A stretch of 54,298 bases of DNA. Source: Candidatus Woesearchaeota archaeon (GTDB lineage Archaea > Nanobdellota > Nanobdellia > Pacearchaeales > GW2011-AR1). The translations under genes were made by a program, and so were the position numbers. The notes under the pieces were generated by a model. The model worked only from the letters and a program-made list of their open reading frames with translations. It was not told where the DNA came from and searched no databases. The DNA is taken from positions 34,266 through 88,563 of the forward strand of contig CAYZYU010000001.1 in the NCBI GenBank assembly GCA_964482915.1, written 5' to 3'. Shown one piece after another: positions 1-54,298 of this stretch (its first letter is position 1; every line of letters begins with the position of its first letter).

Positions 1-49
1 ATATAACATTTATTAATTAAGAAGAAGATGTTTTTAATTTTATTCTTAT

Positions 50-418
50 TTATTCTTCTTTATTTTTCCACAAACCATGCAGATTGCAATAAGCTCTTGC
101 ACTAATAACCTTAAATGAGAATTTTGCTTCTGGTTTTGAATCTGGCTTAAGGAATACTTTTGCAATTTCCCCGGTTTCAGAAGTTGCTTCAATCCATTCA
201 ATATAATGTTCAGCGGTCATAGGATGTTTTTCCGAACCTATTTTTACTTTTTTTCCATCAATTACTGGAACATGTTTTTCTAGTGAAGCATCAACTGTAT
301 TTTCTTTTTGAAGTTTCATTGGTTGTCCGCAGCAGATTAAAACCCCTCCGCCTTCATGTACAACTTCAATAATATTTCCGCATATTTCACATTTGTATAT
401 TTCTCCTTTTTCTGCCAT
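50..418 (-). CDS. dfx: desulfoferrodoxin (2Fe superoxide reductase)
   Basis: 122-aa ORF. N-terminal desulforedoxin-type Cys cluster (CEICGN...ICCGQ) and C-terminal neelaredoxin-type residues (EKHVPVI, HPMTAEHYIEW, CNLHGLW). Recognised by eye. Confidence 0.9.
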   Translation of the reverse strand: MAEKGEIYKCEICGNIIEVVHEGGGVLICCGQPMKLQKENTVDASLEKHVPVIDGKKVKIGSEKHPMTAEHYIEWIEATSETGEIAKVFLKPDSKPEAKFSFKVISARAYCNLHGLWKNKEE

Positions 419-429
419 TTTAAGAATAG

Positions 430-1011
430 TTAATAATTTTCCTCCAGAATTTCATAATATGATTGAGGGTGCTTACATGCAGGACATTCATCAGGAGCTT
501 CTTTTCCTTCATGAACATATCCACAGTTTTTACATATCCACTTTACTACTTTATCCTTCTTGAAAACGTTTCCTTCCTCAATATTTTTTAGAAGTTTCCT
601 GTATCTTTTTTCATGATGTTCTTCGACTTCCCCAATTTCTTTAAATGAATCTGCAATTTCTTTGAAGCCTTCTTTTCTTGCTATCTTCTCAAATTCAGGG
701 TATAATTCACTCCATTCCTCTTTTTCTCCATTTGCAGATGCAAGAAGATTTTCTTTTGTTGTCCCTATTTTACCCGCAGGGTACATTGCAGTTATCTCAA
801 CTGGAGAGCCTCCAGACTTTTCTAAATGTTTGAAAAAAACCTTTGCATGTTCTTTCTCATTATCAGCTGTCTCTGTAAATATGGCATAAATTTGTTCATA
901 TCCTTCTTTTTTTGCTACAGAAGCAAAATAAGTATATCTGTTCCTTGCTTGACTTTCACCAGCAAATGCTTTTAGAAGATTTTTTTCAGTTTGGCTTCCC
1001 TTTAAGTCCAT
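430..1011 (-). CDS. rbr: rubrerythrin
   Basis: Track ORF 430-1062 trimmed to ATG 1011 (MDLKGSQTEKNL). Ferritin-like diiron helices with ExxH pairs (NEKEH, VEEHH) plus a C-terminal rubredoxin-like CKNCG...CPAC. Confidence 0.9.
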   Translation of the reverse strand: MDLKGSQTEKNLLKAFAGESQARNRYTYFASVAKKEGYEQIYAIFTETADNEKEHAKVFFKHLEKSGGSPVEITAMYPAGKIGTTKENLLASANGEKEEWSELYPEFEKIARKEGFKEIADSFKEIGEVEEHHEKRYRKLLKNIEEGNVFKKDKVVKWICKNCGYVHEGKEAPDECPACKHPQSYYEILEENY

Positions 1012-1065
1012 ATTTATAGGATAAGTAAAAGGGTTTAAATATATTTTGGGTGTGAAGAACAAATT

Positions 1066-1725
1066 TTAGTTATGCATGATATATCTTTTTCCAGAAGGAG
1101 GTATAGGTTTTTGTCCAGCCCTTCTGCTTGGTCTGTTCTTGTTTGTTGGATCTTTGCTTCTTAATCCTCTTGATTTTTTAGCAGAACTTGTAAGTCCTCT
1201 GAAAACCCTATTTCTATTGGAACCTTTTCCTGTCCAATTTATAGATTTATCATTTTTTATCTCTGGTCTTTCTGGATCAACACAGATTACTTCATAAAAA
1301 TAATTTATACCATCTTTTCCGACTTCGTAAGAATTTAATATTTCTAGGTTTTTATGAGCATTTGCAACTCTTTGTTCTGCAATCCATTTGTAGGACATTT
1401 GTAGGTTTTTTCTGGTATGCATCCTTTTTCCTCTTCTTCCTTTAATAGGTCTTGGTCTGGTATGCCCCCCTCTTTTTACTCTTACTCTTATAACTATAAA
1501 CCCTGTCTTGTCTTTGTATCCAAGAGCTCTGGCTCTATCTAATCTTAATGGTTTTTCAACACTTACTTGAGCAGGTTCTTTTCTCCATTCTTCCATTCTT
1601 TTCATAAGAACTTTATTGTCTGGATTTTTCCAAGCTTGTTTTATATAATGATACATTCCATGAACACTTTTTTGAGGTTCTTGCTTTGTTTCATTTTTAT
1701 TTTCTTTTTGTTTCTTTTCTGCCAT
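1066..1725 (-). CDS. rpl15e: 50S ribosomal protein L15e
   Basis: MYHYIKQAWKNP, RLDRARALGYK, GFIVIRVRVKRGG and LNSYEVGKDG..YEVICVDP are typical of L15e. Lys-rich N-terminal extension; alternative start ATG 1656. Confidence 0.9.
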   Translation of the reverse strand: MAEKKQKENKNETKQEPQKSVHGMYHYIKQAWKNPDNKVLMKRMEEWRKEPAQVSVEKPLRLDRARALGYKDKTGFIVIRVRVKRGGHTRPRPIKGRRGKRMHTRKNLQMSYKWIAEQRVANAHKNLEILNSYEVGKDGINYFYEVICVDPERPEIKNDKSINWTGKGSNRNRVFRGLTSSAKKSRGLRSKDPTNKNRPSRRAGQKPIPPSGKRYIMHN

Positions 1726-1822
1726 GTTTATTTTAGAAAAAGTTCATTTAAAAAGCTTGAGGTTTAGTTTATATTCTATTTTTTTCAGAACAATTTATAA
1801 AGTTCAATTATTTTTTTTGTTT

Positions 1823-2329
1823 ATGAAAAAGAGTGTTAATAAAAAGATTAGTAAAGAGAAAATAACTCTGAACTTTCTTAAATTATCCAAGAATGCAGAA
1901 TCTCCAGAATATGCTCTTGGAACAGATGTTGGTTTTGACTTAAAAGCAATAGAAAATGTTAGCCTTTTTCCATTAGAACAGAAACAAGTTAGAACAGGAA
2001 TTGCAATTGAAGTTCCCAAAGGATATGTTGGACTTATTAGGGATAGAGCTGGAATTGTACAAAAGATGAATGTGCATACTGTAGCAGGTACTTTTGATAG
2101 TGGTTTTAGAGGAGAGGTTTCTATAATGCTTGTTAATTTGAATGATAAAACAGTTGAAATTGAAAAAGGGATGAGAGTTGCTCAAATAATCTTAATTCCT
2201 GTTGCAAGGGCTAAATTGGTGGAGGTTAAGAAACTTTCACAGACAGAGAGAGGAGAGAAAAGTTTTGGTTCTACAGGTATGAAGGAAATTATAAGAGAAT
2301 TGGATAAGATTTCTAAAAATAGCATTTAA
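1823..2329 (+). CDS. dut: dUTP diphosphatase (trimeric dUTPase)
   Basis: Track ORF trimmed to ATG 1823 (divergent from rpl15e). Motifs GFDL, GLIRDRAG, GTFDSGFRGEV and C-terminal RGEKSFGSTG. Confidence 0.85.
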   Translation: MKKSVNKKISKEKITLNFLKLSKNAESPEYALGTDVGFDLKAIENVSLFPLEQKQVRTGIAIEVPKGYVGLIRDRAGIVQKMNVHTVAGTFDSGFRGEVSIMLVNLNDKTVEIEKGMRVAQIILIPVARAKLVEVKKLSQTERGEKSFGSTGMKEIIRELDKISKNSI

Positions 2330-2335
2330 TTAATC

Positions 2336-2346
2336 AATGAGGCTGC
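2336..2346 (-). repeat. 11-nt copy of the tRNA-Ile 3' end plus trailer (GCAGCCUCAUU)
   Basis: aatgaggctgc at 2336-2346 is identical to 2417-2427. It lies about 70 nt downstream (minus sense) of the tRNA. Confidence 0.6.
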
Positions 2347-2418
2347 TGGGTTTTTCTTTTAAAAAAAGAAAAGCTACAATGTAAAAGAAAACTACAATTA
2401 TTTTCTTTAGAAAATAAA

Positions 2419-2493
2419 TGAGGCTGCACAGATTTGAACTGTGGACCCCTGCCTTATCAGAGCAGTGCTCTAGCCAGACTGAGCTACAGCCTC
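2419..2493 (-). tRNA. tRNA-Ile (anticodon GAU)
   Basis: 75 nt, hand-folded. Acceptor GAGGCUG/CAGCCUC, D stem GCUC/GAGC, anticodon stem CUGCU/GGCAG, loop CU-GAU-AA, T arm CACAG-UUCAAAU-CUGUG, discriminator A. No encoded CCA, no intron. Confidence 0.9.
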
Positions 2494-2517
2494 GTGTTGT
2501 TTCTTTTGAAGCTACTC

Positions 2518-2567
2518 TCAGGATGGCTTGTTCTTCAAGAACTTTAGCCAGACTGAGCTACAGCCTC
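2518..2567 (-). repeat. exact 23-nt copy of the tRNA-Ile 5' end fused to a conserved 27-nt hairpin element
   Basis: 2545-2567 is identical to 2471-2493 (GAGGCUGUAGCUCAGUCUGGCUA). 2518-2544 reads AAGUUCUUGAAGAACAAGCCAUCCUGA on the minus strand. It matches the element at 23579-23604 in 22 positions, differing only in the hairpin loop. Confidence 0.85.
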
Positions 2568-2591
2568 ATGTTAAATTCAAAAAAAGAGACT

Positions 2592-2599
2592 ATTTATAA
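2592..2599 (-). promoter_or_regulatory. TATA-like box (TTATAAAT) placed for a start at the outer tRNA-Ile 5' fragment
   Basis: Spans about -32 to -25 relative to the first G of the outer 23-nt fragment. No comparable box at -26 of the complete inner tRNA. Confidence 0.45.
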
Positions 2600-2614
2600 G
2601 TTTTGTGAGAATCC

Positions 2615-3304
2615 TTAATTTCCTTTAAATTCAAGAACTAGCACCCCATTGGATAAACCGTATCCAATTATTGGAAGGTTTATTTGTATGGATTTTGAAT
2701 AAGCTTTATCTTTGGAGATAGCTTTCATCTCTATGCTGTTTTCTAATGGAGTTATTGAAACATCTTCAATAGATTCTACTCCAGGAACTTCTATCTCATA
2801 AGTTATCTTGTCTGCAATTCTTTTTAAATCAGTTTTTGGTTCTTTTTTTGATAATTTGGAGAATCTTTTTATTTGTTCTTCTGAAAATCTTTTGAATTTA
2901 ATCGGATTTTGCTTTTGTTTTTCTCTTTTTTCAGAATTTTCTGAAACAGGCATACCATTATTAAGATCTATCTCTTTACCATTAATCATTAATCTTATTT
3001 TTGTTCTTGGTAAATTATTATTTTGGTTTTGAGGATTCTTCCTATCTCTTTCCATTTCTTTTTGCATCTCTTTCTCTAACATTCTCATTGTATTTGAAAG
3101 CATCTTGTTCATGAAACTTCCGCCCATTCCTCCAAACATGGAATTTGATAGAGCCTCAAACTCATTCATAGAATCATTATCTCCTAACATGCCCAAATCT
3201 TCCTTTCTTTGTTTATTATTAAAAGGAATTCCACAGCTAGGGCAGAACCTGCTATCTTTTCCTGTTTTTTTACCACATCTTTGACAAGTTTTTTTTGAGA
3301 ACAT
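2615..3304 (-). CDS. zinc-ribbon protein with C-terminal Hsp20/alpha-crystallin-like domain (tentative)
   Basis: N-terminal CQRCGKK...CPSCG, a Met/Gly-rich linker, and a C-terminal ~80 aa resembling an ACD beta-sandwich (YEIEVPGV, ITPLENSIEMKA, GVLVLEF). Confidence 0.5.
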   Translation of the reverse strand: MFSKKTCQRCGKKTGKDSRFCPSCGIPFNNKQRKEDLGMLGDNDSMNEFEALSNSMFGGMGGSFMNKMLSNTMRMLEKEMQKEMERDRKNPQNQNNNLPRTKIRLMINGKEIDLNNGMPVSENSEKREKQKQNPIKFKRFSEEQIKRFSKLSKKEPKTDLKRIADKITYEIEVPGVESIEDVSITPLENSIEMKAISKDKAYSKSIQINLPIIGYGLSNGVLVLEFKGN

Positions 3305-3407
3305 TTTATTTTTATAGAAGACCTGTTTTAAAAGGTTTGTGTATCATAATTCCCATTATATCTTTTGATATAACAAAAGTTATATACAATAATCGACTAT
3401 AGAAAAG

Positions 3408-3767
3408 ATGGATAATAACTATGAAAATTATAAGGAGAGACAGGTAAGATTTAATCACAGGAAATCAAAAAATATCTTGGATTGTAATGAATGGTGGTTT
3501 TTAGTTGTAAATCAGAATAGAGAGATTGAAGAAATACAAAATAGGATATTTAATTTGTTTGCTCCTATTAAAGAAGGCCCTGACTTTACCGAAGGAATTG
3601 TCTATGGAGAGGATTTGAGATATAAGCTGATTAACTTTGAATCTAGCCAAAAAGTTGAGGATTACAAAATAAGGGGAATTTATAAGAAAGTTCTTAGGGA
3701 TAGCAAATTATATTTTGGGGAAAAGAAAGATAGACTTCAAATTTATCTTGATGAGAAATTCAAATAA
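3408..3767 (+). CDS. hypothetical protein
   Basis: 119-aa ORF in an intergenic-sized gap with no recognisable motif. Confidence 0.6.
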   Translation: MDNNYENYKERQVRFNHRKSKNILDCNEWWFLVVNQNREIEEIQNRIFNLFAPIKEGPDFTEGIVYGEDLRYKLINFESSQKVEDYKIRGIYKKVLRDSKLYFGEKKDRLQIYLDEKFK

Positions 3768-3801
3768 TTAACTTTTTATACATGTTTTTTATAGTTCTTT
3801 T

Positions 3802-5238
3802 ATGGCAAAAAAATTTTATGTTACAACCCCTATATACTATCCAAATGACATCCCTCATATAGGGCATGCTTATACCACACTAGCAGCAGATGTCTTGGCT
3901 AGATGGAATAAACTACTTGGAAAAGAAGTATTTTTTCTTACAGGAACTGATGAACATGGGAAAAAGATAGAAAATATTGCAAAGGAAAATGGAAAAAAAC
4001 CAAAGGAGTTTATAGATGTACTAATACCTAAGTTTAAGGATGCCTGGAAAAAATTGAATATAGATTATAATTATTTCATAAGAACTACAGACCCCGATCA
4101 TGAAAAAGTTGTTAAGGAAGTTCTTAAGAAAGTTTATGATAATGGAGACATTTATCTTGGACAGTATGAGGGATATTATTGTACAGGTTGTGAGGCATAT
4201 TATACTGAGAAAGATTTAGTTGAAGGATGTTGTCCAATACATAAAAAGAAGATAGAATTGCTTAAAGAAGCAAGTTATTTTTTTAAACTTTCTAAATATC
4301 AGAAAAAACTCCTTGAATTATATGAAAAACACCCAGAATTCATTTTACCTAAAAGCAGAAGAAATGAGATAATCAATCGTGTTAAAGAAGGATTAAATGA
4401 TTTAAGTATTTCAAGGACAAGTTTTGATTGGGGAATAAAATTACCTTTTGATAGCAAACACATTGCTTATGTCTGGTTTGATGCTTTACTTAATTATTAT
4501 TCAGCAACCAAACTAAAAGGAAAACAGAAATTCTGGCCTACAGATGTTCATTTAATTGGAAAGGATATTATATGGTTTCATACTGTCTACTGGCCAGCTA
4601 TGCTTTTGTCTGCAGGGATTGAATTACCAAAAACAGTGTTTGCACATGGATGGTGGACTTTTGATAATGAGAAAATCTCCAAATCTAGAGGAAAAGTAAT
4701 AAATATTGATGAATTAATTTCCATAGCAGGGGTAGATTCTGCAAGATATTTTTTATTTAGAAATACTGCATTTGGTGATGATGGTGACTTTTCAGAACAA
4801 TCAGTAATTGATAGACATAATAACGAGCTTGCAAATAAACTTGGAAATTTAGTTTCAAGAGTTTCTAGTCTAATAGAAAAGAATGGAATAGAAAAATGTG
4901 AAAACAAACTTCTTAAAAAACTAAAAATAAAAGAAATAGAAAGGTTGTTTGAAAACTTTGAATTTGATAAGGTCTTGAATGAAATATTTGCATTCATTGA
5001 TTTATGTAACGAATATGTTCAAGAAAAAAAACCCTGGGAGACAAAAGATAAAAAAGTTTTATATGAAGTGGCTGATTCAATAAAATCAATTGCAATCTTG
5101 CTTTACCCATTCATCCCATCTACTTCAGAGAAGATTGCAAAGCAGTTTGGGTTTAAGATTGAATTCAAAAATATAAAAATTCCTCTTAATGAAAAGAATA
5201 AGATAATAAAAGGGGAAATTTTATTCCAGAAAATATAA
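3802..5238 (+). CDS. metG: methionyl-tRNA synthetase, catalytic core without C-terminal tRNA-binding domain
   Basis: Class I aaRS with HIGH-type PHIGHAYT, KMSKS-type KISKSRG and a Cys knuckle (CTGCEAYY..CCPIH). Ends after the anticodon-binding helices. Confidence 0.93.
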   Translation: MAKKFYVTTPIYYPNDIPHIGHAYTTLAADVLARWNKLLGKEVFFLTGTDEHGKKIENIAKENGKKPKEFIDVLIPKFKDAWKKLNIDYNYFIRTTDPDHEKVVKEVLKKVYDNGDIYLGQYEGYYCTGCEAYYTEKDLVEGCCPIHKKKIELLKEASYFFKLSKYQKKLLELYEKHPEFILPKSRRNEIINRVKEGLNDLSISRTSFDWGIKLPFDSKHIAYVWFDALLNYYSATKLKGKQKFWPTDVHLIGKDIIWFHTVYWPAMLLSAGIELPKTVFAHGWWTFDNEKISKSRGKVINIDELISIAGVDSARYFLFRNTAFGDDGDFSEQSVIDRHNNELANKLGNLVSRVSSLIEKNGIEKCENKLLKKLKIKEIERLFENFEFDKVLNEIFAFIDLCNEYVQEKKPWETKDKKVLYEVADSIKSIAILLYPFIPSTSEKIAKQFGFKIEFKNIKIPLNEKNKIIKGEILFQKI

Positions 5239-5285
5239 TATCTAAAATCTTTTAAAGTTCAGTTATCTTGATTTTATACTAAACA

Positions 5286-5630
5286 ATGGTAGAAGGTATT
5301 GTCGAATTCAATGAATGGCAGGTAATTGATTTAAGAGTAGCTGAAATAGTTCATATTGAGGATATTCCTGGGGCAGATAAATTATACAAATTGACTGTTG
5401 ATTGTGGTGAAGAGCTTGGAGAAAGAGTTATTTGTGCCGGAATAAAAGAGTATTATGATAAAAAAGAATTGAAAGGTAAAAAAATTATTGTTTTTGTTAA
5501 TCTTAAACCTAGATTGATGAAAGGAATAGAAAGTCAGGGAATGCTTTTGGCTGCTGTTTCAAAGGATCATTCTGAAGTTGTTTTGGTTTCCCCTGAAAAA
5601 GATATCGAGAAGGGTTGCAGGATAAGTTAA
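5286..5630 (+). CDS. stand-alone tRNA-binding OB-fold protein (Trbp111 / MetRS C-terminal domain-like)
   Basis: DLRVAEIV, GADKLYKLTVDCGE, RVICAGI and VNLKPRLMKGIESQGMLLAA are typical of the EMAPII/Trbp111 domain. Lies 47 nt downstream of metG. Confidence 0.85.
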   Translation: MVEGIVEFNEWQVIDLRVAEIVHIEDIPGADKLYKLTVDCGEELGERVICAGIKEYYDKKELKGKKIIVFVNLKPRLMKGIESQGMLLAAVSKDHSEVVLVSPEKDIEKGCRIS

Positions 5631-5633
5631 ACC

Positions 5634-6401
5634 TTACATATTAAATTTCATAATTCTCTTCCAGAATGGATATCTGTCTTTTTTAGAATTGTACTCTGCA
5701 TCGACTAATCTTGCGGCAATTTCTTTATATGCTCTTGATGCATCTGATCTTGGATGAGTATGGATTATTGCATCTTTTTGATTGAGTGCTCTTTTAATAT
5801 TCATATCTTCAGGAATCATCCCAAGTATAGGGGTTTCAAGCATATCTTTTACTGTTTCTGGAGTCATTTCTACATTGTCTTTTCTAACTCTTGTAACTAT
5901 AACTCCTGTAACTGGTTTCTTCATCTGTTCTGCTATCTTTATTGTCTTGAGAGCATCAGTTATTGCAGGCATTTCAGCATTAGTTATTATAATAATTTCA
6001 TCTGCCAAATCCATTGCTGCAAGAGCCTCATCTCCTAATCCAGCAGAACTATCCACAATTACATACTCAGATATATTTTTGAAATCTTTTTTGAAATCTT
6101 TTATTTTTTCTGGTTTTACTTTTTTTAGTTCTTTGATAGATAAAGAAGAAGGCATTACTTTTAGTCCTGATTTATGTTCATATACTGCTTCTCGTGGATC
6201 TGCTTTCCCAAGAAGAACATGATTTAAGTTTATAGGTACTTCTGGAGAATTAAGGTGAATTCCTACATTTGGGGTAGATAAGTTTCCATCAATTATTAGA
6301 ACGTCTTTTCCAAAGTAGTTTATAGCTGCACCTAAATTTATGGCAGTTGTTGTTTTTCCTACACCCCCTTTTCCTGAAGTTATTACTATTATCCGATTCA
6401 T
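5634..6401 (-). CDS. minD: MinD/ParA-family P-loop ATPase
   Basis: Deviant Walker A SGKGGVGKTTT, Walker B-like VIVDSSAGL, archaeal MinD length. Confidence 0.85.
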   Translation of the reverse strand: MNRIIVITSGKGGVGKTTTAINLGAAINYFGKDVLIIDGNLSTPNVGIHLNSPEVPINLNHVLLGKADPREAVYEHKSGLKVMPSSLSIKELKKVKPEKIKDFKKDFKNISEYVIVDSSAGLGDEALAAMDLADEIIIITNAEMPAITDALKTIKIAEQMKKPVTGVIVTRVRKDNVEMTPETVKDMLETPILGMIPEDMNIKRALNQKDAIIHTHPRSDASRAYKEIAARLVDAEYNSKKDRYPFWKRIMKFNM

Positions 6402-6428
6402 TTTATAAGTAAAAATAAGTTTTTATGC

Positions 6429-6872
6429 TTATTTTGACAGAAGAAATTGTTTTGTAGTGCTTATAAACTTTTCCAGCTTCTCTGCGTAATCCTTAAGTTT
6501 TTCTAAATCAACGTTTATCTCCTTTCCCTGATAAAAAATCCTTAGGGCCACGTTTTTTCTAAATTCACCTATTCTTTCAGTCCTAAGTTCATCAATTTTT
6601 CTGAACATCTCATACATTTCGATAACTTCTAAGAAATTCTTTTCTTTTTTGAATAATTTTTTTACTTCTTCTATCTTCCCAAGGGGACTTGAAGAGATAG
6701 CACTTATTTTTTTCTTTTTCTTTGCATGTTTTAGAATTTCTTCTATTGCGGTTTCAATCATTTTTCTCCACCGTAGAATAAGGTTCTTAATCACATCGCA
6801 AGTTTTTGTGTATTTTAAGCTTACATACAAAAGATGATCTGCACTGATTTTTTCTTGGATAATTTCTTCCAT
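6429..6872 (-). CDS. hypothetical helical protein
   Basis: 147-aa ORF co-directional with minD; no recognisable motif. Confidence 0.6.
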   Translation of the reverse strand: MEEIIQEKISADHLLYVSLKYTKTCDVIKNLILRWRKMIETAIEEILKHAKKKKKISAISSSPLGKIEEVKKLFKKEKNFLEVIEMYEMFRKIDELRTERIGEFRKNVALRIFYQGKEINVDLEKLKDYAEKLEKFISTTKQFLLSK

Positions 6873-7006
6873 TAATGAATTTGCCCCTTCCCCTCCTGTT
6901 TAAAGATACCCATTTAGAAGCGTTATTTACAAGGAGGCACTTATTTATATATCTTTTGCTGTTTTCAAGGAGTGAAAGTTTTTTGAGAATTTTGAGAAAA
7001 ATCTAT

Positions 7007-7342
7007 CTATTTGCTTAACTCTAAGATGGTTTCAGCTAAATCTCCGTTGTTTTTTTCAAGAGTTGCTCTGGCTTTCTTTTCTGAAACGCCTGTTTTTTCT
7101 ATAACAGTTTGAACATCTTCTTCAGATATTTCTTCTTCTCCAGATTCTTCAGAAATATCTCCTGCAATCTGGAAAGTTTCCTGCCCCTGCATCTTTATCT
7201 TGGTAACAGAAGGATTGTCAATTATTATTTTGGAATTATCTGTTTTTTCAATTATAACACGGGAAGCATCTATTTCTTCCTGAGAAATACCCATTTTCTT
7301 GAGCATTCCCTGCATTTGTCTTGGATCAACTCCTGGAAACAT
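7007..7342 (-). CDS. nac: nascent polypeptide-associated complex protein
   Basis: NAC domain (RVIIEK..IIIDNPSVTKIKMQGQETFQI) plus a C-terminal UBA-like helix bundle (SEKKARATLEKNNGDLAETILEL). Confidence 0.85.
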   Translation of the reverse strand: MFPGVDPRQMQGMLKKMGISQEEIDASRVIIEKTDNSKIIIDNPSVTKIKMQGQETFQIAGDISEESGEEEISEEDVQTVIEKTGVSEKKARATLEKNNGDLAETILELSK

Positions 7343-7343
7343 T

Positions 7344-7502
7344 TTAGAAAATATAAGGCATTGCTATTCTGAATGCAACGATTAATATTACAAATAATAC
7401 TACATGAGCTGGTTTTAAATTGATATAACTAGCATATTCTTCACTATAACGCATTAACCCTCCAAATCCTCCTGGAAGGTTGATTTTGCTGTCTGATGCC
7501 AT
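7344..7502 (-). CDS. preprotein translocase Sec61-beta (archaeal SecG)-like small membrane protein
   Basis: 52-aa ORF below the track cut-off, running from ATG 7502 to TAA 7346-7344. Sequence: MASDSKINLPGGFGGLMRYSEEYASYINLKPAHVVLFVILIVAFRIAMPYIF. GLMRY..E plus a single C-terminal TM is the Sec61-beta pattern. The stop lies 1 nt from the nac start. Confidence 0.7.
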   Translation of the reverse strand: MASDSKINLPGGFGGLMRYSEEYASYINLKPAHVVLFVILIVAFRIAMPYIF

Positions 7503-7541
7503 GAATATTTTAGAGAGAGATAGTTTTTAAAAGTTTGGTGA

Positions 7542-9911
7542 ATGGGGTTATGCATGGGAGACTCAAAATTTGACTTTAAACATATTGAAAATAAATGGAG
7601 AGAATTCTGGGAAAAGGAAAATATCTTCCAGGCGGATTTATCTAAAAAAGAGATATATTCTGTAGACACAGATCCTCCAACAGTTTCAGGGGCAATGCAT
7701 ATTGGACATGCATTTCATTATTCTCAAGAAGACTTTATTGTGAGATTTCAGAGAATGTTTTTATCAAATAAAAATGGAAGTGTATTTTATCCATTTGGAA
7801 CAGATGATAATGGGCTTCCAACTGAGAGGTTGGTTGAGAAAAAAAATAATGTTAGAAGTAAAGACATGCCAAGAGAAGAGTTTATTAAACTATGCTTGAA
7901 AACTTTAAAGGAAATTTTGCCTAATTTTAGGAAAGATTGGAAAGATTTAGGTATTTCTTGTGATTATAATGTCTGTTATTCTACAATAGATGATAATTCC
8001 AGAAAATTATCTCAAAAATCTTTTTTGGATTTGTATAAGAAAAAAGAAATCTACAAAAAGGAGTTTCCTACTATCTGGTGTCCCGAATGTCAAACTTCTA
8101 TTGCTCAGGCAGAATTAGAAGATAAAGAAGAGAAGAGTCTTTTTTCTACTTTGAAATTTTCTTGTGGTAGAAAAGATTTACTTATAGCAACAACAAGACC
8201 AGAACTTTTAGGTGCATGTGTTGGGGTTTTTGTACATCCTGCAGATAAGAAATACAAAGCTTTTGTTGGAAAAAATGCTAAAGTTCCTTTATTCAATTAT
8301 GAAGTTCCAATAATAGCAGATACTTCTGCTGATCCTGATAAAGGGACAGGTGCTTTGATGGTTTGTTCTTATGGTGATAAATATGATGTTGATGCAATTA
8401 ACAGATATAAATTAATTCCAAAGATTATTTTTGATAAAACTGGAAGAGTAAATTTTGGAGAATATAAAGGATTAAAAGTTAAGGAAGCAAGAAAAAAGAT
8501 TCTTGAAGACTTAAAAAAAGGTAACTTAATAACAGAGCAGAAAGAGATTGTTCATACTGTTAATGTGCATGATAAGTGTGGGACTCCTATAGAATTTGCA
8601 ACAACAGAACAGTGGTTCATTAAAATACTTGACAAGAAAAGTAAATTTATTGAACAGGGAAATAAAGTTAAGTGGTATCCTGAATTTATGCATAAGAGGT
8701 ATGATAACTGGGTTAATGGATTAGAATGGGACTGGAATATTTCTAGAGAAAGACATTTTGGAGTACCTATCCCTGTTTGGGAATGTAAAAAATGTAAAGA
8801 GATAATCCTTGCTGATGAAAAAGAATTACCTGTTGATCCTCTTCAAATTAAAAAGAAGTGCCCTAAATGTAAATTAGAAGCTAAATCAGAGGAAAAGGTT
8901 TTAGATACCTGGGCAACATCTTCTCTCACACCCCAATTAGCAAGTTCACTTATTCAAAATAAGATTAAAATTCCTTATTCATTAAGACCCCAAGCACATG
9001 ACATAATAAGAACTTGGGCATTTTATACAATTGTTAAGAGTTATATGCATGAGAATGAACTTCCCTGGAAAAATATTGCTATTTCTGGAAATGTATCTCT
9101 TGCTGGAGAAAAAATGTCAAAGAGTAAGGGTAATGTTGTTGATCCTAAATTAGTTCTTGAGAATTATGGCGCAGACGCTCTTAGATTTTGGGCTGCTGGG
9201 AGTAAACTTGGTAGCGATTTAGATTATCTGGAGAAAGATTTAGTTGCAGGAATTAAAATGATAAATAAATTGATTAATGCTTCTAAGTTTGTTTTCATGA
9301 ATCTTAAAGATTATAATCCTAATAATAAACCTCATAAGCTGGAAAAAATGGATGAAATATTTTTGGAGAAACTTAATGTATTGGTGAAATATTGTACAGA
9401 GAGTTTTAAAGATTATGAATATTCCAAGGCCAAATTAGATACCGAGAAATTCTTTTGGAGTGATTTTTGTGATAATTATTTGGAGATTGTAAAAAAGAGA
9501 GTTTATCAGGGAGAAGGAAACCCAAAAATCTCTGCACAATACACCCTTTATCATTCTCTTTTAACAATTATTAAGTTAATTGCACCTATAATGCCTTTTA
9601 TTACAGAAGAGATTTATCAGGAATATTTCAAGAAAAATGAGAAAATAAAATCTATACATATAAGTTCTTGGCCTGAATATGAAGAAAAAGAAAATAAAAC
9701 TCATCTGAAGATTTTAGATAAAATGTATGAAATCCTTTCTCAAGTAAGGCAGGAAAAGTCCAAGAATAAAAAAGCAATGAATGCAGAAATTGTTTTAACT
9801 TTACCTAAATCTGATTATGAAGAAATAAAAACTGTTTTGGAAGACTTGAAAAATGTAGTTAATGCTAAGGCAATTAGAGAGGGAAAGCAGTTTGAAGTAG
9901 AATTTTTATAA
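7542..9911 (+). CDS. valS: valyl-tRNA synthetase
   Basis: HIGH-type MHIGHAF, KMSKS-type KMSKSKGNVVDP, TTRPELLGACVGVFVHP, GTGALMVCSYGD, YGADALRFW. Start is either 7542 or 7554. Confidence 0.85.
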   Translation: MGLCMGDSKFDFKHIENKWREFWEKENIFQADLSKKEIYSVDTDPPTVSGAMHIGHAFHYSQEDFIVRFQRMFLSNKNGSVFYPFGTDDNGLPTERLVEKKNNVRSKDMPREEFIKLCLKTLKEILPNFRKDWKDLGISCDYNVCYSTIDDNSRKLSQKSFLDLYKKKEIYKKEFPTIWCPECQTSIAQAELEDKEEKSLFSTLKFSCGRKDLLIATTRPELLGACVGVFVHPADKKYKAFVGKNAKVPLFNYEVPIIADTSADPDKGTGALMVCSYGDKYDVDAINRYKLIPKIIFDKTGRVNFGEYKGLKVKEARKKILEDLKKGNLITEQKEIVHTVNVHDKCGTPIEFATTEQWFIKILDKKSKFIEQGNKVKWYPEFMHKRYDNWVNGLEWDWNISRERHFGVPIPVWECKKCKEIILADEKELPVDPLQIKKKCPKCKLEAKSEEKVLDTWATSSLTPQLASSLIQNKIKIPYSLRPQAHDIIRTWAFYTIVKSYMHENELPWKNIAISGNVSLAGEKMSKSKGNVVDPKLVLENYGADALRFWAAGSKLGSDLDYLEKDLVAGIKMINKLINASKFVFMNLKDYNPNNKPHKLEKMDEIFLEKLNVLVKYCTESFKDYEYSKAKLDTEKFFWSDFCDNYLEIVKKRVYQGEGNPKISAQYTLYHSLLTIIKLIAPIMPFITEEIYQEYFKKNEKIKSIHISSWPEYEEKENKTHLKILDKMYEILSQVRQEKSKNKKAMNAEIVLTLPKSDYEEIKTVLEDLKNVVNAKAIREGKQFEVEFL

Positions 9912-9961
9912 TTACTAAATTGAATATAAATTCTTAAAAATAGTTTATTTTTAACTTTCTT

Positions 9962-10372
9962 ATGGAAGGAAGAAGAACTAATTTTTTTTATTTAAAGGAA
10001 AGTTTTGTTGAAGATTATAGAAATAAAGTTTTGAGATACTTAAGAGAAAATGAATATATCTTTAATGAAATGGAAGATCCTAGAGTTGTTGTTGAATTAC
10101 ATAATTTTAACAGAAAAGAGCATCCCCACCCAAACGGACATCTTTATATTCATGAATTAGAAGAAGGTTCTGATAAATTTGAGGAAATTCTAAAATATGT
10201 TTTATCCAAAGACAGGGCATTTATCCCTGTTTCTGTTATATGCGAACCAAGAACTGATTACGGTCTAATCAAAAAGATACTTAAGGAGAATTATGGTAAA
10301 AGGGGTAGATTAACTAATGGATTACTTGGATTGGGAGGGGTATTTAATGTTAAGACAATTAAGCGGAAATAG
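9962..10372 (+). CDS. hypothetical protein
   Basis: 136-aa ORF with no recognisable motif. Confidence 0.6.
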   Translation: MEGRRTNFFYLKESFVEDYRNKVLRYLRENEYIFNEMEDPRVVVELHNFNRKEHPHPNGHLYIHELEEGSDKFEEILKYVLSKDRAFIPVSVICEPRTDYGLIKKILKENYGKRGRLTNGLLGLGGVFNVKTIKRK

Positions 10373-10423
10373 AATTTCTTTTAATTAACCAAATTTTATA
10401 AACCCCCTTCGTTTTCTTTAAAT

Positions 10424-11512
10424 ATGGCTAAGATAAGCAAAATAGAACTTGAAACTCTTTTGGAAGAGCTGGAAAAACACAAAGGAAGACACACGGAATT
10501 GATTACAGTGTATATTTCAGCAGGATATGATATTGTTTCAGTACAGAAACAGCTGGAAGCTGAAAAATCTACTGCAAAGAATATAAAATCAACTGCTACT
10601 AGGAAGAATGTAGTAGATGCTCTTGATAAAATTGTTAGGTATTTGAAAGATTTTAAGGGAAGTGCTGAAAATGGGCTTGCTATATTTTGTGGTAATGTTT
10701 CAAAAGTAGAGGGGATGGACGATTTGCAATTATGGGGTTTTGAACCTCCATTGCCTTTAAAGACCCGATTATATAGATGTGATAAAGATTTTGTATTGGA
10801 TCCATTAAGAGAACTTTTAGAAGTTTCTGAAATATTTGCATTGCTTGTGATGGATAGAAAAGAAGCAGCAATAGGTGTTCTTGAAGGAAAGAGAATTGAA
10901 GTTTTGCAGAAGATGACTTCAGGTGTACCAAGCAAAGTGCGTGCTGGGGGTCAAAGTTCCCAAAGATTTCATAGAATTACAGAAGGATTGACAAAAGAAT
11001 TTTACAAAAGAATCGCTGATGAAATGAAGAATTTGTTTTATGAGAATAAAAAATTGAAAGGAATTCTAATAGGAGGCCCAATACCTACAAAAGATGAATT
11101 CATTGATGATGAGTATCTTCCAACTCTTTTGAGAAATAAAATTATAGGAAGGATTGATATTGGTGGGAGTGATGAGGCGGGACTTAAGGAGCTTGTTGAA
11201 AAATCACAAGATATCCTTGCAAATCAAGAAATTGTTTATGAGAAAAAACTAATGGAGAAATTTTTTGATATGTTAGGGGCGAAACCAGATTTTATAGCAT
11301 ATAAAGAAGAGGCTGTGAAAAAGGCATTGGAATATGGTGCAGTAGATACTTTGCTTTTATCTAAAGATTATGATAAGGAATCAATGAAAGAACTTAAGAA
11401 GATTGCAGATGAGGGTGGAACTAAAATCGAAATGGTCTCAACAGATACAGAAGAGGGGAAGCAATTCTATAATCTATCTGGTGTTGGAGCTATTTTGAGA
11501 TATAAACTTTAA
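10424..11512 (+). CDS. prf1: peptide chain release factor aRF1
   Basis: NIKS motif (AKNIKSTATRKN) and GGQ motif (RAGGQSSQRF). 362 aa, rather short for aRF1. Confidence 0.9.
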   Translation: MAKISKIELETLLEELEKHKGRHTELITVYISAGYDIVSVQKQLEAEKSTAKNIKSTATRKNVVDALDKIVRYLKDFKGSAENGLAIFCGNVSKVEGMDDLQLWGFEPPLPLKTRLYRCDKDFVLDPLRELLEVSEIFALLVMDRKEAAIGVLEGKRIEVLQKMTSGVPSKVRAGGQSSQRFHRITEGLTKEFYKRIADEMKNLFYENKKLKGILIGGPIPTKDEFIDDEYLPTLLRNKIIGRIDIGGSDEAGLKELVEKSQDILANQEIVYEKKLMEKFFDMLGAKPDFIAYKEEAVKKALEYGAVDTLLLSKDYDKESMKELKKIADEGGTKIEMVSTDTEEGKQFYNLSGVGAILRYKL

Positions 11513-12036
11513 AAAATTCTCACTATTCTATTAGAAATTATCCCTGTATCTTTACAATGATAAACTTTATGAGTTAATGCAGAGAACTCTGTTTTTAATT
11601 TTAAACTGTTCTCTTTAATTAACTGCTTATTTTCATGGGATATTTTTAGCTGCGGGGGTTTAAATGTTTCGGGTTTGTATCCGAAACATTTCTCAAATTC
11701 AGAAATCCCATAATTTAATTTCTCTTGCGAGATATCTTCATATAAGAATTCTCTGTAAGTATGTTTTACCCCGTGTAATCCTAACTGTTTGTTTAATGCG
11801 AGTATATAACTGCACCATTCTGAATAATATGAAAGAGGATGATTCTCATAATTAGGTATTATATATAATACATCTGGATGGTATTGTTGAATTTCAGGAC
11901 ATGGAATACCTGGTGAAACATCATCAATTTCAGTTGGATTTATCAACCTTGTTATAAATAAGATTGTTGCTATAATTAAAATAATTAATAAAAAGATTAA
12001 GATACCTGAGAATATTTTTTTTAACCTCTTTTTCAT
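11509..12036 (-). CDS. membrane-anchored protein, possibly DUF2334/polysaccharide-deacetylase-like
   Basis: N-terminal TM helix. GLHGVKHTYREF resembles the HGxxH region of that family. The functional call is weak. Confidence 0.55.
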   Translation of the reverse strand: MKKRLKKIFSGILIFLLIILIIATILFITRLINPTEIDDVSPGIPCPEIQQYHPDVLYIIPNYENHPLSYYSEWCSYILALNKQLGLHGVKHTYREFLYEDISQEKLNYGISEFEKCFGYKPETFKPPQLKISHENKQLIKENSLKLKTEFSALTHKVYHCKDTGIISNRIVRIF

Positions 12037-12107
12037 ATATTTTAGATTATTTTTATTATTAAATAATTATTGATAATGCTTTTAAAGAGGATTTGTTTTT
12101 ATCCTTT

Positions 12108-13034
12108 ATGCCCGCAGCAGGTAGCAAGACAATAAAAGAGATTGATGAAGCTAAAGAGAAAGACGATTTAAAGACACTTGAGGCAGTATTTTTTATCTCT
12201 GGAAGATTTTTGAGCATGCAGGAATTAATCTCCTTAAGTGACTTAAACCCTATCATAATTGGAGATTTAATTGAAAGACTTAAGGATAAATACAACAAAG
12301 AAGATTCTGCAATTGAGATTATTGAAAAAGGGGGAATGTGGAAGATGGATGTGAGACAGGAATACTCTCATATAATAAATAAATTAGCAACAGGAAGCTC
12401 TGAGTTTACAAAGGCAGAACAGGAGACATTGGCCATAATTGCATATAAACATCCAATAAAACAATCAGTTATAATAAAGATTAGAGGAAATAAAGCATAT
12501 GATCATATAAAGAAATTTGTGGATTTAGGGCTGATTAAAAGAAAGAAAATTGGGCACACCCATGAATTAAGTTTAAGTGAGGACTTTTATGATTATTTTA
12601 GTATATCGGAGAGTGAAAGGAAAAGTGACTCTGGATTAAATAAAGAGATTGATAGAGAAATTGAAGAAGCTGAGAAAGAAGTTGAAGAAGAAGAGGCAGA
12701 AGGTAGATTTGAAGATGTAGCAGAAGATATTGTAAAAGAAGAGACAGAAGAAAAATTAGAAGATGAAGAAGATGCAATAAAAGAAGATAGAGGCGCTGTA
12801 GATAAAAGGGAAAAATTTAGTTCTAGAGAAATTAATGAAGAAAATGAAAATGGAGAGGAAGAAGATAAAGAAGAATATACTAAAGGAGTTTTAAGTAAAG
12901 GATATAATCATTCTGATGATGAACAAGAAGAGAATAATGATGAAGAGAAGGAGAATCTAGAAGAGGAAGATGCTATAAATGAGCTTAGAGAAATAGCAGA
13001 ACCTGGAAATAGAAAAAAGAAGTCAGGAAAATAG
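12108..13034 (+). CDS. scpB: segregation and condensation protein B-like with long acidic tail
   Basis: LEAVFFISGRFLSMQELISL and a second winged-helix region (TKAEQETLAIIAYKHPIKQSVI). First ATG is at 12108 (the track used TTG 12093). The C-terminal ~130 aa are E/D/K-rich. Confidence 0.7.
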   Translation: MPAAGSKTIKEIDEAKEKDDLKTLEAVFFISGRFLSMQELISLSDLNPIIIGDLIERLKDKYNKEDSAIEIIEKGGMWKMDVRQEYSHIINKLATGSSEFTKAEQETLAIIAYKHPIKQSVIIKIRGNKAYDHIKKFVDLGLIKRKKIGHTHELSLSEDFYDYFSISESERKSDSGLNKEIDREIEEAEKEVEEEEAEGRFEDVAEDIVKEETEEKLEDEEDAIKEDRGAVDKREKFSSREINEENENGEEEDKEEYTKGVLSKGYNHSDDEQEENNDEEKENLEEEDAINELREIAEPGNRKKKSGK

Positions 13035-13082
13035 AGGTAAATCACAATAATTCTTAAAAGAGTAAATTATATTCATAAACCC

Positions 13083-14312
13083 ATGGAAACAATAACAGTT
13101 ATATATCTTTTTTATATGTTTTTAGCATTTTACTTTTTATTTTTGTTTATCTTAATTTACATTCAGAATAAGAAATACTTTTTTTATTATCCTAAACCTA
13201 AAAAAGATTATTCTTTAAGCATAGTAATTCCATGTTATAATGAAGGAAGCACTATTGAAGCAACAGTAAAATCTGTTCTAGATTCTGGATATAAGAACTT
13301 AAAGAAAGTTATAGTTGTTGATGATTGTTCTAAAGATAATTCTTATGAAATAATAAAATCTCTGGAGAGAAAATACCCTAAAGTAATGGCAGTACAGACT
13401 CCTAAAAACACTGGATGTGCAGCTGGCTCAAAGAATTATGGTGCTAAGTTTGTAGATACAGAATTAATAGGATTTAGTGATGGGGATTCTTTCATTGAAA
13501 AAGGAGCTATAGATAAAGTAGTAGGTTTTTTTAATGATGAGAAAATTGGAAGTGTTACATGTTCTGTGCTTGTTGAGAACAGAGATAAATTTATAGAAAG
13601 AGTTCAATCTGCAGAATATAAAGTAATAAAATTCTCAAGGAAACTCCTTGAATTTATTGATTCAATATATGTAACTCCTGGTCCACTTGGTGTATTTAGA
13701 AAGAGTGCGTTTGACAAAATTGGGGGATTTGATGAAAAGAACCTTACAGAAGATATTGAGATAACTTGGCATCTTCAAGCAGAGGGTTACAAGGTTAAAA
13801 TGTCTGTTCCTGCAAGAGCGTATACTATTGCTCCTTCTAACGCTAAAGATTGGATTAAACAGAGAAACAGATGGAATGTTGGAGGTATACAGACAATTTT
13901 TAAATATGGTAGAGATTGGTTTAGAAAGGGAATGCTTGGAAATTTTATACTTCCTTTTTTTGCACTTTCTTGGGTAATTGGTCTTTTTGGATTAGGAGTG
14001 CTTGTTTATAGACTTTTAAGAACACTAATTCTTAGAATATTTTCAACAACTTATTCTATTCAGACACAAACAGCAATTATTAGATTTGAAGATATTAGTT
14101 TAATGCCTAATGTTCTTATTTTCTTTGGATTAGTAATCTTCTTTTTGAGTTTATGGTTTACTTTAATAGCCTTGTTCAATATGAAAGAAGAGAATCATAA
14201 GAAAGAAAATTTCTTTGTAATAGGTTTTTATATGATTTTCTATGTGATGATATATCCGATAATTTTAATAAGTTCAATCTATAAATTTTTCAAGGGATCT
14301 AGAAAATGGTAG
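13083..14312 (+). CDS. processive family-2 glycosyltransferase (NodC/IcaA/chitin- or cellulose-synthase-like), integral membrane
   Basis: SIVIPCYNEG, DDCSKD, DGDS, TEDIEITW and QRNRW (D,D,D,QxxRW signature), with N- and C-terminal TM helices. Confidence 0.85.
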   Translation: METITVIYLFYMFLAFYFLFLFILIYIQNKKYFFYYPKPKKDYSLSIVIPCYNEGSTIEATVKSVLDSGYKNLKKVIVVDDCSKDNSYEIIKSLERKYPKVMAVQTPKNTGCAAGSKNYGAKFVDTELIGFSDGDSFIEKGAIDKVVGFFNDEKIGSVTCSVLVENRDKFIERVQSAEYKVIKFSRKLLEFIDSIYVTPGPLGVFRKSAFDKIGGFDEKNLTEDIEITWHLQAEGYKVKMSVPARAYTIAPSNAKDWIKQRNRWNVGGIQTIFKYGRDWFRKGMLGNFILPFFALSWVIGLFGLGVLVYRLLRTLILRIFSTTYSIQTQTAIIRFEDISLMPNVLIFFGLVIFFLSLWFTLIALFNMKEENHKKENFFVIGFYMIFYVMIYPIILISSIYKFFKGSRKW

Positions 14313-14968
14313 AGATACTAAATAACAAGAAAAGAGTATTTTGGGAAGCTTTATTCTTAACTGTGGTTGTATTTCTTTTTGGAATTTTAATTGGTATTGC
14401 ATATGAATCTTCTAAATCTTCTGATATGAATGAATATTATACTAGATCTGAAATTTCATTAATGGATGTCTTTGCATTAAATTCTTTGACAAATTCAAAC
14501 TCAGAAGACTGTTCTACATTAACAGATGCAAACCTAAAATTTGCAGATAAAATCTATAAAGAGGCAATAATCTTAGGGAAATATGAATCTACGGGTAAAG
14601 TAACTAAAGAAATGGAGATTGTACATGAAAGATATGATGTATTAAGAACTTTCTTGTGGATAAATACTATAAAAACTTCTGAAAAATGTGAAAGAAATTA
14701 TTCTACAGTGGTCTATCTTTATGAATATTTTTCTAAAGATTTGGCTCAAAAGGCAAAACAGAATGTTTGGTCAAAGATACTTTCTGATTTAAAAGAAAAA
14801 GAAGGAAAAGATATTCTTTTAATACCTATTGCAGCAGATAGTAATTTAACTTCCTTAGATACACTTACTTCTAAGTTTAATATAACTGAATACCCTGTGG
14901 TAATTATTAATGAAAAGTACGTCATTAAAGAATTAAGTTCTGTTAGTGATCTTGAAAATTATCTATAA
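14306..14968 (+). CDS. membrane-anchored hypothetical protein, coupled to the GT2 gene
   Basis: ATG overlaps the GT2 stop by 7 nt. One N-terminal TM helix followed by an extracytoplasmic domain. Confidence 0.65.
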   Translation: MVEILNNKKRVFWEALFLTVVVFLFGILIGIAYESSKSSDMNEYYTRSEISLMDVFALNSLTNSNSEDCSTLTDANLKFADKIYKEAIILGKYESTGKVTKEMEIVHERYDVLRTFLWINTIKTSEKCERNYSTVVYLYEYFSKDLAQKAKQNVWSKILSDLKEKEGKDILLIPIAADSNLTSLDTLTSKFNITEYPVVIINEKYVIKELSSVSDLENYL

Positions 14969-15056
14969 ATTAACTTAAATTTTGTAATTATGTAGTAACT
15001 TTTTATTATTTTTTTATAATACAAATATTAAAAAAGGGGACATAACTAAATTTTTT

Positions 15057-15896
15057 ATGGCAGAATGTTATAAATGCGGTGTTTCTGATGAAAGAGAAAG
15101 GTTATTCGACGCTATCTCTAATAAAGGACTTGTTAAAATATGTAAACATTGTTCTGGTGATGAAGACTTGCCTCTTATACAGCCGGTTGACCTAAACAAG
15201 CCAGAAAAGACTAAAAGTGTTTATGAAAGGCTGTCTGCAATGGCTAATCTTGATCCTGAAAAACATAAAAAGGTGCTTGCAGAGAAAGCTCAAGAGGATT
15301 CTTTAAAGAGATATAGACAGAATAGAGAGAAAATAAGGCAGGATACCAGTTTAAAAAGTGTAATTGATAGTCGTTTTGAAAAAAATAAGCCTCAACCAAG
15401 GACAGATTTAGTCCCTAACTTCCATTGGGTCATTATGAGGGCTAGAAGGTCCAAAAAACTTACTCAAAAGCAGTTAGCAGAGAATATTGGGGAGCCAGAA
15501 AATTTAATAGTGAGTGCTGAGAGTGGGACCATCTTTGCTAATGCAGAGAGTCTTGTGAGAAAACTTGAAAATTATTTGGGTATTAAGTTAAGAAAAGGGG
15601 AAAGTGAATATTCAAGTACATCCGGACAATCTAAATTTGTAAAACCAGGAATAGCTGAAGATCCCGAAAGAAGGGAAATAAGGGAGAAATTTGAAAAAGA
15701 AGGTAAATTCGACTCTAAAACAACAGAAAATTTGACTATTGGCGATTTAAAAGAAATAGATAAGAAAAAAGAATCTGAGGGTTCTAAAGGTTTCTTTTCT
15801 TTTTTTAAGAGAAAGAAAAAATCAGAAGTAGAAAATACTAAGGATGAAGAAGAATTATCTGAAGAAGAGACAAACGAAATATTATATGGTAAGTAA
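15057..15896 (+). CDS. zinc-ribbon plus HTH (XRE/cro-C1) protein, MBF1-like
   Basis: N-terminal CYKCG...CKHCSG, central HTH (KKLTQKQLAENIGEPENLIVSAESG), K/E-rich tail. Longer than typical aMBF1. Confidence 0.6.
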   Translation: MAECYKCGVSDERERLFDAISNKGLVKICKHCSGDEDLPLIQPVDLNKPEKTKSVYERLSAMANLDPEKHKKVLAEKAQEDSLKRYRQNREKIRQDTSLKSVIDSRFEKNKPQPRTDLVPNFHWVIMRARRSKKLTQKQLAENIGEPENLIVSAESGTIFANAESLVRKLENYLGIKLRKGESEYSSTSGQSKFVKPGIAEDPERREIREKFEKEGKFDSKTTENLTIGDLKEIDKKKESEGSKGFFSFFKRKKKSEVENTKDEEELSEEETNEILYGK

Positions 15897-15941
15897 AAAG
15901 TCAAGCGAAGCCTTTTTAAACTAATTTTATTCTAAAATATC

Positions 15942-16205
15942 ATGGAAATGAATATTCTTAAGGATTCAAAGGAAGAGATTGAAGTTGAACTTGGAAGCTT
16001 AACTTTAGTTGAAATATTAAGAGCTTATCTTAACAAAGATAGTTCAGTTACCTTTGCTGCTTGGAAGAGAGAGCATCCTACTAAAAAGCCTATATTAGCT
16101 GTTAAAACAAAAGGTAAGACCCCTAAAAAAGCTATAAACGATGCTATTACAGCTATAACTAAAGATTTAGAAAATATAGAAGCGGATTTCAAGAAATTAA
16201 AGTAA
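15942..16205 (+). CDS. rpoL: DNA-directed RNA polymerase subunit L (Rpb11-like)
   Basis: 87 aa. LTLVEILRAYLNKDSSVTFAAWKREHPTKKPILAVKT matches the RpoL pattern. Confidence 0.8.
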   Translation: MEMNILKDSKEEIEVELGSLTLVEILRAYLNKDSSVTFAAWKREHPTKKPILAVKTKGKTPKKAINDAITAITKDLENIEADFKKLK

Positions 16206-16271
16206 ATTCTTTATTTTGAATAATAATACTTATTAATTAGTTTGCGGGCTTATTTCTATGGATAATCTAAA

Positions 16272-17006
16272 ATGAAAACAGAGAAGATTTCAACAGGAAG
16301 TTATGATCTGAATACTTGGCTTTATGGAGGATATGAAAGAGATATTATTACTATGATTGCAGGTCCTCCTGGTTGTGGTAAAACTAATTTTGTCATTTTA
16401 GCTTCATGTAGTCAGGCTAAAAAAGGTAAAAAAGTCATTTTTATAGACACAGAAGGAGGATTTAGTGTTGAGAGAGTAAATCAGATTGTAGGTAAAGAAA
16501 ACAGTGAAGGAGTTTTAAAGAATATCTTTTTATTAAAACCAACTAATTTTGAAGAACAAAAAAAAGATTTTTCTAAATTATTAAATTTTGTAAAAAAAGA
16601 GGATATTGGTCTTATTGTAATTGATGGTATGGCAATGCTCTATAGATTAGAACTTGGAGAAGCCCATAATTTAAAAGATGAGGAAAAAATAAGAGAAGTA
16701 AATAGAGAAATGGCAAAACAGATGAAGATAATGGCAGAGATATCAAGGAAGCAAAATATTCCCATCTTAATAACAAACCAGGTTTACCTGGAATTTATAC
16801 CCGAAGAAGAGTTTAAGAAAGGAGTTGAAAGGAATACTAATATTGTGGGGGGAGATTTATTCAAATATTGGAGTAAATGTATAATTGAATTGAAGAATGA
16901 TAATGGAAAAAGGAAAGCAATACTGCTTAAACACAGAAATTTACCTCAAAAAGAGATGGGTTTCTTGATTAAGAATGAAGGTATTTTTAAGAAAGGATGG
17001 ATATGA
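16272..17006 (+). CDS. radB: DNA repair and recombination protein RadB
   Basis: ISTGSYDLNTWLYGGYERDIITMIAGPPGCGKTNF (Walker A), Walker B LIVIDGM; RadB-sized RecA-superfamily protein. Confidence 0.8.
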   Translation: MKTEKISTGSYDLNTWLYGGYERDIITMIAGPPGCGKTNFVILASCSQAKKGKKVIFIDTEGGFSVERVNQIVGKENSEGVLKNIFLLKPTNFEEQKKDFSKLLNFVKKEDIGLIVIDGMAMLYRLELGEAHNLKDEEKIREVNREMAKQMKIMAEISRKQNIPILITNQVYLEFIPEEEFKKGVERNTNIVGGDLFKYWSKCIIELKNDNGKRKAILLKHRNLPQKEMGFLIKNEGIFKKGWI

Positions 17007-17090
17007 AAAGATTACATCTTTAAAAAGGAAGATGTTGTAATTCTTCAAGTAGTTACAAACCCATTTAAAGCAATTATATTTTATTGCAAA

Positions 17091-18302
17091 ATGACAGAGG
17101 CGATAAAATTTGAAGCTATAAAAAAAGTTGCAGATGTGGGATTTAAAATAAAAGATTTCAGCAAGATCTCTAAAATAGATTCGATTTCTCCCCCAAGTGT
17201 TTTTATAGGTTCTAAGTTAAAATATCCTTTAGTAAATGTAGGAATATTAAGTCCTTTGAATAGGGATGAAAATTCTTGGCTTTATGATGATGCTAAATAT
17301 TGGGCAGACAATAATCTTAATATTGAAGAAGTGATGAGTTTAAGAAATGGTCTTCTTAATTCAAGATTCCAGGCAAAAGTAAGTGATATAAGACTTAATA
17401 AGAAATTTGTGGAGATTGCTAAAGATGTTGCAATTTCCTCAAGACAGGTTGATGTTGAGATTGAATTGAAAAATAGATTAATCGTGGGCAGAGAAAAGGA
17501 CAAGATATTAACTCCTCATGGTATGAGGGCAGGATTAAAAAGTGTAGAAATAACTGGTAATGTAAAAATTGATAAGAAAGTTGATAAAGTCATAAACGAC
17601 GAGATAAAAGCTTCAGAAGCAATTGAATATTTGTATAACAATGAATTTAATGAATATACTCTGAGTAAAATATTAAGTGTAGGAGTGATGGGTCTTGCAA
17701 AAAATAAAAAATTAGTTCCAACAAGATGGAGTATAACTGCTACAGATGATATGCTTGGAAAACAATTCTTGAAAAATGTGAGAAATTACCCTTGGATAGA
17801 AAATTATGAATTATTTTTTGGAGAGTTTATGGGCAATCAATATATTCTTTTAATGTTTCCTAATGTATGGAGTTATGAATTATTTGAATTATACTTACCT
17901 CACAGCTCTTGGAACCCTGGACAGGAGATAAAAGCATCTACAGATATTGAAGGATATCATGGGAGAAAGACCTACGCATTTGATACTGCTGGAGGATATT
18001 ATGCTTCTAGATTTGCAGTTCTTGAATATCTAAATTCAATAAAGAGACAGGCTAGTGTAATTGCAATAAGGATTGAAACTCCAAGTTATTGGGCTGCTCT
18101 TGGTGTTTGGGTTGTAAGGGAGAGTGTAAAAAAAGCATTGAAGAAGGAAATGAAATTTGCTGACAGAGCTGAACTTATTGAAAGTGTTAGAAAAATAGGT
18201 AAGATAAAATACAATTTTGATTTTGCAAATATTCTTGATAGAAGCAAATTGTTAAAAGAAAGAAAAGAACAGAAAAGTTTGAATGATTTTGTGAAAGTTT
18301 AG
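17091..18302 (+). CDS. nreA: NreA-like protein (DUF650/DUF651 family, archaeal DNA repair associated)
   Basis: PPSVFIGSKLKYPLVNVGILSP and VPTRWSITATDD resemble the Nre family as I remember it. Lies next to radB. Confidence 0.55.
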   Translation: MTEAIKFEAIKKVADVGFKIKDFSKISKIDSISPPSVFIGSKLKYPLVNVGILSPLNRDENSWLYDDAKYWADNNLNIEEVMSLRNGLLNSRFQAKVSDIRLNKKFVEIAKDVAISSRQVDVEIELKNRLIVGREKDKILTPHGMRAGLKSVEITGNVKIDKKVDKVINDEIKASEAIEYLYNNEFNEYTLSKILSVGVMGLAKNKKLVPTRWSITATDDMLGKQFLKNVRNYPWIENYELFFGEFMGNQYILLMFPNVWSYELFELYLPHSSWNPGQEIKASTDIEGYHGRKTYAFDTAGGYYASRFAVLEYLNSIKRQASVIAIRIETPSYWAALGVWVVRESVKKALKKEMKFADRAELIESVRKIGKIKYNFDFANILDRSKLLKERKEQKSLNDFVKV

Positions 18303-20680
18303 TTTTCTTTTTTCTCTTCCATATTCTTTTTTTCTGCCCATGCTTTATTTGTTGGGCATTGTGGATTGAAGCAGAAAGTCCATGGTCTTTTACCTTTAGA
18401 TAATCTTGTTAACATTGGCCATTGACATTCTTCACAATTTTTATCTGCTTTCTGTATTTGCCCGTTAGGGGGAAGACTGTAAGTGTTTTTACAATCAGGG
18501 TAAGCATTACAACTCACAAAAAATCTTCGTGTTTTTTTAGAATAATTTATAGATAAATCGCCTTTTCCACATTTAGGACATCTTATTATTGCATTTTCCC
18601 TTTTTTGTTGTTCTCTGTATTCTATATTTGCATCCACGAGTTCTTGTCCTATTTTGCTTTTATGCTTTTCAAAATCTTTTGATATATTTGTTATGGTTGT
18701 TTTTGCTTTTTCTATTATATCTGTTTCTTTTTTCTCTTGTTTTGATTTATCATGCATTCTTTGTATATTTTCCATTTCTAATTCAAAATCTCTTGTAAGT
18801 TTTTCATCGATGATTATTGGAGAATATTTGTCTAATGTGTTTATTAGGGATATTCCAAGCGGGGTTGCCTGTATACTCTGCCCTTCTACATACCCTCTAT
18901 CATACAATGTCTCAACAATTGCAGAGCGTGTTGCCTTTGTTCCTAGGTTTCTTTTTTCAAGTTCAGAGATTATAGATGCAGGAGAAAATCTTTTTGGAGG
19001 CTGTGTCTCTTTTTGTTCTGTTCTTGAATCAATTATCTCTCCTTTTCCTTCCATATCTGGAATTTCTTCTTCTTTAAGTTTTGTCGGATAAATCTCCATC
19101 CAGGATTTTCTTGCTATTGATTGTCCTTTTTTTGAGAATATTAAATCATTAAGAGTAGCTTTTACTGTTTTATTATCTATTAAGGCATCTTCACAGAATA
19201 AACTTAAGAATCTTTTTACAATCAATTTGTATATCTTATCTTCCTCTCCAGAGAGTATCTGGGTATTTCCTGTTGGATAAATTGAAGGATGAGCAGGATC
19301 TGTTTTATTTCCTTCAACGGGTTTATCTCTTGTTATTAATTTTTCAGCTTTGAAATCTTTTGCCAGTTTTTTTAATATTTCTTTATAACCTATTGAAGGA
19401 GGTAGTTTTTGAGAAGAAGTTCTTGGATAAGAAATTAATCCTGCTAAATAAAGAGATTGAGCAATCTGAAGGGTTTTTGATGGTGTTATGCCATAGAATT
19501 TATATGCTTCTGTCTGAAGGGTTGTTAGGTTAAATGGAGAAGGAGGAGGTATTTTTTCTTGTTGTTTTATTGTTTCAAGAGAAACTTCTTTTCCTTTTAG
19601 ATTATCGAATTTTTTTAATTGTGTTTTATCAAAAATATCTTTTATATATTTTAATTCAAGTTTGTGCTTTTTATTTAAAACAGTTATGAATATCTGCCAA
19701 TATGGCTTTGATTTGAATGCAAGTATCTCTTTTTCTTTTTCTACTATCATATGCAAAGCAGGTCCTTGAACTCTTCCTATTGACATTATCTTGAATTTTC
19801 CTGTTGTCTTTATAGAATTCATCAAAGCTCTGGAAAGATTTATACCATAAAACCAATCTAAATAATGCCTGGTCTCTCCTGCAATTGCTTGTCCCCAATT
19901 TATATTTTTAGATTTGTTTTCATAAGCCTGTTCAAGTTCTGGTTTCGTTAATGTTGAGAATTTCATACGTGAAGCATCTTGCTGATCACAGATGTATCTT
20001 ATTATATTCATACCAATCACTTCTCCTTCAATATCATAATCTGTAGCGACGGTTAATGAAGAGGATTCCTTTGCGAGTTTCAATATTGAATCATAATATC
20101 TTTTTGTAAAATCTCCTCTCTTTGCCAGGAAGTTTGGAACCCAGGATATGTCAAATACTGGAATTTGATATCCTCCGTTTTTTTGCTTCAATGTAAACAA
20201 ATGTCCAACAGCACAGGCAACAACTATCTTTTTATCTCCTCTTTTTACTTCGTAATATGGAACTTTATTAAAATTTTTTTGAGAAGGAGTTCCCAAGGCA
20301 CTTGCAATCTTTAATGCAGCCTGTGGTTTTTCTGTTATTATTAATTCATAACCTTTTTCTTTTAATTTAATTTTAGGATGAGAATACTCTTCTGCTTTTT
20401 TGGATTTCTTCACTTTCTTTTTCAAGACAGTAAATTTCTCAACTTGTTCAATTTGTTTTTTTGCTGGTTTTTTGTAAGATTTTTCAATAGCCCCCTGAGT
20501 TATTATTTCCTGTTGAATTGGTTTAACACTTTTCTCAGTTATATTCTTAAGAATATCTTCTTTTGGAAGAGCTTCTTTTACTCTTTTTTCTGTTGCATAC
20601 TTTAAGTCAGATTTATCTACTTTGAAATTGTTCTCTACAGCTATCTCTTCTTTGGACTTTTCTTGTTTCTTTTTTACCAT
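18299..20680 (-). CDS. topA: DNA topoisomerase, type IA
   Basis: Toprim start LIITEKPQAA, DYDIEGE, ISYPRTSSQ (active-site Tyr region), C-terminal zinc ribbons (CPKCGKG..CNAYPDC; CEECQWP). Lys-rich ~100-aa N-terminal extension. Confidence 0.9.
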   Translation of the reverse strand: MVKKKQEKSKEEIAVENNFKVDKSDLKYATEKRVKEALPKEDILKNITEKSVKPIQQEIITQGAIEKSYKKPAKKQIEQVEKFTVLKKKVKKSKKAEEYSHPKIKLKEKGYELIITEKPQAALKIASALGTPSQKNFNKVPYYEVKRGDKKIVVACAVGHLFTLKQKNGGYQIPVFDISWVPNFLAKRGDFTKRYYDSILKLAKESSSLTVATDYDIEGEVIGMNIIRYICDQQDASRMKFSTLTKPELEQAYENKSKNINWGQAIAGETRHYLDWFYGINLSRALMNSIKTTGKFKIMSIGRVQGPALHMIVEKEKEILAFKSKPYWQIFITVLNKKHKLELKYIKDIFDKTQLKKFDNLKGKEVSLETIKQQEKIPPPSPFNLTTLQTEAYKFYGITPSKTLQIAQSLYLAGLISYPRTSSQKLPPSIGYKEILKKLAKDFKAEKLITRDKPVEGNKTDPAHPSIYPTGNTQILSGEEDKIYKLIVKRFLSLFCEDALIDNKTVKATLNDLIFSKKGQSIARKSWMEIYPTKLKEEEIPDMEGKGEIIDSRTEQKETQPPKRFSPASIISELEKRNLGTKATRSAIVETLYDRGYVEGQSIQATPLGISLINTLDKYSPIIIDEKLTRDFELEMENIQRMHDKSKQEKKETDIIEKAKTTITNISKDFEKHKSKIGQELVDANIEYREQQKRENAIIRCPKCGKGDLSINYSKKTRRFFVSCNAYPDCKNTYSLPPNGQIQKADKNCEECQWPMLTRLSKGKRPWTFCFNPQCPTNKAWAEKKNMEEKKEN

Positions 20681-20726
20681 TCTATTAGAATTAGGGTGTT
20701 TTCTGTCTTTTTATAAATTTTGTGTG

Positions 20727-21356
20727 TTAGATTTCAAAGATAGTTGGCTTTCTTGCAACATGAATTACTTTAGTTTTTCCAATTTTCTCTTGAAGACCGC
20801 CTGCTTCATGAATATGAGCTGAAATTAAAACATCTGGTTTGAATTCTTTTATTGCTTTTTCAACAGCTTTAGAACCTGGAAATCCGGAGAATTCTGCTAC
20901 ACTTCCTTTTGGATGAGCATGTGTAACCATAATCTTTTTTTTCAAATCTTTTATTTTATCATTTCCTTTTTTTAATATTTTGAATATTTCTTCATCTTCA
21001 ACAAAGAAAGGTCCTGTTGCAGATTCATAACCAGAACCAAATATTCCTATATCTCCTTTTATTACAGAATATCCATGGACATGTCTTGTTCCAGGATAGA
21101 TTTGTGTAAGTGGAGTTATTGTGGACATTGTTTCATGATTCCCCGGTATTAGAATAACTTCCTTTTTTTCTTTTATGAAAGGACCTATTAAGTTTTTTGT
21201 TGAATTTTCAAGGAAAGTTAAATCTCCTGCAATTATAACTAAATCCACATTTTCATCTTTTGCTTTTTTTGCTAATTTTTCTACTAGTTTGCTATCTCCA
21301 TGAATATCTCCTACAGCAAGAATTCTTGTTTTTTTGTTTTTATCCTTGTTTTCCAT
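20727..21356 (-). CDS. metallophosphoesterase (calcineurin-like, YfcE/MJ0936-type)
   Basis: VGDIHGD, AGDL, GNHE, THAHP, SAHIH motif series. Confidence 0.85.
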   Translation of the reverse strand: MENKDKNKKTRILAVGDIHGDSKLVEKLAKKAKDENVDLVIIAGDLTFLENSTKNLIGPFIKEKKEVILIPGNHETMSTITPLTQIYPGTRHVHGYSVIKGDIGIFGSGYESATGPFFVEDEEIFKILKKGNDKIKDLKKKIMVTHAHPKGSVAEFSGFPGSKAVEKAIKEFKPDVLISAHIHEAGGLQEKIGKTKVIHVARKPTIFEI

Positions 21357-21390
21357 AGATGATAAAATAAGAATTGGTTAATAAGGGTTT

Positions 21391-21615
21391 TTATTGAGAG
21401 TTTGTTTTTTCTTTATATTCTTTAGCAGGAGTATATGTTATTTTTTTGTTATTATGGTCATATGTAAAATATCCGATAGTCTTACTATTATTTTTATTTA
21501 ATATTGGAGCTTCATCGGGATGTCTTCCAATTTCCATTAATTCTTCATGAGTATGTCCCATCATTCTTTCAAATTTCATAGAAATTCTTAATCTATCTGA
21601 TAATTCCTCACCCAT
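21391..21615 (-). CDS. hypothetical small protein
   Basis: 74-aa ORF with no motif. Confidence 0.5.
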   Translation of the reverse strand: MGEELSDRLRISMKFERMMGHTHEELMEIGRHPDEAPILNKNNSKTIGYFTYDHNNKKITYTPAKEYKEKTNSQ

Positions 21616-21769
21616 CTTATTAAGGTTAATTTTCTACCGTATTTATATTTTGTTGTAATTAAAAAATCATTAAATTTTCATCAAAACTATGTAGTGAATA
21701 TATACATTACAAAACATTTAAAAGGATGATATTGTCTGGATATATACTTTAAATAAGACACCTCAAAAA

Positions 21770-22048
21770 ATGGAAACAGAAATAAAAGATAACTTTGACA
21801 TCTTTTTCCGAAGGAAACCAGCTTTAATGCTTGTTTCTCTGAAAAAGAACACAAGGATGAGGTACGGTAGTATTCTGGCTAAAGAAGTGGATTGCACTTA
21901 CAGCCATGCAGTAAAAATTCTGCAGACTTTAGAAGAACTTAAGTTAGTAGATTTTGAAAAAAAGGGGAGAATTAAGGTGATAAAACTAACTAAGAAAGGA
22001 ATTGAAGTTGCAGAGGCTATTGAGAATATTCAAAAGCTAATAAGATAA
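21770..22048 (+). CDS. winged-helix transcriptional regulator
   Basis: RYGSILAKEVDCTYSHAVKILQTLEELKLVDFEKKGRIKVIKLTKKG is an HTH plus wing pattern. Confidence 0.65.
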   Translation: METEIKDNFDIFFRRKPALMLVSLKKNTRMRYGSILAKEVDCTYSHAVKILQTLEELKLVDFEKKGRIKVIKLTKKGIEVAEAIENIQKLIR

Positions 22049-22164
22049 GATTGCAGCGGAGGTGATTGCCGCACAAAATCCCTTAAGGGAATGAAAAGAA
22101 CTAATTGTTATAATTAGTTATTTTAATAGTAATTTTTATTAAGGTCTTTTTCTTTTTTTTATTT

Positions 22165-22509
22165 ATGGATAAATATAAAGGAATAAAATTCCCTCCGTTG
22201 ACCAATAAAGAAATTGAAGAAAAGTACAAAGAGGCGCAAGAAGAGATGACAGAAGTATTAGAATGGAAGAAAGAAGAGGAAGCAAGGCTTAATGATAAAA
22301 AATCCAAACCTCAGGCAATAAGCGCAGCTAAAAGGGCTCTCGTTAAGGTTGAGAGAAGAATTAATACTGTAAATGGTAATATTTTATACTGGAAGCTTAG
22401 GAAAGAAGGAAAAAGCCATTTCTATGCTAACCTTGAAAGAACTGAATACTGGGATAAGCTGAAGAAGGGTGGTTCTGATGAGAGTGGTGAAGAAAGTGAT
22501 GAAGATTAA
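22165..22509 (+). CDS. hypothetical charged protein
   Basis: 114-aa K/E-rich ORF with an acidic tail. Confidence 0.55.
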   Translation: MDKYKGIKFPPLTNKEIEEKYKEAQEEMTEVLEWKKEEEARLNDKKSKPQAISAAKRALVKVERRINTVNGNILYWKLRKEGKSHFYANLERTEYWDKLKKGGSDESGEESDED

Positions 22510-22555
22510 CCTCAATTACAATAATCCTTATTAATGATCTGAATTAGGGTTATCC

Positions 22556-23026
22556 ATGAGGAAATATGTTTATGAGGTTCCTGTTATCTCTCCTAGAGAA
22601 AGTTCGTTTTCTGGGAGTGATTATAATTTTCATGCTATTCTTGATGGAAAATTAGGAATAATTGCTAGAAATAAAGAGATTAATGATAATTCTTATAACA
22701 GATTAAAAAAAGAAGGAATTGAGATAGTAAAATCTTATTTATCTTATATGGATAAAAAATATAATCAGATGCCTTATCAGTTTGTAGAAGGCAGTTGGTT
22801 AGTTCATGCAATATGCGTTCCAGGAGATGCATGCGATTTAGCGTTAAGTGAAATGAGTATGAGAGATTTTTTGAACGAAGGGCTGAAGAAATTTGATCAC
22901 CAACGTACTCCAATTTGGGTGGATTATACTGGACATAATGTAGATAATATTAATCAAGCTAGATGTTTAAGAGAATTATTCATAAATTGGGCAAATCTTG
23001 TTAATATTTGTTTTAATAATGATTAA
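22556..23026 (+). CDS. hypothetical protein
   Basis: 156-aa ORF with no motif. Confidence 0.6.
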   Translation: MRKYVYEVPVISPRESSFSGSDYNFHAILDGKLGIIARNKEINDNSYNRLKKEGIEIVKSYLSYMDKKYNQMPYQFVEGSWLVHAICVPGDACDLALSEMSMRDFLNEGLKKFDHQRTPIWVDYTGHNVDNINQARCLRELFINWANLVNICFNND

Positions 23027-23373
23027 CTGGTTTTTCTTCCAATTCGTTCCGAGAAACCACACTTCCCACATTTTAACAAAATAAGATTATCTTCATCAGA
23101 ATAAAAAACTCCTAAATCAAGTATCTGTGCTTTATCATACCCGCATTTTTTGCATAAATTGGAGTAGTTTGCAAATTCATTTATACTATCTTTAATTCCT
23201 TCTCCTTTTTCTTTTTGTTTTTCTATTATCTCACTAAAAGAAAGAGTTGTTGTTTCTCCTGTTTTTGTTAGTTTGAACTCTTGACAATTATCACAAAAGG
23301 AATAAGATTTATCTTTGTCTATCTTTCCGCTTCTTACAATTCCTCCGCATTTATTACAAAAATTTAATGGCAT
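23023..23373 (-). CDS. dual zinc-ribbon protein, TFS/RpoM-like paralog
   Basis: Trimmed to ATG 23373 (MPLNFCNKCGG). N-terminal CxxC..CxxC. C-terminal ribbon CKKCGYDKAQILDLGVFYSDEDNLILLKCGKCG parallels the TFIIS-type ribbon of tfs at 24843-25148. Confidence 0.5.
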   Translation of the reverse strand: MPLNFCNKCGGIVRSGKIDKDKSYSFCDNCQEFKLTKTGETTTLSFSEIIEKQKEKGEGIKDSINEFANYSNLCKKCGYDKAQILDLGVFYSDEDNLILLKCGKCGFSERIGRKTS

Positions 23374-23378
23374 TTTAA

Positions 23379-23471
23379 AAATAAAGTGACCCCGATTATT
23401 CGAGCCCACACTGGATTATGGATTCTCTCGTGTAAACTCTCAGGATTTGAAGTTCAAATCCTTTTTTATTT
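23379..23471 (-). pseudogene. decayed tRNA-Lys-like remnant ending in an exact 18-nt copy of the tRNA-Lys 3' end plus trailer
   Basis: 23379-23396 is identical to 23472-23489 (AUCGGGGUCACUUUAUUU). Upstream, GUGGGCUCGAAU versus T arm GUGGGUUCAAAU matches 10 of 12. CAUAAUCCAG versus the anticodon-arm CUUAAUCUAG matches 8 of 10. No foldable cloverleaf. Confidence 0.5.
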
Positions 23472-23479
23472 AAATAAAG

Positions 23480-23554
23480 TGACCCCGATGGGATTTGAAC
23501 CCACGACACCTAGATTAAGAGTCTAGTGCTCTAGCCAGGCTGAGCTACGGAGTC
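23480..23554 (-). tRNA. tRNA-Lys (anticodon CUU)
   Basis: 75 nt, hand-folded. Acceptor GACUCCG/CGGGGUC (one G-U), D stem GCUC/GAGC, anticodon stem CUAGA/UCUAG, loop CU-CUU-AA, T arm GUGGG-UUCAAAU-CCCAU, discriminator A. No CCA. Confidence 0.9.
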
Positions 23555-23578
23555 ATCTTGTTTAATTATACTCTATAT

Positions 23579-23629
23579 TCAGGATGGCTTGTTCGTAAGA
23601 ACTTTAGCCAGGCTGAGCTACGGAGTCAT
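23579..23629 (-). repeat. exact 25-nt copy of the tRNA-Lys 5' end fused to the conserved 26-nt hairpin element
   Basis: 23605-23629 is identical to 23532-23556. 23579-23604 reads AAGUUCUUACGAACAAGCCAUCCUGA on the minus strand, the same element as 2518-2544. Confidence 0.85.
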
Positions 23630-23648
23630 TTTTACCTAAAAAAGATAG

Positions 23649-23657
23649 AATAAATTT
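23649..23657 (-). promoter_or_regulatory. TATA-like box (AAATTTATT) placed for a start at the outer tRNA-Lys 5' fragment
   Basis: Spans about -30 to -22 relative to the first G of the outer fragment. Confidence 0.4.
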
Positions 23658-23673
23658 GTTTAAAAATATGTTG

Positions 23674-24102
23674 TTAAACCCAGGCTTGCAGATTTTTCCA
23701 GTTCATATCCCCTTCTACCATTTCATCTGCTTTTTCTTTATCTATTGTACTTATGAAGATTGTTCTTTTGTTTTCAATGACTTTCAAATCCCCTTCATTA
23801 TTTATAATTGCCTTAAATATGGGTTCTTTGGAATCTTTTCCTATTGTTACTGAAGTTAGTGTATCTTCAAGAGAGGCTCCTGGAGATCCTGCTACAATAT
23901 CTTTGGGTATTTGATAAGATTGTTTAAAGAATAAGTAATAAGGATTTTCCCCGCTAATGTATTTTATTTTATAGGCACCTATCAAATCTTTTATTTGTTT
24001 ATTTGGGTTTAGAGAGGTATCAACTAACAAAGGGACTCCATTTACTTTAAGGGATTCTTCCTGTATTTTAAAATATTTTTTAGAAACTTCTTTTTCTCCC
24101 AT
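23674..24102 (-). CDS. hypothetical protein
   Basis: 142-aa ORF with no motif. Confidence 0.6.
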   Translation of the reverse strand: MGEKEVSKKYFKIQEESLKVNGVPLLVDTSLNPNKQIKDLIGAYKIKYISGENPYYLFFKQSYQIPKDIVAGSPGASLEDTLTSVTIGKDSKEPIFKAIINNEGDLKVIENKRTIFISTIDKEKADEMVEGDMNWKNLQAWV

Positions 24103-24174
24103 TTAGTTTTGATAATAATCTTCTTTAAAAGAATTATGAATATCTGTTATATATAGAAATATTATCTATATTCT

Positions 24175-24798
24175 TTATTGTTCTAATTTCTCTTTAATAT
24201 AATTAATTATTTGGGAGTGCTCTTTATTTAGAATTAAACCATACTTAACATCTTCTTTATTAAGATTATCTCTAATCATAAAATTTTCATTATTATATCC
24301 ATAGAATATCTCTGCAGATTTAACTGTTTTTTTATCTCTCTCAAATGACCTATTCATTATTAGATTTCTTATTATACCTCTTTTTACCATACAATAAGTA
24401 ATACCTTCTTTTTGACTGATTCTGCTTTCTTTTTCCCATATTTTTTTTATTAAATCACTTGATATAAAGTAAGTGTTCAAAACCTTTAGATTTTTATCAA
24501 GGAATCTTTGTCTTCCCCATTCTGTCTCTTGAATCAATCTTTTATTTGCATCGTGAAAATTATGAAATCCTAATGCATATATAATTGGTTCTTTAAAATC
24601 ATCTAATTTGTGAACTTGTTCTTCTTTTATTCTTTGACCCCATAGTATATTTCCCACTTTAGCTTCAACCCAGAAGTTTAATGTGGGATGATAAAAATCA
24701 GGCCCATCTTTATTGCCGCATGTTGAGATTAATTCAGGAAATCTTTCTTCTATAAATCTCTCAAATTTTAATCCTATGCTGTCTGTTACTTTAGACAT
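24175..24798 (-). CDS. hypothetical protein with a PD-(D/E)xK nuclease-like motif
   Basis: GPDFYHPTLNFWVEAKVG fits the D-x13-E-x-K spacing of the restriction-endonuclease fold. No methyltransferase nearby. Confidence 0.4.
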   Translation of the reverse strand: MSKVTDSIGLKFERFIEERFPELISTCGNKDGPDFYHPTLNFWVEAKVGNILWGQRIKEEQVHKLDDFKEPIIYALGFHNFHDANKRLIQETEWGRQRFLDKNLKVLNTYFISSDLIKKIWEKESRISQKEGITYCMVKRGIIRNLIMNRSFERDKKTVKSAEIFYGYNNENFMIRDNLNKEDVKYGLILNKEHSQIINYIKEKLEQ

Positions 24799-24842
24799 AC
24801 AAATTGTCCTTATCTTTAACTTAAAAGAATTAGTGTTTAAAG

Positions 24843-25148
24843 TTATCTATATTGTCTCCAAGTGTGATCGCACTTGGTGCATTTGAAGAACTTAGTTTCT
24901 GCTTCATCACCTGCACGGGTTTGTATTGTCCAAAAATAAGCCTTATCATTATCACACTTTTTACATTTTTCAACAACTATTGGGAAAGTATTCATCTCTT
25001 TCTTAACAACAGCCACTTTATTTTTCTCTTCAATTTTTTCAGAGGTTTTTATCTTTAATTTTTCTTTTGTAGAATAATCGCATCTAGCACATCCATAGTT
25101 CTTCCTCTTTTGAATTAAAACTGCTCCGCACTTTGGACAAAATTCCAT
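24843..25148 (-). CDS. tfs: transcription factor S (RNAP subunit M-like cleavage factor)
   Basis: N-terminal ribbon FCPKCG..CARC. C-terminal TFIIS ribbon CKKCDNDKAYFWTIQTRAGDEAETKFFKCTKCDHTW with the acidic DE hairpin. Confidence 0.88.
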   Translation of the reverse strand: MEFCPKCGAVLIQKRKNYGCARCDYSTKEKLKIKTSEKIEEKNKVAVVKKEMNTFPIVVEKCKKCDNDKAYFWTIQTRAGDEAETKFFKCTKCDHTWRQYR

Positions 25149-25216
25149 TGTTTTTTATTATTCTCCTTTGGCTTATTTTTGTTTAAATTTAATTAATTTA
25201 TAAAGGTTCTTATTTT

Positions 25217-25873
25217 TCATTTGCCTGTTTCAGTACAAAATCCTTTCTCATATTTTGGTCTTGAAGGTTCATAAAAGATAAGTTTTGCCCAACCCACAGA
25301 AGGTATGAGATTTAAGACAGCTTTCCCTACAATCTGGTCTTCACTTATTTTCATTTCAATATTTAATTGTCCATCATTATTATCTCCTATTGTTGAGAAT
25401 ACATATTTTTCATCTTCTTGTGTTATTTTTATTACTCTATGGATTATAGGATTTTTTTGATTGGAATTAAATATAATTACATCTCCTACTTGAATTTTCT
25501 CTGGTCTTGCCCTTACTATGAAAATTATATCTCCTTTACTAAATCCTTTTTTTAATGTAAATTCTTCAAATTCTGTTTTATCTACATTAAAATCTGCGTA
25601 TTTTGCATCATGTCTTTCCCACCAATTATCAAAATTTCCAAATATATTTCCAGAATGATACATGCTACAAGATTCTACAATTGCTAAAGGTAAGGAAGTA
25701 CCGGTCGCGAGATTTAATAGAGGGAAAAATATGAATTTTATAACTACAAAAATAAATAATAATGATATTAACCAACCCTTAAAACTGTCATCTTTCCAGA
25801 CAATTTCCCAAAATCTCTTGAGAAATTTTTTAATTTTTCCCTTATTTTCACCTCTAGTCATTAGATTAAGCAT
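25217..25873 (-). CDS. signal peptidase I (archaeal/eukaryal S26B, Sec11-like)
   Basis: N-terminal TM, VESCSMYHSG (catalytic Ser region), GDIIFIV, IIHRVIKI, GDNN. Confidence 0.75.
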   Translation of the reverse strand: MLNLMTRGENKGKIKKFLKRFWEIVWKDDSFKGWLISLLFIFVVIKFIFFPLLNLATGTSLPLAIVESCSMYHSGNIFGNFDNWWERHDAKYADFNVDKTEFEEFTLKKGFSKGDIIFIVRARPEKIQVGDVIIFNSNQKNPIIHRVIKITQEDEKYVFSTIGDNNDGQLNIEMKISEDQIVGKAVLNLIPSVGWAKLIFYEPSRPKYEKGFCTETGK

Positions 25874-25952
25874 GAAAAAGAGTTTTTAAAATGTTTGAAA
25901 ATATATTTTGGATTATAAGGATGTTTAAATAATTAAATTATTGAAAGCTTTT

Positions 25953-26465
25953 ATGGGAAGGAAGAAAGCAATAAAATTACCCAGTTCTGAAAATGTTTAT
26001 GGGCATGATGATGGCTCTTATGTTGAGAGTACATTAATTGCTCTTCTTGATGAAGCTTCAAATATGGGATTGAAAGATAATGATAGGATAATAACTATGT
26101 GTGAATATCTCCCTGATGATTTTCCTGATGATATTGATCCAACCCTTGCTGATTTAAAATTAAAAAAAGAAATTATGAGATATAAAGATCTTAAGGATAC
26201 TTATAAAATGAGTTTTGGCAGAGAATATTCTCCTCAAACAGATGAAGAAAGAAGAGATTTTAGAATGGCTGTTATAGAGAGAGAAGCTCAAAGAAGAGGT
26301 GCTTGGGGCTGGTATGTTCAGACTATGGCCTTTACTCGAGCAGCTGAAAAAGAACAAAAAAGAGAAGAACAATTAAGAGGAAAAGATTCAATCGAAAAAG
26401 AGAGATTAAAAAAAGAATGGGAAAAAGAAGATAACAACAACATTAGAACACTGTATATAGCATAA
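25953..26465 (+). CDS. hypothetical protein
   Basis: First ATG is at 25953 (the track used TTG 25941). Charged C-terminal half. Confidence 0.6.
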   Translation: MGRKKAIKLPSSENVYGHDDGSYVESTLIALLDEASNMGLKDNDRIITMCEYLPDDFPDDIDPTLADLKLKKEIMRYKDLKDTYKMSFGREYSPQTDEERRDFRMAVIEREAQRRGAWGWYVQTMAFTRAAEKEQKREEQLRGKDSIEKERLKKEWEKEDNNNIRTLYIA

Positions 26466-26620
26466 TTTTACAAACTAATTATAAGCTTTTTCCTGATTTA
26501 TCTTCCGCAAGATTTAAATATACATTGCTACGTGTATACACTAGGTATATACAAAAACCTCTTTTCAACCCTTGCCACACTCGAGGAAAAATACCTCGAT
26601 TGTGTGGCTTTATAATTGAA

Positions 26621-26803
26621 ATGTATTATAAAATGGATTACAAAAATTCAAACTATGAAGTACGAAAAATGTCCAGTGAGTACAATCTAAGTAATTATAG
26701 GAATATGTACAATCATATTTCCTCTGGTGAAAAAAGTTATATGAATTGTATAAAATATGTTCCTAATACTACTCGTACAGGAAATTATATTCATTCGAAC
26801 TAA
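26621..26803 (+). CDS. possible small Tyr/Asn-rich protein
   Basis: 60 codons from ATG 26621 within track ORF 26525-26803. Ends 3 nt before the next gene. Composition is odd, so it may be non-coding leader. Confidence 0.3.
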   Translation: MYYKMDYKNSNYEVRKMSSEYNLSNYRNMYNHISSGEKSYMNCIKYVPNTTRTGNYIHSN

Positions 26804-26806
26804 ACA

Positions 26807-27307
26807 ATGGCAAACGATATATTCAATAACACAATATTATGCAGTAAATGCGGTAAAAAAATGCAGAAAGCTCAAGTTGTTAAAAATGGGTTTTTAATTC
26901 GTTTGATGGTCTGCCCTACAGAAGGATGCAATGAAAAGATAGTCCATCCTGTTGATGAACAAGAATACAACAAATTTATAAATTTAAGGAATAAAGAATT
27001 CAGAGTCAAAATGAGATTAGTTGGAAATAGTTATGCTGTTTCAATACCTAAGGAAATAGTCTCTTTCATGAACGAACAAACAAGGATGATGGATGAGATG
27101 GTAAAATTATGTTTTGAAGACTTTGGAAGAGTTAGCTTAAATTTTGGAAATAGTGAGGATAAGAATACAAGAGTTATCAAGACCAGAGAGTATAAGGTAA
27201 TTAAAAATAATCAACCAGTCATACACGCACAACAGTTTTATGACTCTGCTCATCCAGAAAACAATAAAAACCTCTTAATCAAAAAAGACAAGGAGAAATT
27301 AAAGTAA
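26807..27307 (+). CDS. zinc-ribbon plus SpoVT/AbrB-like domain protein
   Basis: CSKCGKK...CPTEGC ribbon, then RLVGNSYAVSIPKEIVSFM, typical of a swapped-hairpin AbrB fold. Stop lies 1 nt before cdc48. Confidence 0.7.
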   Translation: MANDIFNNTILCSKCGKKMQKAQVVKNGFLIRLMVCPTEGCNEKIVHPVDEQEYNKFINLRNKEFRVKMRLVGNSYAVSIPKEIVSFMNEQTRMMDEMVKLCFEDFGRVSLNFGNSEDKNTRVIKTREYKVIKNNQPVIHAQQFYDSAHPENNKNLLIKKDKEKLK

Positions 27308-27308
27308 T

Positions 27309-29639
27309 ATGACTAAAAAAACAATTCAATTGAAAGTTGTAGAAGCATTGCAGGATGATGCATATAAAGGCATAGCAAGGATAGATGCTGAACTCATGAA
27401 AGAACTTGAACTGAAAAGAGGAGATGCAATAACAATCAAGGGAAACAGAGAAACAATTGCAATAGTTGACAGATCTTATCCTGCTGATGTTGGAGAAGGA
27501 ATAATAAGAATTGACGGTATTCAGAGAAAAAATGCTAAAACAGGAATTGGAGAAGTTGTTTCAATTTCAAAAGCAGAAATAAAAGAAGCTAAGAAAATAA
27601 TGATTGCTCCTGCACAAAAAGGGATAATGGTTCAGGGAGACCCACAGGGATTAAGAAATGGATTGCTTGGTAGAACTGTTGTTAAAGGAGATATAGTCGT
27701 TCTTGGAGGTGTTCAGAGAAGAAGAGACTTGATGTCAGAAGGATTCGGGGATTTAGGAGAACTTGAAGATATTTTTGGTGAATTTTTTGGAAATATGGGG
27801 ATGGGAAATCTTGGGGGAAGAATTTCTCAGATTAAATTTTTAGTTGTTAATGTAAATCCTAATCAACCTGTAAGAATAACAGAGAATACAGAAGTCTCTT
27901 TGAATCCAAAGGCTGTTGAGACAACAGAAGAAAATATTCCAGAGATAAATTATGAAGATATTGGGGGATTGAGTGATGAGATAAGAAAGATACGTGAGAT
28001 GGTAGAAATTCCTATGAAACACCCAGAGATATTTGAAAGACTTGGTATAGTCCCTCCTAAAGGGGTTCTTTTACATGGTCCTCCTGGAACAGGTAAGACC
28101 TTGCTTGCTAAAGCAGTTGCTAATGAATCTGAATCAAATTTTATATTATTAAACGGACCAGAAATAATGTCTAAGTTTTATGGAGAATCAGAGAAGAAAA
28201 TAAGAGATATTTTTGAAGAGGCTGAAAAAACAGCTCCTACAATAATTTTTATTGATGAATTGGATGCTATTGCTCCTAAGAGGGAAGAAGTTACAGGAGA
28301 AGTTGAAAGAAGAGTTGTCTCCCAGATATTGACTATGATGGATGGTCTAAAATCTCGTGGTAAAGTAATTGTTATTGGTGCTACAAACAGAGTAAATGCA
28401 ATTGATCCTGCATTGAGAAGACCAGGTAGATTTGACAGAGAAATAGAAGTTGGAGTACCAAGTAAAGATGGAAGATTACAAATTTTGAAGATTCACACAA
28501 GAGGAATGCCTCTTACAAAGAATGTAAAACTAGAAGAACTTGCTTCTTTGACACATGGTTTTGTTGGTGCAGATTTAGAAGCTCTTGCTAAAGAAGCTGC
28601 TATGAATGTACTTAGAAAATATCTTCCTCAAATGAAATTGGATGGAGAGGAGCAAATTCCTAAAGATGTTTTAGAAAAATTAGTAATCAGTCAGGAAGAT
28701 TTTACTGATGCTCTTAAAGTTGTAAGACCAAGCGCGATGAGAGAAGTTCTTGTTGAAACTCCTAATGTTAATTGGGAAGATGTTGGAGGTTTAGAAGAAG
28801 TCAAACAAGAATTAAAAGAAGCTGTTGAATGGCCAATGAAATATCCTGAAAGTTTTACGAGAATGGGAATAAGGCCTTCAAGAGGTATTTTACTTTATGG
28901 TCCTCCTGGAACAGGAAAAACTTTGCTTGCTAAAGCTGTAGCCAAAGAATCAGAAGCTAATTTCATACAAGTTAAAGGACCTTCTTTATTGAGTATGTGG
29001 GTTGGAAAATCTGAAGAAGGTATGAGAAAAATATTTGAAAGAGCAAGACAGGTTGCACCTTGTGTAATTTTCTTTGATGAGATTGATTCTTTAGCTGGAA
29101 AGAGAGGAGTAGATATGGGAACTAAAGTTACTGAGAGAGTTCTTAATCAAATGCTTGCTGAAATGGATGGTTTGGAAGATCTAAAAGATATTTTAGTTAT
29201 TGGTGCAACAAATAGGCCAGATATGTTAGATCCTGCTTTGTTAAGGCCTGGAAGATTTGATAAAATACTTTTAGTGAACGCCCCTGATCAAAAAGGTAGA
29301 TTAAACATATTAAAAATACATACACAAAAGATGCCATTAGGAGATGGAAAGAAAGCTTTTAGTGAAAAAGAAAGAGAGAACTTCTTAAAAGAACTTGCAG
29401 AAAAAACAGAAGGATACACGGGTGCAGATTTAGAATCTCTTTCAAGAGAAGCAGCTTTACTCTCTCTTAGAGAATCAATAGAATCTAAATTTGTCACAGA
29501 GAAACAATTTGAAGGTGCTCTTAAAAAAGTCAAACCAAGTATAACCAAATCCACAATTGATGCATATAAAAAGATAGAAGATGCTTTCTTCAAATCCGCT
29601 AAAACAGCTGTGCCTGAGGCTAGTAGCTATTTAGGATAA
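27309..29639 (+). CDS. cdc48: Cdc48/VCP/VAT-type AAA+ ATPase
   Basis: N domain ([25 protein letters not shown]) and two AAA modules, each with GPPGTGKTL Walker A, IIFIDE/VIFFDE Walker B and a second region of homology. Confidence 0.93.
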
Positions 29640-29697
29640 ATATATTTTATATCTTTTATAATGATAATTCTTATAAATTGAATTATATTTCTCAATC

Positions 29698-30069
29698 GTG
29701 CTCAAAAATACTGATATATATTCAAAATATTCTAAGACAATAGAGAAATTTAAGAAAGAAATCTACTTTTATTGTGATTATAACATAAATTCAGAAGTAC
29801 TTTTTCCAGCATTTGTTAATTTATGGCCTGAAAATGTTGGACAAAATAGATGTTTATCGGGTAAAGATTTAGCAATTGTCACTTCAGATATTCTACAGGA
29901 ATTGGTTGATAAAGGTGTTTTAATTGTAATATCTAAGGATGAAAGATCTCATAATCCTTATGCATTATATAAAATTCAAGAACATAAGAATTTAATGAAA
30001 TATAATCCTTTTATTGAAAAAAAGATAGAGATAATTAATTTATTGAATGCTCCACTTAAGAAAATTTAG
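29698..30069 (+). CDS. hypothetical protein
   Basis: 123-aa ORF starting at GTG with no early ATG. Confidence 0.45.
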   Translation: MLKNTDIYSKYSKTIEKFKKEIYFYCDYNINSEVLFPAFVNLWPENVGQNRCLSGKDLAIVTSDILQELVDKGVLIVISKDERSHNPYALYKIQEHKNLMKYNPFIEKKIEIINLLNAPLKKI

Positions 30070-30070
30070 T

Positions 30071-30958
30071 TTATTTTTCGCTTGTTGTAATTATCTTTTT
30101 ACCGTTTTCTTCAATAAGTATTGTATCTTCTGATTGTGCAACAATCCCTTTTCCAACTTCAACTAATTGGGCATAATGGTGTAAATTTCCATTTTGCTCT
30201 AATTGATTTAGTGCTATTAATGATTTTGTTCCAAATTTTTTAACAAGCCAACGCGAGCAAAAAGGAAGTTGATTGTATTCTTCTGTAATAAATTCTAGAA
30301 TTTCCCTTGCACTAGGGTTTCTTATATTCTTATAATCAATTAATGAATAAATTCCCGAAGGTTTTCCATCTTTTACTTTTCCAGAACCATTAGTTGCAAA
30401 GGGTTCTATTGCATATAATCCCGGTTGTATCTCTGAAAGTCTTTTATCATCAATATTGGGTATACTTATTCCAGCATGAAGTTCATACTGCTCTATCTGA
30501 TGACCTGAAAGATTAATTATTGGAGAGAACCCATATGATTCTATTGATTCTTGAATAGCTTTTCCAATCTTATTTGTATACGTTCCTTTTTCAATTGTCT
30601 TCTTTGCTTGTTCTAATGCTTTTTCAGATGCCTCAATCAATTTTTTATTTTCTTGAGAGTTTTCTAAATCTACTGAAAAAGAAGTATCAGAAACAAATCC
30701 ATTAACATGGACTCCAAAATCCACTTTAATTAATCCATGAGCTTTGGTTTCATCATTATAGGAAGGAGTGTAATGTGCTGCAATCTCATTAATTGAAAGA
30801 TTAGTGGGAAATGCAGGTTTCCCTCCTAATTCAATTATTTTAGATTCAATTTTCTCTGCTAATTCTAATAATAAAGCATCTTTTTTTACTTGTGGTCTAA
30901 TCCACTTCTTAACTTCCTGGGCTATTTTACCAGCAAGAATTATTTCTTTATTTGTCAT
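30071..30958 (-). CDS. map: methionine aminopeptidase, type 2
   Basis: AHYTP, DFGVHVNGFVSDTSFS, GHQIEQYELHAG and the archaeal-type C-terminal insert. Confidence 0.9.
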   Translation of the reverse strand: MTNKEIILAGKIAQEVKKWIRPQVKKDALLLELAEKIESKIIELGGKPAFPTNLSINEIAAHYTPSYNDETKAHGLIKVDFGVHVNGFVSDTSFSVDLENSQENKKLIEASEKALEQAKKTIEKGTYTNKIGKAIQESIESYGFSPIINLSGHQIEQYELHAGISIPNIDDKRLSEIQPGLYAIEPFATNGSGKVKDGKPSGIYSLIDYKNIRNPSAREILEFITEEYNQLPFCSRWLVKKFGTKSLIALNQLEQNGNLHHYAQLVEVGKGIVAQSEDTILIEENGKKIITTSEK

Positions 30959-30985
30959 GTTTTATTCTGCCATCGTAGGTTCTTT

Positions 30986-31270
30986 CTAAGAACCCCGTTT
31001 TCTTCTTAATTTTTTACTTCTTCTTTTGTATAAAGCTCTATTTACCCAGTAAACAATTGCGATTATTATGTAAAGTATAATCAAATATTGCCCTATTGCA
31101 AGTTTTATTACGTTTCCAACTATACCATATTCATTTAATACCCTTACTTTCCAGAACCAGAAAGCAGTCCAGAGAAATATTAAGATACCTGAAGTTACCC
31201 AGAGGAATTTTACTGTTTTATTCATTTTATTAAGAGGAGGATATGGTTTAATTATCTTTCTAAAAATCAC
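30986..31270 (-). CDS. small membrane protein
   Basis: 94 aa with two predicted TM helices and a basic tail. Overlaps the polB stop by 11 nt. Confidence 0.55.
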   Translation of the reverse strand: MIFRKIIKPYPPLNKMNKTVKFLWVTSGILIFLWTAFWFWKVRVLNEYGIVGNVIKLAIGQYLIILYIIIAIVYWVNRALYKRRSKKLRRKRGS

Positions 31271-33716
31271 TTAATTTTTTTTGATTCTTTTTGTTTATTA
31301 AATCTTTTACATCTACATTAAATACCTGGAAAATGTTTTCAACTGCAGGAAGAATCTGCCTGTCAAGATAATATTCTATATTATATTCTCCTTCCTCATT
31401 TGGCAATTTTACTTTTTCCCTTACTAGCTTGCAATTTTTATCATTTGTTTCTGCAATATAATATTCTATTAGATTTCCTTCATCTACTGCAATAGAATGT
31501 TCTCTCATCTTCTTTGCAGCAATAACATGAGGGGAAATTGCTTTATACTCTGAGATTGATTTTTTTAGCTGAGTACGTATTATTAATTCTTCTTTGTCTA
31601 TTTTTCTTTCTTTTAATTTCTTAACTATCTCTTTAACATAATCCATGGCTTCTTTTTCATTGCCTTTTTCTAAGACTAGTTTTATTACTCTATTCTGGAC
31701 CTCTCTTGCAAGGTCACACCAATCTCTTCTTACTGTTTCAAATCCTCTAATTTTTATCTTTCCATCTTCGTCTATTAATGCATATTTCTTTTTTGCTCCG
31801 AAATCTCCTGTTCTTTTTGTTACCCATAAGCCTCTTTTGAAAAATCCTTCTAAATCTAGTTCCATTATTCCAGGTAAGTCCTTGTTTATCTTATTAAGAA
31901 GTTCTAGGACTTGTTTTTTGGTCTTTTTCCCTAAGATTACTGCTATAGAATCTGTATCGCTGTAAACAGGTTCAAATCCCTCTTTTTCAAAGATATTAAT
32001 TGCTTTTTGAATATTCTCTCTTGCAAAGTAAGCTGTTGAGGAAGCTGCTTCAATAGAATAATATCTTGCTCCAAAAAATCCCTGATAACCATAAGCCGCA
32101 TTTGCAATAAGTTTGAATGCATTACTTCTTGCTTTTAGTATTGGTGTTGGATTTTTATTATAATCTTCCTTGAATTTTCTTCTTTTCATTATTATCTCTT
32201 TAAGTAGTTCTGGGATAAATCCAGGTTCCTTGGAGAAATACACTTTTTCTTTTTGATATTCTCCAACATAAGAATTCTTTTTGTCTTCAGTATGCGTAGA
32301 TTTGGATAAGTTGTAGCTAACAATTACGCTTCCGTAGGAACTTGAGAAATCAAAGAATGCAATATTTTCATATAAACCTGGTTTTGGCTGGAATACAAAT
32401 GCTCCCTGATACTTTTCTCTATTTCTCCTTTCTGATATCTCTGGATTGTAAGGTTTTTTTTCCGGAATTTCATTGAATCTATCCAGATTATGGATAATGT
32501 AATCTTCAAAACTACTTGCCATAGTTGTCCTAGATACATTGAACAAAGGTTCTTTGGTTATGCTTGTTATCTCTTCCATGTCTGGCCAGACTTTTTCAAA
32601 AAGTTTGTAAGTCAATTCAGAATCTTTTAGATTATATTCATAAAATTTCTCCCAATCTACTTTGCTTTTTTTTGATTCTTCCAATGGACTTAATTCTATT
32701 TTTCCTTCTCCAAGAAGTTCATTAGAGACTTCATTAAGGGAAAGAGTCTCTGATTGCATGTATTGGGAATACGCATTTCTTATGAATCTTAGTAAATCTA
32801 TATGCACAATCCCTTTTATCTTTCCTGTTAAAAATATTCCTCTAGAGAAAACTGGTTGTGAATTGTCTATCCCAAGATTTAATCTTATCTTTAGTTTTTC
32901 TGCACGTGCTTTTATATAAGGCAAATCAAAGCCATCTGAAAAATATCCTGTTAGTATATCTGGAGAAAGTTCTTGAATATTTTTTGTAAACGCTTCAATC
33001 ATCTCTTTTTCATCTTTAAATTTTTCAACAAAAGATTTTTTGGATGAGTCTTTCCAGGTAAGCACTTTTTTGAAATTTTCTCCATATAAAGAGATCATAA
33101 GAATTTCTCCTTTTCCAAGTTCTAGTTCCTTTGCTTCAATATCATAAGCAATTATCTTTGGAGTAAATCTCTTTTTTTCTTCAGCAAGTTTCTTTAGAGA
33201 TTTTAATTCTATACAAAAATCTAATTGTAGATTAGAATCAATTCCTCCAAATTTATCTGAATTGTGAAGCATCTCTCCTTCAATTTCATACCATTGAAGA
33301 GGGTTTAATTTTCTTTCAATAATATAATGTGTGATAAAGCCCAAGTCATATCCTCTTCTTTTATCAATTTCTTCAAAGTCTAATTTATCTGCTAAGTCAT
33401 GTAAATCTTTGTAATTTGTTGCAAAAATCTTTAAGGCCTCAACCTTTTTTCCTAAGAATTTCTTTTCATGAATCTCTATCTTTTCTACTTTAGTCTTCCT
33501 TCCTTTTTCATCTAGACTTATTTGCTTTATACTTTCTATCAAATTGTTCACTTGATTTTTGTTTAATTTTTCTTTAAGAATTGCCCAGAGATAAATAGGG
33601 CAGGTATCAATTATGCAGATTTTTTTACCTTTTTCATCTCTTCCAAAAACCTGAATATAGTTTCTCTCCTCATAATCAAAGGTTTGATAATCTAAGGGTA
33701 TAAATGTTGTTTTCAT
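31260..33716 (-). CDS. polB: DNA polymerase, family B
   Basis: Exo I IAYDIEA, Exo III YEYNLKDSELT, motif B KLIANAAYGY, motif C VYSDTDS. Motif A is deviant (DFSSSYGSVI). C-terminal QKKLSDF is PIP-like. Confidence 0.93.
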   Translation of the reverse strand: MKTTFIPLDYQTFDYEERNYIQVFGRDEKGKKICIIDTCPIYLWAILKEKLNKNQVNNLIESIKQISLDEKGRKTKVEKIEIHEKKFLGKKVEALKIFATNYKDLHDLADKLDFEEIDKRRGYDLGFITHYIIERKLNPLQWYEIEGEMLHNSDKFGGIDSNLQLDFCIELKSLKKLAEEKKRFTPKIIAYDIEAKELELGKGEILMISLYGENFKKVLTWKDSSKKSFVEKFKDEKEMIEAFTKNIQELSPDILTGYFSDGFDLPYIKARAEKLKIRLNLGIDNSQPVFSRGIFLTGKIKGIVHIDLLRFIRNAYSQYMQSETLSLNEVSNELLGEGKIELSPLEESKKSKVDWEKFYEYNLKDSELTYKLFEKVWPDMEEITSITKEPLFNVSRTTMASSFEDYIIHNLDRFNEIPEKKPYNPEISERRNREKYQGAFVFQPKPGLYENIAFFDFSSSYGSVIVSYNLSKSTHTEDKKNSYVGEYQKEKVYFSKEPGFIPELLKEIIMKRRKFKEDYNKNPTPILKARSNAFKLIANAAYGYQGFFGARYYSIEAASSTAYFARENIQKAINIFEKEGFEPVYSDTDSIAVILGKKTKKQVLELLNKINKDLPGIMELDLEGFFKRGLWVTKRTGDFGAKKKYALIDEDGKIKIRGFETVRRDWCDLAREVQNRVIKLVLEKGNEKEAMDYVKEIVKKLKERKIDKEELIIRTQLKKSISEYKAISPHVIAAKKMREHSIAVDEGNLIEYYIAETNDKNCKLVREKVKLPNEEGEYNIEYYLDRQILPAVENIFQVFNVDVKDLINKKNQKKLSDF

Positions 33717-33821
33717 AAAAGAGTTTAAGGAAAAGAATTATTTAAAGGTTAGGAAAAGATGTTAAAATAGGAATAGGTCTCTTATAGAAACCTTTAAATA
33801 GTACTACTTAGTAGTTACAAT

Positions 33822-34208
33822 ATGGAAAAAGATGGTTTACTTGAGCAGTACATTAAATATACGGAAGATCCTGAAAGTATACCTAGCGATGCATATGCTC
33901 AATCTTTGGTTACTAGAGTTATAAGGAAATATGGTTCTATTGAGAACGCTCAAGAATTAGTTAATATAGAGAAGAAAAAAAGAACCTCTCTTGAAAACAA
34001 ATTTAATTTTATTAAAACAGCTGATGAAATGCATCTTAATCCAGATGAACTTCTTGAAAATAGAGCAGACAAAGAAAATTTAATACTAAAATATGGTTAT
34101 CCCAATGATCCTAATAAAAGAGATTTACTTGCAAAGTACTCTGATGAAAAACTTGGGGAATTTTATAAAAAAATCTATTATTCTATCAAAGGTGAACTCC
34201 CAAAGTAG
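33822..34208 (+). CDS. hypothetical protein
   Basis: 128-aa ORF with no motif. Confidence 0.6.
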   Translation: MEKDGLLEQYIKYTEDPESIPSDAYAQSLVTRVIRKYGSIENAQELVNIEKKKRTSLENKFNFIKTADEMHLNPDELLENRADKENLILKYGYPNDPNKRDLLAKYSDEKLGEFYKKIYYSIKGELPK

Positions 34209-34259
34209 ATAATTATTTATATTTCTTATACTTTGGATTTCAAATATTTTGGAGTTGAA

Positions 34260-35300
34260 ATGGGACTAAATATTCGTGAAATAATACCAAGAAGAGAAGT
34301 TGAAGCTGGAGAATTGCAGGATAAAGTGTTATGTGTTGATGCATTTAACGCTTTATATCAATTCTTGTCCAGTATAAGACAGCCGGATGGGACGCCTTTA
34401 ATGGATAATAAAAAAAGAGTTACAAGTCATCTTTCAGGTATATTTTACAGAAATCTTAATCTTCTTGAAGAAGGCATCAAATTGGTTTATGTTTTTGATG
34501 GAAAACCCCCTGGTTTAAAAGATAAGACTCATGAAGAGAGACAGGGAGCAAGAGATATTGCTAAAGAAAGATATGAATCTGCAAAAGATGAATTAGATAT
34601 TGAAGGGATGAAAAGATACAGTTCTCAGTTGATTAGATTGAATGATGAGATGATAAAGGAGAGTAAAGAGTTACTCGTTGCAATGGGAATACCTGTAATA
34701 CAAGCCCCTTCAGAAGGTGAGGCCCAGGCTGCTTATATGGCAAGAAGTAATAGTAAGGTTTATGCTTCTGTTAGTCAGGATTATGATAGTCTTCTTTTTG
34801 GAGCGCCCAAATTAATAAGGAATCTTACTGTTTCTAGAAAAAGAAAGACCTATAACGGATATGTTGAAGTAAAACCAGAAGTAATTGAACTGGAAAAAGT
34901 ATTTAATTTTCTTGAGATAAATCTTGAACAATTAATTTGCCTTGGTATCCTTGTAGGAACAGATTACAATCCTAAGGGCATTCCAAGAATAGGACAGAAA
35001 AAAGCCTTAGAAATAGTTAAGAAATATAAGGTCCCTTATGAAATATTTAGGAGTGTTGAGGAGCAGATATTAAGTTTACCAGAAGAAGAGAGGTTTAATT
35101 GGCAGGATATATTTGCATTGTTCTATAAACCCGATGTCTCTAAACAAGATTTTGAATTTAAGGCTTTTGATGAGGATAAGATAAAAGAGATACTTGTGGA
35201 AAGACATGACTTTTCTGAAGAAAGAGTTCAGAAGCAGATAGACAAACTAAAACATTTGAAGCAGAAGAATCAGCAAAAAAGCTTAGGTAAATGGTTCTGA
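34260..35300 (+). CDS. fen: flap endonuclease 1
   Basis: Trimmed to ATG 34260 (MGLNIREIIP). XPG-N/XPG-I motifs (VDAFNALYQF, VFDGKPP, PSEGEAQAAYM, SQDYDSLLFG, GTDYNP). C-terminal PIP box QKSLGKWF. Confidence 0.92.
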   Translation: MGLNIREIIPRREVEAGELQDKVLCVDAFNALYQFLSSIRQPDGTPLMDNKKRVTSHLSGIFYRNLNLLEEGIKLVYVFDGKPPGLKDKTHEERQGARDIAKERYESAKDELDIEGMKRYSSQLIRLNDEMIKESKELLVAMGIPVIQAPSEGEAQAAYMARSNSKVYASVSQDYDSLLFGAPKLIRNLTVSRKRKTYNGYVEVKPEVIELEKVFNFLEINLEQLICLGILVGTDYNPKGIPRIGQKKALEIVKKYKVPYEIFRSVEEQILSLPEEERFNWQDIFALFYKPDVSKQDFEFKAFDEDKIKEILVERHDFSEERVQKQIDKLKHLKQKNQQKSLGKWF

Positions 35301-35381
35301 TTTTTCTTATATGAATATTGTTACTTTTTATAAATGGTAACATATAGAAAGATTTATAAATCTCCAGATATCTGAATAAAT

Positions 35382-35825
35382 ATGACAACTAATGATACTA
35401 AAAGGAAGGTTGGTGTATATGGAACAAATTTAGGTGTACCTAGTTTAGTAGGTCTTTTAAAAGATACACCTGTAATAGGAGAATCAATAGCAAAGATTCC
35501 TTCTTCTACTGCTGTCTTGGATACTGTTAGAGATGCTGCAAATCCTTATGGAGCAATTGTTTTCGGAGCAATAGATCTTGCAGGAGCACTTTCAAAAAAA
35601 ATTAGGGATTCTAAATTCACAAGACTTTCACATGTAGCAGGTGCAGGCATTTATGGGGTTCGTACTATTTCAGATTTATTTTCTATAGCTAATGGAGATT
35701 ATGAATCTTTAACAAACCTCTTTTTTGATGGTTTAATGGTTTATAGCTTAAGTAAAGATAGCTTCAAACATTACAAAGGAACAGGTAAAGACCTCTGGGA
35801 TGATTTAACTAAATGGTCTAAATAA
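35382..35825 (+). CDS. hypothetical protein
   Basis: 147-aa Gly/Ala-rich ORF with no motif. Confidence 0.6.
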   Translation: MTTNDTKRKVGVYGTNLGVPSLVGLLKDTPVIGESIAKIPSSTAVLDTVRDAANPYGAIVFGAIDLAGALSKKIRDSKFTRLSHVAGAGIYGVRTISDLFSIANGDYESLTNLFFDGLMVYSLSKDSFKHYKGTGKDLWDDLTKWSK

Positions 35826-35842
35826 GTTTACTCTTAAAATTT

Positions 35843-36325
35843 TTATCTTGAAAAAGTCTGATATTGTCTTCTTTTGTATGATCTTCTTGATTCTTTTACC
35901 ATTAAAATTATTCCTACTATAAGGCAGATTCCTCCAATAATTCTTACTGCTGTTTTTTCATAAACAAACATACTTCCGGCTAAAAGCCCTATTCCTAGAC
36001 AAACTAGTATAAATCTTAATTTTACTTTCCAGAACAAATAGATTAATCCAGCCAGTATTATGAATGGAATTATTGTATAAATAACACTATCACTTATACC
36101 CATATTATAAAAAAACTCGCTAAAATCAAGACCGGTTCTGCTTATTCCATAAATACATAAAAGAGAAACGCAAAATGCGATAATGCTTGCTGAACTTTTA
36201 TCTTTTAAACTTCTGCTTAACGCAAGCTGGATTATAACAAAGAATATTACGAATAATAAAGCAAGAAGAATTACATTTGCATCCACCCCTCCAAATAAAT
36301 CTTCAAACATATTTTTAACAAGCAA
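35843..36325 (-). CDS. integral membrane protein
   Basis: 160 aa with about 5 hydrophobic helices. Confidence 0.65.
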   Translation of the reverse strand: MLVKNMFEDLFGGVDANVILLALLFVIFFVIIQLALSRSLKDKSSASIIAFCVSLLCIYGISRTGLDFSEFFYNMGISDSVIYTIIPFIILAGLIYLFWKVKLRFILVCLGIGLLAGSMFVYEKTAVRIIGGICLIVGIILMVKESRRSYKRRQYQTFSR

Positions 36326-36393
36326 GAGTTATTTATAAACTTATTTTCTAAGTTTTAGGAACATTTAAAATCTTTTTTTATATCCTATTAGAC

Positions 36394-37182
36394 ATGGTAA
36401 ATCATCGTTCTTTTAATATACTGGGCAATATAGCGGTTGTTAATTTCTCAGATGGGACAAAGTCTTTAGAGAAAAAAAAGTTTGCTAAAGAAATATTAGA
36501 AAAAAATAAGATTATTAAAACAGTTCTAGAAAAATCAGGAAGATTTTCTGGAAGATTAAGAAAGATGGAGACAAAACATCTTGCAGGAGAAAAAAATAAA
36601 GAGGTATTATATAAAGAGAACAATTGCACTTTTAGATTTAATATCGATACAACTTACTTCTCTCCAAGATTAAGTAATGAAAGAAAAGAAATATCTTCAT
36701 TAATACAGAAGAATTCAACTGTTTTAGTCATGTTTGCAGGAGTTGCTCCTTTTTCAATAGTCATAGCAAAAAATTCCAAACCTAAAGAGATTTATTCTAA
36801 TGAAATAAATAGGGAAGCTAATAAATATGCAGAAATTAATGCTGAAATAAACGGAGTTAAAAACAAGATAAATTTTGTTAATGGTGATATAAAAAAAATT
36901 GCTTTTAAATTAAAAGGGCAAGGCAAGAATTTTGATTATATTGTTATGCCTCGTCCAAATCTTAAGGAAAGTTTTTTGGAACAGGCTTTTATGCTAAGTA
37001 AGAAAGGCACTAAGATATATTATTATGATTTTTGCAAAGTAGATGAAACAGACTTGATTGTTAAGAAAATAAAAGAGCAGGCTGAGAAATTTAAATTCTC
37101 AATTAAGATATTAAATGTTAAATCTGCTGGAGAAACCGCACCTTACAAAATAAGAGTTAGAGTAGATTTTGAGATAATCTAA
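36394..37182 (+). CDS. trm5: tRNA (guanine37-N1)-methyltransferase Trm5/Taw22-like (Met-10+ family)
   Basis: VMFAGVAPFSIVIAK (SAM motif I), NEINREANKYAEINAEINGV, VMPRP. Confidence 0.75.
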   Translation: MVNHRSFNILGNIAVVNFSDGTKSLEKKKFAKEILEKNKIIKTVLEKSGRFSGRLRKMETKHLAGEKNKEVLYKENNCTFRFNIDTTYFSPRLSNERKEISSLIQKNSTVLVMFAGVAPFSIVIAKNSKPKEIYSNEINREANKYAEINAEINGVKNKINFVNGDIKKIAFKLKGQGKNFDYIVMPRPNLKESFLEQAFMLSKKGTKIYYYDFCKVDETDLIVKKIKEQAEKFKFSIKILNVKSAGETAPYKIRVRVDFEII

Positions 37183-38493
37183 TTATAGTTTTTTTTCAGC
37201 TTTTAATGATGTAGGAGCCTCTCCACCATGCCAGGTGAATCTAGGACGTACACGCATAGGATAGATTCTTTCAGAATTATCATCTAACACAATTGCAGAA
37301 CCATTAAGTGAAGGTAAATCATCCATGTATTGTTTTATGCTTTCTAAAAGATAACTTTGCATTATTCTGTTTAAGGCTTCCAAGTCTGTTGCAGAAGTAA
37401 CTCTATGAGATATTACAATATCTGATTGGGTCATTACATCTTTATGTATTTGTCCTGGTTGTTGTGTTGCTAATACTAAAGATATTCCAGGTTGTCTTCC
37501 TTCTCTTAAAAGCTGAGTTAAAGCATCACTTGCAATTGTTTTTCCTTCTAAGGGTAAGAATTCATGTGCTTCATCGATAAAAAGCCAGACTAAAGGACTT
37601 TCTTTTTTTTCAGTATAAGATGAATAATCCAATCCTTTTGAAACTGCTTCTATTTCTTCTTTTTTTCTTGCATTCATTCTTTGATTGAATAATTTTCTTG
37701 AAATTAAACTTATTACTAATGCCCTAACATTAAAACTCCCCACAGAATTATATGTACTTAAATCAAGAACAGTTGTTATTCCAGCAGTTACGAGATTAGT
37801 TACTTTTGTTGGGGGAATTCCTTTTTTTGAAAATATTCCCCAAGTATTTGCAGCTTCAAACAAGGCTGAAGTAGCATTTTTTACTTCTCTATCTGTTTTT
37901 TCATCTTTTTCAATTTCACCTAATATATCTTCTATATCAAAACTTTTTTTAATTCTTAATTTATTTATTGTTCTTTCAATTAATACTGCTACAGGATTTA
38001 TTATATCGAGTCCAAATGTTAATATCCAATCTTCAGCATTCATTTCACAGATATCTAATGCAAATTTTTCATCTGCAGGTATTCCTCTTCTTACATAATC
38101 ATCATAGGAACCATAGGGTATGAACACCTTAACTTTTAGGTTTTTAGGTTTCAAATCCCATTCATGTAATAATTCTTTATCTTTTTCATTTGGATATTTC
38201 ATTGTCCAATATATTCCCATTGTATCAAAAATTAAAGAAGCAATATTTTGAGAGACTTCTTTTGGGAGGTTAGATAATTCTTCTGCTAAAACACCCAATG
38301 TATATGATTTTCCTGAACCACGCTTTCCAGCAACAAGCACAACATGGCTTCTTATAACATCCATAAACATTTTATTGCTTAAAGAAGTGTACTGCCCCAT
38401 CTTTACATATCCTTTTCCTATATACGCTAATCCTTTATTCTCAAAACTCTTTTTATCTGAAGAATTCCTTCCTGTTATTATATCATATGGCAT
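37183..38493 (-). CDS. HerA-like / DUF87 P-loop ATPase
   Basis: Walker A VAGKRGSGKSYTLG, Walker B WLFIDEAHEF, LREGRQPGISLVLATQQP. No NurA-like partner in the window. Confidence 0.75.
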   Translation of the reverse strand: MPYDIITGRNSSDKKSFENKGLAYIGKGYVKMGQYTSLSNKMFMDVIRSHVVLVAGKRGSGKSYTLGVLAEELSNLPKEVSQNIASLIFDTMGIYWTMKYPNEKDKELLHEWDLKPKNLKVKVFIPYGSYDDYVRRGIPADEKFALDICEMNAEDWILTFGLDIINPVAVLIERTINKLRIKKSFDIEDILGEIEKDEKTDREVKNATSALFEAANTWGIFSKKGIPPTKVTNLVTAGITTVLDLSTYNSVGSFNVRALVISLISRKLFNQRMNARKKEEIEAVSKGLDYSSYTEKKESPLVWLFIDEAHEFLPLEGKTIASDALTQLLREGRQPGISLVLATQQPGQIHKDVMTQSDIVISHRVTSATDLEALNRIMQSYLLESIKQYMDDLPSLNGSAIVLDDNSERIYPMRVRPRFTWHGGEAPTSLKAEKKL

Positions 38494-38627
38494 TTGAGTA
38501 TAAGTTTATGTTAATTTTTAATTGTTTGTTTTGTTATTGATTAACTATTAATTTATTGTTTTACCACTTTTCTGGAGGGAGATTTGAGAACCGCAATATT
38601 TTTAAACGTACTTTTCATCTTTTCAAA

Positions 38628-39680
38628 ATGGAAAGTGGACATCACGAACACCATGAACATGCAGAACATATTCATAAAGTGCATGTGGAAAGAAAGAGGC
38701 ATTCTTTAAGAGCTAATCCTTGGGTAGTTTCAACAATTGTTTTGGTGTTATTAGTAATTCTTTTACTTATATTAAATATTTTTGGAAAAGGAGGAGTATC
38801 TGTTAAGAATATTTCAGCAGATAAAGCTGGAGAGAAGCTTCTTAATTTTGCAACTAACCTTGGATATGATGCTGAAGTAAAGAGTGTTGAAGAGCAAGGG
38901 AGTTTTTACCTTGTTACCCTTTCAATAGAGGGAGAAGATCTTCCTATGTATGTTACTAAAGACGGACAATATTTTGCTAATGCTTTATATCCTTTAGAAG
39001 CTGAGAATAATACAAATACTAATACAAATACTAATACACAGACTACAGAAGTTCCTAAGACTGCAAAACCTAGTGTAGAATTATTTGTTATGAGTTATTG
39101 CCCATATGGTACTCAGGCAGAAAAAGGAATTTTACCTGTTGTAGATTTATTAGGTGATAAGATTGATTTCAACTTAAGATTTGTTTATTATGCTATGCAT
39201 CCTTCTCAAGGAGAAGTTGAAGAAAATCTAAGACAATATTGTATACAGAAAGAACAAGAGAGTAAATTCAATGCTTATTTGACATGCTTCTTGAAGGCTG
39301 GAGATAATTCAACTTGTTTGACAGAAGCAAAGATAGATAAGACTAAATTAAGTTCATGTATGACTGCCGCAGATAAACAATTTCAAATATCAGCAAATAA
39401 AAATGATAAGACTAAATGGTTAAATGGAAATTATCCTCTTTTCAATATTGATAAAGAATTGAATGAACTTTATAATGTAGGTGGAAGTCCAACACTTGTA
39501 ATAAATGGAGTTACAGTTAATAGTGCTAGATCTCCTGCTGCATATTTAACTTCAATTTGTGGTGCATTTAGTGATGGAAATGTTCCTGATGAATGTAGTG
39601 AACAACTATCTACAACTGTTTATAGTGCAGGATTTGGATATACTACCACTACAAGTAATAGTGCAGCTGAATGTGGATAA
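38628..39680 (+). CDS. membrane-anchored thioredoxin-fold (DsbA-like) thiol-disulfide oxidoreductase with His-rich N-terminus
   Basis: Trimmed to ATG 38628. Starts MESGHHEHHEHAEHIHKVH, then a TM helix, an (NT)5 linker, and an SYCPYG active-site-like CxxG/CPYG within a thioredoxin-like region, followed by GGSPTLVINGV. Confidence 0.65.
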   Translation: MESGHHEHHEHAEHIHKVHVERKRHSLRANPWVVSTIVLVLLVILLLILNIFGKGGVSVKNISADKAGEKLLNFATNLGYDAEVKSVEEQGSFYLVTLSIEGEDLPMYVTKDGQYFANALYPLEAENNTNTNTNTNTQTTEVPKTAKPSVELFVMSYCPYGTQAEKGILPVVDLLGDKIDFNLRFVYYAMHPSQGEVEENLRQYCIQKEQESKFNAYLTCFLKAGDNSTCLTEAKIDKTKLSSCMTAADKQFQISANKNDKTKWLNGNYPLFNIDKELNELYNVGGSPTLVINGVTVNSARSPAAYLTSICGAFSDGNVPDECSEQLSTTVYSAGFGYTTTTSNSAAECG

Positions 39681-39882
39681 ATAAAATAGATTTATTTTTT
39701 TTAATAATTTTGTTATCTTCTATCTCTAATTCGTTTGGGTTTATTAATTAATATTTGTTTAAGTTGAGCAGATGAGATGTGTTTAATGATAATAGGATTG
39801 TATTCAGGGTTGTTATTAGAATACTTCTCAAAAGAAGAAACTCAACTCACCCAAACTTCTGTTATTAATAAATAAACATTTC

Positions 39883-40584
39883 TCAGAAGTAAAAGCTTGC
39901 ATATCCTACAACAAAGACAGTATCTCCTGTAATATCTCCAGAATTTTTATAATCTATTAATTTAGGTTTCCAACCTTTTAATTGACACATTTTGAATAAT
40001 ATTAAAAGAGGATATAACCCACATGCATTTATGTTTTCTAATTGATATTCTTTTAGATTAGAAATTACCTCTATTGTAGATTTATCCCTCTTTACTGCTT
40101 CATTATATTCTAAAGAGTGGCTTAAATCAGTTGAGAAGATAAATACAGCTTCTTCATTAATAAATTGCTTTGCAATCTCTTCTGCTTCCTGCATATTAAT
40201 ATGTCCTACTGCAAGAGGTAGAATCTCCTTTATTCCTAATTTTTGCAAGAAAGGAATTTGATTTTCAATAGAGTGTTCATGAGGTATCTTATTGAAATTA
40301 TTTTTTGGAATTGTTATCTTCCCTAAGGGGGTTTCAAAACTATTCAATGAGCTGATTCCTTTAAATGTTTGATAGTGTGAAGGACCAAATATTATTGCCT
40401 TTTTTATATTTTTATCTTTTAATAAAGAGAAAGCCTCTCCAGCTATTTCACCAGAATAAGAATATCCTGCATGAGGAACAATTATACCATTAATCTTATC
40501 TTTCTTTACCACAGGATTTTTTGAGAGAAAGGAATCTAAAACCCTTTCTAATTTCTCTTTTTCTGTTGGAAACCACTCTTTCAT
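39883..40584 (-). CDS. amrB: AmmeMemoRadiSam system protein B (MEMO1-like)
   Basis: IIVPHAGYSYSGEIAGEAF, GPSH, TDLSH. Confidence 0.85.
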   Translation of the reverse strand: MKEWFPTEKEKLERVLDSFLSKNPVVKKDKINGIIVPHAGYSYSGEIAGEAFSLLKDKNIKKAIIFGPSHYQTFKGISSLNSFETPLGKITIPKNNFNKIPHEHSIENQIPFLQKLGIKEILPLAVGHINMQEAEEIAKQFINEEAVFIFSTDLSHSLEYNEAVKRDKSTIEVISNLKEYQLENINACGLYPLLILFKMCQLKGWKPKLIDYKNSGDITGDTVFVVGYASFYF

Positions 40585-40618
40585 AAGTTATTTAACTTGC
40601 AAAGCATTATTAAATTTT

Positions 40619-41473
40619 ATGCAGGAATGTGTTTTATACAAAAAAATAGAGAATAATGAAGTTCAATGTATTGCTTGTAATCATAAATGTATAATTAATG
40701 AAGGTAAGAGAGGTATATGTGGTGTAAGAGAAAATAATGAAGGGAGATTATATCTTTTAGTTTATGGATTAATTATTTCTGAAAATATAGACCCTATAGA
40801 GAAAAAACCTCTTTATCATTTTTTGCCAAATACAAAAACATATTCAATAGGCACAGTGGGATGTAATCTTAAATGTTATTTCTGTCAGAATCATAATATT
40901 TCCCAGATGAGAGAGATTGTTGGAAGAGATATTAGCCCAGAGGAGATTGTAGAAAGGGCAATAAAGACAGGATGTAAAAGTATTTCATATACCTATAATG
41001 AACCTACAATTTTTGCAGAATTTGTTAAAGATACTGCCGTTTTAGCTAAACAAAAAGGTCTTAAGAACATTTTAGTCACAAATGGATACATGACAAAAGA
41101 GTGTTTAGACTTTTTAGGCAAAGACATAGACGCTATGAATATAGACTTAAAATCATTTGATGAAAAATTTTATAAGAATATCTGCGCAGCTAAAATTAAA
41201 CCAGTATTAGAGACAATAAGACTTGCTCATGAGATGGGAATTCATATAGAAATAACAACTTTAGTTGTTCCTGGTGAGAATAATTCTCCTAATCAATTTG
41301 AGAAGATTGCTAAATTTATAGCAAGTGTTGATGAGAATATACCCTGGCATATCACCAGATTTTTTCCTATGTATAAAATGAAGGATAAACTTCCAACTCC
41401 TTTGGAGATTCTTGAGAAGGCAGAGAAGATTGGCAAAAAGTATTTGAAGTATGTTCATCTTGGTAATGTTTAA
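40619..41473 (+). CDS. amrS: AmmeMemoRadiSam system radical SAM enzyme
   Basis: CNLKCYFCQN (CxxxCxxC), an upstream Cys cluster CIACNHKC..GICG, and pyruvate-formate-lyase-activase-like length. Confidence 0.85.
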   Translation: MQECVLYKKIENNEVQCIACNHKCIINEGKRGICGVRENNEGRLYLLVYGLIISENIDPIEKKPLYHFLPNTKTYSIGTVGCNLKCYFCQNHNISQMREIVGRDISPEEIVERAIKTGCKSISYTYNEPTIFAEFVKDTAVLAKQKGLKNILVTNGYMTKECLDFLGKDIDAMNIDLKSFDEKFYKNICAAKIKPVLETIRLAHEMGIHIEITTLVVPGENNSPNQFEKIAKFIASVDENIPWHITRFFPMYKMKDKLPTPLEILEKAEKIGKKYLKYVHLGNV

Positions 41474-41476
41474 GAA

Positions 41477-42010
41477 ATGGCAATAAAATTGACTCAACTT
41501 GCAAGAAATACTCTTGAAGAGTATTTTAAAGGTAAAACTTTCATCCCAGATGATCATACTAAAAGTATTTACAATGAAAAGCAAGCATGCTTTGTCACTT
41601 TGACTATTGGGGGTAATCTTAGAGGGTGTATTGGTTCACTTAATCCACAAAGAGAATTATGGAAAGACGTACAAGATAATGCAATTAATGCAGCAATTCA
41701 TGATTTTAGATTCTCAAGACTAAATCAAGATGAATTGGATAAGGTTAAGATTGAAGTTTCAGTATTATCTCTTCCTAAGAAGATACAAGCAATTAATGAA
41801 AAAGATTTACTTATGAGAATAAATCCTGGAAAAGGATTTATTTTAAAAAAAGGCACGGCAACCTCAACATTCCTTCCCCAGGTTTGGGAACAGATACCTG
41901 ATAAGATTGAATTTTTAGAACAACTGTCTCTAAAAGCAGGATTAAACAGGAATGCTTGGAAAACCGGAGAATTATGGTCTTATACTGTGAGTGTAGAGAA
42001 GGAAGATTAA
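41477..42010 (+). CDS. amrA: AmmeMemoRadiSam system protein A (AMMECR1)
   Basis: ACFVTL...NLRGCIGS signature, FLPQVWEQ. Confidence 0.88.
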   Translation: MAIKLTQLARNTLEEYFKGKTFIPDDHTKSIYNEKQACFVTLTIGGNLRGCIGSLNPQRELWKDVQDNAINAAIHDFRFSRLNQDELDKVKIEVSVLSLPKKIQAINEKDLLMRINPGKGFILKKGTATSTFLPQVWEQIPDKIEFLEQLSLKAGLNRNAWKTGELWSYTVSVEKED

Positions 42011-43185
42011 CTCCTCAAATACTCCATTTCTTCTTCATCTAATTTTAATTCTTTAGATATTTCTGGATTAGAATTTATTATCTGTTTTATTAAAGGGAAT
42101 TCCTGCATTGCCCTTTTTTGTCCAATATGAGAATATTGAGAATATTTTTCTGCAATTGATTTCTTTTTCATTGTTCTTTGATTATTCATCCAGATTTTCA
42201 ATATTCTGGTTGGTTTTTTATATGTGGTAAATCCTGGTTTAGCCTGTTTTTTTGAAGATGCAATACCATAACTTAAGAAAATATTTTCATAAACTAGAAA
42301 TCTCCAGTATTGCTGTTTGTAAATTCTTCCTTTGAAGATATCTGTTTTACTTAACAAATCATAAGCTCTTGCCAATTCTCTTCCTTTGTATTCATTGGGA
42401 ATGTTTTCTTCTACCCATAAGATTATTTCATCTATTGGAGTTTTTACAGAGTCAAATAATTTTAGTATCTCATCATTTGCTTTTTCCTTAAATATAATTT
42501 TCAATGCATTGAAAATATCAACTTCTTTATTTCTTTCATCAAAATCAATACCTGTGAGGTCCTTAAGTTTTGAGATTGTTTGTAAATCATTTATTGCTGC
42601 CCTTAAATCTCCTTTAGATTTAACTGCAATTCTTGTAAGTACTTCATCTTCTATGAAACTTTTTTCTTTTCTTAGAATATCTGCAAGCACTTCTTTTATT
42701 ATTCTATAATCAATATTTCTTAATTGAATTAATTCTGCTTCTTTTCTTAGTGGATTTAATGATTTATCCCAAATATCATTTGCGGTTACTATAATTGGAA
42801 AGCGAGAGATCCCAATTAATTCTATAAATTCTGTTAAACCTCCTCTATCTACAGTAGATATTCCATCTACTTCATCCACTAAAATTATTTTTCCTTGTTT
42901 TATTAAAGATTTTTGCTCAATTGCCGGTTTTAACACTTCTTCTAGTCTCTTCTTGTCACGTAAATCAGAAGCATTTAATTCAAATATCTCAGAATTTGTT
43001 TCTTTTCCTACAACATGGGCTATAGTTGTCTTACCTGTCCCGGGAGGACCGTGCAAGACTATAGCTTTTTTAGAATTTTTATTATGAAAATCTTCGAGGA
43101 ATTTTCTAACTTTGTCTATTGCTTCATTCTGCCCCTTAATATCTCTGAATGTTTTTGGTCTGTATTTTTCAACCCAAGGTGACAT
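42007..43185 (-). CDS. rfcL: replication factor C large subunit
   Basis: [35 protein letters not shown]. Confidence 0.88.
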   Translation of the reverse strand: MSPWVEKYRPKTFRDIKGQNEAIDKVRKFLEDFHNKNSKKAIVLHGPPGTGKTTIAHVVGKETNSEIFELNASDLRDKKRLEEVLKPAIEQKSLIKQGKIILVDEVDGISTVDRGGLTEFIELIGISRFPIIVTANDIWDKSLNPLRKEAELIQLRNIDYRIIKEVLADILRKEKSFIEDEVLTRIAVKSKGDLRAAINDLQTISKLKDLTGIDFDERNKEVDIFNALKIIFKEKANDEILKLFDSVKTPIDEIILWVEENIPNEYKGRELARAYDLLSKTDIFKGRIYKQQYWRFLVYENIFLSYGIASSKKQAKPGFTTYKKPTRILKIWMNNQRTMKKKSIAEKYSQYSHIGQKRAMQEFPLIKQIINSNPEISKELKLDEEEMEYLRS

Positions 43186-43187
43186 CT

Positions 43188-43736
43188 TTATTCTTCTGAA
43201 ATTAACCTCCTCCAGTTTTTTTTGTAATAATTATATTTTTTCTCGAATTCATTTTTTGGAGTCAAAGCTATTTTTAGTTCTTTTAGCTTCTCTTTTAATT
43301 CATTCAAAACTCTTTCTTTGTTATCTTCACTGGACATTTTTTCAAGTTCTAAAATATAAGCATAACTTTTTGTATAATCTACGCAGACTTTTATTCCATT
43401 CCAGTCAAACTGATTTCTTTTTCTCAACCACTTTATTTTCACAGTGTGTCCCAGTTTATTGAGGAACTTTTCCAACATTTCAAAATCATCTCTTTTTATA
43501 GGTATTTCAATCTCTTCCATAAATTCGTCATGGACATTTCCTGATTTATGCCACAGTTTGGCACCAGAATTATTCCTTTGAATCCTAAGATTTGAATTTT
43601 CATCAAAATAAAATGTTTCCTGATAATCTTGATCAATAAATTCTGCATTTTCACTAAAAAATTTTAAAAGTTCCTCGTATTGTTCTCTTGTGATAAAAGA
43701 ACGTATTTCAACTTCAATATTCTTGTCTGCATCCAT
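43188..43736 (-). CDS. CYTH-domain protein (triphosphate tunnel metalloenzyme / CyaB-like)
   Basis: N-terminal IEVEIRSF (ExExK-type motif with R) and alternating charged beta-strand pattern. The call is moderate. Confidence 0.65.
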   Translation of the reverse strand: MDADKNIEVEIRSFITREQYEELLKFFSENAEFIDQDYQETFYFDENSNLRIQRNNSGAKLWHKSGNVHDEFMEEIEIPIKRDDFEMLEKFLNKLGHTVKIKWLRKRNQFDWNGIKVCVDYTKSYAYILELEKMSSEDNKERVLNELKEKLKELKIALTPKNEFEKKYNYYKKNWRRLISEE

Positions 43737-43741
43737 TTTAT

Positions 43742-44026
43742 TTAATTATTCCTCCTTCTACCCTCTTTCTTAATATTTTCTAATCTCTTTTCTAAATCTT
43801 CTTGAGAAAAATTATATTTATCTTTCATTAAATTTAAAAAATCTTCTTTGTATTTACTATTGTCAAATCCATTTAATTCATCTTTTAAATATTGATAAAT
43901 AAATTCAATATTTCTTGATTCTTCAAGATTTAATATTTTATCTTGTGGATGAGGTAATATAGCTTCTGCCCAATATATGTATAGAAGAGGATCTTCTTTT
44001 GTTCTTTTTTGAGATATCATTCTCAC
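43742..44026 (-). CDS. hypothetical small protein in the RFC operon
   Basis: 94 aa. Overlaps the rfcS stop by 4 nt. Confidence 0.55.
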   Translation of the reverse strand: MRMISQKRTKEDPLLYIYWAEAILPHPQDKILNLEESRNIEFIYQYLKDELNGFDNSKYKEDFLNLMKDKYNFSQEDLEKRLENIKKEGRRRNN

Positions 44027-44985
44027 TCCTTGCCTAAACCTGCAAGAACGAAACTTGCAAGTAGAGCTTGAAGTTGTATGAAAGGATCTGAACCTTCTAC
44101 AATCCTGAATTCCGATTCTCCTGTTTTTTCTGTTAATCTTACTTTTAATTCTGGTTCAACAGGAAGATTCCAGATTTCTTTTTGTATTGCTTTTATCACA
44201 TCCTGTCCTGAAATTGATTCTTTTAACATTACATCAAGAAGTTTTTCTCTTGCTCTCTGGAAGTCTCCTGCAAGAGCATAATCCAATACTACTTTGATAT
44301 CTTTTGGTTTAGCATTGGAGATTATAGTTGAGATTAATTCTGGAGTTATATTTGGAGAGATAGAGGCAGTTGCTTGTAGAAGATTTGTAGCTCTACGACA
44401 ATCTCCTTCACTTCCTTCATACAATATTTCAATAGCTTCTGGATTTATTGTAAGGTTTTCTCTTTTACCTATTTCTAAAATATATTTTTCAATATCTTTT
44501 TTTTCAAGAAGCTTGAATCTGAAAATACTACAACGAGATTGAATAGGGTCTATTACTTTACTTGAATAATTGCATGAAAGTATGAATCTACATGTTGAAG
44601 AATAATTTTCCATAGTTCTTCTTAGTGCCTGCTGGGCTTCTGGCGTTAATGCATCTGCTTCATCTAAGAAGATTATCTTAAAAGGAACATTTCCTATTGA
44701 TTTAGTTCTTGCAAAATTTTTTACTTTCTCACGGACTATATTTATACCACGTTCATCAGAAGCATTTAATTCCAGATAATTCTCTTTCCAATTTGCTCCA
44801 TAAAGCTCTTTTACTATTATTAATGCTAAACTAGATTTACCTGTTCCTGCAGGTCCTGCAAATAATAAATGGGGGATATTCATAGAATTAGTCAACCCTT
44901 CAATTCTTTTTACTATCTCTTCCTGCCCAACAAGTTCATAAAATCTAGAAGGCCTGTATTTTTCTGTCCAAATAGAGCTCACCAT
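44023..44985 (-). CDS. rfcS: replication factor C small subunit
   Basis: WTEKYRPSRFYELVGQ, FAGPAGTGKSS, FLDEADALT, QSRCSIFRF (SRC motif). Confidence 0.93.
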   Translation of the reverse strand: MVSSIWTEKYRPSRFYELVGQEEIVKRIEGLTNSMNIPHLLFAGPAGTGKSSLALIIVKELYGANWKENYLELNASDERGINIVREKVKNFARTKSIGNVPFKIIFLDEADALTPEAQQALRRTMENYSSTCRFILSCNYSSKVIDPIQSRCSIFRFKLLEKKDIEKYILEIGKRENLTINPEAIEILYEGSEGDCRRATNLLQATASISPNITPELISTIISNAKPKDIKVVLDYALAGDFQRAREKLLDVMLKESISGQDVIKAIQKEIWNLPVEPELKVRLTEKTGESEFRIVEGSDPFIQLQALLASFVLAGLGKE

Positions 44986-45083
44986 ACTTTGAAAAAATAA
45001 TGTTGGTTAATAAAGGTTATTGTGATAAAGTGAGACAATTAACTTTAATAATATTCTTTTTGTATTTTATCTAATAAATAAAG

Positions 45084-45860
45084 ATGGTGTCTGAGACTTT
45101 AATTTTTATTTTAGCAGGTTTTGCTACAGGTATAATAACAGGATTAGTTGGAGCTTCTGCGATAGTTGCATTTGCACCTCTTATATTAATCTTTTTTGAT
45201 TATAATGCATTTACACTTATAGGAATAAGTTTGGCTCTTGATGTTTTTGTCTCTCTTGGAGCATTATTTACTTATAAAAGATATAAACATATTGAGTTTA
45301 AAACAGGAATTTATCTTTCAATATTAGCAATATTGGGAGCAATCATAGGAAGTTATGTTTCTAGATCGATTTCTAATACTAATCTTGTTGGAGTTACTTC
45401 ATTAATAACCGCCTTTACAGGTATATTACTTTTCAGAAGAAAATCTAATCCTAAAGAAGTTAAGAAGCGAAATAATTATTCTAAAACAAGATTTTGGATT
45501 GCAATATTTGCCTCTTTTATTGTAGGTCTTGTTGGGGGGAGTCTTGGAGCTGCTGGGGGAGTTACTGTCTTGCTTTTGCTTATATTTATTCTTAATTTTG
45601 AGACTCATTCTGCAATTGGAACTTCTATTTTTGTTATGTTTTTTATTGCATTATTTGGAGCTTTAGCTCATATTTATTATATAAATTCAATGAATTTCCA
45701 GTGGGGACTCTTATTTTTTGCAATAATTGGTGGAGTTTTAGGATCTATTTTCTCAGCAAAATCTGCTAATCTTATAAAGGAAAAATATCTCAATAAAGTG
45801 GTGGGAATACTTTTATTTGTATTAGGTGTAGCTACATTTTTACATAGAATTGTCTTTTAA
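45084..45860 (+). CDS. TauE/SafE-family anion exporter membrane protein
   Basis: About 8 TM helices with internal duplication; GLVGASAIV and GGSLGAAGGV motifs. Confidence 0.8.
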   Translation: MVSETLIFILAGFATGIITGLVGASAIVAFAPLILIFFDYNAFTLIGISLALDVFVSLGALFTYKRYKHIEFKTGIYLSILAILGAIIGSYVSRSISNTNLVGVTSLITAFTGILLFRRKSNPKEVKKRNNYSKTRFWIAIFASFIVGLVGGSLGAAGGVTVLLLLIFILNFETHSAIGTSIFVMFFIALFGALAHIYYINSMNFQWGLLFFAIIGGVLGSIFSAKSANLIKEKYLNKVVGILLFVLGVATFLHRIVF

Positions 45861-45937
45861 ATATTTTTAATCAGATTTTTATTATACATTAAGTTTAATA
45901 ATCTATATTTTTTATTTATTCTTATCTATTGTTAAAG

Positions 45938-46714
45938 ATGGTGATCCAAGAACTAGTATTTCTTATAGCAGGTTTTGCTACAGGCATAATAACAGGTTTA
46001 GTTGGAGCTTCTGCGATAGTTATATTTATCCCAATCATATTGCTTTTTATTAATTACAGCGCTTTTGCATTAATAGGGGTTAGTTTATCTGTAGATGTGT
46101 TTGTTTCTCTATTGGCTATCTTTATCTATAGAAAATTTCATCATATTGATTTTAAAACAGGATTTTATTTAGCAATTCCTGCTGTATTTGGAGCTGTTCT
46201 TGGAAGTTATCTTTCAAAATTTGTTGCTGGTACTAATTTGATTTGGTTAACTTCATTATTTACTGCTCTGACAGGAATAATGCTTTTTTACAGAAAAGTA
46301 AAAGTGAAAGAAGTCCATACCTTAAAGGATTATTCAAAATCTAAACTTTGGATTGCTGTTGTACTTGCTTTTATTGTAGGCATTATTGGTGGGGGTCTTG
46401 GAGCTGCTGGAGGAATTGCTGTCTTTTTGCTTCTTGTTTTTTTCCTTAATTTTGAGACTCATTTAGCAATTGGTACTTCTATTTTTGTGATGTTTTTTGT
46501 GGCACTTTCCGGGGCATTATCTCATATTACCCGTATAAGTGAGATGGGCTTCCACTGGATATTACTTTTATATGCTGTTATAGGAGGAATTATTGGGGCT
46601 CTTTTTTCTTCTCGTTTAGCTAATAAAATAAGTGAGAAAAATCTTAATAGAATGGTTGGAATAATTTTGTTTGTATTAGGTACTTTAACTTTTATAAATA
46701 GTATATTAAGATAG
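45938..46714 (+). CDS. TauE/SafE-family membrane protein, tandem paralog
   Basis: Collinear with 45084-45860 (LIAGFATGIITGLVGASAIV identical stretch). ATG 45938 chosen by analogy (the track used TTG 45929). Confidence 0.8.
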   Translation: MVIQELVFLIAGFATGIITGLVGASAIVIFIPIILLFINYSAFALIGVSLSVDVFVSLLAIFIYRKFHHIDFKTGFYLAIPAVFGAVLGSYLSKFVAGTNLIWLTSLFTALTGIMLFYRKVKVKEVHTLKDYSKSKLWIAVVLAFIVGIIGGGLGAAGGIAVFLLLVFFLNFETHLAIGTSIFVMFFVALSGALSHITRISEMGFHWILLLYAVIGGIIGALFSSRLANKISEKNLNRMVGIILFVLGTLTFINSILR

Positions 46715-46720
46715 CTAGAT

Positions 46721-46828
46721 TTATCCACGTTTAAGCTTACGCTTGTGCTTTTCTTTCTTTAACCTTTTACGCTGCCATTTCCAACGCATCTGGCCGTCTT
46801 TCTTCCATCTTCTACTTGAACGTTTCAT
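46721..46828 (-). CDS. very basic 35-aa peptide, ribosomal protein L41e-like
   Basis: MKRSSRRWKKDGQMRWKWQRKRLKKEKHKRKLKRG. The segment MRWKWQRKRLKKEKHKRKLKR parallels eukaryal/archaeal L41e ([21 protein letters not shown], from memory). Below the track cut-off. Confidence 0.4.
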   Translation of the reverse strand: MKRSSRRWKKDGQMRWKWQRKRLKKEKHKRKLKRG

Positions 46829-46882
46829 AATTTCAAATAGAGAAAATTGATTTATAAAAGTTTGGTTTGGTATTTTAAGAGA

Positions 46883-47536
46883 TTATCTGCTTCTTTCAAC
46901 ACCAATTCTCTTACAGTGCATATTTATTGGGCATCCAGAACATTTAGGTGAAACTGGCTGGCAGATATCCCTTCCAAATTGCACAAAAATTGCATTGAAA
47001 TCTGCCCAATATTCTTTTGGGAGTATTTTTTCAAGTTCTTTCTCAGTTTGTTCAGGCGTTTTTGTTTCTATCCATCCTAATCTATTGGGTATTCTATGAC
47101 AGTGAGTATCTATTGGTAGGACTAATTGATTAAATGCAAATGCTAACACTATATTTGCAGTTTTTGGTCCAACTCCTTTTATACTAAGGAGATCTTCTTT
47201 TTTATCTGGTACCTTTGAATTGAATCTTGTTATTAATTCATTAGATACAGAATGAAGAACACGAGCTTTTTTCTTATAATGTCCAGATGAGAAAATAATC
47301 TTTTCAAGTTTTGGAAGAGGTATTTTTATGATTTGTTCTGGAGTTGTTGCAACTTCAAATAGTTGTTTGGAGACTTTTTCAGTATTTTCATCTCTTGCCC
47401 TTAGAGAAAGTAAGCAAGAAATCAGAACCTTAAATGCATCGGGTTTTTTTCTCATCCTGTTTAAAGTTGTCTTTTCAGTGGAAGGATAAATTCCTTTCAA
47501 ATTTTCCATAATCTCTTTGAATTTTATCTCTTGCAT
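46883..47536 (-). CDS. nth: endonuclease III (DNA glycosylase/AP lyase)
   Basis: HhH-GPD (LLSIKGVGPKTANIVL, catalytic-Asp region LPIDTH) and a C-terminal 4Fe-4S cluster loop CQPVSPKCSGCPINMHC. Confidence 0.9.
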   Translation of the reverse strand: MQEIKFKEIMENLKGIYPSTEKTTLNRMRKKPDAFKVLISCLLSLRARDENTEKVSKQLFEVATTPEQIIKIPLPKLEKIIFSSGHYKKKARVLHSVSNELITRFNSKVPDKKEDLLSIKGVGPKTANIVLAFAFNQLVLPIDTHCHRIPNRLGWIETKTPEQTEKELEKILPKEYWADFNAIFVQFGRDICQPVSPKCSGCPINMHCKRIGVERSR

Positions 47537-47555
47537 TTTATCTAGTAATTTTTAT

Positions 47556-48134
47556 TTACTTTAAAATCTCTCCAAAAATCTTTTCAGAAATTCCTGCAGC
47601 ATTTGCTTCATCTGTATCTAGATGCAATGCTAAATCATACTTTTTGGATATTCTTACGATTATATTCTGGAAAATTGTCTTCCTCTGTCCAGGTATTTTT
47701 AGAGAGACTATCTGGTTTTCTTTTAATTTTAATTTTTTTGCTTGTTCTTCTGAGCAATGTAGATGTCTTTGTGCTATTATTGCAGGTATTTTTGTCTGCC
47801 CCTTTGGTCCTTTTACTAATACTTGAGTAGTTCCATGTATATCTCCTGATACTCTTATTTTTGGAATAGGGTTTAGATTTAATTGATAAGCGTCTGTTAG
47901 AGAAATTTCTGCTTGTGAATGATTCCTTAATGGTCCAAGAACTCTTGCTGCAATTTTACTTTTTCCATTTATTATATCTATCTTATCTTTTGAGGCAAAT
48001 TCTCCTGGCTGAGAGAGCTTTTTTATTGGAATTAATTTTTTTCCTTTTCCAAATAAATTTTCAAAATCTTCTTCACATAAATGTATATGTCTAGCTGAAA
48101 TTTCCACTGGGACTGAGATGTTTTTAAATTTCAT
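47556..48134 (-). CDS. pduL: PduL-type phosphate acyltransferase
   Basis: Two PduL repeats: ISARHIHLCEEDFENLFG and AQRHLHCSEEQAKKL. Confidence 0.8.
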   Translation of the reverse strand: MKFKNISVPVEISARHIHLCEEDFENLFGKGKKLIPIKKLSQPGEFASKDKIDIINGKSKIAARVLGPLRNHSQAEISLTDAYQLNLNPIPKIRVSGDIHGTTQVLVKGPKGQTKIPAIIAQRHLHCSEEQAKKLKLKENQIVSLKIPGQRKTIFQNIIVRISKKYDLALHLDTDEANAAGISEKIFGEILK

Positions 48135-49177
48135 TATAATTTTTTAATAACCTCTTCTATCATCATCCTCTCTTCATCTGTTTTTATTACATAAACTTTC
48201 GCCTTTGAGAATAGAGAAGATATTTTTCTTTCATTTTTGTAATTTTTCTTTTTGTTTAATTTAATACCTAAAAATTTTAATTGATTACATATGTCTTCCC
48301 TTAATCTTGGGACATTTTCTCCTATTGCTGCTGTAAATATCAAATTATCGAGTCCATTTAGTGCTGTAATGTAAGATCCTATTACTTTAACTATCCTATA
48401 AAGGAATAAATCATAAGCTAATTTACATTCAGGGTTTTTATCCATGTTTGCAAGTATATCCCTAAAATCATTAAATCCTGATATCCCTTTTAATCCGGAC
48501 TTATTTGTAAGTATATCTTCTACATCATACTTCTTTTTTTGTAGAAACAATATTATCCCGGGATCTATACTTCCTGAACGTGTTCCCATCATAATGCCCT
48601 CTAAAGGAGTTAAACCCATACTAGTATCTATGGGTTTTCCATTTTTTATTGCTGATATGCTTGAACCAGAACCTAGATGGCAGATTATTGTTTTACCTTT
48701 CAAATTTTGAGAGACATACTCATGAGATAATCCATGAAACCCATAACGTCTTATATTATATTTTTCAGTTAATTCTTTAGGTATTGCATAAGTTTTTGCA
48801 ACTTCAGGTAAATCTGCAAAAAACATTGTATCAAAAACAGCATATTGTGGTCTCTTGAATTTTTCACATAATTCTATTACCATTAATTGTTTTGGATTAT
48901 GTAATGGAGCAAATTCTGAAAATTGTTTTATCTTCTTTTTGACTTCAGGAGTTATAAGTGAAGTCTCTTTTAATTCTCCTCCATGAACCACCCTATGGGC
49001 AATAATTTCTATATTTCTGTCTATAAACTGATTAAATATCTCTTCTATAGCTTTCTCATAATCTTTCTTAGATTTTAATTTTTCTTTATTTCCAGATTCT
49101 AGGTGATTTAAATCTTCAAATAAACTATATTTTATACTAGAACTCCCAACGTTAAGAACTAATATTTTTCTGGACAT
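48134..49177 (-). CDS. ackA: acetate (short-chain acyl) kinase, compact form
   Basis: ILVLNVGSSSIKYSLF, AHRVVHGG, RRYGFHGLSH, HLGSGSSISAI, DTSMGLTPLEGIMMGTRSGSIDP, TDEE. Start is ATG 49177 or 49207. The stop overlaps the pduL start in TAATG. Confidence 0.85.
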   Translation of the reverse strand: MSRKILVLNVGSSSIKYSLFEDLNHLESGNKEKLKSKKDYEKAIEEIFNQFIDRNIEIIAHRVVHGGELKETSLITPEVKKKIKQFSEFAPLHNPKQLMVIELCEKFKRPQYAVFDTMFFADLPEVAKTYAIPKELTEKYNIRRYGFHGLSHEYVSQNLKGKTIICHLGSGSSISAIKNGKPIDTSMGLTPLEGIMMGTRSGSIDPGIILFLQKKKYDVEDILTNKSGLKGISGFNDFRDILANMDKNPECKLAYDLFLYRIVKVIGSYITALNGLDNLIFTAAIGENVPRLREDICNQLKFLGIKLNKKKNYKNERKISSLFSKAKVYVIKTDEERMMIEEVIKKL

Positions 49178-49404
49178 GTAATTTTCCCCCACATTATCTT
49201 TTTCCATATTCTTTCATGAATGTATAAAAATAAGATTTTTATTATACTTAATACCACCGTAAATTTTATAGACATCTTTAGATTTCCATAAACTAAATAT
49301 ACCGCTATTAAAGTAATTACAAATGCAATTACCTCCCATGTGAATGCTTTTAGGAAACTTCTCTGAGGAGTGGAGGTTATATGCACCTCTCTTTTTTTAG
49401 CCAT
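49159..49404 (-). CDS. small membrane protein (DUF2061-like)
   Basis: 81 aa with two TM helices; FLKAFTWEVIAFVITL pattern. Confidence 0.5.
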   Translation of the reverse strand: MAKKREVHITSTPQRSFLKAFTWEVIAFVITLIAVYLVYGNLKMSIKFTVVLSIIKILFLYIHERIWKKIMWGKITCPEKY

Positions 49405-49472
49405 TATATTTATAATAAGATAATCTTTTTAAGCTTTAATACTTAGTAGTTTTGGATAATAAATCCAAAGAA

Positions 49473-49644
49473 GCCCCGATAGTTCAGAGGCCAAGAACGC
49501 CACCCTCTCAAATTACGCCGGGATTCAGTCGATGAGATCATAATTCCAGCCTTCTCTAAGGCAGGCTTATTAAATTTTATCGCCTTATTTTTCTTAGGGC
49601 GATGGAGTACGGTGGTAACCCGAGTTCGAATCTCGGCCGGGGCG
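49473..49644 (+). tRNA. tRNA-Glu (anticodon CUC) with a 99-nt intron at 37/38
   Basis: Exons 49473-49510 and 49610-49644. Acceptor GCCCCGA/CCGGGGC (A7:C66 mismatch), D stem GUUC/GAAC, anticodon stem CCACC/GGUGG, loop CU-CUC-A|C, T arm CCGAG-UUCGAAU-CUCGG, discriminator G. Confidence 0.8.
49511..49609 (+). other. tRNA-Glu intron with a canonical bulge-helix-bulge motif
   Basis: Central 4-bp helix CUCU (49505-08) / GGAG (49604-07). 3-nt bulges CA|A (49509-11) and UA|C (49608-10). Inner helix AU/AU plus CGCC (49516-19) / GGCG (49598-601). Confidence 0.7.
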
Positions 49645-49817
49645 TTTATCCTTAGGTTTAACATAGCTATATAAAACGAATAATTCTGCGTAGAAATGAT
49701 GCAGTTTTTGAACAGAGAGGTGAAATAAATGGTTTGGTGCTTAGAAAGGGAGGTGAACTAGTTAAATTCTTAAAAGCTAAACAAAATATTTATAAATTAC
49801 ATATATATCTAATATAT

Positions 49818-49970
49818 ATGCCTAAAAAGCAGATAATTGTAAAATTTGAGGGGTCTGAGATTCTTGAGAGAAAAGCTTCTAAGTTTGGAACTGGTGCTCA
49901 TGTAATTATTCCTAAAGAATACATAAACAAAAAAGTAAAAATTATTATGGAGGATGAAGATGACAAGTAA
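49818..49970 (+). CDS. small SpoVT/AbrB-like (DUF2080-like) protein
   Basis: 50 aa from ATG 49818: MPKKQIIVKFEGSEILERKASKFGTGAHVIIPKEYINKKVKIIMEDEDDK. The G.GAHVIIPKEYI..KVKI pattern is AbrB/DUF2080-like. Overlaps the giant ORF start by 17 nt. Confidence 0.5.
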   Translation: MPKKQIIVKFEGSEILERKASKFGTGAHVIIPKEYINKKVKIIMEDEDDK

Positions 49971-52900
49971 AAAGTATTTTTTTGCTTTAATCAGCATAAT
50001 TTTGATAACACTCTTATCCTATGAGGTTTTAGCAGGGACTAATGTTCCAGATTGTGGAATAACAATCAATATCTCAGGACAATATGAATTAAACGCGGGA
50101 ATTTCTGGGACAGCAACTTGTCTAACAATTAATACAAGTAATATAGAACTAGATTGCAAAGGAAATACTATTTCTTATGGTTCAGATGGAGTTAATGGAA
50201 GAATTGGAATATCTGTTGCCCTTGGAACAGTTTATCTTGAAAATATCACAATAAAAAATTGCATAATTCAAGACACAAATCCTGCTGGAACCACGGGGTA
50301 TGGAATATATGCATTAAGAACATCTAATTCATATATAATTAACAATACAATTAATACAAGCGGAACTGCTACAAATCACGGGATTTATTTATCTACTGCA
50401 AGTCAAAATAATCTTCTTGAAAATAATACCATAAATGCTTATGGAAGCACTACAGGAAACTATGGGATTTATTTAATTTATCAATCAAATAATAACACAA
50501 TTAGAAACAATGAAGTAAAGGCAACAGGAACAACAACAAGCTATGCACTCATGCTTTATAGCTCAGAATATAATTTAATAGAAAACAACAATTTTTCAAG
50601 TTACACTCTTTTAACAACAGGAAATTCAGATATGAATGTAGTTTATTTATACTATGGTTCAAGATATAATATTTTAAGAAATAATTACATTTATTCAGAT
50701 GCTGAAGCAAGAAATTACCATATTTATCTAAATTTAAATAATAATTATAATATCATTGCAAATAATACTATAATTCCAAATGATGATGAAGGAACAAACC
50801 CTGGAATTTATATTCTTGGTTCTGATTACAATCTTGTAGAGAATAATACCATTAGAACAAATGGAACAACAGCCAATTATGGGGTTTGGTTAGGAGCATC
50901 TTCAACAGGAAATATGATTAATAAAAATAATATTATCACAAATGGAACTACAACCAACAATTACGGAATTTATTTGGTAAGTGCACTTTACAATAATATA
51001 ACAGAAAATCAGATCTCCTCAAATGGATTAACAACAGGTAATGCAGGAATAACTTTATCAAGTGCCCAAAGAAATTACCTTGCAAGAAATAATATTTCTA
51101 CAAGTGGGACAACAACAGGATATGGAATTTATTTGACTGGTTCTGATTATGACACAGTAGAAGATAATGATATTTCTACATTTGGAACAAGCACTGCAAA
51201 TGATGGAATCTATTTAATCTCTTCTACAAACAATAACATAATAAACAACAGAATAACTGCAAATAGCACCTCTTCTGGAAATATTGGTATTGCTTTATAT
51301 ACCTCAACAGGAAATTCTTATGTTTATAATAATACTATAAAAACTGATGGAACAACTACAAATTATGGTATTTTATTACAGACTGCAAATAATAATTCGA
51401 TAGTAAATAATCAAATATCAACCAGTGGAACAACTACAACAAATCATGGAATTTATCTTTATATAAGTGCAAATGCAAACAAAATCTACTATAATAATAT
51501 CTCTACATATGGCACAACAACAAATCATGGGATTTCACTTAGCACAACTTCAGATGGAAATGAAATTGTTGGAAATTATATAATAGCTAATGGCTCAACA
51601 ACAGCCTCCGCAACAACAACAAATAATTTTGGAATTGCTGCTGCTACAAGTTGTTATAATAATCTTATGGAAAATAATACAATACTAAATTCCGGAGGAA
51701 GGTATAACTATGGTATATATATTTCAGTAGAATCTGGATATTCTACAATTAGAGGAAATAATATTACTACTGGAGGAAGTGGGGCCACAAATGCAGGAAT
51801 TTATCTTTCAGAAAGCAGAAACAACCTTCTAGAAGAAAATATAATCTCTACTTCAGGTTCTGCTACAGATTACGGTATTTATCTGTATTCTAATGCAAAA
51901 TATAATTTTGTTAAGAAAAATAATATTACAACCTCAGGAAGTACTAATTCTTATGGAATTCTTCTTGATGCAGTAATTCCAAACTTCCCCCACAATAATT
52001 CTTTTCAAGAAAATAATTTTATTAGTATTGCTGGAACAGAATTTAGATTTGCTGATGCAGAAATAGATGAAAATTATTTAATTAGCCAGATTATTGACAG
52101 TTACTTATTTACTGGAATTGGAAGCAAAATGATTGTTAGAAATGACTCTGCAGGAGAAATAAAATTCTTAGATAGATTAACTGGTTCTGGAACAGGATTT
52201 AGTGATGATGTATACATTTTAGAGAATTATGCTTTTATTGATTCGAGTATCCCAGGATTAAACAAGTCAGCAGAGATAACCATTTATAATTTACCAACAA
52301 CTTCAAATGAATTACAAATTTACAGGAATGGTATAATCTGCAGTGATTGTTTTAATTTAACTTCAATGCAAGCAGGAAATGTAACATTTAATGTAACACA
52401 AGGAGGAGGATACTCAATTAATTCCTCAAGTTCATCTCCTTTAATAGAATTAGATTTCCCTGAAAATGATTATTTAACAAATCAGCAAAATATTAATTTT
52501 AATTTTACAGCTAGAGATGATTCTGTAGGAGATTTAAATTGTAGCATTTATATTGATTCTATTTTAAATCAAACCAATTCAACAACTCAAAATAATACTC
52601 TAACTAATTTTGCTGCTAGTGGATTAACTGAAGGAAATCATAACTGGAATATTGAATGTTTTGATTCAGCAGGAAATAGAAATATTTCTGAAACAATAAA
52701 TTTTACAATAACAATTTCACAATCATCCTCATTATTTAATTATCCAGAGAATAAATCTTATTTTAATAATTTAGACTTTATATTGTTAAATTATACTGTT
52801 TTAGATTTAGATTTAAAGATAATGACTGCTTGGATTTATGGGGATGAAATTCTTCTAAATACAACTTCAGGATTAACTAATGGTTCATCTTTAGTTTACA

Positions 52901-54298
52901 ATTGGACAAGTTTAGATTTAGGACAATATAACTGGTCTATAATAATCTGGAATGGAATAAAGAACTCTTCTATTGAATATTCTTACTTTAATAATATTAA
53001 TTTAACAATAAATTGTGAAGCAGGAGGAGATTATCTTGAAGATCCAACTGTTTTAATTCAAGGAAGAATAAATGACAGTAGCGGGATAGTTTCATTAAGT
53101 TCACAAATAATTAATATTTCTATTTACAATGATTCCACAGAGGAAATAATCACTTCTTCAAATATAACCACAGAATCAAATGGTGTATTTAATAGTATAT
53201 TTCCTGGATTGGAAATAGGAAATTACACTGTTTATACAAAAGTTAATTATCAAGGAATTGAAATAAATAGTTCAGACTCATTTAAAATTTCTCTTGGATA
53301 TGAAGCAGGTTACAATGCAGGATTTATTGCTGGAAATGAATCAGGATATATTTCTGGATTTGATTATGGTAATATCACAGGATTTAATTTAGGAAATATC
53401 ACAGGATTTATACTTGGAAACAATACTGGTTTCACATTAGGAAATACAACTGGATTTGTATACGGTAACCTCACAGGATTTGTTTTAGGAAATTCAACTG
53501 GTTACATTTTAGGTAATGCAACTGGATTTACATTAGGAAATTATACTGGGTTTATATTAGGAAATCAAACAGGATTTATAATAGGAAATATTTCAGGTTT
53601 CAATCTTGGTAATTCAACCGGTTTTACACTTGGAAATTATACTGGATTCATATTAGGAAACATTTCAGGATTCTACTTTGGAAACCAGACAGGTTATACT
53701 ACAGGTTACAATGCAGGATTTATTGCTGGAAATGAATCAGGATATATTTCTGGATTTGATTATGGTAATATCACAGGATTTAATTTAGGAAATATCACAG
53801 GATTTATACTTGGAAACAATACTGGTTTCACATTGGGCAACTCAACTGGTTATACCTTGGGATTTAACACAGGTAATATAACCGGATTTACTCTAGGTAA
53901 TACTACCGGCTTTGTATACGGAAATAATACTGGTTATATTTTAGGATTTAATACAGGCAACTTAACAGGCTTCACATTAGGAAACACAACTGGCTTCGTT
54001 CTTGGCAACTCTACAGGTTATATTTTAGGTAATGCAACTGGCTTTGTATATGGTAACACAACAGGATTCATATTAGGAAACACAACAGGATTTGTATATG
54101 GAAATATCACTGGATTTGCTTTGGGTAATTCCACCGGATTTACACTTGGAAATTTAACAGGTTATATTCTTGGAAATCAAACAGGTTATAACGCAGGATT
54201 CAGCACAGGAAACACAACTGGATTTAATCTAGGAAATACTACAGGTTTCACATTGGGCAACTCAACTGGTTATACCTTGGGATTTAACACAGGTAATA
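49954..54298 (+). CDS. giant secreted/surface protein, 3'-truncated by the window (signal peptide, parallel beta-helix, beta-sandwich modules, octapeptide array)
   Basis: Hand translation from ATG 49954 (or 49960) to 54298 has no stop codon (1,448 codons). Not on the supplied track. N-terminus MKMTSKKYFFALISIILITLLSYEVLAG. Confidence 0.85.
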   Translation, partial: MKMTSKKYFFALISIILITLLSYEVLAGTNVPDCGITINISGQYELNAGISGTATCLTINTSNIELDCKGNTISYGSDGVNGRIGISVALGTVYLENITIKNCIIQDTNPAGTTGYGIYALRTSNSYIINNTINTSGTATNHGIYLSTASQNNLLENNTINAYGSTTGNYGIYLIYQSNNNTIRNNEVKATGTTTSYALMLYSSEYNLIENNNFSSYTLLTTGNSDMNVVYLYYGSRYNILRNNYIYSDAEARNYHIYLNLNNNYNIIANNTIIPNDDEGTNPGIYILGSDYNLVENNTIRTNGTTANYGVWLGASSTGNMINKNNIITNGTTTNNYGIYLVSALYNNITENQISSNGLTTGNAGITLSSAQRNYLARNNISTSGTTTGYGIYLTGSDYDTVEDNDISTFGTSTANDGIYLISSTNNNIINNRITANSTSSGNIGIALYTSTGNSYVYNNTIKTDGTTTNYGILLQTANNNSIVNNQISTSGTTTTNHGIYLYISANANKIYYNNISTYGTTTNHGISLSTTSDGNEIVGNYIIANGSTTASATTTNNFGIAAATSCYNNLMENNTILNSGGRYNYGIYISVESGYSTIRGNNITTGGSGATNAGIYLSESRNNLLEENIISTSGSATDYGIYLYSNAKYNFVKKNNITTSGSTNSYGILLDAVIPNFPHNNSFQENNFISIAGTEFRFADAEIDENYLISQIIDSYLFTGIGSKMIVRNDSAGEIKFLDRLTGSGTGFSDDVYILENYAFIDSSIPGLNKSAEITIYNLPTTSNELQIYRNGIICSDCFNLTSMQAGNVTFNVTQGGGYSINSSSSSPLIELDFPENDYLTNQQNINFNFTARDDSVGDLNCSIYIDSILNQTNSTTQNNTLTNFAASGLTEGNHNWNIECFDSAGNRNISETINFTITISQSSSLFNYPENKSYFNNLDFILLNYTVLDLDLKIMTAWIYGDEILLNTTSGLTNGSSLVYNWTSLDLGQYNWSIIIWNGIKNSSIEYSYFNNINLTINCEAGGDYLEDPTVLIQGRINDSSGIVSLSSQIINISIYNDSTEEIITSSNITTESNGVFNSIFPGLEIGNYTVYTKVNYQGIEINSSDSFKISLGYEAGYNAGFIAGNESGYISGFDYGNITGFNLGNITGFILGNNTGFTLGNTTGFVYGNLTGFVLGNSTGYILGNATGFTLGNYTGFILGNQTGFIIGNISGFNLGNSTGFTLGNYTGFILGNISGFYFGNQTGYTTGYNAGFIAGNESGYISGFDYGNITGFNLGNITGFILGNNTGFTLGNSTGYTLGFNTGNITGFTLGNTTGFVYGNNTGYILGFNTGNLTGFTLGNTTGFVLGNSTGYILGNATGFVYGNTTGFILGNTTGFVYGNITGFALGNSTGFTLGNLTGYILGNQTGYNAGFSTGNTTGFNLGNTTGFTLGNSTGYTLGFNTGN
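50245..51975 (+). repeat. about 20 imperfect 22-27-aa parallel beta-helix (PbH1/NosD-like) coils, in frame
   Basis: Recurring N-N-x-I-x-x-x-G-(T/S)-T-T-x-N-Y-G-I-Y-L, for example NNTINTSGTATNHGIYLS, NNTINAYGSTTGNYGIYLI, NNIITNGTTTNNYGIYLV, NNQISTSGTTTTNHGIYLY. Confidence 0.75.
53296..54298 (+). repeat. 24-nt-periodic in-frame tandem array encoding the octapeptide G-N-x-(T/S)-G-(F/Y)-x-(L/I/V/Y)
   Basis: About 41 units to the window edge, for example GNITGFNL GNITGFIL GNNTGFTL GNTTGFVY GNLTGFVL GNSTGYIL. Punctuated by GYNAGFIAGNESGYISGFDY and GFNT half-units. Exact DNA repeats: 53306-53438 = 53702-53834 and 53824-53878 = 54244-54298. Confidence 0.9.

Follow-up and report, generated by a model that had tools for sequence, protein, structure and literature searches.

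A tRNA-Ile and a tRNA-Lys gene on the minus strand of the window, the whole 54-kb stretch of DNA analysed here, are each preceded by an insert that contains a copy of the first 23 bases of the tRNA and is predicted to fold this copy into a hairpin; the insert follows the promoter and leaves the tRNA gene itself intact. At the tRNA-Ile locus, the TATA-like promoter box TTATAAAT (2592-2599) lies 24 nt upstream of an outer exact copy of tRNA-Ile positions 1-23 (2545-2567, 23/23 identical to 2471-2493), the 5' arm of the leader hairpin, which is followed by a conserved core of 27 nt (2518-2544) consisting of AA, a GUUCU-UGA-AGAAC hairpin, a single A and the anti-D segment AGCCAUCCUGA. The tail, a 24-nt spacer (2494-2517), comprises UAGCUUC, a discriminator-like A and an A-rich linker ending in AAACAACAC; in the predicted fold, acceptor positions 1-7 of the outer copy are base-paired with UAGCUUC (2508-2514). 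The intact tRNA-Ile(GAU) occupies 2419-2493 (ARAGORN; Rfam 67 bits), and an 11-nt copy of its 3' end plus trailer is found at 2336-2346 (= 2417-2427), separate from the conserved 5' unit.

The tRNA-Lys locus starts with an A/T-rich promoter region, TTTTTAAACAAATTTATT (23649-23666), which is conserved in insert-free relatives. The outer copy, 25 nt in length, reproduces tRNA-Lys positions -2 to +23 exactly (23605-23629 = 23532-23556), the core, AAGUUCUUACGAACAAGCCAUCCUGA, lies at 23579-23604, and in the tail (23555-23578) GAGU is predicted to pair with acceptor positions 2-5 and UAU with positions 7-9, after which comes an A/U-rich linker ending in AAACAAGAU. The intact tRNA-Lys(CUU) follows at 23479-23554 (ARAGORN; Rfam 67 bits) and, as a separate feature, a decayed copy of its T-arm and acceptor 3' strand plus trailer, exact over 18 nt, at 23379-23409. 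A 207-aa ORF near tRNA-Lys encodes a nuclease of the PD-(D/E)XK (restriction-enzyme-like) fold and not a recombinase.

Both loci in the window share one layout, with a 23-25-nt exact copy of the tRNA start, a common core of 26-27 nt and a 24-nt A-rich tail. In more general terms, the 5' part of the unit is an exact direct repeat of the first ~23 nt of the tRNA, followed by a conserved hairpin of 4-5 bp; the 3' arm runs antisense to the D-arm of the repeat first and to its acceptor 5' strand second, and the unit ends with the discriminator-like A and a short A-rich linker. This insert of 67-74 bases, found 5' of some tRNA genes in a small group of DPANN archaea, is real and conserved. Every item was checked on the minus strand; the boundaries described in the earlier note on this DNA are correct, and the pattern lies far above chance expectation. 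A D-arm 17-mer occurs four times in the window, exactly at these sites, compared with 0.15 occurrences expected, and the 27-mer core found no match in 100 shuffles, in agreement with the proposal of that note that a random scar is unlikely. Its observation that the layout recurs at tRNA-Lys was likewise borne out, the cores of the Ile and Lys units being 25/27 identical; the tRNA-Ile core is 23/27 identical to that of the related locus L034, and over five loci and two tRNA species the cores are identical at 20-25 of 27 positions, i.e., they constitute one family. As to the anatomy, all coordinates and the GUUC/GAAC hairpin stood, whereas the pairing of the spacer with acceptor positions 1-5/7 had been missed. 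In the five units known, exact repeats of 23-33 nt enclose 44-51 nt, and the direct repeat can extend slightly into the upstream flank (to -2 in tRNA-Lys, from -7 to +26 in L034).

The partial copies downstream of the tRNAs, which the earlier note had counted as part of the layout, are real and lie where described; the one at tRNA-Lys, not matched in any of 2000 shuffles (0/2000), takes in a decayed T-arm. However, they have no counterpart in the other genomes with the 5' unit, and because they are missing there, the 3' copies are a separate feature confined to the window genome and lie outside the unit. A single cassette giving rise to both 5' and 3' copies is ruled out by L034 and L053, which carry the former without the latter.

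Predicted fold and compensatory changes

With acceptor positions 1-5/7 paired to the spacer that follows the element, the upstream unit as a whole is predicted to form one closed hairpin, in which the tail also engages the acceptor 5' strand and which ends in the discriminator-like A. The GUUC/GAAC hairpin and the anti-D pairing are present in every predicted fold, and single-sequence folds of the unit gave z-scores of -2.6 to -4.2. A covariation analysis, as recommended in the earlier note, was run on an alignment of five sequences fitted to the model (n = 5): 94.7% of the cells are paired, and 4 of the 19 pairs change on both sides, three of them in the acceptor-like closing stem (GAGGC, GACUC, GGCUC) and one in the D-loop/anti-D pairing (C-G to U-A). 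The observed pairing values were reached by only 1 of 500 shuffles, and slid registers were paired to 26-48%. The preservation of pairs by compensatory substitutions is a feature generic to structured RNA. The base directly 3' of the closing stem is an A in 5/5 units. Furthermore, outer and inner copy are identical in 5/5 units, though the copied sequence exists in four versions; an exception to this identity is L078, with its decayed outer copy and a leader unlike the others. Searched against Rfam 15, the upstream unit gave no covariance-model match even at E ≤10, the tRNAs themselves being the sole matches.

Early on it was suggested that the leader can sequester the D arm. The anti-D pairing is indeed predicted throughout, yet the more plausible target of the antisense segment is the outer copy and not the functional tRNA with its D arm, given that the segment would be transcribed right after the outer copy and would close a complete hairpin with it. 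With the real spacer, the predicted probability of the inner copy forming the acceptor stem is 0.5-0.6 in the window, versus 0.00 with the spacer shuffled. The corresponding equilibrium values are 0.17 in L034 and 0.02 in L053, where the inner copy is not clearly favoured. Taken as proof of an insulating role, equilibrium folding is only partly supportive, so that such a role would rest on the order of folding during transcription.

Occupied sites, empty sites and promoter position

The unit is known as five variants in four genome lineages, all from tRNA-Ile or tRNA-Lys, and a search of relatives for the element, proposed in the earlier note, thus located it outside the window genome. A covariance model built from four units retrieved the fifth in L079-82 (52 bits, E about 1e-9). 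By contrast, exact-pattern scans of the core are too strict for the L053 and L079 variants, and their negative outcomes therefore understate the distribution of the family: 32 matches in the genome collection were all bacterial and at chance level, those in the metagenome collection were restricted to the L034 lineage, and the viral collection returned chance matches or ordinary phage tRNA only. Several related contigs were assembled from anaerobic-digester communities.

Occupied and empty sites both exist among related genomes. The tRNA-Ile insert is absent from L042, L038-40, L070 and L074, and the tRNA-Lys insert from L052, L054-L060 and L071. The carriers do not form one clade: L034 has the unit, L070, 86.5% identical to it, does not, and the same applies to L053 as compared with L052, L054 and L060 (86-89% identical to L053). 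While the window carries the unit at both tRNAs, GCA_027318675.1 (L039, L057) has it at neither tRNA-Ile nor tRNA-Lys. The tails of the tRNA-Lys units gave no orthology signal, since they are about as similar between Ile and Lys as within Lys. The orientation of tRNA-Lys and its neighbouring genes vary among relatives whose TFS proteins are 96% identical.

The box TTATAAAT is found 24-25 nt from the tRNA-Ile +1 in five lineages, among them the insert-free L042, L038, L070 and L074, and in the window this position corresponds to the outer copy. Relative to the promoter, the tRNA of the relatives begins where the outer copy starts in the window, and the two states consequently differ by an insertion or deletion of 67-74 nt, with the outer copy occupying the ancestral tRNA start. 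This explains why the leader begins like a leaderless tRNA, as had been noticed: the start does look so, for the reason that the outer copy sits at the ancestral start. The inner tRNA, on the other hand, has no A/T-rich box near -26, where the element itself is located, and here the earlier note was right. It was also right that the inner tRNA must be cut out of a longer transcript. L034 has a single TATA box, 48 nt 5' of the outer copy, so that a real 5' leader must be removed there.

Proposed origin and processing of the insert

Three origins had been put forward previously, namely a processing or quality-control leader, scars of site-specific integration at the D loop, and decayed tandem copies. 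The best fit is with insertion or recombination in the DNA at the D-loop position, because closely related genomes differ in having or lacking the unit and two tRNA genes share one core; decayed tandem copies fail on the shared 25/27 core, and a role in processing or quality control is conceivable. The reading that we favour, tentatively and with slightly less than even confidence, combines such an insertion in the D-loop-coding part of the tRNA with a self-folding 5' leader that would be removed by normal end processing and whose antisense arm would neutralise the redundant copy. The unit would have arisen by insertion or recombination in tRNA genes sharing GTAGCTCAGYCTGGYTA, and could be lost cleanly by recombination between its direct repeats of 23-33 nt. 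The tRNA's own ancestral promoter would transcribe it as the first part of the precursor, and the unit may fold while emerging from the polymerase to give a closed rod with an acceptor-like end. Its removal would be left to ordinary end-processing, in which an RNase P-type activity would cut at the inner +1, perhaps once a tRNase Z-type activity has cut behind the rod. The antisense arm would lock the redundant 5' copy and so keep it out of the acceptor and D stems, for which it would otherwise compete with the genuine 5' strand. The part of the genome read comprises the 54-kb window and ~10 kb past its left end (L049); within the window, no RNase P RNA was detected, and those of its ORFs that were searched against Pfam showed no domain of an RNase P protein.

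Two points bear on the insertion step. Neither an integrase, a transposase nor a full-length element was found in or near the insert; to our knowledge, ~50 nt is far below the size of any integrative element, and we know of no transposon class with a target duplication of 23-25 bp. In addition, a generic mobile core cannot carry the tRNA-specific anti-acceptor segment, which calls for selection after insertion or for some copying mechanism.

It counts against an insertion with a merely neutralised copy that mutation would be an easy fix if the outer copy were a nuisance, yet this copy is identical in five lineages. The same identity speaks for a second reading, in our estimate rather unlikely, according to which the unit is a functional RNA module, i.e., a leader rod or a released hairpin of ~60 nt selected for its own activity and installed on several tRNA genes. 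Such a module could control or check the maturation of the tRNA 5' end where tRNA promoters sit for near-leaderless starts, or it could be a stable mimic of a tRNA end that binds a factor recognising the D-arm or the acceptor. Along these lines, the identity of the cores is 85-92% where the genomes as a whole share only ~77%, compensatory changes keep the rod closed with an invariant discriminator-like A, the unit is present or absent genome by genome (at both tRNAs in the window, at neither in GCA_027318675.1), and the TATA-to-+1 spacing of tRNA-Ile is fixed. On the other hand, close relatives do without the unit at the same genes, L078 has a decayed outer copy and a different leader, no Rfam family matches, and just five variants are known, all of them at tRNA-Ile or tRNA-Lys. 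Still broader, and in our view unlikely, is the picture of a DPANN tRNA-derived leader module on many tRNA genes, with an acceptor-ended rod and an antisense-locked exact copy of the first third of the tRNA, which would serve in maturation control or as a decoy for D-arm or acceptor factors and would have spread over the tRNA genes of a genome by itself or by host recombination. If this were true, selection would act on the structure of the RNA, which would explain a co-evolution of the antisense arm with each host tRNA.

That the unit is a neutral scar seems quite improbable. In that case a virus or plasmid would have integrated at a site spanning tRNA positions of approximately -2 to +23/26 and left the duplicated site after nearly all of the element had been deleted; the palindrome would then represent inverted recombinase-binding half-sites instead of RNA structure, without any role at the RNA level. 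The slight entry of the repeat into the 5' flank does suggest that the boundary was set in DNA and not in RNA, tRNA-Lys sits at a hotspot of rearrangement, and the 3' partial copies of the window genome are typical of 3'-end integration. As with elements of the SSV/pNOB8 type, the insert is enclosed by directly repeated tRNA sequence (23-33 nt around 44-51 nt), and relatives with empty and with occupied sites exist. However, the searches revealed neither a recombinase gene nor any remnant of an element: Pfam detected no recombinase domain in those window ORFs that were run against it, ORFs are lacking in the insert, phage and plasmid sequences gave no BLAST match to the unit, and a PHROGs search of neighbouring ORFs for mobile-element genes yielded nothing useful. 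Independent deletions would not each leave 44-51 nt, and G-U pairs together with compensatory changes in the tRNA-specific closing stem fit pairing at the RNA level. Moreover, the 17-bp gap between the inverted half-sites is unlike the core sites of tyrosine recombinases. A MITE or insertion sequence does not match either, as the spacer ends (AAGTTC... and ...AAACAAnAY) are not inverted repeats and the duplication of 23-33 bp compares with 2-15 bp for such elements.

Very improbable is the derivation of the unit from an old whole-gene tRNA copy whose middle has degenerated. The periods of 73-74 nt are close to the tRNA lengths of 75-76 nt, the tail, on direct reading, resembles a 3' acceptor strand and discriminator with C-to-T and G-to-A changes, and a decayed downstream copy of the tRNA-Lys 3' part does exist in the window genome. 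Separate decay of Ile and Lys genes cannot, however, yield cores that are 25/27 identical. In L079 the period is 67 nt and the gene 114 nt long, the spacer has no residual similarity to the anticodon or T arms, and the 5' copy is undecayed; the same core upstream of tRNAs with unrelated bodies, which is already partly the case, also speaks against tandem copies.

Barely credible is a D-loop intron, with the start at the outer copy as mature 5' end and with spacer and inner copy removed by the archaeal splicing endonuclease and ligase. In its favour, the window and L079 have the outer copy at the TATA box spacing of a leaderless start, the outer copy is preferred in the acceptor stem when L034 and L053 are folded at equilibrium, and the lineage splices tRNAs (canonical introns in L038, L070 and L079). 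But a bulge-helix-bulge, with its two 3-nt bulges on either side of a 4-bp helix at the exon-intron boundaries, is absent in registers 0-27 joining equivalent copy positions of four variants (best 8/10 pairs, not conserved, with a central helix that would need a self-pairing 4-base sequence), the outer copy of L034 has its own leader of at least 20 nt that splicing could not remove, and there is no reason for an intron to keep a perfect exon copy. Two further identities were discarded. A C/D-box guide RNA is contradicted by sequence reading, because the core has CUGA but no C box, is not conserved in this respect in L053 and offers a guide pairing of only 5 nt, and an AlaRS-type G3:U70 minihelix would apply to the tRNA-Ile unit of the window only and not to L034.

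Relation to known tRNA gene arrangements

How archaeal tRNA genes become interrupted, split and rearranged is a long-standing question, which is usually answered with integrating elements and introns. Here, a small, recurrent and structured D-loop insert duplicates the 5' third of the gene, and the copy is kept identical and base-paired across genomes ~77-80% identical. Literature searches found no description of this layout, and neither integration scars nor introns nor split genes are described as showing this combination. A hairpin that is produced and stable would add a novel type of tRNA-derived RNA to organisms whose genomes are minimal; should it only be tolerated, a co-evolving antisense arm can neutralise a disruptive partial duplication.

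The closest precedent, which can also be cited in favour of a scar, is the tRNA-Thr locus of Caldiarchaeum subterraneum, where an inserted element separates a duplicated 5' fragment (positions 1-27) from the full tRNA downstream (Sugahara et al. 2012, PMC3293823); this insert of 1.87 kb encodes a putative recombinase, and a pNOB8-type model was proposed (PMC3293823). In both cases the 5' fragment (1-27 there, 1-23/26 here) forms a direct repeat upstream of a complete tRNA with the insert in between, the boundary is at the end of the D-arm, and presence varies within a population or among close relatives. In contrast, the insert described here measures 44-51 nt without a gene, is antisense to the repeated fragment, contains a conserved co-varying hairpin and has the same core at two tRNA species.

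Non-canonical (D-loop) bulge-helix-bulge introns of archaea, including the intron transposition proposed for the Thermoproteales, offer another parallel in that a short D-loop insert is complementary to the exon and related inserts occur in different tRNAs. Unlike these, the present insert lacks the motif and contains a full copy of the 5' exon, and it does not interrupt the mature tRNA, which lies uninterrupted downstream in every case, canonical introns aside. The split tRNA genes of Nanoarchaeum equitans and Caldivirga likewise have a 5' tRNA piece directly behind the promoter, followed by a sequence complementary to a different stretch of the precursor. Here, however, the complement pairs with the 5' piece or its identical copy and not with a separate 3'-half leader, and the genes are neither split nor permuted, tRNA-Ile and tRNA-Lys being complete at 67 bits each, hence no trans-splicing is needed. 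Polycistronic tRNA precursors and minihelices processed by RNase P and tRNase Z resemble the unit in that its closing stem is acceptor-like, a discriminator-like A follows and the next tRNA is reached after a short linker; the unit differs in being a predicted rod instead of a cloverleaf, and scores neither as tRNA nor as another Rfam family.

Finally, Nanoarchaeum equitans, which is free of RNase P, reportedly transcribes its tRNAs without leaders (Randau et al. 2008). The tRNA-Ile promoters resemble this situation, with the box 24-25 nt from +1 in five lineages and the outer copy at +1 in the window (for context on leaderless tRNA transcription, see PMC3491384 and PMC10100707). The tRNA-Lys promoters and L034, by contrast, do not keep this fixed spacing of 24-25 nt, and some form of 5' processing must therefore exist.

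Anatomy and fold of the upstream units

The window represents an ordinary archaeal chromosome (30% G+C) with housekeeping genes that include L15e, MetRS, ValRS, topoisomerase, CDC48, PolB, RFC and TFS; the best source-named matches of L15e and TFS are labelled Pacearchaeota, Nanoarchaeota or Diapherotrites, all of them DPANN archaea. ARAGORN and Rfam locate two tRNA genes, both on the minus strand: an intact tRNA-Ile(GAU) (2419-2493) and tRNA-Lys(CUU) (23479-23554). Reading the sequence verified every item that an earlier note had listed at tRNA-Ile, i.e. on the same strand the box TTATAAAT (2592-2599), an outer, exact 23-nt copy of the tRNA 5' end (2545-2567), a 27-nt element, hereafter the core (2518-2544), a 24-nt spacer in front of the intact tRNA, and an 11-nt copy of the 3' end (2336-2346). 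The layout and the core recur at tRNA-Lys, as had also been claimed, with an exact copy of 25 nt (-2 to +23), an element of 26 nt and a spacer of 24 nt. Within the window the core is found at these two loci only, and a D-arm 17-mer occurs four times (expected 0.15), solely at the outer and inner copies of both tRNAs.

Folded alone, the upstream unit gives a single long hairpin (z = -3.7 and -4.2 at the two window loci), the tip of which is the core's own GUUC/GAAC hairpin. The proposed complementarity of the core tail to the D-arm is borne out, AGCCA-UC-CUGAG pairing with the D-arm of the outer copy, but the spacer is more than a spacer: its start pairs with acceptor positions 1-5/7 of the outer copy, a pairing missed earlier, and the unit thus becomes a closed rod of ~60 nt with an A-rich linker of 13-14 nt behind it. 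The closing stem is GAGGCUG/UAGCUUC in the tRNA-Ile unit and ACUC/GAGU plus GUA/UAU in the tRNA-Lys unit; the predicted stability of the rod on its own is -16 to -27 kcal/mol.

The partial copies of the 3' ends (2336-2346 and 23379-23409), 70-90 nt downstream of both tRNAs, are significant, are present in this genome only (neither L034 nor L053, two loci fetched from related genomes, has them), and are not part of the 5' unit; they look like remnants of 3'-end attachment sites. Two degenerate ATTGTAG(C)TTTTCTTTT repeats lie at 2361-2399.

Distribution among relatives and position of the promoter

Syntenic loci of relatives (L numbers) were retrieved via neighbouring proteins. At tRNA-Ile, the layout is shared by L034 (nucleotide identity with the window ~77%), where the period is 73 nt; L042, L038-40, L070 and L074-77 lack the unit. 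At tRNA-Lys, L053 shows it too, with a core that has diverged, and L052, L054-L060 and L071-72 are without it. A covariance model built from four units recovered a fifth, in L079-82; the tRNA-Lys downstream of it had escaped ARAGORN because of its 41-nt canonical intron, which L078 also carries. As L070 (86.5% identical to L034) and L052, L054 and L060 (86-89% identical to L053) lack the unit, the carriers do not form one clade, and therefore the layout is an insertion/deletion difference of 67-74 nt. Recombination between the flanking direct repeats of 23-33 nt would remove the unit precisely, so that repeated loss would be easy; repeated site-specific gain is a further possibility. L078 shares its TFS protein, tRNA and intron with L079, but has another leader, of 110 nt, in which the outer copy is decayed and a long hairpin still folds; the unit can thus decay and be replaced.

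Relatives without the unit keep the tRNA-Ile promoter CACAAAACTTATAAATAG (window 2568-2599; L042, L038, L070, L074), with the box 24-25 nt from the tRNA +1, a spacing that is strict in five lineages while the spacer sequence varies. Relative to the box, the outer copy in the window begins exactly at this +1 position, and the sole promoter lies upstream of it. The fixed spacing is suggestive of near-leaderless transcription like that of Nanoarchaeum; tRNA-Lys has no such fixed spacing. In L034 the TATA box lies 48 nt upstream of the outer copy, so that a 5' leader would have to be removed, which in turn points to an activity of the RNase P type in this archaeal group. A free-standing LAGLIDADG-type homing endonuclease gene (221 aa, weak Pfam match) separates the Zn-ribbon gene from the tRNA-Ile promoter in two relatives (L070:798-1463 and L074:1113-1778; the gene also occurs in L075 and L077), and in L070 it is flanked by the promoter box at either end. 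L034 seems to have lost this gene, which would explain the distance of its TATA box.

Constraint, working and origin of the unit

The feature is real, confined to a few lineages, and conserved with a co-varying structure. Outer and inner copies are identical in all five variants, though the copied sequence exists in four versions (Ile; Lys with GGCUA; Lys with GGUUA; Lys with G at position 2). In the model-guided alignment, which comprises five sequences only, is fitted to the model and has a 5' arm tied to the tRNA by the identity of both copies, 94.7% of cells hold standard pairs. Two-sided changes affect 4 of 19 pairs: three of these belong to the acceptor-like closing stem, where they track the three acceptor sequences present, and the fourth (C-G to U-A) joins the D-loop to the anti-D segment. 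These values were reached by 1 of 500 shuffles; slid registers are 26-48% paired, and a four-sequence MAFFT alignment gives the same picture. The base directly after the closing stem is a discriminator-like A in 5/5. Among the window tRNA-Ile, window tRNA-Lys and L034 tRNA-Ile units, core identity is 23-25/27 and the tails are barely alignable.

An unlocked second 5' strand would compete for the acceptor and D stems. Since the stable rod would be transcribed first, followed by the single-stranded A-rich linker and then the tRNA, the same arrangement as in a dicistronic tRNA transcript, we favour co-transcriptional folding that turns the unit into an inert rod, which ordinary end processing would then remove. 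Shuffling the spacer leaves the inner copy with a predicted probability of 0.00 of forming the acceptor stem; with the native spacer the value is 0.5-0.6 in the window, 0.17 in L034 and 0.02 in L053. Given the last two values, a putative insulating role would hinge on the folding order.

As to origin, the unit is rated a variant of tRNA gene disruption or partial duplication by insertion. The closest published analogue is the tRNA-Thr locus of Caldiarchaeum, where an insert of 1.87 kb that bears a recombinase lies between a 5' fragment (positions 1-27) and the full tRNA (PMC3293823); here, in contrast, the insert is ~50 nt and holds no gene. Neither recombinase, transposase nor element remnant was found near the insert, the unit has no terminal inverted repeats, and no virus, phage or plasmid relative was found. 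This account leaves unexplained the constant insert size, the perfect outer copy, and the route by which a tRNA-specific anti-acceptor segment arrived next to a shared core. That the unit is instead a new type of functional RNA module is rather improbable, though the chance is substantial; Rfam gave no family match for the unit, even at permissive thresholds. Independent decay of tandem gene copies was rejected because it does not explain the core common to Ile-derived and Lys-derived units. A bulge-helix-bulge intron (the motif occurs in no register joining outer copy to body, and the downstream gene is uninterrupted) and a split tRNA were ruled out.

Neighbouring genes and tRNA introns

In genomes whose TFS is 93-100% identical to that of the window, orientation and neighbours of tRNA-Lys vary (window 23000-25200 against L052-L060 and L071): it shares the strand of TFS in the window, L054 and L060, whereas L052, L053 and L071 have it on the other strand. 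This locus is a rearrangement hotspot. The variable stretch between TFS and tRNA-Lys holds a 207-aa ORF (24175-24798, minus) with no Pfam or PHROG match, a predicted PD-(D/E)XK restriction-endonuclease/Hjc-like fold (pLDDT 90) and invariant D34, E45 and K47; it belongs to a rare family, with 18 members among 5.8 billion proteins.

Canonical (37/38) introns are gained or lost among close relatives (L038:3681-3774, L070:1490-1581, L079:5264-5377, L078:3925-4038); that of tRNA-Ile measures 14-18 nt in L038-40 and L070 and is absent from the window. An extra T in the tRNA-Ile anticodon loop of L042 (6863-6940; anticodon read 'gtat'), along with several fragmented neighbouring genes, probably reflects an error-prone long-read assembly, not biology. 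Elsewhere in the window, tandem TauE/SafE-family transporter genes (45084-45860 and 45929-46714) share ~73% DNA identity, and repeats with a period of 81 nt or similar (50400-51700) and a long run of 24-nt periodic repeats at the window end (53282-54293) are probably parts of a single surface-protein ORF, repetitive and very large, that extends past the window.

Follow-up and report, generated by a model that had tools for sequence, protein, structure and literature searches.

RESULTS

Genomic context of two tRNA genes in a DPANN archaeon

The stretch of DNA analysed here (54,298 nt, 30% GC; hereafter "the window") derives from a small-genome DPANN archaeon, and its nearest named relatives are Woesearchaeota and Pacearchaeota metagenome-assembled genomes (MAGs). 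The window is core chromosome: it contains the core archaeal genes for Cdc48, topoisomerase, PolB, RFC, eRF1, aminoacyl-tRNA synthetases, and transcription factor S (TFS). It contains no integrase or transposase domain, and Rfam and protein domain searches find no RNase P genes within the 54 kb. ARAGORN and Rfam identify two tRNA genes, both on the minus strand: tRNA-Lys(CUU) at 23480–23554, which is intact and intron-less (66.7 bits in Rfam), and tRNA-Ile(GAU) at 2419–2493. The gene for TFS, a TFIIS-like protein of 116 aa, occupies 23023–23373, with its ATG at 23373. All features described below lie, like these genes, on the minus strand.

Both tRNA genes are preceded by a partial copy of themselves and a shared element

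At the tRNA-Lys locus, the order of features is an outer copy of the first 23–25 nt of the tRNA, a 26-nt element, a 24-nt spacer, and the tRNA. In particular, the outer copy at 23605–23627 is an exact copy of tRNA-Lys nt 1–23, and the 25-nt sequence ATGACTCCGTAGCTCAGCCTGGCTA (AT followed by tRNA nt 1–23) is present without mismatch at both 23605–23629 and 23532–23556. The repeat extends to 31 nt, of which 29 are identical, with a start-to-start spacing of 73; identity with the tRNA reaches nt 26, with a single A/G mismatch at nt 24. The conserved element, AAGTTCTTACGAACAAGCCATCCTGA (23579–23604), has two parts: the top hairpin GUUC-UUAC-GAAC and, after it, AAGCCAUCCUGA, whose sequence complements the D-arm half of the outer copy. 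The spacer contains an anti-acceptor segment, UAUAGAGU (23570–23577), predicted to pair with nt 2–9 of the outer copy, and an A-rich linker, AUAAUUAAACAAGAU (23555–23569), predicted to be single-stranded and located directly 5′ of tRNA +1. A putative promoter region lies 21–31 nt 5′ of the outer copy and comprises the TATA-like sequence TTTTTAAA (23659–23666) and AAATTTATT (23649–23657).

A paralogous module precedes tRNA-Ile(GAU) at 2494–2567 and has the same layout: a 23-nt outer copy (2545–2567), the element (2518–2544), and a spacer (2494–2517), with a repeat period of 74 nt. The Ile and Lys elements are identical outside the hairpin loop, and shuffled sequence is expected to contain no match to the element pattern. 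A preliminary description of this DNA had proposed a common architecture at the two tRNAs, with elements that differ only in the loop. Both proposals hold, and in a direct sequence check every coordinate that we examined at its tRNA-Lys locus is correct.

The segment downstream of tRNA-Lys is a separate tandem pseudo-tRNA

An 18-nt direct repeat, ATCGGGGTCACTTTATTT, corresponding to the tRNA 3′ end plus trailer, is present at 23379–23396 and 23472–23489 with a spacing of 93. Alignment of the 75-nt segment downstream of tRNA-Lys with the tRNA itself gives a local score of 59 (highest score among shuffles, 37); in global alignment, 52 positions are identical. The preliminary description had read this segment as a decayed tRNA remnant with an exact 18-nt 3′ end; this is correct, and the remnant is best aligned as a decayed, full-length, 74-nt tandem pseudo-tRNA-Lys (23387–23460) in which the last 10 nt and the trailer are exact. 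The pseudo-tRNA occupies the position, immediately before TFS, that the tRNA itself occupies in relatives L118, L050, and L124, and it is absent from L118 and from L123, the closest relative. Downstream of tRNA-Ile, a copy of the tRNA 3′ end, GCAGCCTCATT (2336–2346 by sequence comparison), forms the end of an old decayed tandem remnant that is common to the window, L010, L046, and L121.

The two sides of each tRNA are separable. L123 has the 5′ module only, and the tRNA-Ile loci of L046 and L121 have the 3′ remnant only, and therefore the 5′ module and the 3′ remnant are independent. The idea that outer 5′ and 3′ fragments form one nested unit around the tRNA is thus not upheld; the downstream segment is a separate, older scar.

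The module is a presence/absence polymorphism in relatives

We scanned genome and metagenome contigs with the element pattern GTTC-N3-6-GAACAAGCCATCCTGA and located orthologous loci by using neighbouring proteins as anchors (TFS for tRNA-Lys; a Zn-ribbon/HSP20-like protein for tRNA-Ile). The pattern scan yielded one relevant species, represented by L010 among genomes and by L035 and L039 among metagenomes; these are the orthologous tRNA-Ile locus of a Woesearchaeota MAG, complete with outer copy, element, and spacer. The other matches are bacterial coding sequence, and two scans of viral contigs gave only chance matches outside any tRNA context.

Including the loci found by anchoring, the module is present at the orthologous tRNA-Lys in three other genomes and at tRNA-Ile in one. 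In L123 (TFS 88% identical), the module is present and the tRNA abuts TFS. In L053 and L055, the module is present, the entire cassette is inverted with respect to TFS, and the tRNA carries a canonical intron. In L118, L050, and L124, the module is absent and a plain tRNA-Lys carries a canonical intron. At the tRNA-Ile locus, the tRNA is plain in L046, L121, and L048 and is inverted in place in L043 and L045. The flips of the L043 tRNA and of the L053/L055 cassette fall exactly at the acceptor-stem inverted repeat.

The sequence upstream of the module is shared with relatives that lack it. At the tRNA-Lys locus, the upstream gene and promoter sequence of L118 are those of the window, yet the L118 tRNA is plain; at the tRNA-Ile locus, upstream identity is 57/63 nt between L046 and the window and 54/62 nt between L121 and L010. 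A TATA-like box lies 22–25 nt before the outer copy, and the same spacing separates it from the plain tRNAs of relatives. We infer the position of the promoter from this spacing and from the identical promoters before the relatives' plain tRNAs. Since the same promoter directly precedes a plain tRNA in relatives, the outer copy sits at the ancestral tRNA start and probably at the start of transcription.

Among these genomes the module is either present or absent, and the boundaries of this polymorphism coincide exactly with the module's direct repeats. The preliminary description had set loss or random decay in close relatives against stem-preserving conservation; both loss and conservation are observed, in that some close relatives precisely lack the module and others carry it intact, with changes in the loop only. 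The same description had suggested a variable hotspot beside tRNA-Lys, and such a hotspot exists: each genome compared has a different set of genes between TFS and tRNA-Lys, and two of them carry the tRNA in inverted orientation. None of the variable genes falls between the repeats; all lie outside them. A homology search of the outer edges of the variable islands turned up no tRNA fragments.

The module is predicted to fold as one long hairpin with its own tRNA copy

The outer copy, element, and spacer are predicted to form one long hairpin. At the tRNA-Lys locus, the hairpin comprises 58 nt (23570–23627) and has a predicted energy of −20.3 kcal/mol (z −4.2). The five complete leaders of this type (type 1) share a common minimum-free-energy (MFE) hairpin, with z from −3.2 to −4.2; the sixth, from L123, is truncated at its 5′ end and shows the same core in the alignment, and the RNAalifold consensus is the same core. 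Specifically, the hairpin comprises four stems: stem a (acceptor 5′ strand with spacer), CUCAG/CUGA(G), UGGCU/AGCCA, and GUUC/GAAC. The stems are interrupted by a 2x2 pyrimidine internal loop and an AAA/A loop and are capped by a variable end loop of 4–5 nt. An A-rich single strand of 6–15 nt joins the hairpin to tRNA +1.

The substitution pattern follows this fold. In the alignment, 1/16 paired columns is variable, as compared with 5/8 unpaired columns (p = 0.007). Covariation is absent from the core stems because they never change; with five loop variants on invariant stems, the earlier proposal of stem-preserving differences between copies is confirmed. The internal loops are kept as mismatches (Y-C opposite pyrimidines, and AAA opposite A) and never become paired. 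Stem a varies by tRNA and by lineage with complementarity retained (GAGGCUG/UAGCUUC, GAGGC/GUCUC, ACUC/GAGU, GCCU/GGGC, and GGCU/AGCU), including compensatory changes between ACUC/GAGU in the window tRNA-Lys locus and GCCU/GGGC in L053. In each case the spacer pairs with the acceptor strand of its own tRNA, stem a is worth −5.1 to −8.2 kcal/mol, and only 1.5–3.5% of shuffled spacers per locus match the energy of the real stem a.

For the full precursor, the MFE structure at both window loci is the leader hairpin plus the cloverleaf. Folds that engage the inner or the outer acceptor strand differ by <1 kcal/mol, and for L010 the MFE structure uses the outer acceptor strand. The known copies are the only matches to a covariance model of the leader. 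In Rfam searches, only tRNA reached the gathering threshold, and nothing credible lies over the leader at E ≤ 10.

A second leader type has the same layout

In L119 and L120, an exact copy of nt 1–14 precedes tRNA-Lys(UUU). The outer copy is followed by a 69-nt insert unrelated to type 1, which contains GAGCUACA, an 8-nt perfect complement of nt 6–13; a linker, AAAAUAC, follows this antisense segment and abuts the tRNA. This type 2 leader has a fold z of −3.75. The insert is unrelated and the layout is the same, and therefore the architecture arose more than once.

DISCUSSION

A candidate self-sequestering pre-tRNA leader

The module is probably an undescribed and modest feature of tRNA genes, separate from the decayed copy downstream. 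The reading that we favour, with moderate confidence and from sequence comparison and predicted folds, is that it is a self-sequestering pre-tRNA 5′ leader that was born from a partial duplication and is removed by RNase P. In its favour are the promoter shared with relatives that lack the module, the conservation at orthologous loci, the common fold, the concentration of variable columns in unpaired positions, the pairing of each spacer with its own acceptor strand, the independent type 2 case, and the core-chromosome setting. We infer the following course. Initiation from the ancestral tRNA promoter would fall at the outer copy or a few nt ahead of it. This copy of tRNA nt 1–26 would immediately pair with the element and early spacer, forming an imperfect hairpin of ~58 nt. 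The hairpin would hide the duplicated 5′ segment together with its antisense partner, leaving the real tRNA behind it free to fold. The A-rich strand of 6–15 nt would present tRNA +1 to RNase P, and the whole leader of 67–74 nt would be removed. RNase P proteins have been reported in all archaeal genomes examined, DPANN included (PMC6380272). The existence of two nearly equal folds makes misfolding a real cost, and this counts against a self-sequestering leader, as does the lack of covariation in the invariant core stems.

As to origin, a local partial duplication of the 5′ third of the tRNA together with an imperfect inverted copy may have arisen by an event of template-switch or tandem-duplication type, and precise deletion between the flanking direct repeats would explain the relatives that lack the module. 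The tRNA genes flipped at the acceptor-stem inverted repeat, together with the tandem pseudo-tRNAs, indicate that events of template-switch type are frequent here.

Several observations do not fit an inert scar. First, the flanking direct repeats are 23–33 nt long and about 50 nt apart; with direct repeats so close, the module should be lost easily. It nevertheless persists across genomes in which neighbouring proteins are only 70–90% identical, and persistence despite deletion-prone repeats argues for a benefit, which an inert scar does not supply. Second, the outer copy has tracked every acceptor-stem change (GACUCCG, GGCCUCG, GGCUCCG, and GAGGCUG), and identity of outer and inner copies through such change needs gene conversion or selection. 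Third, the same 26-nt element is present on two different tRNAs, which simple local duplication does not explain. Together, these three points keep alive a functional reading, as a switch, a protective hairpin, or a decoy.

Under that functional reading, which we regard as possible and hold tentatively, the module acts in cis, either as a bistable switch that gates tRNA maturation or as a released 5′-triphosphate hairpin that serves as a cap, a decoy, or a protein-binding RNA. Because the outer and inner copies are identical, the antisense segment could swap partners at almost no energy cost, and two conformers lie within 1 kcal/mol of each other. Retention in at least four genomes despite deletion-prone flanking repeats, internal loops conserved as mismatches, an outer copy that stays exact while acceptor sequences change, and the convergent layout built from a different insert in L119 all speak for function. 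Against this, several close relatives do well without the module, some of them with an identical tRNA (L121, L118, and L046); Rfam and manual checks for K-turn, C/D box, and hammerhead show no known protein-binding or ribozyme motif; and the basis is six sequences from few lineages.

A bolder version of a functional leader, to which we give somewhat less credence still, holds that such 'self-mimic' leaders would be a new class of cis-acting pre-tRNA elements in DPANN. Each would be a two-state switch, with partner exchange at ~0 kcal/mol, that gates or quality-controls the maturation of the high-demand Ile and Lys tRNAs, is kept by selection, and evolved at least twice (as type 1 and as the L119 type 2). 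Such a leader might, in addition, represent the intermediate that has long been sought between continuous tRNA genes and split or interrupted ones.

Integration scars, introns, and other identities

It is improbable that the partial tRNA copies are att scars, left when integrative mobile elements inserted at these tRNA genes and were subsequently lost by deletion. Integration classically leaves partial copies of a tRNA next to the gene (PMC9897764; PMC3293823), with a 5′ fragment 1.8 kb upstream of tRNA-Thr in Caldiarchaeum as one example (PMC3293823). The tRNA-Lys neighbourhood is a variable island in which the tRNA is inverted in some genomes, and integration may well explain the 3′ direct repeats. 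However, only 45–51 nt separate the 5′ repeats in six of six loci and on two different tRNAs, and 75 nt separate the 3′ repeats; the window has no integrase or other mobile-element gene; viral contigs do not contain the element; and the variable genes lie outside the repeats. Furthermore, the insert is complementary to the duplicated part of the tRNA and covaries with it, unlike the end of a mobile element.

We consider it slightly more doubtful again that the outer copy is the true 5′ exon of the tRNA. In that case, everything after it, through the inner copy, would be a non-canonical D-loop intron cut by the splicing endonuclease, a step toward split tRNA genes. The outer copy does occupy the start position of the relatives' plain, near-leaderless tRNAs, and disrupted tRNA genes have been linked to DPANN endonucleases that carry the L3 loop (PMC5829648). 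A correct tRNA would result from splicing in any of the registers 0 to 23; because this follows from the identity of the copies, an intron-removal test is not discriminating. The splice-site motif argues against an intron. In a bulge-helix-bulge (BHB) or BHL motif, the 4 nt that precede one splice bulge form a 4-bp helix with the 4 nt that precede the other. Here the two copies supply identical tetramers, which could pair only if self-complementary. AGCU (nt 9–12) alone qualifies, and it lacks flanking helices; CUAG (nt 21–24) occurs in L010 alone. A strict BHB scan found no tRNA-restoring candidate. It also missed the canonical introns used as positive controls, because these are relaxed BHL motifs, and the rejection therefore rests on the self-complementary-tetramer logic, applied manually, rather than on the scan. 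Moreover, each of the seven loci retains a complete inner tRNA.

An antisense plus-strand RNA or an independent small RNA gene is very improbable as the product: the near-symmetry of the hairpin lets it fold on either strand, and the window tRNA-Lys copy reads a GUAA loop on the plus strand, but the GNRA loop is not conserved (the other copies read AUUA, GUCA, GUUA, and UUCAA), the G-U pairs of stem a (UAGCUUC with GAGGCUG) exist on the minus strand alone, and the promoter elements and spacing shared with plain relatives are those of the minus strand. The antisense possibility that the preliminary description drew from the GNRA loop accordingly loses its footing.

We rejected several further identities. 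The leader is not a split-tRNA 5′ half: at ≤3 mismatches neither the element nor its complement has another match in the window, and its tail pairs with its own 5′ fragment. It is not a box C/D sRNA: CUGA does occur at the element's 3′ end, but AUGACUC/AUGAGGC misfits the C box and is absent in L053 and L055, there is no terminal stem, and Rfam gives no match. Inspection by eye also rejected a K-turn, C/D boxes, an H/ACA pocket, and a hammerhead core. The top of the Ile element matches the end of the upstream gene over 10 nt; L010 does not retain this match, and we attribute it to chance. Finally, the leader as a decayed tandem tRNA leaves the identical middle of the Ile and Lys modules unexplained, and the tRNA model does not match the leader. 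For the ends of the module, the period of 73–74 nt, approximately the length of a tRNA, and the anti-acceptor sequence UAGCUUC, which equals the tRNA 3′ strand CAGCCUC with two C-to-U changes, are suggestive of such a copy.

Implications and comparison with known systems

If the self-sequestering leader is real, tRNA genes in these little-studied ultrasmall archaea would have a conserved and structured leader whose first part copies the tRNA that follows. No leader of this kind is described in the literature that we searched, and no Rfam family represents one. The module would show how tRNA genes come to be interrupted, duplicated, and inverted in lineages where disrupted tRNA genes abound, and the close relatives with and without it offer a natural experiment on leaders and tRNA maturation. 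The loci also carry a warning for annotation: standard tRNA finders miss or miscall the partial tRNA copies and the long canonical introns found here.

The att repeats of archaeal viruses and plasmids resemble these loci in having an exact repeat of a tRNA end beside an intact tRNA and in having a variable neighbourhood; direct repeats of tRNA parts are present here too (5′, 31 nt at 29/31; 3′, 18 nt at 18/18). Known att repeats enclose 1.8–23 kb and a recombinase, whereas those described here enclose about 50 nt and no gene, and here the same insert, which has complementarity to the repeat and is conserved in hairpin form, is found on two tRNAs.

The D-arm BHB introns and split tRNAs of Crenarchaeota and DPANN are alike in interrupting the D loop (at nt 23–26 here and at nt 14 in L119), in having a structured sequence after the 5′ fragment, and in occurring in a lineage known for disrupted tRNA genes. 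In contrast, no BHB or BHL motif can form here, a complete tRNA follows directly, and the separate 3′-half gene with complementary leader that is expected of a split tRNA is not found in the window.

Quasi-palindromes and template-switch rearrangements, such as direct-inverted-direct duplications and hairpin-flanked small inversions, share with the module the order copy, imperfect inverted copy, and copy, and the tRNA inversions of relatives are of the same kind. They describe a possible origin, not a function, and the non-templated features shared by the Ile and Lys elements argue against two independent events.

Ordinary leaders cleaved by RNase P are alike in position, between promoter and +1, and in the single strand that precedes the cleavage site, which here is predicted. 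Typical archaeal pre-tRNA leaders are short and unstructured; in contrast, this one comprises 67–74 nt, is predicted to form a stable, conserved hairpin, and opens with an exact copy of the first 23 nt of the tRNA that it precedes.

Gene content around tRNA-Lys

The tRNA-Lys(CUU) gene of the window (23480-23554, minus strand) lies in a region with a TFS/TFIIS-type zinc-ribbon paralogue on either side (23023-23373 and 24843-25148), the two being 33% identical to each other. Comparison of window segment 23674-24798 with loci L050, L053, L055, and L124 from relatives reveals that the gene content between the conserved TFIIS-like paralogue at 24843-25148 and tRNA-Lys is unlike in each genome. In particular, this interval comprises 0, 2, 3, or 4 unrelated genes, depending on the genome, and these include genes for a ParE-like toxin, TrmB, and a methyltransferase. 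The interval is a variable island without an integrase.

The window ORF list starts the first paralogue (23023-23373) too far out, with a GTG at 23409, running over the decayed tRNA remnant. The tRNA-Lys cassette (promoter, outer copy, element, and tRNA) is inverted as a whole relative to TFS in two genomes (L053:3750-3935 and L055:3735-3935). Contig k141_356978, which carries loci L048 and L053, contains inteins in eRF1 and MCM, and a reverse-transcriptase (RVT_1) gene ~3.5 kb from the tRNA-Lys locus. On the plus strand, a reading frame without stops (49,9xx-54298) extends for at least 1453 aa, continues past the window's right end and is presumably a gene for a giant protein.

Flanks of tRNA-Ile

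The 62 nt upstream of tRNA-Ile (window 2419-2493, minus strand) were compared among the window, L046, L048, L010, and L121. By sequence, these promoter regions form two classes, ~90% identical inside each class; the protein adjoining tRNA-Ile is only 67-78% identical between all of these genomes. Both classes include loci with and loci without the leader module (outer copy, conserved element, and spacer), which hints at recombination at this locus. A 10-nt exact match (AGTTCTTGAA; 2534-2543 and 2630-2639) between the top of the Ile element and the 3′ end of the upstream gene is not retained in L010 and is probably due to chance.

Downstream of tRNA-Ile, a stretch of ~50 nt containing a small hairpin is conserved (GTTGATTGTTAAGGAAACC..GGTGTCCTTACA; L046:10841-10915, L121:3332-3405, and L010:20-100), and probably represents an old pseudo-tRNA remnant.

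In one close relative, tRNA-Ile is flipped in place (L043:10705-10781 and L045:2785-2861), with inversion ends coinciding exactly with the 9-bp terminal inverted repeat of the acceptor stem (ATGAGGCTG...CAGCCTCAT) and with the same genes on either side as before.

Introns and self-copies in tRNA-Lys genes

The tRNA-Lys(CUU) genes of relatives contain introns of 18-51 nt at the canonical position (L118:178-290, L055:3745-3860, L124:2847-2960, and L050:3954-4081); those of the window and L123 are intron-less. ARAGORN missed three of the intron-bearing genes and labelled one as tRNA-Phe.

Another type of self-copy leader, comprising a 14-nt copy and a 69-nt insert, is present at tRNA-Lys(UUU) of a further locus (L119:2235-2470). 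A second copy of the 3′ end of this tRNA (AGGGCCATA) is located 45 nt downstream, preceded by a hairpin with a C-box-like UGAUGA.

Follow-up and report, generated by a model that had tools for sequence, protein, structure and literature searches.

The locus

The window, the whole stretch of 54,298 nucleotides that was analysed, ends inside a giant gene. Translated on the forward strand, 49954-54298 yields 1,448 codons without a stop, just as an earlier note on this DNA had read it. At about 30% G+C, where some 8% of random codons are stops, the probability that such a frame stays open by accident is about 1e-52. The note also supposed that the frame was missing from its ORF list for want of a stop codon, and the listing does leave out frames still open at the edge of the source. 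Neither strand of 49954-54298 has a further ORF of 80 aa or more, and the frame is, as claimed, the largest coding unit of the window, the next largest being 818 aa. The features of the locus are as follows.

49473-49644, + strand: tRNA-Glu(CUC) with a 99-nt intron (exon 1 49473-49511, intron 49512-49610, exon 2 49611-49644; ARAGORN)
49634-49652, + strand: left copy of a 19-nt direct repeat, CGGCCGGGGCGTTTATCCT, comprising the tRNA 3' end and trailer (blastn-short)
49789-49796, + strand: TATA-box-like element TTTATAAA, 21 nt upstream of the DUF2080 ATG (read from the sequence)
49818-49970, + strand: gene for a small DNA-binding protein of 50 aa, DUF2080 (AbrB/SpoVT-like; NF033496, PF09853)
49960-50037, + strand: signal peptide MTSKKYFFALISIILITLLSYEVLAG (hydrophobic aa 6-27; AF2 helix 7-19; preceded by GGAGG at 49949-49953; cleavage putative)
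50038-52059, + strand: right-handed parallel beta-helix head of about 22-24 three-stranded coils, aa 27-700 (Pfam, AF2)
52060-52464, + strand: beta-rich cap or junction domain, aa 701-835 (AF2, conservation by region)
52465-53295, + strand: three Ig-like beta-sandwich modules, aa 836-920, 921-1013 and 1014-1112 (Pfam, AF2, Foldseek)
53296-54253, + strand: octad array G-N-x-[TS]-G-[FY]-x-[LFY] with GxxxG periodicity, cut off at the contig end (TRF, period-8 profile)
54254-54298, + strand: tail that copies an earlier array unit, probably mis-assembled rather than the true continuation of the gene (divergence from loci L006 and L008)

Where does the giant gene begin? The earlier note chose ATG 49954. 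We consider ATG 49960, two codons downstream in the same frame, the likelier start, because the GGAGG lies 6 nt upstream of it while directly abutting ATG 49954, and because the gene-caller starts for the proteins P0001-P0003 all read MTSKK.

The gene unit lies, in the window's clade, directly 3' of the unannotated tRNA-Glu(CUC), which was found by ARAGORN with introns allowed and missed by default ARAGORN and by Rfam. Five GTDB species representatives have the same exon 2 sequence; conservation of the intron across four species is about 90%. Between the tRNA and the giant gene stands the DUF2080 gene, whose product scores 49.3 bits against a cut-off of 22 for NCBIfam NF033496 and 26.2 bits against 21.5 for Pfam PF09853. 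The giant gene starts before the small one has ended, with 11 nt in common. An overlapping small upstream gene, of DUF2080, RHH/DUF6364 or GerE-HTH type, is present in 10/10 orthologous loci examined, so that in all ten translation of the giant gene would be coupled to that of a tiny DNA-binding gene. Given archaeal promoter geometry, and since the TATA-box-like element lies 21 nt before the DUF2080 ATG, we infer a leaderless bicistronic transcript of the two genes; the element recurs with the same sequence and spacing in the divergent allele of a fourth species (L015).

The closing 55 nt of the window repeat 53824-53878 without a difference, and three independent full-length copies no longer match the window from 54254 onward (L006 and L008 are among the loci compared). 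The final 45 nt or so are thus probably a repeat-induced assembly artefact. The contig ends at about 54298 because assembly failed within the gene's own repeat array; the gene breaks assemblies repeatedly.

The full-length protein

What lies beyond the contig end? A copy from another genome, the 2,067-aa protein P0001, is 99% identical across 100% of the query, and its locus, L006, is syntenic with the window. By this alignment the window frame is the 5' 70% of a predicted gene of about 6.2 kb, with a product of about 2,067 residues. The order is signal peptide, beta-helix, cap, three Ig-like modules and an array of GN-x-T-G-[FY]-x-L octads, followed by four beta-sandwiches with a Cys-rich segment, a C-terminal transmembrane helix and a cytoplasmic tail of about 67 aa. 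The AF2 model of the C-terminal half shows confident beta-sandwiches, the transmembrane helix (971-990 of the fragment) and a helical tail. Among the orthologues P0001-P0022, a hydrophobic segment is N-terminal in 20 and C-terminal in all 22; P0008 and P0012 lack the former only through their called starts, and locus L009 has a signal peptide from an upstream ATG.

The signal or anchor peptide described in the note is thus matched by the hydrophobic segment at aa 6-27. Its ‘secreted surface protein’ holds as to the surface, but the protein is not simply secreted, since the full-length copy ends in a transmembrane helix and cytoplasmic tail. We conclude that, with a signal peptide first and these elements last, it is a type I membrane-anchored surface fibre. 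In most orthologues a PRC-barrel follows the transmembrane helix, a position that would place it in the cytoplasm. The relatives belong to MAGs of Woesearchaeota, Pacearchaeota and Nanoarchaeota, which fits the guess of a reduced archaeon, here one of DPANN type. Full-length orthologues of 44-57% identity occur in many Woesearchaeota and Pacearchaeota genomes, some of them on contigs of 650-670 kb that are probably near-complete genomes.

In the AF2 model that spans head, cap and the three Ig-like modules, pLDDT is 87.7 and pTM 0.68, the head itself mostly reaching a pLDDT of 85-98. Its 22-24 coils compare with the roughly 20 first counted. Pfam Beta_helix scores 101 bits against a cut-off of 25.9 (E=6e-29), and NosD-type repeats are also found in the head (Pfam, E=6e-26). 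The capping region proposed to follow the coils is recovered in the model and is the best conserved region among orthologues, at a mean identity of 56%. The three sandwich-like modules of about 90 aa also appear there. The first matches Pfam Big_13; modules 1 and 2, read by the note as homologous, are 31% identical (E=3e-5); and the Foldseek matches are proteins with tandem FN3, Ig or MG domains, including the adhesin SiiE.

The octad array

TRF and a period-8 profile recover the octapeptide array that had been seen by eye, with TRF periods of 24, 48 and 96. Within it lies a 396-nt duplication, 53306-53453 being 97% identical to 53702-53849. AF2 gives it no confident monomer fold (pLDDT 23-43). 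Matches in the array to Yae1_N (Pfam) and FliH (NCBIfam) are produced by glycine periodicity. Among orthologues the array is absent or comprises 37-88 GxxxG units between fixed boundary motifs, and its length differs even among near-identical alleles. The array is a stalk module that is optional and differs in length. In unrelated archaeal membrane proteins, of type I as well as type II, the same octads separate an anchor from a globular domain.

The C-terminal region of the T4 gp5 cell-puncturing spike is a triple-stranded beta-helix. It is the only solved structure matched by the array sequence, in register over about 85 residues (E=2.5e-4), a weak match that could be driven by periodicity. 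The two share the eight-residue period and an in-register G-N-x-T. They differ in their conserved hydrophobics, which occupy positions 6 and 8 of the giant-protein octads and, in gp5, are represented by the Val two residues before the Gly.

Relative to a composition-based expectation, sequons are enriched 3.8x in the array, 2.6x in cap and Ig-like modules and 2.2x in the post-array modules, and stand at 0.84x in the beta-helix. The note's sequons ‘dense throughout’ therefore hold for the stalk (2-4 fold) but not for the head. Since unglycosylated phage gp5 has the same GN.T octads, the octad N-x-T could be structural rather than a glycosylation site.

Proposed function

How might such a protein work? 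With slightly more confidence than doubt, we read it as a type I anchored, probably N-glycosylated, adhesin-like surface fibre made by a DPANN archaeon of Woesearchaeota/Pacearchaeota type. Export by Sec, followed by removal of the signal peptide, would leave the C-terminal helix as the anchor, which would make the beta-helix the membrane-distal tip, atop a stalk of Ig-like modules and octads. By a rough estimate, in which the array has no confident fold and stalk geometry and length are guessed, the distance from membrane to head would be several tens of nanometres. The stalk, enriched in sequons, would be coated with glycans and the head left bare to bind, adhesin-like, a partner cell or substrate by its glycans or envelope polymers; array copy number would determine reach. 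The giant gene would be the second cistron of a two-gene unit whose first, DNA-binding cistron of about 50 aa is presumably an autoregulator. A role in cell–cell attachment or in the envelope is plausible and in line with how similar proteins of DPANN archaea and methanogens have been read in the literature; it is the architecture that suggests such an adhesin or S-layer function.

Might it instead be the organism's S-layer (canopy) protein, with anchor, long stalk and lattice-forming distal domain in one colossal polypeptide? We think this possible but rather unlikely. The C-terminal anchor, Ig-rich stalk, sequon enrichment and widespread full-length orthologues speak for it, as does a positional orthologue in all four syntenic species. 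That constancy, and the full architecture in very small genomes, would fit an essential envelope (S-layer) component as well as an adhesin. Stalked single-polypeptide S-layers are documented in archaea (10.64898/2026.08.21.746120). PRC-barrel proteins function in archaeal division (10.1101/2023.03.28.534520), and the barrel facing the cytoplasm in most orthologues would suit an envelope protein tied to that machinery. Staphylothermus tetrabrachion, the Pyrobaculum colossal SLP and SlaB-type anchors likewise have a C-terminal membrane anchor, Ig-like modules, heavy glycosylation (here predicted) and a long stalk on which a distal domain stands tens of nanometres clear of the membrane (here likewise predicted). 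However, their stalks are coiled coils or Ig arrays, whereas that of the giant protein is partly a Gly-rich octad repeat, and the distal domain of the Staphylothermus/Pyrobaculum-type S-layer proteins is a lattice-forming Ig core, not a beta-helix. Among the S-layer proteins summarised in two sources there is no beta-helix lattice domain (10.1101/2023.10.27.564410; 10.64898/2026.08.21.746120). In cultivated DPANN the S-layer candidates are Ig-only and the most highly expressed genes, and beta-helix proteins are separate and read as interaction factors (10.1101/2023.10.27.564410). Finally, an array that is dispensable and varies between near-identical alleles would alter lattice height.

That the head is a cell-anchored polysaccharide lyase or hydrolase, akin to pectate lyase or a phage tailspike and digesting the host's glycosylated envelope or environmental polymers, we regard as improbable. 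The fold falls within the pectate-lyase/CASH superfamily, the structural matches include viral beta-helix and pre-neck-appendage models, and host-wall degradation has been proposed for the pectin-lyase-like proteins of Nanobdella (10.1101/2023.10.27.564410). Yet positions at least 85% conserved in the head among 20 orthologues are mostly N, G, T, aromatic (Y) and Cys, that is, ladder and turn residues; the only conserved charged residues are R120 and E154, with no acidic/basic cluster. The modelled coils are unusually regular, without the long loops that usually form active sites. Neither Pfam nor NCBIfam gives a catalytic family above threshold for the giant protein, the NosD equivalog scoring 77 against a cut-off of 300. 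The head is thus probably non-catalytic.

Near-identity between species

The giant gene is near-identical across species in which divergence of the adjoining genes has reached saturation. Between the window and L006, dS is 0.003 over 1,431 codons of the giant gene and 0.75-3.0 in ten flanking genes. A third species (L014) shows 1 mismatch in 1,508 nt; in the syntenic fourth species (L015) the giant protein is only 38% identical. The tRNA is the left edge of the near-identical tract, and loci L008 and L023 have mosaic giant-gene 3' ends. The two-gene unit thus appears to behave as an exchangeable cassette.

An assembly or binning artefact, in which the conserved tRNA led to the fusion of one species' contig with another species' gene, is very improbable: L013 and L014 are MAGs from co-assemblies, L006 and L014 share 174 nt of identical tRNA and intron, and the gene often breaks assemblies, but the window's tRNA intron has 11 differences of its own from L006, leaving only about 54 nt of exact identity for a false join, L014 carries a private SNP inside the tract, the L006-type arrangement recurs in six independent assemblies, and an independent Logan contig crosses the tract junction unbroken at 100% identity to the window. 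Logan assembly uses k=31 and would have broken at a branch there. The cross-species identity of L014 rests on one co-assembly, where the 174-nt shared tRNA could in principle permit a chimeric join.

Did the unit move as an integrated island? In L006 the giant gene lies within a 7.3 kb segment bounded on both sides by the 19-nt repeat of the tRNA end (16-nt blastn-short core, E=8.8e-4, extended by eye). The right copy, at about 16975-16993, is found in this full-length locus only, some 45 nt downstream of a toxin-like gene ending at 16930. Immediately inward of both copies are imperfect inverted repeats, CCTTAGGTTTAAC / GTTAAACCTTAGG. The locus resembles tRNA-linked integrated islands and variable surface-antigen loci in its place directly 3' of a tRNA gene, in the repeat of the tRNA end at its far boundary, in the toxin–antitoxin-like pair at its distal end and in a gene phylogeny that disagrees with the flanks. 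However, the 7.3 kb segment contains no integrase, no empty site for it was found, and a divergent gene occupies the same position in the L015 species. Site-specific integration is therefore no likelier than the replacement of one allele by another through homologous recombination at a fixed locus. Surface-protein variation among related archaeal species is documented, for the S-layer gene in Haloferax for example (PMC5867893).

Relation to known surface proteins

Beta-helix and Ig-like modules are combined in the adhesin-like proteins (ALPs) of Methanobrevibacter and Methanosphaera (PMC11532034), and cultivated Nanobdella has sequon-rich surface proteins with a pectin-lyase fold and Ig-like domains (10.1101/2023.10.27.564410). 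Like the giant protein, the ALPs and the Nanobdella aerobiophila proteins are large, with an N-terminal right-handed beta-helix before Ig-like modules, a terminal transmembrane helix, many N-x-S/T sites and a proposed role in cell–cell contact (PMC11532034; 10.1101/2023.10.27.564410). The resemblance is one of architecture, the homologues found by sequence being from Woesearchaeota, Pacearchaeota and Nanoarchaeota. The present family is anchored C-terminally, whereas most ALPs have an N-terminal helix. It differs from both groups in its octad array, in the cytoplasmic PRC-barrel of most members and in the overlapping small DNA-binding gene that precedes it in all ten loci. We conclude that the giant protein is of a kind already described, the beta-helix/Ig ‘adhesin-like’ proteins of methanogens and cultivated DPANN, and that a giant surface glycoprotein is an ordinary kind of protein for small DPANN archaea.

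The open frame and the full-length protein

Is the long frame at the right-hand end of the window a gene? Translation of the + strand from 49954 to 54298 gave 1,448 sense codons, just as the earlier note had read by hand. In DNA of about 30% G+C a stop is expected in roughly one of every 12 random codons, so a chance origin of the frame is excluded. Its absence from the ORF track has the cause suggested at the time: the ORF lister leaves out any frame that continues past the end of the source. The ORF listing returned no ORF of at least 80 aa in the other frames of 49954–54298. The start proposed in that note, ATG 49954, fared less well. GGAGG at 49949–49953 abuts ATG 49954 and lies 6 nt before ATG 49960, and gene callers begin the near-identical proteins at MTSKK. 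This spacing and these starts favour ATG 49960 over ATG 49954 as the point where the giant gene begins.

The last 55 nt of the window are an exact repeat of 53824–53878, and from 54254 on the window departs from every full-length copy. We conclude that the window’s contig evidently ran into its own repeat and ended there. Exact-protein look-ups of the neighbouring genes extended the search to sibling contigs, all of them broken inside the giant gene; breaks within it are seen in contigs L001–L004 and L018. The 3′ end was obtained from the near-identical gene of another species. A homology search returned P0001, a protein of 2,067 aa that is 99% identical over the whole query, encoded on a 179 kb contig of GCA_964612685.1 (locus L006), where the upstream gene order is that of the window.

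Layout of P0001, from Pfam, hydropathy and two AlphaFold2 (AF2) models
aa 1–26: signal peptide (hydrophobic segment; AF2 helix)
aa ~27–700: right-handed parallel β-helix of 22–24 three-stranded coils (Beta_helix, 101 bits; pLDDT 87.7, pTM 0.68)
aa 701–835: β-rich cap (AF2)
aa 836–1112: three Ig-like sandwiches (the first matches Big_13; the first two are homologous, E = 3e-5)
aa 1113–1457: octad array
post-array: three confident β-sandwiches, a Cys-rich segment and one more sandwich (AF2)
aa 1972–2000: transmembrane helix (hydropathy; AF2)
last 67 aa: helical, basic tail (AF2)

The structural interpretation that had been placed on the frame is supported, and the homology claimed for two of the Ig-like modules holds between the first and the second. 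Type I is the simplest topology and would put the β-helix farthest from the membrane. Among 22 orthologues (43–57% identity) the N-terminal hydrophobic segment is present in 20 and the C-terminal one in all; P0008 and P0012 lack the former solely through their called starts. The C-terminus of P0001 bears no PGF-CTERM-type end. In most orthologues a PRC-barrel follows the C-terminal transmembrane helix (P0005 1567–1633, P0019 1879–1952, P0009 1930–1999), a position that would make it cytoplasmic; the window-clade allele has an unrelated 67-aa helical tail in its place. Archaeal cell division involves PRC-barrel proteins (10.1101/2023.03.28.534520).

Neither the Cys-rich segment nor the cytoplasmic tail of P0001 matched Pfam even at E = 10. 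The Cys-rich module (P0001 aa 1800–1850, beyond the window) reads C-x4-W-x-C-x2-W-S-x-C... in P0001–P0004, just before the last β-sandwich; at the same position P0132 and most orthologues have an alternative, ...ECCLD-x-N-x-N-x2-CD..., and neither version matches a Pfam family. Searches of the PDB with both AF2 models returned only generic tandem Ig/FN3/MG-domain proteins. A viral origin was rejected: no relative was found in IMG/VR, and the BFVD matches were generic β-helix and FN3 folds.

The β-helix head

The head scores 101.1 bits against Pfam PF13229 Beta_helix (threshold 25.9), 91.7 bits against PF05048 NosD (threshold 23.6) and 24.5 bits against the TIGR03804 repeat (threshold 19.45). 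AF2 places 22 regular three-strand coils at aa 96–697, plus an N-terminal start, with pLDDT mostly above 85. By profile and model alike, then, the head is a predicted right-handed parallel β-helix repeat protein of the CASH superfamily.

Is the head an enzyme? A role like that of NosD in nitrous oxide reductase maturation was rejected, the TIGR04247 equivalog scoring 77.3 bits against a cut-off of 300; the two have only the repeat type in common. In an alignment of 20 orthologues, 255 positions are at least 85% conserved, and these are mainly N, G, T, Y and C, that is, ladder, turn and disulfide residues. R120 and E154 are the only conserved charged residues in the helix. From these positions and the sub-threshold NosD score we take the head for a rod that binds or gives structure, not for an enzyme; since the aligned coils are repetitive, this reading falls short of proof.

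The octad array and its sequons

The array unit is G-N-x-[TS]-G-[FY]-x-[LFY]. Its boundaries are fixed: it always starts at GY.AG..AGFIAGNESGY and ends at SASL.LDKI. About half of the orthologues lack it, and the remainder carry 37–88 GxxxG units. Near-identical alleles also differ in length, P0003 lacking one 132-aa block and P0002 having one extra octad. Within the window a 396-nt array block is tandemly duplicated (53306–53453 against 53702–53849, the matching 148-nt segments being 97% identical), and exactly one array block is missing from the otherwise identical copy at the P0003 locus, L007. The missing block may reflect a true difference in length between alleles or a collapse during assembly.

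What might such an array be? The four-residue glycine period accounts for its matches to Yae1_N in Pfam (51.8 bits against 27.5) and to the NCBIfam FliH equivalog, the latter far under threshold (65 against 293). FliH/Yae1 repeats are acidic and Ala-rich, unlike the array body, which is N/T/F/Y/I/V-rich and lies in the ectodomain; an α-helical array of that kind was therefore rejected for the body, the resemblance being limited to about the first three units (GYEAGYNAGFIAGNESGY). Single-chain AF2 prediction gave the array no confident monomer fold (pLDDT 23–43). Of solved structures, its sequence matches just one, phage T4 gp5, at the octads near the C-terminus; the match is weak and in register on G-N-x-T (E = 2.5e-4, about 85 residues). 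That region of gp5 is a triple-stranded β-helix, and its hydrophobic register differs from that of the array. A trimeric, β-structured stalk is accordingly a lead only.

Across 1.84 billion representative proteins, array-like octads occur in 1,322 clusters at E ≤ 1e-3. The best 150 of the 1,322 fall into three flavours, and among these a signal peptide and a C-terminal transmembrane helix go with the sequon-bearing GN.TG[FWY] octads. In smaller archaeal proteins, some of type I and others of type II orientation, the same octads separate an anchor from a globular domain. This is the distribution expected of a putative spacer or stalk. The octad module recurs well beyond the locus of the giant gene, and our literature search found nothing on the octad array.

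The earlier note had described N-x-S/T sequons as extremely dense throughout. P0001 has 113 such sites where shuffles give 58.5 (z = 8.5), and their density is uneven.

Sequons, observed/expected
array: 3.8x (z = 11)
cap and Ig modules: 2.6x
post-array modules: 2.2x
β-helix head: 0.84x
14 other window proteins, pooled: 0.98x

The excess thus stands for the array, the cap and Ig modules and the post-array modules, but not for the head. The pattern fits a putative glycan-coated stalk bearing a bare head. Since T4 gp5 carries the GN.T motif without glycosylation, the N-x-T of the array may be structural rather than a glycosylation site.

A known kind of surface protein

The adhesin-like proteins of Methanobrevibacter and Methanosphaera combine a β-helix with Ig-like domains, are sequon-rich and are membrane-anchored (PMC11532034), and pectin-lyase-like surface proteins of that kind occur in the cultivated DPANN archaeon Nanobdella (10.1101/2023.10.27.564410). 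The giant protein, as predicted, is of the same kind; databases label its relatives ‘right-handed parallel beta-helix repeat-containing protein’. The kind is therefore already known, while the function of the giant gene is inferred only.

The main alternative model is a stalked single-polypeptide S-layer protein, an arrangement that has been described (10.64898/2026.08.21.746120). Two traits of S-layer proteins, membrane anchoring and a high potential for N-glycosylation, are predicted for the giant protein. Export signal, membrane anchor, β-helix and Ig-like modules lie in one polypeptide, as they do in the archaeal adhesin-like and DPANN pectin-lyase-like proteins.

A small DNA-binding gene precedes the giant gene

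The giant gene does not stand alone. Its start is overlapped by 11 nt by the following cistron:
49818–49970 (+): 50-aa DUF2080 (AbrB-like) gene (NF033496, 49.3 bits against 22; PF09853, 26.2 bits against 21.5)
The sequence TTTATAAA precedes it at a spacing that suits a leaderless transcript, judged by the usual archaeal promoter geometry. DUF2080 proteins are classed as transposase-associated, and no transposase lies near this one in the window or in L006. A gene of 49–62 aa sits upstream of the giant gene in all ten orthologous loci examined, overlapping it by 4–11 nt.

Type of the small upstream gene
DUF2080: window, L006, L014, L015
RHH/DUF6364-like: L011, L020, L022
GerE-type HTH: L009, L019, L021

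As the wider neighbourhoods of the ten loci are unrelated, we conclude that the conserved unit is a predicted pair, a small DNA-binding protein and a giant fibre, in which the regulator has been replaced by non-homologous ones. We infer that the small protein autoregulates the pair. The three folds (DUF2080/AbrB-like, RHH/DUF6364-like and GerE HTH) are three folds used by type II antitoxins. The overlapping small regulator gene recurs well beyond the locus of the giant gene. On the function of DUF2080 the literature search returned nothing.

Apparent exchange of the giant gene between species

Where does the near-identity between species begin? It starts at an unannotated gene missed by default ARAGORN and Rfam:
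49473–49644 (+): tRNA-Glu(CUC), interrupted after the anticodon loop by a 99-nt intron
Conservation of the intron is about 90% in four species, against neighbouring intergenic DNA that cannot be aligned; this suggests constraint on the intron itself.

Between the window and L006 the ten flanking genes have dS of 0.75–3.0 and amino-acid identities of 58–97%. The DUF2080 gene and 1,431 codons of the giant gene differ at three synonymous sites (dS 0.003), with no amino-acid change. The window’s tRNA intron carries 11 differences of its own, and identity to L006 is complete from about 49591 onward. Chimeric assembly could produce such near-identity and is a minor rival. The junction is supported by Logan contig L003, which spans it with 100% identity to the window; L005 stops 1 nt past the tRNA. 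In L014, the representative of a third GTDB species, the flanks are about 77% identical to the window, and the 1,508 nt that follow the tRNA contain a single mismatch. Synteny extends to a fourth species (L015), which also carries the tRNA; there the DUF2080 protein is 72% identical and the giant protein only 38%. On these comparisons one allele has apparently spread recently over at least two species, and probably three.

The right boundary lies beyond the window and is known from L006, where 19 nt of the tRNA 3′ end recur exactly at 16975–16993, 7.3 kb downstream. The L008 contig ends within this repeat, and short inverted repeats lie just to the inner side of both copies. About 45 nt before the right copy, downstream of the full-length gene, L006 encodes a 103-aa ORF overlapped by a YoeB/ParE-like ORF (16314–16930), likely a toxin–antitoxin pair. 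Between the repeats lie only these two ORFs, the DUF2080 gene and the giant gene, with no integrase or recombinase. An exact pattern for the empty site, the tRNA joined to the right flank, had no match in JGI metagenomes; L015 has a divergent gene at the same place, not an empty site, and the right-junction pattern recovered only the same species again (L018). The 19-nt repeat may be a trace of site-specific integration in the past. At 9463–9476, 37 nt upstream of the tRNA, L006 also has 14 nt copied from the tRNA-Glu 5′ end (GCCCCGATAGTTCA). This copy is absent from the window and may be left over from an older rearrangement at the site.

Alleles also differ at their 3′ ends. L008 and L006 are identical for 4 kb, diverge at dS 0.18 (dN/dS 0.21) over the post-array ectodomain, and are then identical again. 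Diversifying selection on this segment was rejected, the ratio being that of purifying selection, and we attribute the pattern in that pair to apparent mosaic recombination, not positive selection. L023 is 87% identical over the post-array sandwiches and then continues into unrelated C-terminal modules in an unrelated genome context; it was rejected as the window’s right flank and is a third mosaic allele, from a different genome. We read the locus as putatively hypervariable, a place where recombination replaces one surface-protein allele with another.

Discussion

DPANN archaea probably live in attachment to other cells, and we know of no molecules that have been shown to set their partner specificity. 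The giant gene, the largest of a very small genome, is a well-defined candidate. Its product probably exposes a bare β-helix on a long, glycosylated stalk.

Taken jointly, the observations would allow the small DNA-binding gene and the giant fibre gene to be a mobile ‘surface-identity cassette’ of DPANN archaea, although we think this reading unlikely. The unit would move between species at a tRNA-Glu hotspot, as a repeat-bounded segment with an addiction module and without an integrase, and would reset the attachment or recognition specificity of the acquirer. The GN.TG[FY].L array would be an undescribed stalk, glycan-decorated, oligomeric and β-structured, in which gain and loss of units would tune the reach of the head; in most members the fibre would be tied to the division machinery through its cytoplasmic PRC-barrel. 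We found no published account of the octads as a stalk module, of the obligatory regulator gene and its overlap, of a PRC-barrel on the cytoplasmic side in most members, or of the sharing of alleles across species.

Most short-read assemblies cut or collapse the gene, so that neither its array length nor its 3′ modules can be relied on in metagenome-assembled genomes. The protein itself will not surprise a specialist; it is the pattern of exchange and the conserved two-gene unit that merit follow-up. The giant gene appears to have passed between species whose substitutions have otherwise reached saturation. Should this exchange be real, these organisms trade surface identity horizontally, and a concrete hypothesis about their host range follows.

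What the first reader, a model, noticed from the sequence alone, without database searches (positions are those of the whole stretch)
53296..54298. Array of at least 40 octapeptides GNxTGFxL, each carrying an N-glycosylation sequon: a possible new solenoid or glyco-stalk repeat
From 53296 to the window edge the protein is a strict 8-residue (24-nt) repeat, G-N-x-(T/S)-G-(F/Y)-x-(L/I/V/Y/F), with a 4-residue sub-period (G-N-x-T / G-F-x-L). By hand count about 36 N-x-S/T sequons fall within about 334 residues, one per unit. The x position is freely variable (I, N, T, L, S, A, Y, Q).

I do not recognise this as a named repeat family. It is not the hexapeptide LbH, pentapeptide, PbH1 or collagen repeat. 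The closest analogy I know is the 8/16/48-residue periodicity of bacterial ice-nucleation proteins (AGYGSTxT), which stack Thr, Gly and aromatic ladders into a beta-solenoid.

Two readings are possible. One is a regular solenoid with Asn, Thr and Phe/Tyr ladders. The other is an extended stalk saturated with AglB-type N-glycans. Either would be an unusual surface structure for an archaeon.
Basis: partly seen in the sequence, partly recalled or inferred. Interest (0 to 1): 0.85.

Follow-up and report, generated by a model that had tools for sequence, protein, structure and literature searches.

The report
Glycine-every-fourth repeat stalk with glycosylation sites
A giant surface protein of a Woesearchaeota archaeon contains a long repeat with glycine at every fourth residue, a known motif type used here outside the cell, in which every second four-residue unit carries an N-glycosylation site flanked by aromatic residues; it most likely forms a sugar-coated stalk of adjustable length.

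Summary
The array is real. From 53296 to the window edge, all 84 four-residue units (tetrads) start with Gly. 36 are G-N-x-[ST], 47 are G-[FY]-x-x, and the last is cut by the window edge. There are 36 sequons, against 10.1±2.6 after shuffling.

The strict period is 4, not 8. Eleven extra aromatic tetrads shift the octad register.

The ORF (49960 to beyond 54298) encodes a surface protein with this layout:
- signal peptide
- PbH1 beta-helix
- Ig-like domains
- the array
- further domains, then a C-terminal membrane anchor

Near-identical alleles from Woesearchaeota MAGs carry 86 or 121 tetrads. Orthologues carry 36-40.

It is not an unrecognised repeat class. Pfam Yae1_N (deca-GX3, also the FliH GxxxG repeats) scores above its threshold. 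The only ordered PDB match is the T4 gp5 beta-helix, and it is weak. Ice-nucleation, LbH and pentapeptide models do not match.

The extracellular, sequon-bearing subclass appears undescribed:
- Asn at the second position is coupled to Ser/Thr at the fourth in 370 of 388 tetrads.
- Asp almost never replaces Asn.
- Sequon tetrads are never adjacent (0 observed, 93±7 expected).
- The whole ectodomain is sequon-enriched; cytoplasmic proteins are not.

The fold is unresolved. AlphaFold2 gives low-confidence beta strands without an alignment and a low-confidence helical hairpin with one.

Best reading: a length-variable, N-glycosylated GX3 stalk. This is a new variant of a known kind.

The parts
49960..54298 (+). 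Open reading frame of the surface protein. It runs off the window end. The full-length allele P0048 is 2067 aa.
   Evidence: The frame is open from 49939, with Met codons at 49954 and 49960. P0048 has the same N-terminus and 99.7% DNA identity over 49473-54253.
49960..50037 (+). Predicted signal peptide, MTSKKYFFALISIILITLLSYEVLAG.
   Evidence: Read directly from the sequence: a hydrophobic N-terminus followed by A-G. No signal-peptide predictor was run.
50041..52053 (+). Right-handed parallel beta-helix (PbH1/NosD-like) head region. Boundaries are approximate.
   Evidence: Pfam Beta_helix 6.3e-29 and NosD 5.7e-26, five stretches each. NCBIfam para_beta_helix repeat, 7 stretches.
52462..52710 (+). 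Ig-like domain (Big_13).
   Evidence: Pfam Big_13, 3.6e-06, 27.8 bits against a 27-bit threshold, residues 837-919.
52711..53295 (+). Further beta-rich, sequon-rich domains just before the array. No Pfam model matches.
   Evidence: Partly conserved in P0001: 57% identity over 38% of the query 52591-53400. Conserved in P0052, P0054 and P0058.
53296..53367 (+). N-terminal cap of the array, GYEAGYNAGFIAGNESGYISGFDY. These are aromatic GX3 tetrads of FliH/Yae1 type and contain one sequon.
   Evidence: The best Pfam Yae1_N stretch is array residues 5-41. The best NCBIfam FliH stretch is residues 5-50.
53368..53703 (+). Module 1: 14 regular octads G-N-x-[ST]-G-[FY]-x-x.
53704..53763 (+). Internal cap, GYNAGFIAGNESGYISGFDY. 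It marks the start of a duplicated module.
   Evidence: A 148-nt direct repeat, 53306-53453 and 53702-53849, is 97% identical.
53764..54183 (+). Module 2: octads with three single-tetrad insertions (N-A-A-N sites).
   Evidence: This 420-nt block is tandemly duplicated in allele L003, at 95.5% identity over 490 nt.
54184..54298 (+). Junction GYNAGFST and the start of module 3, cut by the window edge.
   Evidence: In L003 the array continues about 440 nt further.

Best explanation
The region is the window-truncated part of a very long GX3 'glycine-stripe' repeat. This is the same sequence class as the deca-GX3 motif of Yae1/Lto1 and the GxxxG repeats of FliH. Here it sits in the extracellular part of a roughly 2,100-2,200-residue, C-terminally anchored surface protein of a Woesearchaeota (DPANN) archaeon.

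Shown:
- Gly is at every fourth residue without exception.
- Tetrads alternate between G-[FY]-x-x and G-N-x-[ST].
- The array lies between an N-terminal beta-helix plus Ig-like head and membrane-proximal domains.
- Its length changes by whole tetrads and by 35-tetrad blocks: 36-40, 86 or 121 tetrads.

Inferred:
- The array forms an elongated, self-associating rod.
- The rod is most likely made of helices packed through the glycine stripe, as proposed for Yae1-Lto1 and FliH.
- It works as a length-adjustable stalk holding the adhesin- or lyase-like head away from the membrane.
- The Asn of every sequon tetrad is N-glycosylated by AglB after Sec export.
- In a helix, the aromatic residues at Asn-4 and Asn+4 lie one turn above and below each Asn. 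Asn-glycan and aromatic side chains would then form a continuous stripe beside the glycine stripe.

The stalk and glycosylation part is more secure than the helical part.
For: - Gly at 84 of 84 tetrad starts; F/Y at position 2 of all 47 non-sequon tetrads.
- Pfam Yae1_N 3.8e-21, 74.9 bits against a 27.5-bit threshold. FliH models match at 1e-23 over the GxxxG segment.
- In FliH, position x1 also prefers Tyr, and x1 behaves differently from x2 and x3 (PMC2674601).
- Gly mutations in the deca-GX3 motif of Lto1 abolish Yae1-Lto1 complex formation (PMC4523923).
- AlphaFold models of Yae1-type domains are coiled coils with a Gly-Gly interface (PMC12810181).
- AlphaFold2 with a 22-sequence alignment gives two long helices, 2-71 and 75-143.
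- Tetrad-level insertions are tolerated at different places in different orthologues. This fits a structure whose unit is one tetrad.
- Architecture and membrane anchor.
- Length variation: 86 against 121 tetrads in 99.8%-identical alleles, 36-40 in orthologues.
- Glycosylation, across 47 related proteins: Asn at x1 goes with Ser/Thr at x3 in 370 of 388 tetrads. The figure is 15% for aromatic tetrads. Asp occurs at x1 only 5 times. Virus-type arrays interchange Asn and Asp and show no such coupling.
- Sequon tetrads are never adjacent: 0 observed against 93±6.6 expected.
- Sequon density per 100 aa is 10.8 in the array and 4.6-4.8 in the rest of the ectodomain (z = 2.5 and 4.6). It is 0.5 in ten cytoplasmic proteins of the same window (z = 0.1).
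- A sequon-free acidic GX3 array (P0067) lies on a contig with bacterial markers.
- A published comparison refers to a distinct AglB type in DPANN archaea, citing Nikolayev et al. 2020 (PMC8993221).
Against: - The non-Gly residues are Thr, Asn, Phe, Leu, Ile and Tyr, with almost no Ala, Glu, Gln, Lys or Arg. By standard propensity scales (my own knowledge, not computed) these favour beta strands over helices, unlike FliH.
- AlphaFold2 without an alignment predicts 6-residue strands. Both models are low confidence, pLDDT 39.5 and 49.6. The alignment contained FliH-like Bathyarchaeia sequences that may bias the model towards helix.
- The hairpin turn in that model falls at the midpoint with no sequence feature there, so it may be an artefact of folding a single chain.
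- The Pfam match is driven by the cap tetrads. The pure-octad relative P0002 gets no Yae1_N hit and P0056 falls below threshold.
- No oligosaccharyltransferase gene was seen in the part of the window that was scanned, and no glycan data exist.
- The stalk function is inferred from position and length variation only.
Confidence: 0.45

Rival explanations
1. The array is a beta-solenoid or a gp5-like triple-stranded beta-helix. Each octad would be one short strand plus a Gly kink. Asn, Thr and aromatic residues would stack in ladders, possibly in a trimer. The N-x-T triplets would then be structural rather than glycan acceptors.
For: - The only ordered PDB match is the T4 gp5 C-terminal beta-helix, E = 2.4e-4. 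Its G-N-x-T aligns in register over about 10 octads (GNVTIIVEGNADITVKGDATTLVEGNQT).
- Position 7 of the octad is mostly beta-branched, like the Val of gp5.
- AlphaFold2 without an alignment gives 6-residue strands with 2-residue breaks.
- The weak Foldseek hits to that model are nearly all beta-solenoids.
- The residue composition favours beta (for the counts; propensity from general knowledge).
- Related G-[ND]-x-[TS] arrays occur in phage tail-fibre-like proteins carrying Mtd_N (PF18454 in the tool's precomputed domain column; the family name is from my own knowledge).
Against: - No Pfam Gp5_C or ice-nucleation hit at E<=1.
- No Foldseek match at or below E = 0.001; the best is 0.31, with TM-scores below 0.25. 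The model has pLDDT 39.5.
- Gly occupies octad position 5, which I recall as an inward-facing side-chain position in gp5.
- Single-tetrad insertions occur at varying places. They would put Asn tetrads on top of aromatic tetrads and break any ladder.
- Asp never replaces Asn, and Asn is tied to Ser/Thr at 95%. The virus-type arrays lack this coupling.
- Glycans on every rung of an in-register ladder, 4.8 Å apart, would clash. The ectodomain-wide sequon enrichment suggests the sequons are used.
Confidence: 0.2
2. The array has no fixed fold. It would be an extended, flexible, mucin-like spacer whose only selected features are dense N-glycosylation sites and a lack of charge.
For: - Both AlphaFold2 models are low confidence and contradict each other.
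- No structure-based match was found.
- The composition is low-complexity and uncharged.
- Copy number varies freely.
- Sequon density is very high.
Against: - A disordered spacer does not explain Gly at 84 of 84 positions (121 of 121 in the full allele), kept despite synonymous codon turnover.
- It does not explain an invariant aromatic residue at position 2 of every non-sequon tetrad.
- The same rules hold in distant lineages, Woesearchaeota and Bathyarchaeia.
- From general knowledge, known disordered stalks are rich in Pro, Ser and Thr. This array has no Pro at all.
Confidence: 0.15
3. The array is a cohesive aromatic-glycine domain, comparable to the GLFG repeats of nucleoporins or to an amyloid-like zipper. 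It would mediate self-association or adhesion of the symbiont to its host surface.
For: - The composition is Gly 25%, Thr 16%, Asn 15%, Phe 10%, Leu 9%, with almost no charge. From my own knowledge this resembles cohesive FG domains.
- The protein is an adhesin-like surface protein of a DPANN archaeon.
Against: - From general knowledge, FG domains do not keep a strict residue spacing. Here spacing is exact over hundreds of residues.
- Dense glycosylation would oppose cohesion.
- No direct evidence was obtained.
Confidence: 0.05

Closest known systems
Deca-GX3 motif of Yae1/Lto1 (Pfam Yae1_N, PF09811)
   Same: Gly at every fourth residue over many consecutive tetrads, often with aromatic residues after the Gly. 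The Pfam model scores above its threshold on the array. The motif mediates protein-protein association that depends on the Gly residues (PMC4523923).
   Different: Yae1/Lto1 have 10 tetrads, are cytosolic eukaryotic Fe-S adaptor proteins, and carry no sequons. Here there are 84 or more tetrads (121 in the full allele), the location is extracellular, every second tetrad is G-N-x-S/T, and helix-favouring residues are nearly absent. Relatives made only of octads fall below the Pfam threshold.
GxxxG repeats of the flagellar/type III export protein FliH (YscL)
   Same: An AxxxG(xxxG)m pattern of variable length, with Tyr favoured at x1 and x1 behaving differently from x2 and x3 (PMC2674601). NCBIfam FliH models match the array's GxxxG stretch at up to 1e-23.
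   Different: The scores (83.7 bits) are far below the FliH family thresholds (180-293 bits), because only the repeat segment matches. FliH is cytoplasmic, binds FliI, is rich in Glu, Gln and Ala, and has 2-10 repeats on average (PMC2674601).
C-terminal triple-stranded beta-helix of phage T4 gp5 (PDB 1K28, 4JJ2) and VgrG spikes
   Same: An eight-residue repeat with G-N/D-x-T in the same register. It is the only ordered PDB sequence match (E = 2.4e-4).
   Different: The Pfam Gp5_C model does not match. The octad here has Gly at position 5 and Phe/Tyr at position 6. Tetrad insertions are tolerated. No spike or baseplate context exists; the protein is a membrane-anchored cellular surface protein.
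   Same: An 8-residue unit rich in Gly, Thr and aromatic residues; very long arrays on a surface protein.
   Different: No HMM match. The invariant period here is 4. Asn-x-Ser/Thr coupling and Asp exclusion point to glycan acceptor sites rather than a water-ordering TxT face.
Heavily N-glycosylated archaeal surface proteins (S-layer glycoproteins, archaellins; AglB substrates)
   Same: A secreted, membrane-anchored protein whose ectodomain is enriched in N-x-S/T about ten-fold over cytoplasmic proteins of the same genome.
   Different: To my knowledge, known substrates have scattered sequons. Here 53 sequons sit at fixed 8-residue spacing inside a GX3 scaffold, each flanked by aromatic tetrads.

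Membership tests
GX3 / GxxxG glycine repeats (Pfam Yae1_N PF09811; FliH repeats) | Gly at every fourth residue over at least 10 consecutive tetrads | tested here: met
   84 of 84 tetrads in the window; 121 of 121 in allele L003.
GX3 / GxxxG glycine repeats (Pfam Yae1_N PF09811; FliH repeats) | Profile HMM match above the curated threshold | tested here: met
   Yae1_N scores 74.9 bits against 27.5, E = 3.8e-21, 4 stretches. The best stretches are the cap tetrads. Relative P0002 has no hit and P0056 scores 20.4 bits, below threshold. FliH models score well below their full-protein thresholds.
GX3 / GxxxG glycine repeats (Pfam Yae1_N PF09811; FliH repeats) | Aromatic or large residue preferred at x1, with x1 distinct from x2 and x3 | tested here: met
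   F/Y at x1 in 47 of 47 non-sequon tetrads; x2 is the most variable position. FliH preference from PMC2674601.
GX3 / GxxxG glycine repeats (Pfam Yae1_N PF09811; FliH repeats) | Helix-compatible residues (Glu, Gln, Ala, Arg, Lys) at x2 and x3 | tested here: not met
   Array composition: Thr 55, Asn 50, Phe 35, Leu 29, Ile 23, Tyr 22, against Ala 9, Glu 3, Gln 3, Lys 0, Arg 0.
GX3 / GxxxG glycine repeats (Pfam Yae1_N PF09811; FliH repeats) | Alpha-helical coiled coil packed through the Gly stripe | tested here: inconclusive
   AlphaFold2 with an alignment gives a helical hairpin at pLDDT 49.6. Without an alignment it gives beta strands at pLDDT 39.5.
GX3 / GxxxG glycine repeats (Pfam Yae1_N PF09811; FliH repeats) | Cytosolic adaptor or regulator context (Lto1/Rli1, or the FliI ATPase) | tested here: not met
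   The protein has a signal peptide, a beta-helix and Ig-like ectodomain, and a C-terminal transmembrane segment.
T4 gp5 / VgrG triple-stranded beta-helix (Pfam Gp5_C) | Octapeptide repeat with Gly and Asn/Asp at the kink and Val at position 7 | tested here: inconclusive
   G-N-x-T aligns with gp5 at E = 2.4e-4. Position 7 is Ile/Thr/Asn/Val, and position 5 is always Gly, unlike gp5.
T4 gp5 / VgrG triple-stranded beta-helix (Pfam Gp5_C) | Profile HMM match | tested here: not met
   No Gp5_C hit among Pfam families at E<=1.
T4 gp5 / VgrG triple-stranded beta-helix (Pfam Gp5_C) | Trimeric assembly | not testable with these tools
   Only single-chain prediction was available.
Ice-nucleation protein repeats (Pfam Ice_nucleation) | Profile HMM match to the AGYGSTxT octads | tested here: not met
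   Not among Pfam hits at E<=1.
Ice-nucleation protein repeats (Pfam Ice_nucleation) | Nested 8/16/48-residue periodicity | tested here: inconclusive
   TRF also reports 48-nt and 96-nt periods at 71-76% matches. The tetrad class string is a simple alternation with irregular insertions.
LbH hexapeptide, pentapeptide and PbH1 repeats | Profile HMM match within the array | tested here: not met
   None is listed for 53296-54297. The PbH1/Beta_helix hits lie in residues 30-700 only.
AglB-dependent N-glycoprotein | N-x-S/T sequons (x not Pro) in an extracytoplasmic segment | tested here: met
   36 sequons in the window and 53 in the full allele, located between the signal peptide and the transmembrane anchor.
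AglB-dependent N-glycoprotein | Sequence signs of selection for the sequon itself | tested here: met
   Asn-Ser/Thr coupling in 370 of 388 tetrads; Asp at x1 only 5 times. N-x-S/T 37 against reversed S/T-x-N 3 in the array; ectodomain z = 2.5-4.6 against cytoplasmic z = 0.1.
AglB-dependent N-glycoprotein | Oligosaccharyltransferase (AglB/STT3) encoded in the genome | not testable with these tools
   The four ORFs of 700 aa or more are a class I tRNA synthetase, a topoisomerase, CDC48 and PolB. None of the 30 window ORFs scanned is STT3-like; about 24 further ORFs of 100 aa or more were not scanned. Only 54 kb of the genome is held.
AglB-dependent N-glycoprotein | Glycan attached to the Asn residues | not testable with these tools
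   This needs glycoproteomics.

The most novel reading that the evidence does not exclude
Archaea may have turned the cytoplasmic GX3 glycine-stripe motif into a new kind of extracellular 'glyco-rod'. This would be a tightly packed rod with three features. Sequon tetrads are inserted at fixed spacings of 8, 12 or 16 residues, depending on lineage. Each Asn-glycan is sandwiched between aromatic side chains one turn above and below. The rod length is tuned by tandem duplication. If so, it would be a natural scaffold presenting tens of N-glycans at a defined pitch on cell surfaces across several archaeal phyla.
Probability: 0.3. Interest if true: 0.75.

Novelty: new variant of a known kind. Interest (0 to 1): 0.55.

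Why it matters
If the reading holds, a motif known from cytoplasmic proteins (Yae1/Lto1, FliH) has a widespread second life as an extracellular, glycan-bearing structural element in archaea.

- An exhaustive HMMER scan found 1,361 representative proteins at E<=1e-3. They fall into sequon-bearing, sequon-free and virus-type classes.
- The sequence rules are simple and unusually strict: Gly every fourth residue, Asn tied to Ser/Thr, no Asp, no adjacent sequon tetrads, and aromatic neighbours.
- The array is therefore a clean natural system for asking how AglB handles dense sequons. It also lets one ask whether aromatic neighbours promote or stabilise glycosylation, and what fold long GX3 repeats really adopt. 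That last question is still open for FliH and Yae1.
- For DPANN biology, it marks a giant, length-polymorphic surface protein that may set the reach of a beta-helix head towards host cells.

Tried and rejected
- PDB sequence searches with the array and with relatives P0072 and P0056 returned only gp5 and low-complexity inserts, such as Plasmodium pyridoxal kinase. No solved relative was found.
- Foldseek of the alignment-free AlphaFold2 model found nothing at or below E = 0.001; the best hit was E = 0.31. I treat it as meaningless because the model has pLDDT 39.5. The helical model was not searched for the same reason.
- A second homologue search with the Ig-like region found only P0001. Orthologues came from the exhaustive HMMER scan instead.
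- I tested whether P0004, with Asp at -2 of 15 of 16 array sequons, shows a bacterial PglB-type D/E-x-N-x-S/T signature.
  - Its contig has no match in the phage or plasmid collections.
  - The closest named relatives of its PIF1 helicase neighbour are Proteobacteria at only about 44% identity.
  - A neighbouring secreted protein has D/E at -2 in 1 of 12 sequons.
  - The Asp may simply reflect an acidic x3 position, so the lead is left open.
- Cluster look-ups gave no organism names.
- The ice-nucleation, LbH, pentapeptide, collagen and Gly-zipper_YMGG readings were rejected. Gly-zipper_YMGG scored 26.5 bits against a 28.9-bit threshold; the others gave no Pfam match.
- I first read the divergence of the last 45 nt of the window from L002 as an assembly break. 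That was wrong. The window is collinear with allele L003, which carries an extra 420-nt module.
Full report
**1. The observation**

I cut it into four-residue units (tetrads) and counted.
- All 84 tetrads start with Gly.
- 36 are G-N-x-[ST] (32 Thr, 4 Ser).
- 47 are G-[FY]-x-x.
- The last is cut by the window edge.

There are exactly 36 N-x-S/T sequons. Shuffling the same residues gives 10.1±2.6. TRF and the repeat finder confirm a 24-nt period.

Codons at the invariant residues are diverse. Gly uses GGA 49, GGT 25, GGC 8 and GGG 1. The 36 octads are only 65% identical at DNA level. The pattern is therefore maintained at protein level.

Three corrections are needed.
- The strict period is 4, not 8. 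A 24-residue cap (GYEAGYNAGFIAGNESGYISGFDY), a second internal cap and several N-A-A-N sites add 11 extra aromatic tetrads and shift the octad register.
- The window holds 36 sequon octads, not 40 or more.
- Position 7 is biased towards Ile, Thr, Asn and Val.

**2. The gene and the organism**

The frame is open from 49939, with a hydrophobic signal-peptide-like start at 49954/49960. Pfam finds Beta_helix and NosD (PbH1) over roughly residues 30-700 and a Big_13 Ig-like domain at 837-919.

The exhaustive HMMER scan recovered the full-length protein, P0048 (2067 aa). After the array come further sequon-rich domains, a Cys-rich segment, one C-terminal transmembrane segment and a short cytoplasmic tail.

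Its contig and two others are Candidatus Woesearchaeota MAGs. The window also encodes CDC48, family B DNA polymerase, RFC, eRF1 and Nre. It has 30.6% G+C. All of this fits a DPANN archaeon.

**3. Length variation**

- The window is collinear to its last base with allele L003, at 99.79% identity over 4,708 nt. The array there has 121 tetrads and 53 sequons.
- Allele P0048/L002 has 86 tetrads and 37 sequons. The difference is a 420-nt (35-tetrad) tandem duplication.
- Inside the window, 53306-53453 and 53702-53849 are 97% identical. This marks an earlier module duplication.
- Orthologues P0052, P0054, P0058 and P0001 have single modules of 36-40 tetrads with the same caps.

**4. Comparison with known families**

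- Pfam Yae1_N (the deca-GX3 motif) scores 74.9 bits against a 27.5-bit threshold.
- NCBIfam FliH models match the GxxxG segment at up to 1e-23, far below their whole-protein thresholds.
- Gly-zipper_YMGG falls just below threshold. Ice-nucleation, LbH, pentapeptide and Gp5_C models do not appear.
- The only ordered PDB sequence match is the T4 gp5 beta-helix (E = 2.4e-4), with G-N-x-T in register.

The Yae1_N match rests mostly on the cap tetrads. The pure-octad relative P0002 has no hit and P0056 is below threshold.

From the literature:
- FliH repeats are AxxxG(xxxG)m, with Tyr favoured at x1, and are proposed to form helix-helix dimers (PMC2674601).
- Gly mutations in the deca-GX3 motif of Lto1 abolish Yae1-Lto1 complex formation (PMC4523923).
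- AlphaFold models of Yae1-type domains are coiled coils with a Gly-Gly interface (PMC12810181).

**5. The wider family**

The HMMER scan of 1.84 billion representatives gives 1,361 proteins at E<=1e-3. I sorted the 192 sequences retrieved into classes.
- 47 have aromatic plus sequon tetrads. These include Woesearchaeota proteins, proteins named Bathyarchaeia or Bathyarchaeota by NCBI, and others of unknown origin.
- 47 have aromatic tetrads with few or no sequons. They include P0067, which lies on a contig with HU and BON genes, so it is bacterial.
- 46 have G-[ND]-x-x tetrads only. Two of the G-[ND] type, P0016 and P0032, are tail-fibre-like proteins carrying Mtd_N (PF18454; the family name is from my own knowledge).

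In the first class:
- Asn at x1 goes with Ser/Thr at x3 in 370 of 388 tetrads. The figure is 15% after aromatic x1.
- Asp at x1 occurs only 5 times.
- The virus-type arrays interchange Asn and Asp with no coupling, 58% and 54%.
- Sequon tetrads are never adjacent: 0 observed against 93±6.6 expected.
- The usual spacing is 2, 3 or 4 tetrads, depending on lineage. The Woesearchaeota octad is therefore one setting of a more general tetrad scaffold.

**6. Evidence for glycosylation (indirect)**

- Sequon density per 100 aa is 10.8 in the array (z = 10.6) and 4.6-4.8 in the rest of the ectodomain (z = 2.5 and 4.6). It is 0.5 in ten cytoplasmic proteins of the window (z = 0.1).
- The reversed motif S/T-x-N occurs 3 times in the array, against 37 for N-x-S/T.
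- Asp exclusion and the spacing rule also fit an acceptor-site role.
- A published comparison refers to a distinct AglB type in DPANN archaea (PMC8993221).
- No oligosaccharyltransferase is among the 30 window ORFs scanned. The rest of the genome could not be searched.

**7. Fold**

- AlphaFold2 on the 334 residues alone gives 6-residue strands with 2-residue breaks, at pLDDT 39.5.
- With a 22-sequence alignment of arrays (A1), the first 144 residues become two long helices, at pLDDT 49.6.
- Foldseek finds nothing significant.

The fold is therefore unresolved. Sequence arguments pull in different directions.
- Tetrad-level insertions and the x1-conserved, x2-variable pattern fit a helix with a glycine stripe.
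- In a helix, the aromatic residues at Asn±4 would sit directly above and below each Asn.
- The Thr/Asn/Ile/Phe-rich composition and the gp5 match favour beta.
- Exact Gly spacing and invariant aromatics across phyla argue against simple disorder.

**8. Verdict**

The array is real and striking. It belongs to the known GX3/GxxxG repeat class rather than being categorically new. It is an apparently undescribed extracellular, sequon-bearing variant. Neither Pfam nor NCBIfam has a dedicated model, and text searches for the Pfam family name and accession found no paper on such arrays.

The best-supported function is a length-adjustable, N-glycosylated stalk in a giant Woesearchaeota surface protein. 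Whether it is helical or beta remains open.

Noticed in passing
window 49446-54253, compared with locus L002: The surface-protein gene and about 480 nt upstream are 99.7% identical to Woesearchaeota contig CAZTCF010000001.1. The syntenic genes upstream (acetate kinase, PTAC, HhH-GPD, TauE, RFC) are only 78-82% identical. The switch is sharp, near 49450-49470. This points to recent transfer or recombination of this gene between related species, or to a chimeric co-assembly.
   Followed up: partly
L003 3706-5157; L002 gene 10001-16204: Two alleles that are about 99.8% identical differ by a 420-nt (35-tetrad) tandem duplication. They carry 121 tetrads with 53 sequons and 86 tetrads with 37 sequons.
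   Followed up: yes
52 arrays in 47 related proteins, including P0001-P0030, P0048, P0052-P0058 and P0088: Sequon tetrads (G-N-x-S/T) are never adjacent: 0 observed against 93±6.6 expected. Their usual spacing is lineage-specific. It is 2 tetrads in Woesearchaeota, 3 in P0014 and 4 in P0007.
   Followed up: yes
P0016, P0032, P0038, P0049-P0051, P0072: A separate class of Gly-every-fourth arrays is made only of G-[ND]-x-[TS/V] tetrads. It occurs in proteins that look like phage or virus tail fibres; P0016 and P0032 carry an Mtd_N domain (family name from my own knowledge). Asn and Asp interchange and there is no sequon coupling. Their structure also appears unsolved.
   Followed up: partly
P0007, P0010, P0019, P0020 and about 20 similar proteins: In small Bathyarchaeia proteins, an N-terminal membrane anchor is followed by a 25-45-tetrad GX3 array. 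The array ends in G-V-I-D-G-A-G-R-G-[YF]-T-I and runs into a conserved Cys/His-containing C-terminal domain with no Pfam match.
   Followed up: no
P0004 on locus L001 4444-5739: A protein with an Lcl_C (DUF1566) domain has Asp or Glu at -2 of 16 of 16 array sequons, which resembles the bacterial PglB sequon D/E-x-N-x-S/T. The host taxon could not be determined, and the Asp may simply reflect an acidic x3 position.
   Followed up: partly
window 13083-14312 (+): A family 2 glycosyltransferase (Glycos_transf_2, 2e-29) is the only glycosylation-related gene found among the window ORFs scanned.
   Followed up: no
window 45084-45860 and 45929-46714 (+); 47556-49207 (-): Two tandem TauE/SafE-family exporter paralogues lie here, where L002 has one. 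Next to them is an acetate kinase plus PTAC (phosphate propanoyltransferase-type) pair.
   Followed up: no
P0052, P0054, P0058 (C-termini): Orthologues carry a conserved cytoplasmic tail after the transmembrane segment (GKEVY..G..IGK...IY....KIYGW). JGI names P0054 a PRC-barrel protein. The window's allele family (P0048) has a different, shorter tail.
   Followed up: no
window 50-1062 (-): Desulfoferrodoxin and rubrerythrin genes lie side by side, which fits an anaerobic lifestyle.
   Followed up: no
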